Assembly: GCF_963921235.1 (NCBI RefSeq)
Contig: NC_086097.1
Coordinates: forward strand, 51,710,001-51,774,000
Length of the DNA: 64,000 nt
Source of the DNA: Mobula hypostoma
Lineage: Eukaryota
Direction of reading: 5' to 3'
Shown here: one piece after another, positions 1-64,000 of the stretch
Numbering within the stretch: position 1 is the stretch's first letter
Layout of the letters: each line of letters begins with the position of its first letter
Position numbers and translations under genes: made by a program
Notes under the pieces: generated by a model
What the model was told of the DNA's origin: nothing
Database searches by the model: none
What the model saw: only the letters and a program-made list of their open reading frames with translations

Positions 1-702
1 CCTCCAGTCCCCATGGTTATGACGTCTGTACATGGCTTACATAAAACTGCTGCACACGTACATGAGGTATGTGCTTGCGCGTAAACCAATAAATTACCAG
101 GGAAGAAAGGTGACAACTGAATAAAAATTACAAGAGCAGATGGTTTCCTGGAAGGATGCTGTAGTCAGTCTGTGTGGGAGTTGCAAAGGGGAATGTGTTA
201 AGTACAGAGTGAGATTTGCTCACCAGCCGACTGCTGTACTGTATATATTAGTGTACATTTTAAACTGCCAGAAAGCTAACTCAATGTGTCTAGTTTTGCT
301 AGGAAATGTAATATTGTAGATATATATAGTGGAGTAAGAATACTAGATCTTGTTTGAATTTGGTATTAATTTCTTCTGTATGATATTTGGCAGAAAAATA
401 ACTAATCTATTGAACATGAAAGCTGCTTAATGGCCATCACATTATGTTTGTATTGATTACAATAGTAATTTTGGTCAATAGAAATTACTTAGAAACAAGG
501 AAGGATAGTGGCTTTCCATGATTCATAAGAGCTGCTTATCTCAAGAAGGTAATGAAGAATTGTTATTTCCTGTTTTTTCAGGTCTCAACAAGACTAGTTC
601 ATGGGCTACTTAAATAAGAATAGAGATGCACAAATGAGATGGCCACCAGCAGAACGTCAAACCAGTTTAAGTTCCTTTCAGATCAAGCTACTGTTGTGAT
701 CC

Positions 703-933
703 TGAAGCACCTTCAATTATTCCAAAAGACTGAAGTAGGGTAAATACTGAAAGGTTTTTATTCGCGGTAAAATATGACTTCCTGCATGCTGCGTGTCTGC
801 CCCTGGACTAAGGGGGAAGAGCAGGGCGAAATCACCTTTATTCAGGGGTCTGCGGGAGGAGCCACAGGGGCAGTCAGCAGAGGGGCGTGTCCAGACAGTT
901 AACCCAGTTACAACATATATATGGTTTACCACA
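703..933 (-). mobile_element. Putative solo LTR (~231 bp)
   Basis: Minus strand begins TGTGGTAAACC and ends GTGCTTCA (TG...CA), with two AATAAA motifs. It is a GC-richer island in AT-rich DNA. The flanks (GATCC/GATAA) are only an imperfect target-site duplication. Confidence 0.5.
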
Positions 934-1245
934 GATAAACATCAGGGGACGTGTTGGGCCATTGATCACATGATCACCAGGTAAAAATCAAGGGCTTGAA
1001 CCTGCATGCTGTCATGTCTTGCAATGTCAGGTCATACCACAGGGTAATCTGAAGCCATGTAAATGATGCAATTTGAATTGCATCTTGTAAAGTTTAGGGT
1101 ATAATGTTATTAAAATATTTGAAGTCAAGTTATACATTAATGAATGGAAGTATAGCTGGAATGGCTGAGAGAAACTGTTAAACTATTAACTACATAATGC
1201 AAGAGATGTAATAGTCAAGATAGTCAAATTCTTTACTTAAAAGTT

Positions 1246-1710
1246 TCAAGAGACATTTTTATTATCAAAGTACTTATTTGCCACTATATACAACCCTGAG
1301 ATTATTCTCTCATGGGCATTCACAGTAGAACTCAAGAAGTACAATAGAATCAATGAAAAACGATGCACGAAGACAGAAAACCAACTAATGTGAACAAGGA
1401 GGCAAACTGTGCAAGTACAGAAACAAAACAAGTAATAGTAATAAATAAACAGCAAACAAATAATAATAACAAATAAATAACACTGAAAATTTGAATTGTA
1501 GAGTCTTTGAAAGCGAGTTTATAGCTTGTGAAATCAGATCAGTGTTGAGTGAAGTTAATCACCCTGGTTCAGGAGCCTAATGGTTGGAGCACAATAACTG
1601 TTCCTAAACCTGGTGGTGAGAGTCCTAATGCTCCTTCACCTTCTTTCCAATGGCAGAAGCGAGAAGAGAGCGCAGCCTGGATGGTGGGTGCCATTGATGA
1701 TGGAAGGATG
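1246..1710 (-). mobile_element. 3' fragment of a LINE (Rex/Babar-type 3' UTR and ORF2 end)
   Basis: Its TTTATTATCAAAGTAC...ACAACCCTGAGATT end is the reverse complement of the same 3' end seen on + at ~3420-3460. It continues into sequence resembling the ORF2 ends at 23630-23740 and 24310-24460. Confidence 0.6.
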
Positions 1711-2814
1711 GCCTGGATGGTTTATTGTGGCATAAAAGCATATTCTTTGCTAATTGCAACTCCCGATCTCAGGCACTGTTCACTGTAGGTAAACCATTTT
1801 CTTGGCCATGAGCCTCTGATCTGAACTTTGGTGAAAGTGTCACAACATCCCACAGACCATGATTCTTGTAGAAAATCCACCCTTCTGGTCCCAAACATTG
1901 ATGAAGCCTCGATTTCTCTTGATGAAGATTCCACCTAAAACCTCCTAGTGGTGTTGTTCAGTTCTGATGGATGAGGACTGGGGCCTGGAATTATGTCACC
2001 AGAAGCCAGTCTTCAAGAACGATAAAGTGCTTTCGAAGAGGGACACGGGGGCGGGGGGGGGGCGGGTTTCAATACTGACTGGAGCCTGGAAAGAGTTAGG
2101 ACTTTGAGCATTGTTTAGGGCCTAGAAAAGTGGGCTCAGTTGGACCTATCGCCAGGTTGAACATTTCCCCATTAGTCTTGTAGATTACTTTCATATCAGT
2201 GAGGAGCTCATTGGAGGCTGATACAATGTTATGGCAAAAAAAGGGAAAAAGTGTTGGGCACGATATTGTTTTCCTTGATATTGAATCCGTTGTAAATCCG
2301 TTGGTTAAGTTCATGCCTTATAGCCCCCAATGAAGCAAGCATATGTAAAGAAAAAAATTTCTCGGGTATCTTTCCTGCCCTTTCCAATTCAAGGGTAAAA
2401 AAGACCTTAATGATATAAAGATGGCAGTAGATGGTGCTGCTCAGCGTATCTCCCTTGGACAGTTGTGTGGTGAGATCATGCCCACAGTGCCTCTGGACAA
2501 ACCCCTACTGTAACTCTGGGAACAGCTCTTTAGGAGGAACCCTGCTGGCAGTTTTCTCTGTAGCAGCCATCAGGGAGACCACTCTGTAGTTGAACTTGTC
2601 TTCTTTCTAAGGCACAGTTACTGAGTTTCAAATCTTCCACATCAAAATGTGAGTGACAGCTGTGGATTAAGGTGGCACTGATCTTCTGGTTTAAGATGGT
2701 ACCGGTGAGGCCCATTGACTACCTATTGGTGGCAAACAAAACAAGGAATCCAACTAAATACTTTATTAATAACACTTTTACTGGTAAAATTTACGGTAAA
2801 CTATCACTGCAAAC

Positions 2815-3485
2815 AATAGAGAGGTGGGTGGAGGTGTTGAAGAGTTGAGAGTTGAAGTGAGCGGGTGCAAGATGAAGTTGAGGTGAGATCGAGGCAGATT
2901 CGAGGTGAGTGGAGGTGAGGCAAAGTCAGTTGAGTGGAAGCGAGGAAGAGTTAAGGCATGTCCACCTAAACCGAAAGTGAGGAAAGACCCGAGATCTGAT
3001 TGATCTAAGCGCCAGGTAAATTTGGAAGTATCGGATTTGGGCCAAAACGTGGCAGCGGTGTCCAGGCCCAGAGCATGTGAAAGTGACAGGCCCTGGGTTG
3101 TAGAGTGAAGAGTGACCCGATGTTTGGATGATTTAAATGCTGGATCAGATTTGAAAAGCAGTGTGTCAAGACCAAAGACGGGGGTTAGGCTAGTTCTGCT
3201 TGCTGCCCCACTATGTTTACTTGGCTCCATGCTGAAATGAGGCTGAAGTGGCTGCCCCAGGCTTTGTGTCTGTGGACTCACTTTCATTCTGAATGCTATT
3301 TTCTTATTTTTATTATTTGTATGATGTTTTTTTTTCTCTGCACGTTGGGTGTTTGATGTTTTTCTTTTTATATGGGTTCTATTGGGTTTCTTTGTTTTGT
3401 GGCTGCCTGTAAGGAGACAAATCTCAAGGCTATATGATGTATACATACTTTGATAATAATTGTACTTTGAACTTTGAACTTTGAA
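2815..3485 (+). mobile_element. LINE-related interspersed repeat ending in a (CTTTGAA)n tail
   Basis: T-rich 3' UTR followed by TACTTTGATAATAA and the tandem tail CTTTGAACTTTGAACTTTGAA. The 5' boundary is approximate. Confidence 0.5.
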
Positions 3486-5600
3486 TTTGTGACTGAAATT
3501 TATCATTGATGGTTTTAAAACCTCACTGTGGTTCCTGGGGCCTTCTCATTCTTTTGTTGACATATGATCTTTCTGACCTCTTGAGAATCAAGGCTAGAGC
3601 AAAAGCCAGATTAGGTATTTTGCTCTAGATTGGAATAAAGAGCACTCACCCCAAGGACATCTTCGTGTTCTCTACAACAGACAATATCCTGACTCACAGT
3701 GGTTGGGACTCCCAGTGTTTGTGCTAGAGATGGCTTTAACACCACTGAAAAATCTACACATCACAGATGGAAATAGTGAGTATGTGTTTGTCAGTATTTG
3801 TTTCTCACTGAACAAGTGAAATTCAATGAGTTCTATCATTCCTGCTGGAGCCTTAGGCTCACCAGTGTAGCTCCTTAAAAGTGGACCTCAGTTGTCAAAA
3901 GGGAAGCTGTTATGTTCATTTTGTTCATGAATGGGATACATATTCCTGTGGGATACACTTTTTCCTGGAGGCATACTTAGAAAACATAAAAAATAAAAGC
4001 ACGAGTAAGTCTCTCAAGCCTTCTCTTCAATTCAATGAGACCATGCCTTTCCATAATGACCTTTCACCCCTTTGCTTATTAAGTGCCTTTCTTACCTTGC
4101 CTTAAAAATAATCAAAATCTTTGCTTCAACTTCCCTTTGGGGAAAAATAGAGTTCCAAATACTTCAATCTTCTGATGTAATTTCATCTGAACTAAATAAG
4201 TGTCACTTTATTTTAAAACAACAGCACCAAGCTGTAGTTTCTTTCAGAAAAGGATGCATATTCTCCACATATACCCTCAAAACCCCTCAGAATCTTGCAA
4301 GCTTCAACACATATTTTGAAGCACTTGTAGATTATTAGGATTGAACAGGACATAATATTATTTTTTAAGCTAAATTTTTGATGTATTTTTTGTTTTAAAT
4401 ATGCCTTAGGTTTTGGAAGTGAGTGACTGGCGGGGGTGGAATATGTCTCATGCACTGACACATAATAAGTGAGTGTGATCTGCTTAGCGACAGAGTGGGA
4501 GATGTTACGTGGGAAGATTCTAATTAAGGGATCCTGCATTAGATGTTTGATTGGCTGGCATTCTATGTCTGTGTTAACCGTGAAGTTGGACATTTGCACC
4601 AGCATTTAGAATATAAAAATATAGTATCTTAATAAGAAGGTGAATAGAAAAACTATCACTTCATTCGGTGAAAGTGTTTAATATTCTGAAGTAAGATATA
4701 TTCCCAGAGTTTCTACTGCCCTAGATCTTAGTGTCACTTGCTGTTTAGAATATAGCATGCACATTTCACATATGGACCATGACTAAACTCAGAGAGTGGT
4801 TGTTAAAAAGGACAGCAAGTTTTGTTGTCCAAAGCTTTTAAATTGTTTAAAAATGAAGTGAGACTATTGCATAATTTAAAAATAACAGTAAAAAAATTGA
4901 TCCGGATGGGTCTAATGAATATATATTTTTTGAAAATGGGCTAAATTTTAAATAATTCCTAACAACAGGAAGCACCATGTATTGTTAAACAAAATGAAAT
5001 TTTAATTTATAATTTCTGGTAATGTTTCTGTTTAGATGTTTCTGAGATGCATGCTCTGAACAGGACAGATTTTATTCTGTGACGCTGAGGCATGTTTCCA
5101 AGTATGACTGGACCCCCACGTACATTTTGCAGTTCCATGGCAGATGGAACATTTTCTGGCACATGCTTCTGTTGAGCGTTCACATTGTGTTTGGCTGTGA
5201 ACCCTCCTGGTAGGAAATAGTTTTTTTTGTAAGCTCTTCAATAATGCCTGTATATTATGATTAAAAGTTCAGCATTCCTTTAGTTAGCCATCAAAAGTTA
5301 GCTAGTTTATTCATCGCAAATATAGAAGTTAGGAATAGAAATGTGTAGTGAGGAATAAAGCAGTTGTGAAACCACATAGTTGAATGATACAAGCAGGAAA
5401 CTAACACAAAGGCTTATCCATGACTTTATTCTAAAATTTATGTAATGTGTGATTAATAATAAACAGAAACAAAAATGCCACATAAAAATATAGAAGACAT
5501 ATTCCAGTCCTAGTGCATGTTTCTACCCAAAACATTGAAAACTCCTTCCTCTACAAAAGCTGCTCAATCCACTAAGTTTCTTCAGCAGATTGCTCGTTGC

Positions 5601-5797
5601 AGAACTGTTCCCTCTAAGCTGTGCGGGTGAGCGGCCACATGGTAACTGAAATGCTCCAGCGCACCTGGCCTTTGTTGCCGCGCAGCTGGCATTTTCTATT
5701 ATATAGGCCCAGCACGCAGTTTTCAGGCCGTGTAAGACTTTCCCGCTCACAGCAATGGCTGGCGTATCAGGTGGAAAAACCATGAGAGGGAACATTG
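5601..5797. mobile_element. MITE-like non-autonomous DNA element inserted in a Penelope-type terminal fragment
   Basis: Inverted repeats TGTTCCCTCT (5606-5615) and AGAGGGAACA (5785-5794) bound a GC-rich insert. The flanks 5525-5600 and 5798-5830 resemble the contiguous sequence at 12540-12650. Confidence 0.55.
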
Positions 5798-6869
5798 CTC
5801 CAGGTTCCAGAGACTGTAGTCTCTCGTCTCTACAAGTGAAATATTGTGCATATGTTACGTGAAATCACATTTTGCCATGGAATGAATCAGAATGGTGCTA
5901 CAGTGGCATTTCTAAAATGATAACTGATCATAGAAAAGCAATATAGACAATACTTCAGCTGTTTTCTAGTACATGTATATTATGTAGTGCCAATTTGAAT
6001 CATTTGGTAACCTCCTCTCCTAGCAGTTCCTAACAATATCAATTTATATTCGCATTGGTCTAGCTCTCTCCATCTTTCAGCAAAAGCAATGGGAGTTGCT
6101 CACCATTAATCTCAGCCCAATACCTATGTTCAGTTAGCTTTTATTCCCTTTACAGCTGCAATACCAGCAAGTGTGTGTTTCCTCATTTCTTCATTAACAA
6201 TGTTATCACAGATACGCCTGTTATATTTAATCCCATGTGCTGTTATCTTGTCAATGTTCCCATTCCATTCAGTTCGCAGATTTACTTTCAAGTGACAGAA
6301 AGTAACCTCTCAGTGAGCCAATGGCTGCTGTTACATTTAGCCCAAAAGCCACTGTAATTTATATGGTTTCCTTGACAAGAATTATAGTGTTATTTTTGTA
6401 AATGATGATGTCACAGAGCAAATTTAAATTGAGGTCTTCCTCTCAGCAACACTAAAAATAACTAAGGAACATCACTGAGATCCTAAGAATGTTAAGAAAA
6501 AGAATCATTTCTATACTTGAGTGCTTTGCTCCTCATTTGAAAATGCCATAATGAAAAATGGGTACCAAGTGTGACAGCCTATTAATAAATCATAATGGGA
6601 AAATAGTTGGATTTTCCCATTCTTAGAATAATATTTTTTTGGCTACAAAAAAGCTGATCACATTTCGTGTTTTTAAATATGTAAAATATATTTTATTTCA
6701 TCAGAGTTCATGATAGCCAATAATAATGATAAATTCTTCCTTGACTAAAGCTTCAACAGTGAGTCAGACCTAATAAAAACTGTGAATGTTAAAAACTTCA
6801 ATGGATATAAAGGTTACTACATGTCAAAGAGTATTATACTGTATGTTTAAGAATCAGAGTCATGTTTTA

Positions 6870-7420
6870 CAGCATAGAAACGTGCCCGTCAAACCAACTT
6901 GCCCATGCTGACCAAATTGCCTACCTGAGCTAGTTCAACTTCCCTGTGTTTGGCCAATATTCCTCTATCCATGTACCTATGTAAATGTCTTTTAAATGTT
7001 GTAATTGTAACCACCTCTACCAGTTCTCCTGGCAGCTCATTCAATATACACACCACTCACTATGCGGAAAAAGTTGCTCCCTAAGAACCATTTAAATCTT
7101 TCCCCTCTCACTTTAAATGTATTTAGACTCCCTTACCCTGGGAAAAGGACTGTGACCATTCACTTTACCTATTCCCATCATGATTTTATATACAAGGTCA
7201 CCCCTCTAGAAGGAAAACAGTCCCAACCATCCAGTTTCTCTTTATACCTCAACCTTTACAGTCTGAGTAACACCCTTGCTAATCTTTACTCACCCTTTCC
7301 AGTTTCACGACATCCTTCCTATAGCTGGCTGATCATAACTGCACACAACAAGTGCAGTCTCAGTCTCACCAACATCTTGTATAGCTTTAACATGATATCC
7401 TAACTCTTAAAATCATTGCC
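6870..7420 (-). mobile_element. CR1-type LINE 3' end, degraded
   Basis: Reverse-complement similarity to the CR1 3' end at 13261-13838, including the tail at CATAGAAAC. Confidence 0.75.
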
Positions 7421-8015
7421 CAAACCAAAGCTGCTCACAATGCTCCACATCTGGTCTGACCAATGCCTTATGAAGCCTCAGAATTATATCGTTGCTTTTA
7501 TATTCTAGTCCTCAGGAACTACAATAAAATATTCTGTGAAGTTCAACTGGTCAAAATCTAGTTCTGCTGTTTGGACAGTAGATCTAGAACCTGGGATCAC
7601 AGTCTTAGCACACGCATTAGAACACAGAACAGTACAGGCCCTTCGGCCCACATAGTTGTGCAATTAGGGCAATTTGGACTGAGATTATGAGATATCTTAT
7701 TTAGCCTCAGGCCTGTATTCCTGCCACCCTCTGGTAACCTTCACCCTCTTACTAATAAAGAATGAATTTAAGTATACCTTAAATATACCAAGTGGAGAAC
7801 CAGTGAGATTGTATCTGCTGTAGAGCTACTGTGGTGATAGGTAAGTTATAGTAGGCCCAGGTCCTTGCTTAGGCAAGAGTTGATTCTAGCCATGACCGAC
7901 CTCTCAAAGCGCTTCATCACGGTAGATGTGAATGTCACTGCGCAATAGTTGGTGAGGCAGCTCACCCCGCTCTTCTTGGCCTCTGGTATGACTGTCGCCA
8001 CTTTGAAGCAGGTGG

Positions 8016-9270
8016 ATCAAATGCCTTACTAAAATCCATGTAGACAACATCCACTACTCTACCTTCATCAATCACCCTCCTCACCATGTCAAATGCTCAA
8101 TCAAGTTAGTAAGACATGACTTGCCCTGCACAAAGCCGTGTTGGCTCTCCCTAATTAGGCCATTGATTTCCAAATGCTCATAAATCCTATCTCTCAGAAT
8201 TCTCTCCAGTAACTTCCTTACTACTGACATGAGATTTACTGGTCTATAGTTTCCAAGATTATCCCTGTTTCTATCTTTGAACAATGGAACAACATTAACA
8301 ACTGCTAGTCCACTGGAAACTCGCCTAAAGCAAGAAAGGACACGAAGATTTTGGTCAAGACCCCAGCAAGCTCTTGCCTCTCTCAATAACCTGGGGTGTA
8401 CTGTATCCATCAGGCTATGGAGACTTATCCACCTTAATGGTCTTTCAGAGACCCAACACTATCTCCTCCTTTACTTCAAAATGTCCTGGCATATTAATAC
8501 TCTCAAGCACTGATCTCCCTATCCTCCACATCTTTCTCTGTGGTAAATACTGATGTAAAATACTCATTAAGAACCTCGCCCTCATCCCTTGTGTCCAAGC
8601 AAATGTTCCCCCCTTTATCTTTGAGCAGTCCCACTCTCTCCCTAGTTATCCTCTCGCTCCTGATTTACAGTATGTATAGATGCCTTAGAATCCTACTTGC
8701 AAAGGACTTTTCATGGCTCCTCTCGACTTTCCTAATTCCCTTCTTGAGTTCATTTCTGGCTTTTTTATAATCCTGAGGGGCTTTGTTTTATTCTACTTAC
8801 TAAGCTTTACGTATGTTCCCTTTTCCTTTTTGTCTAAATTCATCACCTCCCTCAACATCCAGGGTTCTCTTACCTTGCCATCCCCGTCCTTCGTTCTGAT
8901 GTCCCGTACTCTGTGCAGTTGGTCTTTAAATACTCTCATGTTGGATTCAACTTGCCCAAAAACAGCTGTTCCCAATTAACTTCGCCTAGTTCCTCCCTAA
9001 TGCTCTAGTAATTTGCCCTGCTCCAATTTAATACTCTCCCGTAAGGACCATATTTATTCTAATCTATAGCTATCTTAAAGCATAAGGAGCTGTAGTGACC
9101 GTTCCCTAACTGTTCACCCACTGACAGGTCGGTCACTTGGCCAGGCTCATTACCCAACACCAGACCCAGTACAGCCCCTTGTCTTGTTGGACTAGCTACA
9201 TATTGATTTAAGAAACCCTTCTGGGTACACTTAACAAATTGTGCCCCATCTAAATCACTTGCATTAACTG
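8016..9270 (-). mobile_element. CR1-type LINE ORF2 fragment (endonuclease-RT linker and RT N-terminus), degraded
   Basis: Translations VVPLFKDRNRDNLGNYRPVNLMSVVRKLLE...ESQHGFVQGKSCLTNLIE and FLNQYVASPTRQGAVLGLVLGNEPGQV are characteristic CR1 ORF2 motifs. Multiple frameshifts and stops. Confidence 0.9.
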
Positions 9271-10789
9271 AATCTTTATGTAAACTGAATGAGTGAAAAA
9301 ACATGATAAGTATAATTGAATAGAAGTGCTTTGTAAGGAGCTCTGAAGTAAAATGAAGCAGTATCAGAAAGCCCGGCAAAGGTCTCACGTGGGCGGGCCA
9401 GCCTTGACACTTCTCCTTGGGAAATATTCCTTATGTTGGACAGTTCTCCGAGACAATGCCACCATCAGAACTCCGAGGAGTTATGACATGGACCTTACAG
9501 CGACCTCTAGTGACTTAGGTGAGAATGACAGTGTTGAAGCAATGGGCTTGGCAACCATGTCACTGCTTGCCCCAATAAAGACCAAGGACGTGAAGACAAG
9601 CAGGACTGAAGATAGGGCCTATGAATGGAGACATTTGGTTTTTCATCAACTGCCTGAACCAGAAAAGATTGATAAATGGTCCAAAGAAATTCCACATCTT
9701 AAAAAACGAAGCTTAAAAAGCTGAGCTTCAATGTATTAGTAACATATACAAATAGCTCCCATAAGATTGCATCTAAACTTTGGCTACTATGTTATCTTCT
9801 CAGCAAATCAGACATTTGACTCATAGAGTTGATGACAACATGGGAGATGGTAAGCAAAATATATTAGGGGGGTGGGATGCTATTATAAGAGCTGGTTGGA
9901 AGAAAAGGCCCCAGTGCAGACTGATTGAAGGAAAGCAGTTGACTGCAAGCAAAACGCTTCGGGGGATGTTTCTGAATATGAGGAACACTGCAGGACAGCA
10001 CGGTTAAGTTATTCAGGAGTTCCAGGAATAAATGAAAATGGCATAAAGGACTCTACATATGGTTCCTAGTAATCAACTTTTATGGATGGGTTGAAACCAG
10101 ATGCTGCCAAAATGGTGAAGCTAATAAAACTAAGCTGGAATGAAGCTGGTGTTCCATATAGTAAGCTAGTGCAAGCCGCCAAACAAGTGGAATGAGATAT
10201 CAAAATCAGAATAGGATCATTACAGGTGGGTCAGTTACCTGTTGATCGACAGCCACTGATCATGGGTCAGCATGCACTGCTTGCTAGTCAACGGTCATAG
10301 CTGTTGCAGGTGTGTCAACAGGCGAAACTCGTGAACCAACAGAAAAGCAGGACTGGAATTCACAGTGTGCACCACAGCAATCCCAGTCTGAGCCACACCT
10401 CCGACGCCAATCCCTAAAACAAAATATCACTTTTGTGGTAAAAGACACTGGGCGAGAAGTTGTTGGCATAGGAAACAAAATGGGCAACAGAGACAAACCC
10501 AACAACAAATTCATTCCCCTGCCTTGCAAATGTTGAGAGATCCTGATCTGCTGTCACAGTTTCAATGAGCAATTTTGGATGAAATGGACATATTGTTGAA
10601 TTCAAAAATGACTATTGCTTCCCTGCAGCCCTTGCTCGCCTTATTAGAGCAAAAATCAGGCAGCTTGTATGTTAACTTACTGCTTAGGAATGAACGTGCT
10701 GAATTTTTATTGGTTTAGGATGACTGTGCCAAGATAATAACAGGCCATGAAGATGCAAATTATTACAAAGAAACACCTCTATTGAACAC

Positions 10790-11215
10790 AGATCAGATTT
10801 TGTACAGATGACTCCTCAATGACTGAGAGAGGAATTTGAATGGCTGGATGTGCTGTTGGTTCTGAAACTGAGGTGCTGGTGTCAGAGATCGTGGCTCATC
10901 ATACCTTAATGCAATAGGTAGAGCTGAAATCCCTGACGGAAGGAAGATCAGCTAATATCTGCACTGATTCTCCATATGCTTTCAGATTTGCCCTTGACCT
11001 GGAAGCTTATGGAGACAAAGGAGATTTCTTACATCTGTAGAAACCCCAATCAAGAATGGCCAGCTAGTACAGGAGCTCATGAATGTTACACAATTGCTGT
11101 CAAAAGTAGTTATATTGAAATGTAAAATCCACTTAAAAATGACTATAATAGAAAGTGGTGGAAATGCATTCAAACACGATATTGCAAAAAAGACAGCACA
11201 GGAAGGGATAAAAGA
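10790..11215 (+). pseudogene. Retroviral RNase H remnant
   Basis: TDDSS...VELKSL...ANICTDSPYAF...WRQRRFLTSVETPIKNG...VVILKCKIH...GNAFKHDIAKKTA matches the gamma/epsilon-retroviral RNase H motif order. Stops and frameshifts present. Confidence 0.8.
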
Positions 11216-11609
11216 AATGAAAGAAGTACCAGAAGTGCAGAAGGTCAAAGAATTAAAAGTAGTATAGAGAACACATAAAGTGAACTTGACATCTAAAGTT
11301 ATGAAAATGAAGTTGAAATCTGGAAGTTTGGTTGATTGCCGAACTTTCAAAATGTTTGCAGATGTTTTGGCTTCAATCAAGAAGCCATCATCAGTGCGCA
11401 GTTGAGGGTGTTGTCTCCTCAGAATGCTGGTTTATATACTCCTCCGGGGTCTGATTGGATATTGATTCGACATCGTGAACTGGTTGGCTGGTTCAAAACA
11501 CTGAACAGTTTAGCAGTAGAAGGTTCTGATTGGCCAGATTTGAGGGAGGTCCGTTGGAAATGTTTGCTTTGATGTCCGGGTCTGTATCACAGATCAACAT
11601 ACAAGATAT

Positions 11610-13095
11610 TTGAGAGATGCAAGCTCAATGGTCGAACCAAGAAAACTGGCTCTGGATGAAGAATGGTGGAAGTTTAACAGTGATGGGGTTTGGAGATATG
11701 GTACTAGTCACAGACTAGTAGCTCCAACTACGTTGCTTCCTCATCTGGCACAGCTGATATATTGGAGTGGAAAAGATGATCCACAGATTCTCCCATTGGT
11801 GGTGGAATCTCATGTTCAGAGCATAGGCTCAACAAACATCTGGAAGATGCATGACAGGGCAGAAAACAAATCCTAGGGCATCAGACAAGCTACCACAGTT
11901 AAGTGCTCCTGCCCCACTTGGTCCATTTTTAGATCTACTTCATTTCTTTACCAAAGTGTCAAGGATACTCAGATATACTGGTAATAGTGGAAATGTTTTC
12001 AAGATTGACGCAAGCTATTCCAGCAAGGAAAGCCACTGCCACACACACAGCAAAAATTTTAATCAAGGCCTATATTCCTAGATGGGGATTGCCCTGTCAC
12101 ATTGCCTCTGACCAAGTAACCCATTTCAATTCTACTTCCCATTCCCATTCCGACATATCAGTCCATGGTCTCCTCTACTGCTGCAATGAGACTGAACTAA
12201 GGTTGGAGGAGTAACACCTTATATTCCAAATGAATGTTACTTTCTTGAACATCTGGTAATTGCCCCCAACACACCATTCCCCATTCCTGTTTCCCTTTCT
12301 CACCTTACCTCCTTATCTGTCCATCACCTTGCCCCAGTGCTCCTCCCCCTTCCCTTCCTTCCATGGTCTTCTCTTCTCTCCTGTCAGATTCCCCCTTCTC
12401 CAGCCCTTTATCTCTTTCACCAATCAACTTTCCAGCTCTACTTCATCCCCTCTCACCTACCACCTTGTAGTTCTTCCTCCCTTCCCCCACCTTCTTACTC
12501 TAATTTCTCCTCTCCCTTTCCAGTCTTGATGGGGAGTCTCAGCCAGAAATGTCTACTGTTAACTTTTTTCCACAGATGCTGCCTGACCTGCTGAGTTCTC
12601 CCAGCATTTTGTGCGTGCTGCTTTGGATTTCCAGCATCTGCAGATTTTATCTTGTTTGTGACACATTTCACCAGGAGTGTCAGAAATGACGTTTTCTGGT
12701 GAACACTGAATGACTTTTTATTGTGCACATCACCAGGTTCATCAGTACAAGTTGAATGAATGAATGGAATCCTCAAACAACAACTCATTAAGTATCATGA
12801 AGAAGGCGTACCACAGCTTACGGTTCTTCCTATGGTCTTATATATCATTAGTGCAACCCCACACAAGAAAACTAAATTAAGTCTATTTGAGGTGGAAACA
12901 GGGCGACCCAAGTCATTGCTTGTTCTCAGAGAGGCTGATATACATATTATGGCACTTGGCATAGTTAACTATTGTGTGAAATTAACCCATGCTGTACAGT
13001 CTGCCTGCCACAGATTTCTATCTCTTGGTGATCCAACAGAAGGAGGACACAGCCTGATCCCTGGTGAGTGGGTCCTGATTAAGGCATTGAGGTAA
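11610..13095 (+). pseudogene. Retroviral integrase remnant split by an insertion
   Basis: PLGPF, ILVIVEMFSRLTQAIPARKATA, IPRWGLPCHIASDQ; after the insert, MNGILKQQL...SATPHKKTKLSLFEVETGRP...IPGEWVLIK. Confidence 0.85.
12115..12660 (+). mobile_element. Penelope-like element 3' fragment (GIY-YIG endonuclease C-terminus plus pyrimidine-rich UTR)
   Basis: HFNSTSHSHSDISVHGLLYCCNETELRLEE*HLIF resembles the Penelope endonuclease end, followed by a CT-rich tract. It interrupts the integrase between SDQ and THFT. Confidence 0.7.
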
Positions 13096-13260
13096 ATGTG
13101 TTAGCAACCTCTGACCTAGTGTCTATGCTGCTGGACTACAGTGAGCAAATCACTAACCAGCCAGAAGACCTTGAACAGAGTCGATAATTACTGGACATTA
13201 TGAAGTTTAATCTAATATTATTTGTTGTTGTTATATATTAACTAATTTTTCCCACTCACA

Positions 13261-13838
13261 ATGTATAAGGCATTGGTGAGGCCGAATCTGGAGTATTGTG
13301 TGCAGTTTTGGTCACCAAATTACAGGAAGGATATAAATAAGGTTGAAAGAGTGCAGAGAAGGTTTACAAGGATGTTGCTGGGACTTGAGAAACTCAGTTA
13401 CAGAGAAAGGTTGAATAGGTGAGGACTTTATTCCCTGGAGCGTAGAAGAATGAGGGGAGATTTGATAGAGGTATATAAAATTATGATGGGTATAGACAGA
13501 GTGAAGGCAAACAGGCTTTTTCCACTGAGGCAAGGGGAGAAAAAAACCAGAGGACATGGGTTAAGGGTGAGGGGGGAAAAGTTTAAAGGGAACATTAGGG
13601 GGGGCTTCTTCACACAGAGAGTGGTGGGAGTATGGAATGAGCTGCCAGACGAGGTGGTAAATGCGGGTTCTTTTTTAACATTTAAGAATAAATTGGACAG
13701 ATACATGGATGGGAGGTGTATGGAGGGATATGGTCCGTGTGCAGGTCAGTGGGACTAGGCAGAAAATGGTTCGGCACAGCCAAGAAGGGCCAAGGGCCTG
13801 TTTCTGTGCTGTAGTTTCCATGGTTTCTATGGTTTCTA
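13261..13838 (+). mobile_element. 5'-truncated CR1-type LINE, relatively intact
   Basis: ORF2 C-terminus MRGDLIEVYKIM...TRGHGLRV...FFTQRVVGVWNELP and a (GTTTCTATG)-like tandem tail at 13814-13838. Confidence 0.95.
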
Positions 13839-14014
13839 TAATACGTACTTGCAGGTATCACATGAATTTGCTGATGCTGTTAATGCCTCTGCGGTTGGGT
13901 ATGTCAATATATATCACATACTTCAAAATATTCACCAATGTTAGGCATTCCTGCAGATTCAGAACAAACATGCACCCTTTTCCTTAAGCAAAGTTCATTA
14001 TCACAATCCAGCAA

Positions 14015-14068
14015 TTGATGGTTCTTCAAAATCGTATGACATTAGATCTTCTCTTGGCAGTTAAGAGA
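14015..14068 (+). pseudogene. env: env TM immunosuppressive-domain remnant
   Basis: Direct translation LMVLQNRMTLDLLLAVKR matches the gamma-type env consensus LQNRxxLDLL. It lies downstream of integrase in the same orientation. Confidence 0.8.
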
Positions 14069-14504
14069 ACCAGCTGGAAAAATGAACAGAAAAATGGCAG
14101 GTGGAATTGAATGAAAATTTGAGATGTTGTGCTTTGGGAGGACACACCAGGCTAGGACATACAGAGTGACAATAAGATATAGGATCAGAATTAGGCCATT
14201 TGGTCCATCGAATCTGCTCCGCTATTCCATCATGGCTGATTCATAACCCTCTCAACCCTATTCTTCTGCTTCTCCCTATAACCTTTCATGCCCTGACTAA
14301 TTGAGAATCTATCAACCCATGCTTTAAATATACCCAATCTCTTGGCCTCCACAGTCATCTGTGGCAAAGAATTCCACAGATTCATTACCCTCTGGGTAAA
14401 CAAATTTGTCGTCAACTCTGTTCTAAATGAACATCCATCCATTCTGAGGCTGTGTTCATTGACATCTTCAAGGAGCAATGCCTCAGAAGGACCCCCATCA
14501 CCAA

Positions 14505-16400
14505 GGGCATGTTCAGTGTTTAACTCCATAATTCCTACAGTTCTGATTGAAAAGCTACAGAACCTGGGTCTCTCTACCTCTCTTTGCAACTGGATCCTTG
14601 TCTTCCTAACCGGAAGACCACAATCTGCGCAGATTAGTAATAACATCTCCACCTCGCTGACAATCAACACTGGTGCACTTTAGGGATGTGAGCTTAGCCC
14701 ATTGCTTTACTCTCTCTATACCCATGACCGTGGTGGGTCTCATCAGCAAGGATGACGAGTCAGCATACAGAGAGGAGGTGCAGCGGCTAACGGACTGGTG
14801 CAGAGCCAACAACCTGCCTCTGAATCTCAACAAAACAAAAAAATGGTTGTTGACTTCAGGAGGACACGGAACAACCACTCTCCACTGAACACTGACGACT
14901 CCTCTGTAGAGATTGTTAAGAGCACCAAATGTCTTGGTGTTCACCTGGCGAAGAATCTCACCTGGTCCCTCAACACCAGCTCCATAGCAAAGAAAGCCCA
15001 GCAGCGTCTCTACTTTCTGCGAAGGCTGAGAAAAGTCCATCTCCCACCCCTCCATCCTCACCACATTCTACAGAGGTTGTATTGCGAGCATCCTGAGCAG
15101 ATGCATCACTGCCTGGTTCGGAAATTGCACCATCTCGGATCGCAAGATCCTGCAGTGGATAGTGAGGTCAGCTGAGAAGATCATCGGGGTCTCTCTTCTC
15201 ACTGTTACAGACATTTACAACACACACTGCAACCGTAAAGCAAACAGCATTATGAAGGACCCCACGCACCCCTCACACAAACTCTTCTCCCTCCTGCCAT
15301 CTGGCAAAAGGCACTGAAGTATTCCGGCTCTCTCGACCAGACTATGTAACAGTTTCTTCCCCCAAGCCATCAGACTCCTCAATACCCAGAGCCTGGACTG
15401 ACACCAACCTACTGCCCTCTACTGTGCCTATTGTCTTGTTTATTATTTATTGTAAAGCCTGCACTGTTTTGCGCACTTTATGCAGTCCTGGGTAGGTCTG
15501 TAGTCTAGTGTAGTTTTGTGTTGTTTTATGTAGTTCAGTGTAGTTTTTGTATTGTTCATGTAGCACCATGGTCCTGAAAAACGTTGTCTCATTTTTACTG
15601 CGTACTGTACCAGCAGTTATGGTTGAAATGACAATAAAAAGTGACTTGACTTGACTGCGTGGCTAGGCATAGCTCAAACGCCATCTACAGATTTGCTGAT
15701 AAATCAATCATTGTAGGCAGAAGCTCAGATGATGACAAGAGGGCATACAGGAGCAAGTTATACCAGTTAGTTGAGTGGTTTCGCAATAACAACCTTGCAC
15801 TCAACATCAGTGAGACCAAAGAGCTGACAGTGGGCTTCAGAAAGGGTAAAACAAGGGAACACAAGCAAATCCTTATAGAAGGATCAGAAGTGGAGAGAGT
15901 GAGCAATTTCTAACTTGGTCCCAACATATTAATGCAGCTATAAAAAAGGGCAAGACAGCGGCAATATTTCATCAGGAGTTCTAAGAGATTTGGTTTGTCA
16001 TCTAAAACACTCGAAACATATTCAGATGTACCGTGAACAGCATTCTGACTGGCTACATTATTCTCTGTTATGGGTGGGGGGAACTACCACATGGGACCAG
16101 AGTTGTGTAATTAGTCAGCTCCATCATGGGTACTAGCCTCCGTAGTACCCAACACACCTTCAAGGGGTGATGCCTCAGAAAGCCAGTTTCCATCATCAAG
16201 GATCCCCTTCACCAAGGGCATGCTCAGTACTTCTTTAAAAAATTTCTGTTTTCACACTACTTAGTTTACATTAACTTTACTATACAGTTATATATTCACT
16301 GTAATTCAGTTTTTTTTCTATATTTATCACATCTTGTATTGTACTGCTGCTGTAAAGTTAACAAATTTGATGACATATGCCAGTGATATGATTCTGATTC
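14505..16400 (+). mobile_element. Rex1/Babar-type LINE A (14505-14728 plus 15656-16400)
   Basis: FNSIIP...[24 protein letters not shown]...YTHD | CVARHSSNAIYRFADKSIIVGRSSDDDKRAYRS...LALN; tail GATTCTGATTCTG. Confidence 0.85.
14729..15655 (+). mobile_element. Rex1/Babar-type LINE B, 5'-truncated, nested in LINE A
   Basis: TVVGLISKDDESAYREEVQRLTDWCRANNL...KKAQQRLYFLRRLRK; AATAAA and a (GACTT)n tail ending at 15655. Confidence 0.9.
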
Positions 16401-18312
16401 TGGTCCTGGGCTCACCCACTATAGGAAACATCCTCTCCACATCTACACTATTCTGATCTTTCAATATTCAATAGAATTCAATGAAATCCTCTCTCATTCT
16501 TCTAAACTCCAGCGAATGCAGGCCCAGAGCTATCAAATGATCCCCACACGTTAACCTTTTCATTCTCAGAATCATTCTCCTGAACCTGCTCTGAACACCC
16601 TCCAATGTCAGCACATTTTTTAGATAAAGGGGCCAAAACTACACACAATACTCCAAGTGCATCTGACTAATGTCTCAGCATTATATCCTTGCATTCATAT
16701 TATCCTCGAATGCTAACACTGCATTTGCCTTCCTTACCGCCAACTCAGCCTGAAGTTAACCTTTAGGGAATCCTGCATGAGGACTCCAAAGTCCTGTCAT
16801 ATCACTGATTTTTAAAATTTTCTCCCCATTTAGAAAATAGTCTATGCCTTTATTCCTTCTACCAAAGTGCATGAGCATATACTGTACTTTCCTATACTAT
16901 ATCGATGGGCCAAATGGCTGACTTCTGCTCCTTTGTCTTATGGTCTTATATTCCATCTGCCACTTCTTTGTCCATTCTCCTAATTTGTCTAAAACCTTTG
17001 GCAGATTCCCCTTTTCCTCAACATAACCTGTCTCTCCACTATCTTCATATTGTTTGCAAACATGGCTACAAAGCCATCAATTCTGGCATCCAAATCATTG
17101 ACACACAATGTGAAAAGAAGTGGGCCCACACTGACTACTGAGGAGCATCAGCAGCCAACCAGAAAAGGTCCCCTTTATTCCCAGTCTTTTTGTCCTGCCA
17201 GCAGGCAATCTTCTATCTATGCTAATATCTTTCCTGTAATACTGGTGTGCTCTTATCTTATAAAGCAGCTTCATGTGCAACAGTCTGTCAAATACCTTCT
17301 GAAAATCCAGGCAAGCAACATCCACTTGACTCTCCTTTGTCTATCAAATGGTAGGGCACCGAAGAGTGTGGTAGAACAAAGGGATCTGGAAACAGATCCA
17401 TAATTCCTTGCAAGCGATACACAGGTAGATAAGACACTGAAAAGAGCTTTCATGCATTGGTTTTCATAAATCAGAGCACTGAGTACAAGAGTTGGGATGT
17501 TATATGAGATGGTGATGAAGCAAAACTTGAAGTATTCTATGCAGTTCTGGTGACCTAGCTGCAGGAAAAATATCAATAAGATTGAAAAAGTGCAGAGAAA
17601 GCTTACAAGGATGTTGCTGGGATTTGAGGACCTGAGTAAAAGGGAACGGTTGAATAGGTTAAGCTTTTTTTCCCAGGAGTGCAAGAGAATAGGAGAGATT
17701 TGATAGAGGTATACAAAATTATGAGAGGAAAATAGGGTAAACAGATGTATGGTTTTTTCACCAAGGTGGGGTGAGACGAGAACAAGAGATTGTAGTTTAA
17801 GGGTGAAAGGTGCAATATTTAAAGGGAACATGAGGGGGAGTTTCTTCTTTTAGCGGGTGATGCAAGTTTGGAATGAGCTGGAAGCGGAAGTGGTGGTTGT
17901 GGTTTCAAATGCAATATTGAAGAGAAGTTTGCATAAGTACATGGGATAGGAGGGGTATGGAGGACTATGGTTCAAATGCGAGTCACTGAACTAAATAGAA
18001 TAGCAGTTCAGTGTGGACTGGTTAGGCTGCTTGGCCTGTTTTTGTGTTGTAGTACTCAATGACTCTAGCCTTTTAACTCCAGAATCAGGTTTAATATCAC
18101 TGGCACATGTCATGAAATTGTTGTTTAGTTGCAGCAGTACTACAGGTGGTGGTTTGGGTGATACATAATAATAAAAACTATGATTTACAATAAGAATTGA
18201 ATTGACCTTATTTCTCACAAACTTCACATACATGAAGAGTAATAATCTTTACATTACGTCTCTGTCTGAATGTGCAATGTGCAATTTATAGCAATTTGTA
18301 ATAAATGGTATG

Positions 18313-18882
18313 TGTTAGAGTGAGTTTTTTTGGGTAGATGATTTGTTTACATTTAAATGACTTTGTCCACCAGATTTCTGTTTTAACTATTTGACAAAGG
18401 ACTGTGGATTGAGTCCACCACAATGGGCTTCCTAAAAGGTGTAAATACCAGATGCTTCTGGCGCCATAGTTTGGCCTAATGCTGTAGTTTTGAAGATAGT
18501 GTTATCTGTACATTATAATTATTAATTGTCTTCTATGTTAGCACGGGAAATGCCAAATAAATGTTTCGCAGACTTAACTTGCATTCCTAAAGGCTGTGGA
18601 TACCAACCCGGACATGTTGGCGTCGGAAGGAAAGGATGGTGTGATATTTTGTATGTAGCTTCAATAGGAAGCATTGTCTATGCATTGTCTATAACTTTTT
18701 AAGTAGCGATTGCCTTTGTGTTTAGCATATAAATATCGAGCCCACGTTGAGCTAGCAGACCTTTCTGCGGAAAGCGTCTCCATCCGTAAGATGCCTACTG
18801 TACCTTGTTGTGTGGAATAAAGAAGCTGCTTTGTATCTACCAGTAACTCTGTCTCTCCGGTAATTTCATCCACGTTACAACA
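18313..18882 (+). repeat. 5' LTR (570 bp)
   Basis: TGTTAGAG...TACAACA; TATAAA at 18728-18733, AATAAA at 18816-18821; direct repeat of 22999-23568. Confidence 0.97.
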
Positions 18883-18884
18883 TT

Positions 18885-18902
18885 TGGTGTCAGGAGTGGG
18901 AT
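18885..18902 (+). promoter_or_regulatory. Primer-binding site complementary to the tRNA-Leu(CAG) 3' end
   Basis: TGGTGTCAGGAGTGGGAT, separated from the LTR end by 2 nt, is the reverse complement of ATCCCACTCCTGACA-CCA. Confidence 0.9.
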
Positions 18903-19063
18903 ATCTTCGTGACCTGTCATGTGGCCAGCGTTCCTAAGCAGTCTTAAGTTGGTGAGTATTTTTCTAAAGTAACGTTCACACTTGGATCTGTTCGGTCGGT
19001 GGACACATGGGAACACGAGGTATCACGAACGTGGAGAGCTGAACTGGTAGATATAAAAGTAAT

Positions 19064-20317
19064 GTGTGCGTGTGCATGTGTGCTTATGTAAGTGAGGAAT
19101 CTTTGCATGTTGACTTGGTTAACTTGGAGGCACCAGTTGCAAAAGGTGGTAACCAACGGTACGGTTCGAGACGTTCGAGACGCCAGAGTAGGGGCGTGTA
19201 TACTCGTTCGGGGAGCTGCATTTTAGTGTATGCGTGTGCAAGTGTGATGCAAGGGAATACAGTAGGCATCATGAGTTCAGGTACTCAAAAGTGGCAGATT
19301 GTGGAATACATACTCTGCGGTTTTAAGTATGTACTGTTTAACTGCTACCCGTCTATGATATTTTGCATAGTGTGGGAATTAGTGTGGGGATATCTCAGGG
19401 AGAGGTTTTACCCAGAGAGATTGATCAGAATGGCACCTATTGAAGTCAGGCAACGTCAGGTTCAGAACCCTGATGATCTGAGCCAGCCCTTGACCTTGAT
19501 TACGACTATTCATAAGCCCTTCACCCCTGGGGAGAAACAGAGCATTTTGTCCGAGTTGCCCTCACTTAAAGTCGCCTGTGGGAATTCAGAATTCTGGTGC
19601 AAACTCGAGGAAATGGTTGAAATTCACCAGATGCACCCTAAAGATATACATGTGTTAGTGAAAGCAAAGTGCCTGAGGAATATGTGGGACAGGATGGCCC
19701 AGGGGGTGCGGGATGGTACATGGACAACTACCGGGAGCGCCAGTAATGAAGAAAGACATGGCTCTTTTAAAGGAGAAGTGAGGCAGTGCCTGGGGGGAGG
19801 CGAGAGTAGCTGGGGAACGATAGTGGCAGTGATTCAAAAAGCTGACGAGACAGCCATGGATTATGCAGAGCATAAACACCAAGCATATGAGGAGTATTTA
19901 GGATTGGATAATCCAGGGAGGGATGACCCAGTCTTCCTAAAAATGCTGAAGGAAGGCCTGAGCTCAGCCCACCAAGAAGTTTTAGATTTAGGCATAACAG
20001 TAGGGTCTGACTACTCTGCGATAGTTTCGTGGGCCAGTGAGATAGACCAAAGAAAAGGCAAGAGAAATTGTAAAGTGGGTATAATGGATGCAGGTGCTGT
20101 GATGTCCTGGAGGGCTTGTTTTGCTTGCCAGCAGCCAGGGCACATAGCAAAGGACAGCTGGACCTGGCATAACACAGTGAAGGAGTTGATATGCTACAGC
20201 TGTGGCCTATCGGGACATAGCCGGAGACAGTGTTCCAAAAGGGTGGGGGGAAACCCAGGCGAAGGAGACGGCAGACACCCAGTCACTCACCCCATCAGCA
20301 GCCAGTCTGACTGTTGA
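19064..20317 (+). CDS. gag: Gag-like ORF (capsid plus nucleocapsid zinc knuckles); true start uncertain, possibly MAPIEV at ~19430
   Basis: Open 417-aa frame; QKADETAMDY (major-homology-region-like), CFACQQPGHIAKDS (last Cys lost) and CYSCGLSGHSRRQC knuckles. Confidence 0.85.
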   Translation: MCVCMCAYVSEESLHVDLVNLEAPVAKGGNQRYGSRRSRRQSRGVYTRSGSCILVYACASVMQGNTVGIMSSGTQKWQIVEYILCGFKYVLFNCYPSMIFCIVWELVWGYLRERFYPERLIRMAPIEVRQRQVQNPDDLSQPLTLITTIHKPFTPGEKQSILSELPSLKVACGNSEFWCKLEEMVEIHQMHPKDIHVLVKAKCLRNMWDRMAQGVRDGTWTTTGSASNEERHGSFKGEVRQCLGGGESSWGTIVAVIQKADETAMDYAEHKHQAYEEYLGLDNPGRDDPVFLKMLKEGLSSAHQEVLDLGITVGSDYSAIVSWASEIDQRKGKRNCKVGIMDAGAVMSWRACFACQQPGHIAKDSWTWHNTVKELICYSCGLSGHSRRQCSKRVGGNPGEGDGRHPVTHPISSQSDC

Positions 20318-22363
20318 TCACATCAAGGAGTTAGTTATGGCGCCTCTTAAGGCAGAAAAGGATGTGGCAGCGGGCTCCACTGCCAGCGCTGGTGACTCAC
20401 GGATCTTCACAACGGCATTGGCAGGGGGACGGCAATGCAATATGTTAGTGGACACAGGGGCATCTGTATCGATAACAGACTTACCCTTACCAACAACCGG
20501 ACAGGCCAGTTATATCAGGGGTGTAGGAGGGAAAACAGTAAAAGCAGAAAGAAGCGAGAAGCAAATACTAGAAATCGGGGGAGTGCAGCTTCCAGTGTAT
20601 TTCTGGGTATGTCCAAATAATGAGGACATGATCCTTGGAATAGACATCCTACGGGAAGCAGGAGCTGTTATAGATTCGGCAAAGGGAGAAATAATATGGA
20701 CGAGACAGGGGCAGCGAACGCTTACGACCAACAGAATACACAAGCAAGATTGTGGTCAAGTAAAGATAAACCCAGTTAAGATAGAGGAGGGTCTATTTCA
20801 ACCCCCTAAGCAGGACCCTACACAAAATGACACACTGACCACTGTTGAGGGTATAGCGAAGGAACAAAAACACCAGGGGATACTCAGAGAGACTGTGGCC
20901 ACTCCAGAACATAAAGTTTTCCCAGCTCCTCCAAGGGCAGAAGTTACTGTGAAGAAGGCAGCAGAGGAACAAGAGGCAATTGAAATTGCAAGTGTGCAGG
21001 AGGAAATGACAGAAGCCAGCTTAGTAAAATTATATGAAGAGGTAGAGGCAGAAGAGAAGGAAAAATGGAGGAGAAAAGGAGCAAAGGAGGAATCAGACGG
21101 GTGCTGGACACATGGGGAGGAAAGAGTCGTGATGGCCCCACCCTGCATTAGACAGATACTACTGAAGTTTTATCATGGGGCGATGCATCAGGGAAGGCGG
21201 AGCATGATCACAACCCTCTGGCAGGACTGGTGGTGGCCAGGGATGGGCGGGAATGTTGAGAAATTCTGCCACCGTTGTATCATTTGTGCCCAGCATAACC
21301 CTGGTAAGGGCAGAAAGCTACAGCTGGCAAATCAGCCTCGGCTGAGGGGACCCTGGGAAAACATCTAAATAGACTTCACAGGGCCCCTGCCAAAAAGCAG
21401 GGGGAAAAGCTACTATCTAGTAATTATGGATCACTTCACCTGGTGAGTGGAGGCTTTCCCAACAAGGGACTGCACCACCCGCACCGCTGCATGGATCCCA
21501 GTTCAGGAAATCCTCCCAAGGTGGGGAACCCCAGTCCAGGTGGATTCAGATCAGGGAGCACATTTCACAGGGAAAGTGATGAAGGAAATGTGCCGACTGC
21601 TAGGGATTCGACAACAGTTCCACGTACCCTACCAGCCCCAGAGTTCAGGAATGGTAGGAAGGATGAACTGAACAATCAAGAATGTGTTAGCCAAAGCTAT
21701 AGCTGAGACAGGAAAGACATGGGTGGATGTATTACCAGGAATCTTGATGAGATTGCGCGCAACCCCGAACCGCACTTTGGGTCTCAGCCCCTACGAATTA
21801 TTGATGGGCGAGCAATGCGACTCTCTTATGGGGTAATTACGGGTTGCGGGGAGCCTGGGGCTTACAGGGACAGAATGACCCAATATGTGAAAGACCTTTG
21901 TAACCAACTTAAAGTATTAAAGGACTGAGTGAAGCAACAACAGCGAATCACTGATCAGAAAGAGCCAGAGGGAAAGGGGATAGTCCTTCCACAGTCCGGT
22001 GACCAAGTTATGGTGAGGGTGCTGCCAGAAAGGCCAGGGTTTGCCCCCAGGTGGATAGGACCACAGACAGTACACTTAACCAATGATACGTGTGTCTGTG
22101 TACAGACTCGGCGAGGCAGCCTGTGGAAACACTGGACCCAGGTTAAAGCATACAACTCACCCTCTTGTTGCTCCCACAGAAGGAGTGGGGAACCAAGTGT
22201 ACCCAGTAACCATGTAATTACAGAGAACCTAAGAGAGGAACACCAGCTGACCATGGCAGACCTGACCACAGCTGATGAAAACATACCCAGAGAAAACACA
22301 AAGGCAGAAAACGCTGACAACGTGGCAGAAGACACTGAGAACGTGTTGGAAAACCATGAATAG
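20202..22363 (+). pseudogene. pol: Internally deleted pol: aspartic protease fused to integrase, with stops and a frameshift in integrase
   Basis: LVDTGAS and ILGIDIL (protease); YHGAMH...CHRCIIC (HHCC); IDFTGP, DSDQGAHF and PQSSGMVGRMN (core; catalytic E appears as G); PRWIGP...WKHWTQVK (C-terminal domain). No YxDD motif. Confidence 0.9.
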
Positions 22364-22977
22364 CCTGCTAAAGTGTGATGATGATGGTGCTCTGTAAAGA
22401 AGGCTGGTTGCCGAAGGTAGAAGATTAATTTTATAGCATAGTATAGAAAATTATTTGGAAAATAGACGTGGAGAGATTTTTGAGTTAAGGCAGAGACGGC
22501 AAGTTCCACCACTTCGATGGCATTTCAGACTGCACACGGCATCTGAAAGCAGTCACCCCGAGTCTGAGGAGCTGAGCCCTTTTCAGCAGTTGAGCCAGTG
22601 ATCAACGGAACAGTTCGGAAGGGGGTGCCACCGGGGAGAGGTCCTTGCAGACATTTACGTAGAGGCCACCCCAACCCCTTCCTGTACATCGATGAGAGAG
22701 CTTGTGGGTGCTCCTGGAAGGAGAGTTTCAGCGACCAGAGGATAAAGGGCAGAAGACAAAGGAATGTGATTAAGATGCAGTCAGCCTGCAGGCACATGAA
22801 AGGAGCTGCATTCCTAAAGACTTGGAACAGCCTCTCCGCTTAACATTTGGTAGGTAATGCTAGGATAGATATCGAGGTACATAACTGGGGGGGAATTTCG
22901 AGACAGGGCATTTTGCGGCCCTGTTTGAGCAGATCCTCGTAGGTTGGCCTTTCCTAATACAAATATAATTTTTGTCC

Positions 22978-22998
22978 AGGAAGGCCAAGAGGATGGAC
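22978..22998 (+). promoter_or_regulatory. Polypurine tract
   Basis: AGGAAGGCCAAGAGGATGGAC immediately precedes the 3' LTR. Confidence 0.75.
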
Positions 22999-23568
22999 TG
23001 TTAGAGTAAGTTTATTTGGGTAGATGATTTGTTTACACTTAAATGACTTTGGCTACCAGACTTCTATTTTAACTGTTTGACAAAGGACTGTGGATTGAGT
23101 CCACCACAATGGGCTTCCTAAAAGGTGTAAATACCAGATGCTTTTGGCGCCGTAGTTTGGCCTAATGCTGTAGTTTTGAAGATAGTATTATCTATACATT
23201 ATAAATATTAATTGTCTTCTATGTTAGCATGGGAAATGCCAAATAAATGTTTCGCAGACTTAACTTACATTCCTAAAGGCTGTGGATACCAACCCGGACA
23301 TGTTGGCGTCGGAAGGAAAAGATGGTGTGATATTTTGTATATAGCTTCAATAGGAAGCATTGTCTATGCATTGTCTATAACTTTTTAAGCAGCGATTGCC
23401 TTTGTGTTTAGCATATAAATATCGAGCCCACGTTGAGCTGGCAGACCTTTCTGCGGAAAGCGTCTCCATCCGTAAGATGCCTGCTGTACCTTGTTGTGTG
23501 GAATAAAGAAGCTGCTTTGTATCTACCAGTAACTCTGTCTCTCCAGTAATTTCATCCACGCTACAACA
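22999..23568 (+). repeat. 3' LTR (570 bp)
   Basis: About 22 substitutions versus the 5' LTR by manual comparison, no indels noticed; AATAAA at 23502-23507. Confidence 0.97.
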
Positions 23569-24748
23569 GTATGTTCAACAGGACAGTAAATATAACATAG
23601 AAATACAATTGTATCAGCGTAAATTAATCAGTCTGATGGCCTGGTGGAAGAAGCTGTCCCGGAGTCTGTTGGTCCTGGCTTTTATGCTGCAGTACCATTT
23701 CCCAGATGGTAGCAGCTGGAACAGATTGTGGTTGGAGGGACTCAGATCCCCAGTTATCCGTCTGAGGTGAAAGAGGCGCTGTTGTGCTTTTTTCACCACA
23801 CAGCCAGTATGTACAGCCTGTGATGTGTAGGCCGAGGAACTTAAAGCTGTAAACCCTCTCAACCCCAGATCCATTGATGTCAATAGGGGTTAGCCTGTCT
23901 CCATTCCTCCTGTAATCCACAACCAGCTCCTTTGTTTTTGCGACATTGAGGGAGAGGTTGTTTTCTTGACACTACTGTGTCAGAGAGACGACATCTTCCC
24001 TGTAGACTGCTTTGTTATTACTTGAGGTAAGGCCAATCAATGGAGTATTGTCAGCAAATTTAATTAGCAGATTGGAGCTGTGGGTGGTTACACAGTCATG
24101 GGTATACAGAGAGTAAAAGAGGGGGCTTAGGACACAGCCCTGAGGGGCTCCTGTGTTGAGGGTTAGAGGGACAGAGGTGAGGGAGCCCCCTCTCACCACC
24201 TGCCGGTGATCTGTCAGTCCAGGATCCATATAAACAAATGGAAAATTAAATTAAACATGTAGTGCAAAAAGAGCAGAAAAAAGTACTGAGGAAATATTCA
24301 TGGTCATTGTCCATTCAGAAATTCAACGGTGGAGGGAAAACAGCCATTCCTGAAACATTGAGTGTGTGTCTCCAGGCTCCTGGACCTCCTCATTGACAGT
24401 AGCAGTGAGAAGAGGGCATGTCCTCTGTAATGGGGGTCCGTAACGATGGATGCTGCCATATTGTACCTTTTGAAGGTGCCCTGAATGCTGAGGAGGGTAG
24501 TGACCATGATGAAGCTGGCAGAATTTACAATTTTTTGCAGTTTGCAAGTGTCTTTGGTGACAAACCAATTCTCCTCAAACTCCAAATAAAATATAACCAC
24601 TGCTGTATCTTCTTTGTAATTGCATTGATATGTTGGGCCAAAGTAGTCCTCAATGAGGACTGATGTGTATTTCCTCAACTTCCCCTTACTGAAGACCACA
24701 ACTGATTCCTCAGAGTGCAAGGTGGTTGTTGCAACATCAGTCAGCCCA

Positions 24749-27700
24749 CTGATCTATCTCACTCCTGTACGCCTCGTCACCATCTGAACTGAACTATCTC
24801 ACTCCTGTACGCCTCGTCACCATCTGAACTGATCTATCTCACTCCTGTATGCCTCGTCACCATCTGAACAGATCTATCTCACTCCTGTACGCTTGGTCAC
24901 CATCTGAACTGATCTATCTCACTCCTGTACGCCTCGTCACCATCTGAACTGATCTATCTCACTCCTCTACGCCTTGTCACCAACTGAAACTATCTGTCTC
25001 ACTCCTGTACGCCTTGTCACCATCTGAACCGATCTATCTCACTCCTGGATGCCACGTCACCATCTGAACTGATCTATCTCACTCCTGTACGCCATGTCAC
25101 CATCTGAACTGATCAATCTCACTCCTGTACGCCTCGTCACCATCTGAACTGATCTATCTCACTCCTGTACGCCACGTCACCATCTGAACTGATCTGTCTC
25201 ACTCCTGTACGCCTCGTCATCATCTGAACTGATCTATCTCACTCCTGTACGACTCGTCACCATCTGAACTGATCTTCTCACTCCTGTATGCCTCCTCATC
25301 ATCTGAACTGATCTATCTCACTCCTGTACGCCTTGTCACCATCTGAACTAATCTGTCTCACTCCTGTACGCCTCGTCACCATCTGAACTGATCTATCTCA
25401 CTCCTGTACGCCTCCTCACCATCTGAACTAATCTGTCTCACTCCTGTACACCTCGTCACCATCTGAACCGATCGATCTCACTCCTTTACGCCACGTCACC
25501 ATCTGAACTAATCTGTCTCACTGCTGTACGCCTCGTCACCATCGGAAACTCTCACTCCTGTACGCCTCGTCACCATCTGAACTGATCTATCTCACTCCTG
25601 TACGCCTCGTCACGATCTGAACTGATCTATCTCACTCCTGTGCGCCTCGTCACAATCTGAACCGATCGATCTCACTCCTGTACGCCTCGTCACCATCAGA
25701 ACTGATCTATCTCACTCCTGTACACCTCGTCACCATCTGAACTGATCTGCCTCACTCCTGTACGCATCGTCACCATCTGAACTGATCTATCTCACTCCTG
25801 TACGACTCGTCACCATCTGAACCAATCGATCTCATTTCTGTACACCTCGTCACCATCTGAACCGATCGATCTCACTCCTGTACGCCTTGTCACCATCTGA
25901 ACTGATCTGTCTCACTCCTGTACGCCTTGTCACCACCTGAACTGATCAATCTCACTCCTGTACGCCTCGTCACCTTCTGAACTGATCTATCTCACTCCTG
26001 TCCGCCTCGTCACCATCTGAACTGATCGATCTCACTCCTGTACGCCTCGTCACCATCTGAACTGATCTACCTCACTCCTGCACACCTCGTCACCATCTGA
26101 ACTGATCTATCTCACTCCTGCACACCTCATCACAATCTGAACTGATCTGTCTCACTCCTGTACGCCTCGTCACCATCTGAACCGATCTGTCTCTCTGCTG
26201 TACGCCTCGTCACCATCTGAACTGATCTAACTCACTCCTGTACGCCTCGTCACCATCTGAACTGATCTATCTCACTCCTGTACGCCTCGTCACCATCTGA
26301 ACCGATCTGTCTCTCTCCTGTACGCCTTGTCACCATCTGAACTGATCTATCTCACTCCTGTACGCCTCGTCACCATCTGAACTGATCGATCTCACTCTTG
26401 TACGCCTCGTCACCTTCTGAACTGATCTATCTCACTCCTGTACTCCTCGTCACCTTCTGAACTGATCTATCTCACTCCTGTACGTCTCGTCACCATCTGA
26501 ACTGATCTGACTCACTCCTGTACGCCTCGTCACCATCTGAACTGATCTGTCTCACTCCTGTATTCCTCGTCACCATCTGAACTGATCTATCTCACTCCTG
26601 TACGCCTCGTCACCATCTGAACTGATCTGTCTCACTCCTGTACGCCTCGTCACCATCTGAACTGATCTGTCTCACTGCTGTACGCCTCGTCACCATCTGA
26701 ACTGATCTATCTCACTCCTGTACGCCTCGTCACCATCTGAACTGATCTGTTTCAGTCCTGTACGCCTCGTCACCATCTGAACTGATCTATCGCACTCCTT
26801 TACACCTCGTCGCCATCTGAAACTCTCACTCCTGTACGCCTCGTCACCATCTGAATTGATCTGTCTCACTCCTCTACGCCCTGTCACCATCTGAACTGAT
26901 CTATCTCACTCCTGTACGCCTCGTCACCATCTGAACTGTTCAACCTCACTCCTGTACGCCTCGTCACCATCTGAACTGATCTGTCTCACTACTGTACGCC
27001 TCGTCAGCATCTGAACTGATCTATCTCACTCCTGTACGCATTGTCACCATCTGAACCGATCTGTCTCACTCCTGTACGCCTCGTCACCATCTGAACCGAT
27101 CTGTCTCACTCCTGTACGCCTTGTCACCATCTGAACCGATCTGTCTCATTCCTGTACTACTCGTCACCATCTGAACTGATCTACCTCGCTCCTGTACGCC
27201 TCGTCACCATCTGAACTGATCTATCTCACTCCTGTACGCCTCGTCACCATCTGAACTAATCTGTGTCACTCCTGTACGCCTCGTCACCATCTGAACCGAT
27301 CTGTCTCACTCCTGTATGCCTCGTCACCATCTGAACTGATCTATCTCACTCCTGTACGACTCGTCACCATCTGAACCGATCTATCTCACTCTTGTACGAC
27401 GCGTCACCATCTGAACTGATCTTCTCACTCCTGTACGCCTTGTCACCATCTGAAACTCTAACTCCTGTACGCCTCCTCACCATCTGAACTGATCTATCTC
27501 ACTCCTGTACGCCTCCTCACCATCTGAACTGATCTATCTCACTGCTGTACGCCTTGTCACCATCTGAAAGTCTAACTCCTGTACGCCTCCTCACCATCTG
27601 AACTGATCTATCTCACTCCTGTACGCCTCGTCACCATCTGGAACTAATCTGTCTCACTCCTGTACGACTCGTCACCATCTGAACGGATCGATCTCACTCC

Positions 27701-30700
27701 TGTACGCATCGTCACCATCTGAACTGATCTATCTCACTCCTGTACGCCTCGTCACCATCTGAACTGATCTATCTCACTCCTGTACGCCTCCTCACCATCT
27801 GAATTTATCTGTCTCACTCCTGTACGCCTCGTCACCATCTGAACTGATCTACCTCACTCCTGTACGCCTCGTCATCATCTGAACCGATCGATCTCACTCC
27901 TGTACGCCTTGTCACCATCTAAACCGACCTGTCTCACTCCTGTACGCCTCGTCACCATCTGAACCGATCTGTCTTACTCCTGTACGACTCGTCACCATCT
28001 GAACTGATCTATCTCACTCCTGTATGCCTCGTCACCAACTGAACTGATCTATCTCACTCCTGTCTGCCTCGTTATCATCTGAACTGATCTGTCTCACTCC
28101 TGTACGACTTGTCACCATCTGAACTGATCTATCTCACTCCTGTACGACTCGTCACCATCTGAACTGATCTCCCTCACTCCTGTACGCCTCGTCACCATCT
28201 GAAACTCTCACTCCTGTACGCCTCGTCGCCATCTGAACTGATCAATTTCACTCCTGTATGCCTCGTCACCATCTGAACTGATCTGTCTCACTCCTGTACG
28301 CCTCGTTACCATCTGAACTGATCTATCTCACTCCTGTACGCCACGTCACCATCTGAACCGATCTGTGTCACTCCTGTACGCCTCGTCACCATCTGAACTG
28401 ATCTATCTCACTCCTGTACGCCTCGTCACCATCTGAATCGATCGATCTCACTCCTGTACGCCTCGTCACCATCTGAACTGATCTGTTTCACTCCTGTACA
28501 TCTCGTCACCATCTGAACTGATCTATCTCACTCCTGTACGTCTCGTCACCATCTGAACTTATCTGTTTCACTCCTGTACATCTCGTCACCATCTGAACTG
28601 ATCTATCTCACTCCTGTACGCCTCGTCACCATCTGAACTGATCTGTACATCTCGTCACCATCTGAACTGATCTGTCTCACTCCTGTACGCCTCGTCACCA
28701 TCAGAACACATCTATCTCACTTCTGTACGCTTCGTCACCATCTGAACTGATCTCCCTCACTCCTGTACACCTCGTCACCATCTGAACTGATCTATCTCAC
28801 TCCTGTACGCCTCGTCACCATCTGAACAGATCTATCTCGCTCCTGTACGCCTCGTCACCATCTGAACTGATCTGTCTCACTCCTGTACGACTCGTCACCA
28901 TCTGAACTGATCTATCTCACTCCTGTATGCCTCGTCATAATCTGAACTGATCTATCTCACTCCTGTACGCCTTGTCACCATCTGAACTGATCGATCTCAC
29001 TCCTGTACGCCTCGTCACCATCTGAACAGATCTATCTCACTCCTGTACGCCTCATCACCATCTGAACTGATCTATCTCACTCCTGTATGCCTCGTCACCA
29101 TCTGAACTGATCTATCTCACTCCTGTACGCCTCGTCACCATCTGAACTGATCTATCTCACTCCTGTACGCCTCATCACCATCTGAACTGATCTATCTCAC
29201 TCCTGTATGCCTCGTCACCATCTGAACTGATCTATCTCACTCCTGTACGCCTCGTCACCATCTGAACTGATCTGTCTGACTCCAGTACGCCTCGTCATCA
29301 TCTGAACTTATCTATCTCACTCCTGTACGCCTTGTCACCACCTGAACTGATCAATCTCACTCCTGTACGCCTCGTCACCTTCTGAACTGATCTATCTCAC
29401 TCCTGTCCGCCTCGTCACCATCTGAACTGATCGATCTCACTCCTGTACGCCTCGTCACCATCTGAACTGATCTACCTCACTCCTGCACACCTCGTCACCA
29501 TCTGAACTGATCTATCTCACTCCTGCACACCTCATCACAATCTGAACTGATCTGTCTCACTCCTGTACGCCTCGTCACCATCTGAACCGATCTGTCTCTC
29601 TGCTGTACGCCTCGTCACCATCTGAACTGATCTATCTCACTCCTGTACGCCTCGTCACCATCTGAACTGATCTATCTCACTCCTGTACGCCTCGTCACCA
29701 TCTGAACCGATCTGTCTCTCTCCTGTACGCCTCGTCACCATCTGAACTGATCTATCTCACTCCTGTACGCCTCGTCACCATCTGAACTGATCGATCTCAC
29801 TCTTGTACGCCTCGTCACCTTCTGAACTGATCTATCTCACTCCTGTACTCCTCGTCACCTTCTGAACTGATCTATCTCACTCCTGTACGTCTCGTCACCA
29901 TCTGAACTGATCTGTCTCACTCCTGTACGCCTCGTCACCATCTGAACTGATCTGTCTCACTCCTGTATGCCTCGTCACCATCTGAACTGATCTATCTCAC
30001 TCCTGTACGCCTCGTCACCATCTGAACTGATCTGTCTCACTCCTGTACGCCTCGTCACCATCTGAACTGATCTGTCTCACTGCTGTACGCCTCGTCACCA
30101 TCTGAACTGATCTATCTCACTCCTGTACGCCTCGTCACCATCTGAACTGATCTGTTTCAGTCCTGTACGCCTCGTCACCATCTGAACTGATCTATCGCAC
30201 TCCTTTACACCTCGTCGCCATCTGAAACTCTCACTCCTGTACGCCTCGTCACCATCTGAATTGATCTGTCTCACTCCTCTACGCCCTGTCACCATCTGAA
30301 CTGATCTATCTCACTCCTGTACGCCTCGTCACCATCTGAACTGTTCAACCTCACTCCTGTACGCCTCGTCACCATCTGAACTGATCTGTCTCACTACTGT
30401 ACGCCTCGTCAGCATCTGAACTGATCTATCTCACTCCTGTACGCATTGTCACCATCTGAACCGATCTGTCTCACTCCTGTACGCCTCGTCACCATCTGAA
30501 CCGATCTGTCTCACTCCTGTACGCCTTGTCACCATCTGAACCGATCTGTCTCATTCCTGTACTACTCGTCACCATCTGAACTGATCTACCTCGCTCCTGT
30601 ACGCCTCGTCACCATCTGAACTGATCTATCTCACTCCTGTACGCCTCGTCACCATCTGAACTAATCTGTGTCACTCCTGTACGCCTCGTCACCATCTGAA

Positions 30701-33700
30701 CCGATCTGTCTCACTCCTGTATGCCTCGTCACCATCTGAACTGATCTATCTCACTCCTGTACGACTCGTCACCATCTGAACCGATCTATCTCACTCTTGT
30801 ACGACGCGTCACCATCTGAACTGATCTTCTCACTCCTGTACGCCTTGTCACCATCTGAACTAATCTGTGTCACTCCTGTACGCCTCGTCACCATCTGAAC
30901 CGATCTGTCTCACTCCTGTATGCCTCGTCACCATCTGAACTGATCTATCTCACTCCTGTACGACTCGTCACCATCTGAACCGATCTATCTCACTCTTGTA
31001 CGACGCGTCACCATCTGAACTGATCTTCTCACTCCTGTACGCCTTGTCACCATCTGAAACTCTAACTTCTGTACGCCTCCTCACCATCTGAACTGATCTA
31101 TCTCACTCCTGTACGCCTCCTCACCATCTGAACTGATCTATCTCACTGCTGTACGCCTTGTCACCATCTGAAAGTCTAACTCCTGTACGCCTCCTCACCA
31201 TCTGAACTGATCTATCTCACTCCTGTACGCCTCGTCACCATCTGAACTGATCTATCTCACTGCTGTACGCCTTGTCACCATCTGAAAGTCTAACTCCTGT
31301 ACGCCTCCTCACCATCTGAACTGATCTATCTCACTCCTGTACGCCTCGTCACCATCTGAACTAATCTGTCTCACTCCTGTACGACTCGTCACCATCTGAA
31401 CTGATCTTCTCACTCCTGTACGTCTCCTCACCATCTGAACTGATCTATCTCACTCCTGTACGCCTTGTCACCATCTAAACTGATCTGTCTCACTCCTGTA
31501 CGCCTCGTCACCATTTGAACTGATCTATCTCACTCCTGTACGCCTCGTCACCATCTGAACGGATCGATCTCACTCCTGTACGCCTCCTCACCATCTGAAT
31601 TTATCTGTCTCACTCCTGTACGCCTCGTCACCATCTGAACTGATCTACCTCACTCCTGTACGCCTCATCATCATCTGAACCGATCGATCTCACTCCTGTA
31701 CGCCTTGTCACCATCTAAACCGACCTGTCTCACTCCTGTACGCCTCGTCACCATCTGAACCGATCTGTCTTACTCCTGTACGACTCGTCACCATCTGAAC
31801 TGATCTATCTCACTCCTGTATGCCTCGTCACCATCTGAACTGATCTATCTCACTCCTGTCTGCCTCGTTACCATCTGAACTGATCTGTCTCACTCCTGTA
31901 CGACTTGTCACCATCTGAACGGATCTATCTCACTCCTGTACGCCTCGTCACCATCTGAACTGATCAATCTCACTCCTGTACGCCTCGTCACCATCTGAAC
32001 TGATCAGTCTCACTCCTGTACGCCTCGTTACCATCTGAACTGATCTATCTCACTCCTGTACGCCTCGTCACCATCTGAACCGATCTGTCTCACTCCTGTA
32101 CGCCTCGTCACCATCTGAACTGATCTATCTCACTCCTGTACGCCTCGTCACCATCTGAATCGATCGATCTCACTCCTGTACGCCTCGTCACCATCTGAAC
32201 TGATCTGTTTCACTCCTGTACATCTCGTCACCATCTGAACTGATCTATCTCACTCCTGTACGCCTCGTCACCATCTGAACTTATCTGTTTCACTCCTGTA
32301 CATCTCGTCACCATCTGAACTGATCTATCTCACTCCTGTACGCCTCGTCACCATCTGAACTGATCTGTACATCTCGTCACCATCTGAACTGATCTGTCTC
32401 ACTCCTGTACGCCTCGTCACCATCAGAACACATCTATCTCACTTCTGTACGCTTCGTCACCATCTGAACTGATCTCCCTCACTCCTGTACACCTCGTCAC
32501 CATCTGAACTGATCTGTCTCACTCCTGTACGCCTCGTCACCATCTGAACTGATCTAGCTCGCTCCTGTACGCCTCGTCACCATCTGAACTGATCTGTCTC
32601 ACTCCTGTACGACTCGTCACCATCTGAACTGATCTATCGCACTCCTGTACGCCTCGTCATAATCTGAACTGATCTATCTCACTCCTGTACGCCTTGTCAC
32701 CATCTGAACTGATCGATCTCACTCCTGTACGCCTCGTCACCATCTGAACAGATCTATCTCACTCCTGTACGCCTCATCACCATCTGAACTGATCTATCTC
32801 ACTCCTGTATGCCTCGTCACCATCTGAACTGATCTATCTCACTCCTGTACGCCTCGTCACCATCTGAACTGATCTATCTCACTCCTGTACACCTCATCAC
32901 CATCTGAACTGATCTATCTCACTCCTGTATGCCTCGTCACCATCTGAACTGATCTATCTCACTCCTGTACGCCTCGTTACCTTCTGAATCGATCGATCTC
33001 ACTCCTGTACGCCTCGTCAGCATCTGAACTGATCTATCTCACTGCTGTACGCCTCTTCACCATCTGAACTGATCTGTTTCACTCCTGTACGCCTCGTCAC
33101 CATCTGAACTGATCTATCTCACTCCTGTACGCCTCGTCACCATCTGAACCGATCTGTCTCACTCCTGTACGCCTCGTCACCATCTGAACCGATCTGTCTC
33201 ACTCCGGTACACCTCGTCACCATCTGAAACTCTCACTCCTGTACGCCTCATCACCATCTGAACTGATCTATCTCACTCCTGTACGCCTCGTCACCATCTG
33301 AACTGATCTATCTCACTCCTGTACGCCTCGTCACCATCTGAACTGATCTGTCTCACTCCTGTACATCTCGTCACCATCAGAACAGATCTATCTCACTCCT
33401 GTACGCCTCGTCACCATCTGAACGGATCTATCTCACTCCTGTACGCCTCGTCACCATCTGAACTGATCTATCTCACTCCTGTACGCCTCGTCACCATCTG
33501 AACTGATCTGTCTCACTCCTGTACATCTCGTCACCATCAGAACAGATCTATCTCACTCCTGTACGCCTCGTCACCATCTGAACTGATCTATCTCACTCCT
33601 GTACGCATCGTCACCATCTGAACTGATCTATCTCACTCCTGTACGCCTCGTCACCATCTGAACTGATCTATCTCACTCCTGTACGCCTCATCACCATCTG

Positions 33701-36700
33701 AACTGATCTGTCTCACTCCTGTACGCCTCGTCACCATTTGAACTGATCTATCTCACTCCTGTACGCCTCGTCACCATCTGAACTGATCGATCTCACTCCT
33801 GTACGCATCGTCACCATCTGAACTGATCTATCTCACTCCTGTACGCCTCGTCACCATCTGAACTGATCTATCTCACTCCTGTACGCCTCCTCACCATCTG
33901 AATTTATCTGTCTCACTCCTGTACGCCTCGTCACCATCTGAACTGATCTACCTCACTCCTGTACGCCTCGTCATCATCTGAACCGATCGATCTCACTCCT
34001 GTACGCCTCGTCACCATCTGAACCGATCTGTCTCACTCCTGTACGCCTCGTCACCATCTGAACCGATCTGTCTCACTCCTGTACGCCTCGTCACCATCTG
34101 AACTGATCTATCTCACTCCTGTACGCCTCGTCACCATCTGAACTGATCTATCTCACTCCTGTACGCCTCGTCACCATCTGAACTGATCTGTCTCACTCCT
34201 GTACGCCTCGTCACCATCTGAACTGATCTATCTCACTCCTGTACGACTCGTCACCATCTGAACTGATCTCCCTCACTCCTGTACGCCTCGTCACCATCTG
34301 AACTGATCTATCTCACTCCTGTACGCCTCGTCACCATCTGAACTGATCTGTCTCACTCCTGTACGCCTCGTCACCATCTGAACTGATCTATCTCACTCCT
34401 GTACGCCTCGTCACCATCTGAACTGATCTGTGTCACTCCTGTACGCCTCGTCACCATCTGAACTGATCTATCTCACTCCTGTACGCCTCGTCACCATCTG
34501 AACTGATCTATCTCACTCCTGTACGCCTCGTCACCATCTGAACTGATCTGTTTCACTCCTGTACATCTCGTCACCATCTGAACTGATCTATCTCACTCCT
34601 GTACGCCTCGTCACCATCTGAACTGATCTGTACATCTCGTCACCATCTGAACTGATCTGTCTCACTCCTGTACGCCTCGTCACCATCTGAACTGATCTAT
34701 CTCACTCCTGTACGCCTCGTCACCATCTGAACTGATCTATCTCACTCCTGTACGCCTCGTCACCATCTGAACTGATCTATCTCACTCCTGTACGCCTCGT
34801 CACCATCTGAACTGATCTATCTCACTCCTGTACGCCTCGTCACCATCTGAACTGATCTATCTCACTCCTGTACGACTCGTCACCATCTGAACTGATCTAT
34901 CTCACTCCTGTACGCCTCGTCACCATCTGAACTGATCTATCTCACTCCTGTACGCCTTGTAACCATCTGAACTGATCTGTCTCACTCCTGTACGCCTCGT
35001 CACCATCTGAACTGATCTACCTCACTCCTGTACGCCTTGTAACCATCTGAACTGATCTATCTCACTCCTGTACGCCTCGTCACCATCTGAACTGATCTGT
35101 CTCACTCCTGTACGCCTCGTCACCATCTGAACTGATCTATCTCACTCCTGTACGCCTCGTGAGCATCTGAACTGATCTATCTCACTCCTGTATGCCTCGT
35201 CACCATCTGAACTGATCTACCTCACTCCTGTACGCCTCGTCATCATCTGAACCGATCGATCTCACTCCTGTACGCCTTGTCACCATCTAAACCGACCTGT
35301 CTCACTCCTGTACGCCTCGTCACCATCTGAACCGATCTGTCTCACTCCTGTACGCCTCGTCACCATCTGAACTGATCTATCTCACTCCTGTATGCCTCGT
35401 CACCATCTGAACTGATCTATCTCACTCCTGTCTGCCTCGTTACCATCTGAACTGATCTGTCTCACTCCTGTACGACTTGTCACCATCTGAACTGATCTAT
35501 CTCACTCCTGTACGACTCGTCACCATCTGAACTGATCTCCCTCACTCCTGTACGCCTCGTCACCATCTGAAACTCTCACTCCTGTACGCCTCGTCACCAT
35601 CTGAACTGATCAATCTCACTCCTGTACGCCTCGTCACCATCTGAACTGATCTGTCTCACTCCTGTACGCCTCGTTACCATCTGAACTGATCTATCTCACT
35701 CCTGTACGCCTCGTCACCATCTGAACCGATCTGTCTCACTCCTGTACGCCTCGTCACCATCTGAACTGATCTATCTCACTCCTGTACGCCTCGTCACCAT
35801 CTGAATCGATCGATCTCACTCCTGTACGCCTCGTCACCATCTGAACTGATCTGTTTCACTCCTGTACATCTCGTCACCATCTGAACTGATCTATCTCACT
35901 CCTGTACGTCTCGTCACCATCTGAACTTATCTGTTTCACTCCTGTACATCTCGTCACCATCTGAACTGATCTATCTCACTCCTGTACGCCTCGTCACCAT
36001 CTGAACTGATCTGTACATCTCGTCACCATCTGAACTGATCTGTCTCACTCCTGTACGCCTCGTCACCATCAGAACACATCTATCTCACTTCTGTACGCTT
36101 CGTCACCATCTGAACTGATCTCCCTCACTCCTGTACACCTCGTCACCATCTGAACTGATCTATCTCACTCCTGTACGCCTCGTCACCATCTGAACTGATC
36201 TATCTCGCTCCTGTACGCCTCGTCACCATCTGAACTGATCTGTCTCACTCCTGTACGACTCGTCACCATCTGAACTGATCTATCTCACTCCTGTACGCCT
36301 CGTCATAATCTGAACTGATCTATCTCACTCCTGTACGCCTTGTCACCATCTGAACTGATCGATCTCACTCCTGTACGCCTCGTCACCATCTGAACAGATC
36401 TATCTCACTCCTGTACGCCTCGTCACCATCTGAACTGATCTATCTCACTCCTGTACGCCTCGTCACCATCTGAACTGATCTATCTCACTCCTGTACGCCT
36501 CGTCACCATCTGAACTGATCTATCTCACTCCTGTACGCCTCGTCACCATCTGAACTGATCTATCTCACTCCTGTACGCCTCGTCACCATCTGAACTGATC
36601 TATCTCACTCCTGTACGCCTCGTCACCATCTGAACTGATCTATCTCACTCCTGTACGCCTCGTCACCATCTGAACTGATCTATCTCACTCCTGTACGCCT

Positions 36701-39700
36701 CGTCACCATCTGAACTGATCTGTCTCACTCCTGTACGCCTCGTCACCATCTGAACTGATCTATCTCACTCCTGTACGCCTCGTCACCATCTGAACTGATC
36801 TGTCTCACTCCTGTACGCCTCGTCACCATCTGAACTGATCTACCTCACTCCTGTACGCCTCGTCACCATCTGAACCGATCTATCTCACTCCTGTACGCCT
36901 TGTCACCATCTGAACTGATCTGTCTCACTCCTGTACGCCTCGTCACCATCTGAACCGATCTGTCTCACTCCTGTACGCCTTGTCACCATCTGAACTGATC
37001 TATCCACTCCTTACTCCTCGTCGCTCTCACTCCTGTACGCCTCGTCACCATCTGAATTGATCTGTCTCACTCCTGTACGCCTCGTCACCATCTGAACCGA
37101 TCTATCTCACTCCTGTACGCCTCGTCAGCATCTGAACTGATCTATCTCACTCCTGTACGCCTCGTCACCATCTGAACTGATCTATCTCACTCCTGTACGC
37201 CTCGTCACCATCTGAACTGATCAATTTCACTCCTGTACGCCTCGTCACCATCTGAACTGATCTGTCTCACTCCTGTACGCCTCGTCACCATCTGAACTGA
37301 TCTATCTCACTCCTGTACGCCTCGTCACCATCTGAACCGATCTGTCTCACTCCTGTACGCCTCGTCACCATCTGAACTGATCTATCTCACTCCTGTACGC
37401 CTCGTCACCATCTGAACTGATCTATCTCACTCCTGTACGCCTCGTCACCATCTGAACTGATCTGTCTCACTCCTGTACGCCTCGTCACCATCTGAACCGA
37501 TCTGTCTCACTCCTGTACGCCTCGTCACCATCTGAACTGATCTATCTCACTCCTGTACGACTCGTCACCATCTGAACCGATGTATCTCACTCTTGTACGA
37601 CGCGTCACCATCTGAACTGATCTATCGCACTCCTTTACACCTCGTCGCCATCTGAAACTCTCACTCCTGTACGCCTCGTCACCATCTGAACTGATCTATC
37701 TCACTGCTGTACGCCTCCTCACCATCTGAACTGATCTATCTCACTGCTGTACGCCTTGTCACCATCTGAAAGTCTAACTCCTGTACGCCTCCTCACCATC
37801 TGAACTGATCTATCTCACTCCTGTACGCCTCGTCACCATCTGAACTGATCTGTCTCACTACTGTACGCCTCGTCAGCATCTGAACTGATCTATCTCACTC
37901 CTGTACGCATTGTCACCATCTGAACCGATCTGTCTCACTCCTGTACGCCTCGTCACCATCTGAACCGATCTGTCTCACTCCTGTACGCCTTGTCACCATC
38001 TGAACCGATCTGTCTCATTCCTGTACTACTCGTCACCATCTGAACTGATCTACCTCGCTCCTGTACGCCTCGTCACCATCTGAACTGATCTATCTCACTC
38101 CTGTACGCCTCGTCACCATCTGAACTAATCTGTGTCACTCCTGTACGCCTCGTCACCATCTGAACCGATCTGTCTCACTCCTGTATGCCTCGTCACCATC
38201 TGAACTGATCTATCTCACTCCTGTACGACTCGTCACCATCTGAACCGATCTATCTCACTCTTGTACGACGCGTCACCATCTGAACTGATCTTCTCACTCC
38301 TGTACGCCTTGTCACCATCTGAAACTCTAACTTCTGTACGCCTCCTCACCATCTGAACTGATCTATCTCAATCCTGTACGCCTCCTCACCATCTGAACTG
38401 ATCTATCTCACTTCTGTACGCCTTGTCACCATCTGAAAGTCTAACTCCTGTACGACTCCTCACCATCTGAACTGATCTATCTCACTCCTGTACGCCTCGT
38501 CACCATCTGAACTAATCTGTCTCACTCCTGTACGCCTCGTCACCATCTGAACTGATCTTCTCACTCCTGTACGTCTCCTCACCATCTGAACTGATCTATC
38601 TCACTCCTGTACGCCTTGTCACCATCTGAACTAATCTGTCTCACTCCTGTACGCCTCGTCACCATCTGAACTGATCTATCTCACTCCTGTACGCCTCCTC
38701 ACCATCTGAACTAATCTGTCTCACTCCTGTACGCCTCGTCACCATCTGAACCGATCTGTCTCACTCCTCTACGCCTCGTCACCATCTGAACTGATCTATC
38801 TCACTCCTGTACGACTCGTCACCATCTGAAGCGATCTATCTCACTCATGTACGACGCGTCACCATCTGAACTGATCTTCTCACTCCTGTACGCCATGTCA
38901 CCATCTGAAACTCTCACTCCTGTACGCATCGTCACCATCTGAACTTATCTGTTTCACTCCTGTACATCTCGTCACCATCTGAACTGATCTATCTCACTCC
39001 TGTACGCCTCGTCACCATCTGAACTGATCTGTACATCTCGTCACCATCTGAACTGATCTGTCTCACTCCTGTACGCCTCGTCACCATCAGAACACATCTA
39101 TCTCACTTCTGTACGCTTCGTCACCATCTGAACTGATCTCCCTCACTCCTGTACACCTCGTCACCATCTGAACTGATCTGTCTCACTCCTGTACGCCTCG
39201 TCACCATCTGAACTGATCTAGCTCGCTCCTGTACGCCTCGTCACCATCTGAACTGATCTGTCTCACTCCTGTACGACTCGTCACCATCTGAACTGATCTA
39301 TCGCACTCCTGTACGCCTCGTCATAATCTGAACTGATCTATCTCACTCCTGTACGCCTTGTCACCATCTGAACTGATCGATCTCACTAATGTACGCCTCG
39401 TCACCATCTGAACAGATCTATCTCACTCCTGTACGCCTCATCACCATCTGAACTGATCTATCTCACTCCTGTATGCCTCGTCACCATCTGAACTGATCTA
39501 TCTCACTCCTGTACGCCTCGTCACCATCTGAACTGATCTATCTCACTCCTGTACGCCTCATCACCATCTGAACTGATCTATCTCACTCCTGTATGCCTCG
39601 TCACCATCTGAACTGATCTATCTCACTCCTGTACGCCTCGTCACCATCTGAACTGATCTGTCTGACTCCAGTACGCCTCGTCATCATCTGAACTGATCTA

Positions 39701-42700
39701 TCTCACTCCTGTACGCCTTGTCACCACCTGAACTGATCAATCTCACTCCTGTACGCCTCGTCACCTTCTGAACTGATCTATCTCACTCCTGTCCGCCTCG
39801 TCACCATCTGAACTGATCGATCTCACTCCTGTACGCCTCGTCACCATCTGAACTGATCTATCTCACTCCTGTACGCCCCGTTACCATCTGATCTATCTCC
39901 CACCTGTATGCCTTGTCACCATCTGAACTGATCTACCTCACTCCTGCACACCTCGTCACCATCTGAACTGATCTATCTCACTCCTGCACACCTCATCACC
40001 ATCTGAACTGATGTGTCTCACTCCTGTACGCCTCGTCACCATCTGAACCGATCTGTCTCTCTGCTGTACGCCTCGTCACCATTTGAACTGATCTATCTCA
40101 CTCCTGTACGCCTCGTCACCATCTGAACTGATCTATCTCACTCCTGTACGCCTCGTCACCATCTGATCCGATCTGTCTCTCTCCTGTACGCCTCGTCACC
40201 ATCTGAACTGATCGATCTCACTCTTGTACGCCTCGTCACCTTCTGAACTGATCTATCTCACTCCTGTACGCCTCGTCACCTTCTGAACTGATCTATCTCA
40301 CTCCTGTACGTCTCGTCACCATCTGATCTGATCTGTCTCACTCCTGTACGCCTCGTCACCATCTGAACTGATCTGTCTCACTCCTGTATGCCTCGTCACC
40401 ATCTGAACTGATCTATCTCACTCCTGTACGCCTCGTCACCATCTGAACTGATCTGTCTCACTCCTGTACGCCTCGTCACCATCTGAACTGATCTGTCTCA
40501 CTCCTGTACGCCTCGTCACCATCTGAACTGATCTATCTCACTCCTGTACGCCTCGTCACCATCTGAACTGATCTGTTTCAGTCCTGTACGCCTCGTCACC
40601 ATCTGAACTGATCTATCGCACTCCTTTACACCTCGTCGCCATCTGAGACTCTCACTCCTGTACGCCACGTCACCATCTGAATTGATCTGTCTCACTCCTG
40701 TACGCCTCGTCACCATCTGAACTGATCTATCTCACTCCTGTACGCGTCGTCACCATCTGAACTGTTCAACCTCACTCCTGTACGCCTCGTCACCATCTGA
40801 ACTGATCTGTCTCACTACTGTACGCCTCGTCATCATCTGAACTGATCTACCTCACTCCTGTACGCATTGTCACCATCTGAACCGATCTGACTCACTCCTG
40901 TACGCCTCGTCACCATCTGAACCGATCTGTCTCACTCCTATACGCCTTGTCACCATCTGAACCGATCTGTCTCATTCCTGTACTACTCGTCACCATCTGA
41001 ACTGATCTACCTCACTACTGTACGCATCGTCACCATCTGAACTGATCTATCTCACTCCTGTACGCCTCGTCACCATCTGAACTGATCTAACTCACTCCTA
41101 TACGCCTCATCACCATCTGAACTGATCTGTCTCACTCCTGTACGCCTCGTCACCATTTGAACTGATCTATCTCACTCCTGTACGCCTCGTCACCATCTGA
41201 ACGGATCGATCTCACTCCTGTACGCATCGTCACCATCTGAACTGATCTATCTCACTCCTGTACACCTTGTCACCATCTGAACTGATCTATCTCACTCCTG
41301 TACGCCTCCTCACCATCTGAATTTATCTGTCTCACTCCTGTACGCCTCGTCACCATCTGAACTGATCTACCTCACTCCTGTACGCCTCGTCATCATCTGA
41401 ACCGATCGATCTCACTCCTGTACGCCTTGTCACCATCTAAACCGACCTGTCTCACTCCTGTACGCCTCGTCACCATCTGAACCGATCTGTCTTACTCCTG
41501 TACGACTCGTCACCATCTGAACTGATCTATCTCACTCCTGTATGCCTCGTCACCAACTGAACTGATCTATCTCACTCCTGTACGACTCGTCACCATCTGA
41601 ACTGATCTCCCTCACTCCTGTACGCCTCGTCACCATCTGAACCGATCTGTCTCACTCCTGTATGCCTCGTCACCATCTGAACTGATCTATCTCACTCCTG
41701 TACGACTCGTCACCATCTGAACCGATCTATCTCACTCTTGTACGACGCGTCACCATCTGAACTGATCTTCTCACTCCTGTACGCCTTGTCACCATCTGAA
41801 ACTCTAACTCCTGTACGCCTCCTCACCATCTGAACTGATCTATCTCACTCCTGTACGCCTCCTCACCATCTGAACTGATCTATCTCACTGCTGTACGCCT
41901 TGTCACCATCTGAAAGTCTAACTCCTGTACGCCTCCTCACCATCTGAACTGATCTATCTCACTCCTGTACGCCTCGTCACCATCTGAACTAATCTGTCTC
42001 ACTCCTGTACGACTCGTCACCATCTGAACTGATCTTCTCACTCCTGTACGTCTCCTCACCATCTGAACTGATCTATCTCACTCCTGTACGCCTTGTCACC
42101 ATCTGAACTAATCTGTCTCACTCCTGTACGCCTCGTCACCATCTGAACTGATGTATCTCACTCCTGTACGCCTCCTCACCATCTGAACTAATCTGTCTCA
42201 CTCCTGTACGCCTCGTCACCATCTGAACCGATCTGTCTCACTCGTCTACGCCTCGTCACCATCTGAACTGATCTATCTCACTCCTGTACGACTCGTCACC
42301 ATCTGAAGCGATCTATCTCACTCATGTACGACGCGTCACCATCTGAACTGATCTTCTCACTCCTGTACGCCATGTCACCATCTGAAACTCTAACTCCTGT
42401 ACGCCTCCTCACCATCTGAACTGATCTATCTCACTCCTGTATGCCTCCTCACCATCTGAACTGATCTATCTCACTGCTGTACGCCTTGTCACCATCTGAA
42501 AGTCTAACTCCTGTACGCCTCCTCACCATCTGAACTGATCTATCTCACTCCTGTACGCCTCGTCACCATCTGAACTAATCTGTCTCACTCCTGTACGACT
42601 CGTCACCATCTGAACTGATCTTCTCACTCCTGTACGTCTCCTCACCATCTGAACTGATCTATCTCACTCCTGTACGCCTTGTCACCATCTAAACTGATCT

Positions 42701-45700
42701 GTCTCACTCCTGTACGCCTCGTCACCATTTGAACTGATCTATCTCACTCCTGTACGCCTCGTCACCATCTGAACGGATCGATCTCACTCCTGTACGCCTC
42801 CTCACCATCTGAATTTATCTGTCTCACTCCTGTACGCCTCGTCACCATCTGAACTGATCTACCTCACTCCTGTACGCCTCGTCATCATCTGAACCGATCG
42901 ATCTCACTCCTGTACGCCTTGTCACCATCTAAACCGACCTGTCTCACTCCTGTACGCCTCGTCACCATCTGAACCGATCTGTCTTACTCCTGTACGACTC
43001 GTCACCATCTGAACTGATCTATCTCACTCCTGTATGCCTCGTCACCATCTGAACTGATCTATCTCACTCCTGTCTGCCTCGTTACAATCTGAACTGATCT
43101 GTCTCACTCCTGTACGACTTGTCACCATCTGAACTGATCTATCTCACTCCTGTACGCCTCGTCACCATCTGAACTGATCTATCTCACTCCTGTACGCCTC
43201 GTCACCATCTGAACTGATCTATCTCACTCCTGTACGCCTCGTCACCATCTGAACTGATCAATCTCACTCCTGTACGCCTCGTCACCATCTGAACTGATCT
43301 ATCTCACTCCTGTACGCCTCGTCACCATCTGAACCGATCTGTCTCACTCCTGTACGCCTCGTCACCATCTGAACTGATCTATCTCACTCCTGTACGCCTC
43401 GTCACCATCTGAATCGATCGATCTCACTCCTGTACGCCTCGTCACCATCTGAACTGATCTGTCTCACTCCTGTACGCCTCGTCACCATCTGAACTGATCT
43501 ATCTCACTCCTGTACGCCTCGTCACCATCTGAACTGATCTGTCTCACTCCTGTACGCCTCGTCACCATCTGAACTGATCTATCTCACTCCTGTACGCCTC
43601 GTCACCATCTGAACCGATCTGTCTCACTCCTGTACGCCTCGTCACCATCTGAACTGATCTATCTCACTCCTGTACGCCTCGTCACCATCTGAATCGATCG
43701 ATCTCACTCCTGTACGCCTCGTCACCATCTGAACTGATCTGTCTCACTCCTGTACGACTTGTCACCATCTGAACTGATCTATCTCACTCCTGTACGACTC
43801 GTCACCGTCTGATCTGATCTCCCTCACTCCTGTACGCCTCGTCACCATCTGAAACTCTCACTCCTGTACGCCTCGTCGCCATCTGAACTGATCAATTTCA
43901 CTCCTGTATGCCTCGTCACCATCTGAACTGATCTACCTCACTGCTGTACGCCTTGTCACCATCTGAAAGTCTAACTCCTGTACGCCTCGTCACCATCTGA
44001 ACTGATCTATCTCACTCCTGTACGCCTCGTCACCATCTGAACTGATCTGTCTCACTCCTGTACGCCTCGTCACCATCTGAACTGATCTATCTCACTCCTG
44101 TACGCCTCGTCACCATCTGAACTGATCTATCTCACTCCTGTACGCCTTGTCACCATCTGAACTGATCTGTCTCACTCCTGTACGCCTCGTCACCATCTGA
44201 ACTGATCTATCTCACTCCTGTACGCCTCCTCACCATCTGAACTAATCTGTCTCACTCCTGTACGCCTCGTCACCATCTGAACCGATCTGTCTCACTCGTC
44301 TACGCCTCGTCACCATCTGAACTGATCTATCTCACTCCTGTACGACTCGTCACCATCTGAAGCGATCTATCTCACTGATGTACGACGCGTCACCATCTGA
44401 ACTGATCTTCTCACTCCTGTACGCCATGTCACCATCTGAAACTCTAACTCCTGTACGCCTCCTCACCATCTGAACTGATCTATCTCACTCCTGTATGCCT
44501 CCTCACCATCTGAACTGATCTATCTCACTGCTGTACGCCTTGTCACCATCTGAAAGTCTAACTCCTGTACGCCTCGTCACCATCTGAACTGATCTCTCTC
44601 ACTCCTGTACGCCTCGTCACCATCTGAACTGATCTGTCTCACTCCTGTACGCCTCGTCACCATCTGAACTGATCTGTCTCACTCCTGTACGCCTCGTCAC
44701 CATCTGAACTGATCTATCTCACTCCTGTACGCCTTGTCACCATCTGAACTGATCTGTCTCACTCCTGTACGCCTCGTCACCATCTGAACTGATCTATCTC
44801 ACTCCTGTACGCCTCGTCACCATCTGAACTGATCTATCTCACTCCTGTACGCCTCCTCACCATCTGAATTTATCTGTCTCACTCCTGTACGCCTCGTCAC
44901 CATCTGAACTGATCTACCTCACTCCTGTACGCCTCGTCATCATCTGAACCGATCGATCTCACTCCTGTACGCCTTGTCACCATCTAAACCGACCTGTCTC
45001 ACTCCTGTACGCCTCGTCACCATCTGAACCGATCTGTCTTACTCCTGTACGACTCGTCACCATCTGAACTGATCTATCTCACTCCTGTATGCCTCGTCAC
45101 CATCTGAACTGATCTATCTCACTCCTGTACGCCTCGTCACCATCTGAACCGATCTGTCTCACTCCTGTACGCCTTGTCACCATCTGAACTGATCTATCTC
45201 ACTCCTGTACGCCTCGTCACCATCTGAACTGATCTATCTCACTCCTGTACGCCTCGTCACCATCTGAACTGATCTATCTCACTCCTGTACGCCTCGTCAC
45301 CATCTGAACTGATCTATCTCACTCCTGTACGCCTCGTCACCATCTGAACTGATCTATCTCACTCCTGTACGCCTCGTCACCATCTGAACTGATCTGTCTC
45401 ACTCCTGTACGCCTCGTCACCATCTGAACTGATCTATCTCACTCCTGTACGCCTCGTCACCATCTGAATCGATCGATCTCACTCCTGTACGCCTCGTCAC
45501 CATCTGAACTGATCTGTCTCACTCCTGTACGCCTCGTCACCATCTGAACTGATCTATCTCACTCCTGTACGCCTCGTCACCATCTGAACTGATCTATCTC
45601 ACTCCTGTACGCCTCGTCACCATCTGAACTGATCTATCTCACTCCTGTACGCCTCGTCACCATCTGAACTGATCTGTCTCACTCCTGTACGCCTCGTCAC

Positions 45701-48700
45701 CATCTGAACTGATCTATCTCACTCCTGTACGCCTCGTCACCATCTGAACTGATCTATCTCACTCCTGTACGCCTCGTCACCATCTGAACTGATCTGTCTC
45801 ACTCCTGTACGACTCGTCACCATCTGAACTGATCTATCTCACTCCTGTACGACTCGTCACCGTCTGATCTGATCTCCCTCACTCCTGTACGCCTCGTCAC
45901 CATCTGAAACTCTCACTCCTGTACGCCTCGTCGCCATCTGAACTGATCAATTTCACTCCTGTATGCCTCGTCACCATCTGAACTGATCTATCTCACTCCT
46001 GTACGCCTCGTCATCATCTGAACCGATCGATCTCACTCCTGTACGCCTTGTCACCATCTAAACCGAACTGTCTCACTCCTGTACGCCTCGTCACCATCTG
46101 AACCGATCTGTCTTACTCCTGTACGACTCGTCACCATCTGAACTGATCTATCTCACTCCTGTATGCCTCGTCACCATCTGAACTGATCTATCTCACTCCT
46201 GTACGACTCGTCACCATCTGAACTGATCTCCCTCACTCCTGTACGCCTCGTCACCATCTGAACCGATCTGTCTCACTCCTGTATGCCTCGTCACCATCTG
46301 AACTGATCTATCTCACTCCTGTACGACTCGTCACCATCTGAACCGATCTTCTCACTCTTGTACGACGCGTCACCATCTGAACTGATCTTCTCACTCCTGT
46401 ACGCCTTGTCACCATCTGAAACTCTAACTCCTGTACGCCTCCTCACCATCTGAACTGATCTATCTCACTCCTGTACGCCTCCTCACCATCTGAACTGATC
46501 TATCTCACTGCTGTACGCCTTGTCACCATCTGAAAGTCTAACTCCTGTACGCCTCGTCACCATCTGAACTGATCTATCTCACTCCTGTACGCCTCGTCAC
46601 CATCTGAACTGATCTGTCTCACTCCTGTACGACTCGTCACCATCTGAACTGATCTATCTCACTCCTGTACGCCTCGTCACCATCTGAACTGATCTATCTC
46701 ACTCCTGTACGCCTTGTCACCATCTGAATCGATCTGTCTCACTCCTGTACGCCTCGTCACCATCTGAACTGATCTATCTCACTCCTGTACGCCTCGTCAC
46801 CATCTGAACTAATCTGTCTCACTCCTGTACGCCTCGTCACCATCTGAACCGATCTGTCTCACTCCTGTACGCCTCGTCACCATCTGAACTGATCTATCTC
46901 ACTCCTGTACGACTCGTCACCATCTGAAGCGATCTATCTCACTCATGTACGACGCGTCACCATCTGAACTGATCTTCTCACTCCTGTACGCCATGTCACC
47001 ATCTGAAACTCTAACTCCTGTACGCCTCCTCACCATCTGAACTGATCTATCTCACTCCTGTATGCCTCCTCACCATCTGAACTGATCTATCTCACTGCTG
47101 TACGCCTTGTCACCATCTGAAAGTCTAACTCCTGTACGCCTCGTCACCATCTGAACTGATCTATCTCACTCCTGTACGCCTCGTCACCATCTGAACTGAT
47201 CTGTCTCACTCCTGTACGCCTCGTCACCATCTGAACTGATCTGTCTCACTCCTGTACGCCTCGTCACCATCTGAACTGATCTATCTCACTCCTGTACGCC
47301 TCGTCACCATCTGAACTGATCTGTCTCACTCCTGTACGCCTCGTCACCATCTGAACTGATCTATCTCACTCCTGTACGCCTCGTCACCATCTGAACTGAT
47401 CTATCTCACTCCTGTACGCCTCCTCACCATCTGAATTTATCTGTCTCACTCCTGTACGCCTCGTCACCATCTGAACTGATCTACCTCACTCCTGTACGCC
47501 TCGTCATCATCTGAACCGATCGATCTCACTCCTGTACGCCTTGTCACCATCTAAACCGACCTGTCTCACTCCTGTACGCCTCGTCACCATCTGAACCGAT
47601 CTGTCTTACTCCTGTACGACTCGTCACCATCTGAACTGATCTATCTCACTCCTGTATGCCTCGTCACCATCTGAACTGATCTATCTCACTCCTGTCTGCC
47701 TCGTTACAATCTGAACTGATCAGTCTCACTCCTGTACGACTTGTCACCATCTGAACTGATCTATCTCACTCCTGTACGCCTCGTCACCATCTGAACTGAT
47801 CTATCTCACTCCTGTACGCCTCGTCACCATCTGAACTGATCTATCTCACTCCTGTACGCCTCGTCACCATCTGAACTGATCAATCTCACTCCTGTACGCC
47901 TCGTTACCATCTGAACTGATCTATCTCACTCCTGTACGCCTCGTCACCATCTGAACCGATCTGTCTCACTCCTGTACGCCTCGTCACCATCTGAACTGAT
48001 CTATCTCACTCCTGTACGCCTCGTCACCATCTGAACTGATCTATCTCACTCCTGTACGCCTCGTCACCATCTGAACTGATCTGTCTCACTCCTGTACGAC
48101 TCGTCACCATCTGAACTGATCTATCTCACTCCTGTACGACTCGTCACCATCTGATCTGATCTCCCTCACTCCTGTACGCCTCGTCACCATCTGAAACTCT
48201 CACTCCTGTACGCCTCGTCACCATCTGAACTGATCAATCTCACTCCTGTACGCCTCGTCACCATCTGAACTGATCTGTCTCACTCCTGTACGCCTCGTTA
48301 CCATCTGAACTGATCTATCTCACTCCTGTACGCCTCGTCACCATCTGAACCGATCTGTCTCACTCCTGTACGCCTCGTCACCATCTGAACTGATCTATCT
48401 CACTCCTGTACGCCTCGTCACCATCTGAATCGATCGATCTCACTCCTGTACGCCTCGTCACCATCTGAACTGATCTGTTTCACTCCTGTACATCTCGTCA
48501 CCATCTGAACTGATCTATCTCACTCCTGTACGCCTCGTCACCATCTGAACTTATCTGTTTCACTCCTGTACATCTCGTCACCATCTGAACTGATCTATCT
48601 CACTCCTGTACGCCTCGTCACCATCTGAACTGATCTGTACATCTCGTCACCATATGAACTGATCTGTCTCACTCCTGTACGCCTCGTCACCATCAGAACA

Positions 48701-51700
48701 CATCTATCTCACTTCTGTACGCTTCGTCACCATCTGAACTGATCTCCCTCACTCCTGTACACCTCGTCACCATCTGAACTGATCTATCTCACTCCTGTAC
48801 GCCTCGTCACCATCTGAACAGATCTATCTCGCTCCTGTACGCCTCGTCACCATCTGAACTGATCTGTCTCACTCCTGTACGACTCGTCACCATCTGAACT
48901 GATCTATCTCACTCCTGTACGCCTCGTCATAATCTGAACTGATCTATCTCACTCCTGTACGCCTTGTCACCATCTGAACTGATCGATCTCACTCCTGTAC
49001 GCCTCGTCACCATCTGAACAGATCTATCTCACTCCTGTACGCCTCATCACCATCTGAACTGATCTATCTCACTCCTGTATGCCTCGTCACCATCTGAACT
49101 GATCTATCTCACTCCTGTACGCCTTGTCACCACCTGAACTGATCAATCTCACTCCTGTACGCCTCGTCACCTTCTGAACTGATCTATCTCACTCCTGTCC
49201 GCCTCGTCACCATCTGAACTGATCGATCTCACTCCTGTACGCCTCGTCACCATCTGAACTGATCTACCTCACTCCTGCACACCTCGTCACCATCTGAACT
49301 GATCTATCTCACTCCTGCACACCTCATCACCATCTGAACTGATCTGTCTCACTCCTGTACGCCTCGTCACCATCTGAACCGATCTGTCTCTCTGCTGTAC
49401 GCCTCGTCACCATCTGAACTGATCTATCTCACTCCTGTACGCCTCGTCACCATCTGAACTGATCTATCTCACTCCTGTACGCCTCGTCACCATCTGAACC
49501 GATCTGTCTCTCTCCTGTACGCCTCGTCACCATCTGAACTGATCTATCTCACTCCTGTACGCCTCGTCACCATCTGAACTGATCGATCTCACTCCTGTAC
49601 GCCTCGTCACCTTCTGAACTGATCTATCTCACTCCTGTACGCCTCGTCACCATCTGAACTGATCTATCTCACTCCTGTACGTCTCGTCACCATCTGAACT
49701 GATCTGTCTCACTCCTGTACGCCTCGTCACCATCTGAACTGATCTGTCTCACTCCTGTACGCCTCGTCACCATCTGAACTGATCTGTCTCACTCCTGTAC
49801 GCCTCGTCACCATCTGAACTGATCTATCTCACTCCTGTACGCCTCGTCACCATCTGAACTGATCTGTTTCAGTCCTGTACGCCTCGTCACCATCTGAACT
49901 GATCTATCGCACTCCTTTACACCTCGTCGCCATCTGAAACTCTCACTCCTGTACGCCTCGTCACCATCTGAATTGATCTGTCTCACTCCTCTACGCCCTG
50001 TCACCATCTGAACTGATCTATCTCACTCCTGTACGCCTCGTCACCATCTGAACTGTTCAACCTCACTCCTGTACGCCTCGTCACCATCTGAACTGATCTG
50101 TCTCACTCCTGTACGCCTCGTCACCATCTGAACTGATCTGTCTCACTCCTGTACGCCTCGTCACCATCTGAACCGATCTGTCTCACTCCTGTACGCCTCG
50201 TCACCATCTGAACTGATCTGTCTCACTCCTGTACGCCTCGTCACCATCTGAACTGATCTATCTCACTCCTGTACGCCTCGTCACCATCTGAACTAATCTG
50301 TGTCACTCCTGTACGCCTCGTCACCATCTGAACCGATCTGTCTCACTCCTGTACGCCTCGTCACCATCTGAACTGATCTATCTCACTCCTGTACGACTCG
50401 TCACCATCTGAACCGATCTATCTCACTCTTGTACGACGCGTCACCATCTGAACTGATCTTCTCACTCCTGTACGCCTTGTCACCATCTGAAACTCTAACT
50501 TCTGTACGCCTCCTCACCATCTGAACTGATCTATCTCACTCCTGTACGCCTCCTCACCATCTGAACTGATCTATCTCACTGCTGTACGCCTTGTCACCAT
50601 CTGAAAGTCTAACTCCTGTACGCCTCCTCACCATCTGAACTGATCTATCTCACTCCTGTACGCCTCGTCACCATCTGAACTAATCTGTCTCACTACTGTA
50701 CGCCTTGTCACCATCTGAACTGATCTATCTCACTCCTGTACGTCTCCTCACCATCTGAACTGATCTATCTCACTCCTGTACGCCTTGTCACCATCTGAAC
50801 TAATCTGTCTCACTCCTGTACGCCTCGTCACCATCTGAACTGATCTATCTCACTCCTGTACGCCTCCTCACCATCTGAACTAATCTGTCTCACTCCTGTA
50901 CGCCTCGTCACCATCTGAACCGATCTGTCTCACTCCTCTACGCCTCGTCACCATCTGAACTGATCTATCTCACTCCTGTACGACTCGTCACCATCTGAAG
51001 CGATCTATCTCACTCATGTACGACGCGTCACCATCTGAACTGATCTTCTCACTCCTGTACGCCATGTCACCATCTGAAACTCTCACTCCTGTACGCATCG
51101 TCACCATCTGAACTTATCTGTTTCACTCCTGTACATCTCGTCACCATCTGAACTGATCTATCTCACTCCTGTACGCCTCGTCACCATCTGAACTGATCTG
51201 TACATCTCGTCACCATCTGAACTGATCTGTCTCACTCCTGTACGCCTCGTCACCATCAGAACACATCTATCTCACTTCTGTACGCTTCGTCACCATCTGA
51301 ACTGATCTCCCTCACTCCTGTACACCTCGTCACCATCTGAACTGATCTGTCTCACTCCTGTACGCCTCGTCACCATCTGAACTGATCTATCTCGCTCCTG
51401 TACGCCTCGTCACCATCTGAACTGATCTGTCTCACTCCTGTACGACTCGTCACCATCTGAACTGATCTATCTCACTCCTGTACGCCTCGTCATAATCTGA
51501 ACTGATCTATCTCACTCCTGTACGCCTTGTCACCATCTGAACTGATCGATCTCACTCCTGTACGCCTCGTCACCATCTGAACAGATCTATCTCACTCCTG
51601 TACGCCTCATCACCATCTGAACTGATCTATCTCACTCCTGTATGCCTCGTCACCATCTGAACTGATCTATCTCACTCCTGTACGCCTCGTCACCATCTGA

Positions 51701-54700
51701 ACTGATCTATCTCACTCCTGTACGCCTCATCACCATCTGAACTGATCTATCTCACTCCTGTATGCCTCGTCACCATCTGAACTGATCTATCTCACTCCTG
51801 TACGCCTCGTCACCATCTGAACTGATCTGTCTCACTCCTGTACGCCTCGTCACCATCTGAACTGATCTATCTCACTCCTGTACGCCTCGTCACCATCTGA
51901 ACTGATCTATCTCACTCCTGTACGCCTCGTCACCTTCTGAACTGATCTATCTCACTCCTGTACGCCTCGTCACCATCTGAACTGATCTGTCTCACTCCTG
52001 TACGCCTCGTCACCATCTGAACTGATCTGTCTCACTCCTGTACGCCTCGTCACCATCTGAACTGATCTATCTCACTCCTGTACGCCTCGTCACCATCTGA
52101 ACTGATCTGTCTCACTCCTGTACGCCTCGTCACCATCTGAACTGATCTGTCTCACTCCTGTACGCCTCGTCACCATCTGAACTGATCTATCTCACTCCTG
52201 TACGCCTCGTCACCATCTGAACTGATCTGTTTCACTCCTGTACGCCTCGTCACCATCTGAACTGATCTATCTCACTCCTGTACGCCTCGTCACCATCTGA
52301 ACTGATCTGTCTCACTCCTGTACGCCTCGTCACCATCTGAATTGATCTGTCTCACTCCTGTACGCCTCGTCACCATCTGAACTGATCTATCTCACTCCTG
52401 TACGCCTCGTCACCATCTGAACTGTTCAACCTCACTCCTGTACGCCTCGTCACCATCTGAACTGATCTGTCTCACTCCTGTACGCCTCGTCACCATCTGA
52501 ACTGATCTATCTCACTCCTGTACGCCTTGTCACCATCTGAACCGATCTGTCTCACTCCTGTACGCCTCGTCACCATCTGAACCGATCTGTCTCACTCCTG
52601 TACGCCTTGTCACCATCTGAACCGATCTGTCTCACTCCTGTACGCCTCGTCACCATCTGAACTGATCTATCTCACTCCTGTACGCATCGTCACCATCTGA
52701 ACTGATCTATCTCACTCCTGTACGCCTCGTCACCATCTGAACTGATCTATCTCACTCCTGTACGCCTCATCACCATCTGAACTGATCTGTCTCACTCCTG
52801 TACGCCTCGTCACCATTTGAACTGATCTATCTCACTCCTGTACGCCTCGTCACCATCTGAACGGATCGATCTCACTCCTGTACGCATCGTCACCATCTGA
52901 ACTGATCTATCTCACTCCTGTACGCCTCGTCACCATCTGAACTGATCTATCTCACTCCTGTACGCCTCCTCACCATCTGAATTTATCTGTCTCACTCCTG
53001 TACGCCTCGTCACCATCTGAACTGATCTACCTCACTCCTGTACGCCTCGTCATCATCTGAACCGATCGATCTCACTCCTGTACGCCTTGTCACCATCTAA
53101 ACCGACCTGTCTCACTCCTGTACGCCTCGTCACCATCTGAACCGATCTGTCTTACTCCTGTACGACTCGTCACCATCTGAACTGATCTATCTCACTCCTG
53201 TATGCCTCGTCACCATCTGAACTGATCTATCTCACTCCTGTACGCCTCGTCACCATCTGAACTGATCTGTCTCACTCCTGTACGCCTCGTCACCATCTGA
53301 ACCGATCTGTCTCACTCCTGTACGCCTTGTCACCATCTGAACTGATCTATCTCACTCCTGTACGACTCGTCACCATCTGAACCGATCTATCTCACTCCTG
53401 TACGACTTGTCACCATCTGAACTGATCTATCTCACTCCTGTACGCCTTGTCACCATCTGAAACTCTCACTCCTGTACGCCTCCTCACCATCTGAACTGAT
53501 CTATCTCACTCCTGTACGCCTCCTCACCATCTGAACTGATCTATCTCACTGCTGTACGCCTTGTCACCATCTGAACTGATCTGTCTCACTCCTGTACGCC
53601 TCGTCACCATCTGAACTGATCTATCTCACTCCTGTACGCCTCGTCACCATCTGAACTGATCTGTCTCACTCCTGTACGCCTCGTCACCATCTGAACTGAT
53701 CTATCTCACTCCTGTACGTCTCGTCACCATCTGAACTGATCTATCTCACTCCTGTACGCCTTGTCACCATCTGAACTAATCTGTCTCACTCCTGTACGCC
53801 TCGTCACCATCTGAACTGATCTATCTCACTCCTGTACGCCTCGTCACCATCTGAACTAATCTGTCTCACTCCTGTACGCCTCGTCACCATCTGAACCGAT
53901 CTGTCTCACTCCTGTACGCCTCGTCACCATCTGAACTGATCTATCTCACTCCTGTACGCCTCGTCACCATCTGAACTGATCTATCTCACTCCTGTACGCC
54001 TCGTCACCATCTGAACTGATCTATCTCACTCCTGTACGCATCGTCACCATCTGAACTGATCTATCTCACTCCTGTACGCCTCGTCACCATCTGAACTGAT
54101 CTATCTCACTCCTGTACGCCTCGTCACCATCTGAACTGATCTATCTCACTCCTGTACGCCTTGTCACCATCTGAACTGATCTATCTCACTCCTGTACGCC
54201 TCGTCACCATCTGAACTGATCTATCTCACTCCTGTACGCCTCGTCACCATCTGAACTAATCTGTCTCACTCCTGTACGCCTCGTCACCATCTGAACTGAT
54301 CTGTCTCACTCCTGTACGCCTCGTCACCATCTGAACTGATCTATCTCACTCCTGTACGCCTCGTCACCATCTGAACTGATCTGTCTCACTCCTGTACGCC
54401 TCGTCACCATCTGAACTGATCTATCTCACTCCTGTACGCCTCGTCACCATCTGAACTGATCTATCTCACTCCTGTACGCCTCGTCACCATCTGAACTGAT
54501 CTATCTCACTCCTGTACGCCTCGTCACCATCTGAACTGATCTATCTCACTCCTGTACGCCTCGTCACCATCTGAACTGATCTATCTCACTCCTGTACGCC
54601 TCGTCACCATCTGAACTGATCTGTCTCACTCCTGTACGCCTCGTCACCATCTGAACTGATCTGTCTCACTCCTGTACGCCTCGTCACCATCTGAACTGAT

Positions 54701-64000: not shown

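Follow-up and report, generated by a model that had tools for sequence, protein, structure and literature searches.

A dead, env-less endogenous retrovirus of Mobula hypostoma with in-frame loss of reverse transcriptase and RNase H, likely from a non-autonomous ray subfamily

The window analyzed here (64,000 nucleotides of Mobula hypostoma contig NC_086097.1, positions 51,710,001 to 51,774,000) contains a dead, env-less endogenous retrovirus whose pol lacks reverse transcriptase (RT) and RNase H in frame. This copy likely, though far from certainly, belongs to a non-autonomous ray subfamily for which intact relatives supplied the copying RT at a time when its own Gag, protease, and integrase would still have been made. 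We observe the anatomy of the provirus, two in-frame gaps, the uneven decay of pol, and a family that is high-copy in each of three organisms, and from these we infer the mechanism.

The two long terminal repeats (LTRs) are 96% identical and differ at 22 of 570 positions (19 transitions and 3 transversions; K2P, 0.040). The identical 5 bases that flank the provirus at both ends are expected by chance about once in 1,000 cases, and the primer-binding site matches the 3′ primer of tRNA-Leu(CAG), in the sequence given in PMC7229842, at 18 of 18 bases. The insertion target is a very high-copy host repeat present on both flanks, with empty-site joints in the contig comparison. The complete provirus described in the initial annotation was confirmed, with LTRs, primer site, polypurine tract (PPT), and target duplication all in place (Table 1), and together these signals indicate that an RT-less genome was reverse transcribed and integrated. 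The provirus adjoins a 39-kb satellite. ARAGORN and Rfam searches returned nothing useful.

Table 1. Features of the provirus, in window coordinates
Feature	Position	Strand	Remarks
Target-site duplication, left copy, 5 bp	18308-18312	.	
Provirus	18313-23568	+	LTR pair, gag-protease-integrase interior
5′ LTR, 570 bp, TG...CA	18313-18882	+	
Primer-binding site, tRNA-Leu(CAG)	18885-18902	+	
gag open frame, stop to stop	19043-20317	+	Retrovirus-like capsid and two zinc knuckles
Gag C-terminal tail, read in pol frame	20250-20410	+	In one frame with gag in Mobula relative P0030
Aspartic protease, active-site motif at 20451	20415-20700	+	
First in-frame gap, ~37 residues at protease/RT boundary absent	~20718-20743	+	From alignment to relatives
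N-terminal RT remnant, decayed, open, in frame	20742-20930	+	
25-residue linker in place of 548-571 residues (RT core, tether, RNase H)	20892-20966	+	
Remnant of last RNase H helix and RNase H/integrase boundary	20935-21010	+	
Integrase: N-terminal extension, HHCC, core, C-terminal domain; broken	21010-22363	+	
3′ region, ~610 bp, no recognizable env	22364-22977	+	
PPT	22978-22997	+	17/20 purines, read from sequence
3′ LTR, 570 bp, TG...CA	22999-23568	+	
Target-site duplication, right copy, 5 bp	23569-23573	.	

The pol open frame extends from 20190 to 21368 (stop to stop, 392 amino acids), with Pfam matches to protease and to the integrase zinc finger. When aligned with full-length relatives, it follows the start of RT to about 20925 and then resumes at the end of RNase H or the start of integrase. 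This bears out the earlier reading of a single frame leading from protease through the RT start and the last RNase H helix to integrase, with RT and RNase H removed in frame, and adds a second in-frame gap upstream, which removes a motif found in 7 of 7 relatives. The position of the main junction is most likely near 20930-20935. The RT-start remnant upstream of integrase was recovered with E values of 1e-9 to 6e-15. No RT was found elsewhere in the element, so that one of the two outcomes named in the initial annotation as refuting its reading did not occur: none of the RT, RNase H, or env families matched any of the six frames of 18883-22998 with stops read as X, and tblastn with three RT-tether-RNase H segments gave nothing under an E value of 1.5 inside the provirus.

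Gag shows two zf-CCHC matches in Pfam, the first of these zinc knuckles being degenerate, and its look-alikes in Atlas are Gag_p24/Gag_p30 clusters at 0.90-0.92, which serve as a lead only. In the provirus, gag and pol stand in different frames at about 20230-20250; reading through a −1 slippery-like heptamer near 20246 does not give the pol frame. In contrast, Mobula hypostoma XP_062926799.1 (P0030), a member of the same family (81% in Gag and 88% in the Gag tail and protease), presents Gag and protease in one frame; its gene model stops inside the protease and is thus uninformative on the RT junction.

With four stops and two frame breaks, this copy is dead and yields no working proteins. 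The stops in pol/integrase are located at 21366, 21444, 21669, and 21926, a frame break lies near 21805, and the third D,D,E position of the integrase (21657) contains no acidic residue. Among the 40 variants listed, with 1,107 others besides, 27 are coding and fall on codon positions 1, 2, and 3 in the proportion 11/7/9, a spread that represents neutral decay of this copy and is uninformative on the family. The region behind integrase gave no Pfam match in three frames (22364-22998) and nothing under an E value of 0.068 against 30 loci, and it is too short for env.

The closest full-length relatives are unnamed endogenous retrovirus Pols of sharks, eels, and cyprinids, namely P0002/P0024/P0026 (clustering with Mustelus asterias XP_078069418.1), P0003 (clustering with Anguilla anguilla), and P0185/P0037. 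These relatives have the same domain order as the provirus, and P0026 matches it at 51% in protease and 65% in the integrase core. P0002/P0024/P0026 and P0003 carry RT, tether, and RNase H, whereas the provirus does not; in P0002 and P0003, tether and RNase H are represented by PF17917/PF17919 and PF00075, a proxy for the provirus, which keeps the last helix only. A separate in-frame deletion of RT in P0185 has left a conserved remnant, unlike the decayed one of the provirus. Three further NCBI proteins that skip RT (P0034, P0041, and P0139) were not counted as RT deletions, as they may be gene models splicing over RT.

The RTs of P0002, P0003, and P0142, which stand as a proxy for a provirus without an RT core, fall within the retroviral clade (SH-aLRT, 99) in a quick tree of 63 of 88 rows from which near-duplicates were left out. 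The best solved-structure match of the relatives' RT is MLV/XMRV (340 bits, versus 167 for Ty3 and 149 for foamy virus), and MLV/XMRV was also matched first by their RNase H. From its cis signals, its Gag, and the RT and RNase H of its relatives, the provirus is an endogenous retrovirus, Retroviridae-like and not Gypsy, with env absent from these characters. The relatives lie outside a 27-row clade (SH-aLRT, 98) of references that we presume to be gamma- and epsilon-type loci, and so do not group as gamma/epsilon-like (class I). As for a snakehead or class III affinity, they form an unresolved basal fork in the RT tree with L008 (10,688 nt), presumably snakehead retrovirus, and group with it at 90 in a quick integrase tree (67 of 128 rows). 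The combination of a tRNA-Leu primer and a 5-bp duplication is, we presume, reminiscent of ERV-L. The class I clades Jin and Mu and the class III clade Huo are those of PMC6001957. Lokiretroviruses are characterized by an RT that is sister to all other retroviruses, an RNase H that goes with foamy viruses, and a paramyxovirus-F-like Env (PMC7947760). Several relatives are labeled NYNRIN-like, a loose fit to the lokiretrovirus integrase link of PMC7947760.

Uneven decay of pol is the strongest indication of an RT-less lineage. Among columns identical in three relatives, which are about 50% identical and not the true parent, the RT remnant keeps 10 of 20, versus 108 of 124 for protease and integrase (Fisher p = 0.0004); with two full-length Pols as the only reference, the values are 10/22 and 133/177 (p = 0.006). 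The same RT columns are kept at 20/22, 19/22, 16/21, and 14/22 in other relatives; in P0185, the control, which carries a separate RT deletion, 20/22 remain, as expected of a recent deletion. The integrase of the provirus keeps 106 of 135 conserved columns, no fewer in proportion than those of the relatives (108, 98, and 88 of 138). Drift after insertion, estimated at about 0.02-0.03 per site from the LTRs and from the four stops, cannot explain this decay, because it would remove only 1 or 2 of 20 conserved residues (P < 1e-5 for the loss of 10 or more). The remnant implies a neutral divergence of about 0.22, yet its 75 codons contain no stop (P of about 0.15). Both gaps preserve the frame, which has a chance of 1 in 9, and the joint probability with the stop-free remnant is, as a rough figure, 0.016. 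A remnant that is far more decayed than its neighbors, yet open and in frame, indicates that the loss of RT likely predates this insertion by a long time, with read-through to integrase being maintained meanwhile.

The family of the provirus is high-copy in the three organisms sampled, and runs of organisms D-H had shares of 0.17-0.23. All 30 bins of the element are covered in 4 of 4 runs examined, and the remnant and junction bin reaches 213 to 336 times the depth of long low-copy contigs, a ratio that is not a copy number. Of the 21 internal bins, the junction bin has the lowest depth in two of the three DNA runs and the next to lowest in the other, at 0.30-0.52 of the median. Such a dip is also expected of a mostly RT-bearing family and counts against an RT-less one. 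Long contigs of organisms A and C cease to match exactly at 20935, and one of them continues upstream with 139 letters that find no match. In the 191 DNA-run contigs that carry the common other letter at 20705, the match on the shorter side never exceeds 39 bases, so that other copies probably break at 20743 (or 20667). Given the thin junction bin and these two breaks, many copies likely differ at 20935 and 20743, possibly as RT-bearing helpers, and the family probably includes the RT-less form as just one of its parts. Hence, of the RT-less family mobilized in trans that the initial annotation proposed, the decay of the remnant beyond drift, in an open frame, speaks for the lineage, while the contig breaks narrow it to a probable fraction of the copies.

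A single contig of organism A, 84% identical and from a run guessed to be RNA, spans 20902 through 20935 to 21166; its match extends only 33 bases to the left of 20935, preceded by 543 letters without a match. No piece spanning protease to integrase occurs among the 32 pieces listed (97,419 others), and at the level of single bases the junction was seen in no other copy. Protein searches, which are weak for such copies because repeats are usually masked in annotation, retrieved neither a second junction-spanning open reading frame nor a close RT-bearing partner (1 of 7999, 21 of 7999, and 0 of 193 candidates matched, and among the best 150 of 285 hits), and together with tblastn they found no helper Pol closer than 54%. 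Pattern matches in DNA collections were confirmed in 0 of 4 and 0 of 68 cases, and the other matches are distant elements that served only as tree references.

Non-autonomous LTR families are well known, and the examples compared here have lost integrase too; the mouse element ETn is not known to encode a protein of its own. Of the features of a non-autonomous LTR family (PMC9744471), the provirus presents the absence of RT and the retention of cis signals. Further features of such families are a defect common to many independent insertions, which here would have indirect backing from the decay and open frame of the remnant, and an autonomous partner with the same primer site, LTR ends, and age profile, at which the contig breaks at 20935 hint. 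The semi-autonomous Triticeae families RLG_Sabrina_SA, RLG_WHAM (helper, RLG_Wilma), and RLG_Quinta (helper, RLG_Cereba) have likewise lost RT but retain the LTRs, the primer site, and Gag, together with protease in the case of RLG_Sabrina_SA, and they replicate via a partner with a common primer site (PMC9744471, PMC11302176, PMC5738225). These are plant Gypsy elements that lack integrase as well and have identified helpers, whereas the provirus is retrovirus-like with integrase in frame. Zebrafish BHIKHARI (Bik-1), a relative of endogenous lokiretroviruses, is described as a fish endogenous retrovirus family without RT that is presumably complemented by a partner, but with Gag only and no pol component, and this Gag is marked by a coiled coil and a glycine-rich patch in place of two zinc knuckles (10.1101/2024.03.25.586437). 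ETn, mobilized by MusD, shares with the provirus a non-autonomous state, a tRNA primer site, and the use of a relative's enzymes, but depends on the whole MusD machinery (10.1101/2024.09.13.612906). A phrase search of open-access text found no family that loses RT while keeping integrase, nor, in the passages on Brachypodium, a precedent there, and Repbase or Dfam may already contain this one.

In the explanation that we favor, the RNA of the element, with its tRNA-Leu site, PPT, and LTRs, would be packaged in a particle that also holds helper Gag-Pol, and the cDNA would be made by helper RT and RNase H. The element's own Gag-protease-remnant-integrase protein would enter the same particle, and cleavage by protease at the RNase H/integrase boundary, which is retained, would release integrase. 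What is left of the dead RT would then be a mere spacer that must stay open for integrase to be translated. A bolder form, which we put forward tentatively and at somewhat less than an even chance, is a long-lived, multi-copy devil-ray subfamily that outsourced reverse transcription only, in which RT and RNase H were shed by serial in-frame deletions, the remnant decayed into a spacer, and Gag, protease, and integrase remained under purifying selection across several species. This would be a division of labor in mixed particles rather than plain parasitism.

It is unlikely, but worth serious consideration, that an RT-less lineage spread via a helper with integrase as mere baggage, the helper giving both RT and integrase and recombination with co-packaged helper RNA refreshing both sides of a decayed island (~20743-20935). 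Other copies cease to match at just the two edges of this island, and the non-autonomous partners compared above lose integrase as well. Moreover, serial deletions may have left the linker as a mosaic of RT pieces, with p values of 0.005-0.06 against two shark Pols that are borderline in nine uncorrected tests; against the eel Pol, however, the mosaic is not significant (p = 0.05-0.44), and the 75 drifted stop-free codons with both gaps in frame are left without an account. We also doubt that the family is RT-bearing and that a single or rare event, either in this copy's own round of reverse transcription or once it was inserted, deleted RT and RNase H and happened to keep the frame. This would agree with the junction dip in all three DNA runs, the breaks at 20935 and 20743, the junction seen only once base by base, and the occurrence of in-frame RT deletions in the lineage (P0185). 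However, it needs two chance in-frame gaps, leaves the selective decay of the remnant unexplained unless the RT of an unsampled parent was itself aberrant, and sits poorly with the 84% identical contig that matches across 20935.

An assembly artifact joining collapsed repeats across RT is very improbable: although the family is high-copy and the satellite lies close by, the target duplication and LTR pair match, two gaps are both in frame, and a misjoin does not give the residue-level signal of remnant decay. In Gmr1-type Gypsy elements integrase precedes RT, and the proximity of protease and integrase in one frame could suggest such an element with its downstream RT lost and a native protease-integrase join, but this is scarcely tenable, being contradicted by the RT-start remnant ahead of integrase, by the closest relatives, in which RT, tether, and RNase H come ahead of integrase and which belong to the retroviral clade, and by the lack of RT behind integrase.

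To our knowledge, the loss of RT in non-autonomous LTR elements is usually accompanied by that of integrase. If RT alone was dropped here and integrase was under selection, integrase would either prefer its own genome or particle or give what a helper cannot, for example by recognizing the LTR ends of its own element or by choosing its own targets, and the question of why it is retained is open to test on hundreds of natural copies. Should the junction be unique to this locus, the element would be an ordinary deleted provirus. Surveys of endogenous retroviruses based on RT miss such elements, and a basal retrovirus lineage in rays may therefore be undercounted.

The provirus of Mobula hypostoma carries the cis signals named in the initial annotation. 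The two LTRs, each 570 bp long with TG...CA ends, show 22 mismatches over 570 sites (K2P 0.040), and identical five bases flank both ends. The 18 bases 3' of the 5' LTR correspond to a tRNA-Leu(CAG) 3' primer as printed in PMC7229842, and a purine tract lies ahead of the 3' LTR. The gag frame contains two zinc knuckles. A very high-copy host repeat surrounds the provirus, with empty-site joints in 4/4 runs. The minus strand beyond 23600 resembles what we take to be the end of a non-LTR retrotransposon. The copy itself is dead, because its integrase is broken by four stops and one frame break and its third catalytic position is not acidic, and because gag and pol are out of frame with each other.

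Features of the window and their positions
Feature	Position	Strand	Content
Provirus	18313-23568		LTR pair, flanking duplication
392-codon open frame	20190-21368		Protease, integrase zinc finger
Host repeat	18100-18312, 23569-23800		
Second retrovirus	~10400-13100	+	Other family
Second retrovirus	near 10420	+	Zinc-knuckle-like stretch
Second retrovirus	10800-11200	+	RNase H
Second retrovirus	11600-12130, 12660-13090	+	Integrase pieces
Satellite	24748-63997		~990 copies of 40-bp unit, 91% matches
Dispersed repeat	13289-13734, 17528-17971, 6967-7193 (inverted)		Three old copies, 69-73% alike

A six-frame family search of the element, with stops read as X, retrieved zinc knuckle, protease, and integrase families only, plus one sub-threshold chance match; RT, RNase H, and env had no match in any of the six frames. 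With three RT-tether-RNase H segments as queries, tblastn returned nothing below an E value of 1.5 inside the element. The absence of RT elsewhere in the element, set beforehand as a test, was borne out by both searches, and the RT-less provirus is a real feature. Elsewhere in the window, a second endogenous retrovirus is far more decayed; nothing between its zinc-knuckle-like stretch and its RNase H matched protease or RT, and no pair of LTRs was found. The satellite, with strong strand skew, fills 39 kb through to the window's end.

The best protein match of the element is XP_062926799.1 from the same species, 81 to 88% identical across Gag and protease. The closest full-length Pols form a shark cluster (P0002, P0024, and P0026) and an eel cluster (P0003); these have an RT, a tether, and an RNase H, and their best match among solved structures is MLV/XMRV RT. 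In a quick tree of RT sequences, built from 63 of 88 rows after removal of near-duplicates, they fall inside the retroviral clade (support 99) and outside a 27-row clade with references that we take to be gamma- and epsilon-type (support 98), in an open basal fork. A quick tree for integrase, with 67 of 128 rows, groups the element's integrase with the same proteins. We class the element as a basal, envelope-less endogenous retrovirus.

A linker of 25 residues (20892-20966) replaces 548 to 571 residues of the relatives, and another 37 residues are missing at ~20718-20743, including a motif kept in 7/7 aligned relatives; the reading frame is preserved across both gaps. The main junction probably lies near 20930-20935, in agreement with the position first proposed (near 20935), because this is where similarity to the final RNase H helix begins and because, in two organisms, long contigs start matching at exactly 20935. 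The linker may be composed of several short RT pieces, with p values of 0.005 to 0.06 against two shark Pols and 0.05 to 0.44 against the eel Pol in nine uncorrected tests. The protease/RT boundary is deleted, and a hydrophobic stretch is kept ahead of integrase, at the position of a probable cleavage site in the relatives; by motif likeness it is a putative site here as well.

The strongest evidence on whether this is a family or an accident is internal decay. Of the columns that three relatives share without change, 10/20 are retained in the RT remnant and 108/124 in protease and integrase (p = 0.0004); with the two full-length Pols as the reference, the counts are 10/22 and 133/177 (p = 0.006). 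Four other relatives keep 14 to 20 of 21 to 22 RT columns, and the element's integrase is conserved on par with theirs. Post-insertion drift of ~0.02 to 0.03 per site would remove one or two of 20 residues. In P0185, a cyprinid-cluster relative that lost RT in frame through a separate deletion, 20/22 RT columns are conserved, the picture expected of a recent deletion. Since decay of the remnant far exceeds drift, RT appears to have died long before this copy inserted, with the lineage still being copied afterwards, as judged against relatives ~50% identical rather than the true parent. The originally proposed trans-mobilized lineage is thus partly supported.

Words of the element occur in sequencing runs of eight organisms. 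In the 4 of 24 runs compared, 33,654, 32,384, 28,354, and 1,249 contigs matched, covering 30/30 bins in each. Depth relative to long low-copy contigs, which is not copy number, has a median of 554 to 716x in internal bins and is 213 to 336x in the junction bin. In each of the three DNA runs, the junction bin ranks last or next to last in depth among 21 internal bins. One organism A contig (84% identical, 20902-21166) spans 20935, and a long organism C contig has 139 unmatched letters upstream of it. At 20705, a common alternative letter accounts for 85 to 91% of depth; in every one of the three DNA runs, the contigs carrying it match ≤39 bases on their shorter side, as a break at 20743 or 20667 in other copies would produce. 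No protease-to-integrase span occurs among the matches listed (32 pieces; a further 97,419, along with 1,372 joints and 6,527 loose ends, lie beyond the listing). This evidence cuts both ways, and a one-off deletion, at odds with the decay of the remnant, is unlikely. Taken together, the data are most simply read as a family of RT-bearing or less-deleted members with an RT-less subfamily. One contig from organism A (depth 85) and one from organism B (depth 525) carry a 490-base integrase deletion (21414-21905), so further-reduced subfamilies without the integrase core may exist.

No stop has arisen in the 75 remnant codons at an implied divergence of ~0.22, and the two gaps are in frame (joint probability ~0.016, a rough figure), which points to selection for translation of integrase. 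That integrase was passively carried or refreshed is accordingly a doubtful alternative, and all remaining explanations together are very improbable. We lean, with some reserve, toward an RT-less element copied in trans by helper RT; its direct basis is the cis signals, the absence of RT, RNase H, and env, the kept frame, and the uneven decay. The element would be transcribed from its 5' LTR and its RNA packaged in a particle together with a helper's Gag-Pol; tRNA-Leu would prime reverse transcription, helper RT would make the cDNA, and the element's own integrase or a mix of integrases would integrate it.

Helper-dependent non-autonomous LTR families are already well described, including Sabrina, WHAM, Quinta, and Giselle of cereals (PMC9744471, PMC11302176, PMC5738225), zebrafish Bik-1, which is presumed to rely on a partner (10.1101/2024.03.25.586437), and ETn with MusD as helper (10.1101/2024.09.13.612906). 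As described there, the cereal families and Bik-1 are without integrase as well as RT, whereas the element retains integrase sequence. Phrase searches of open-access text found no RT-less family retaining integrase, nor did passages of 10.1101/710657, PMC5210030, and PMC4715297 describe one. P0185, a Logan contig of 3,681 nt whose cluster includes Leuciscus and Pimephales proteins, has an independent 743-amino-acid protease-integrase open reading frame that belongs to this lineage and whose in-frame RT deletion has different endpoints. In-frame loss of RT may be recurrent among these elements.
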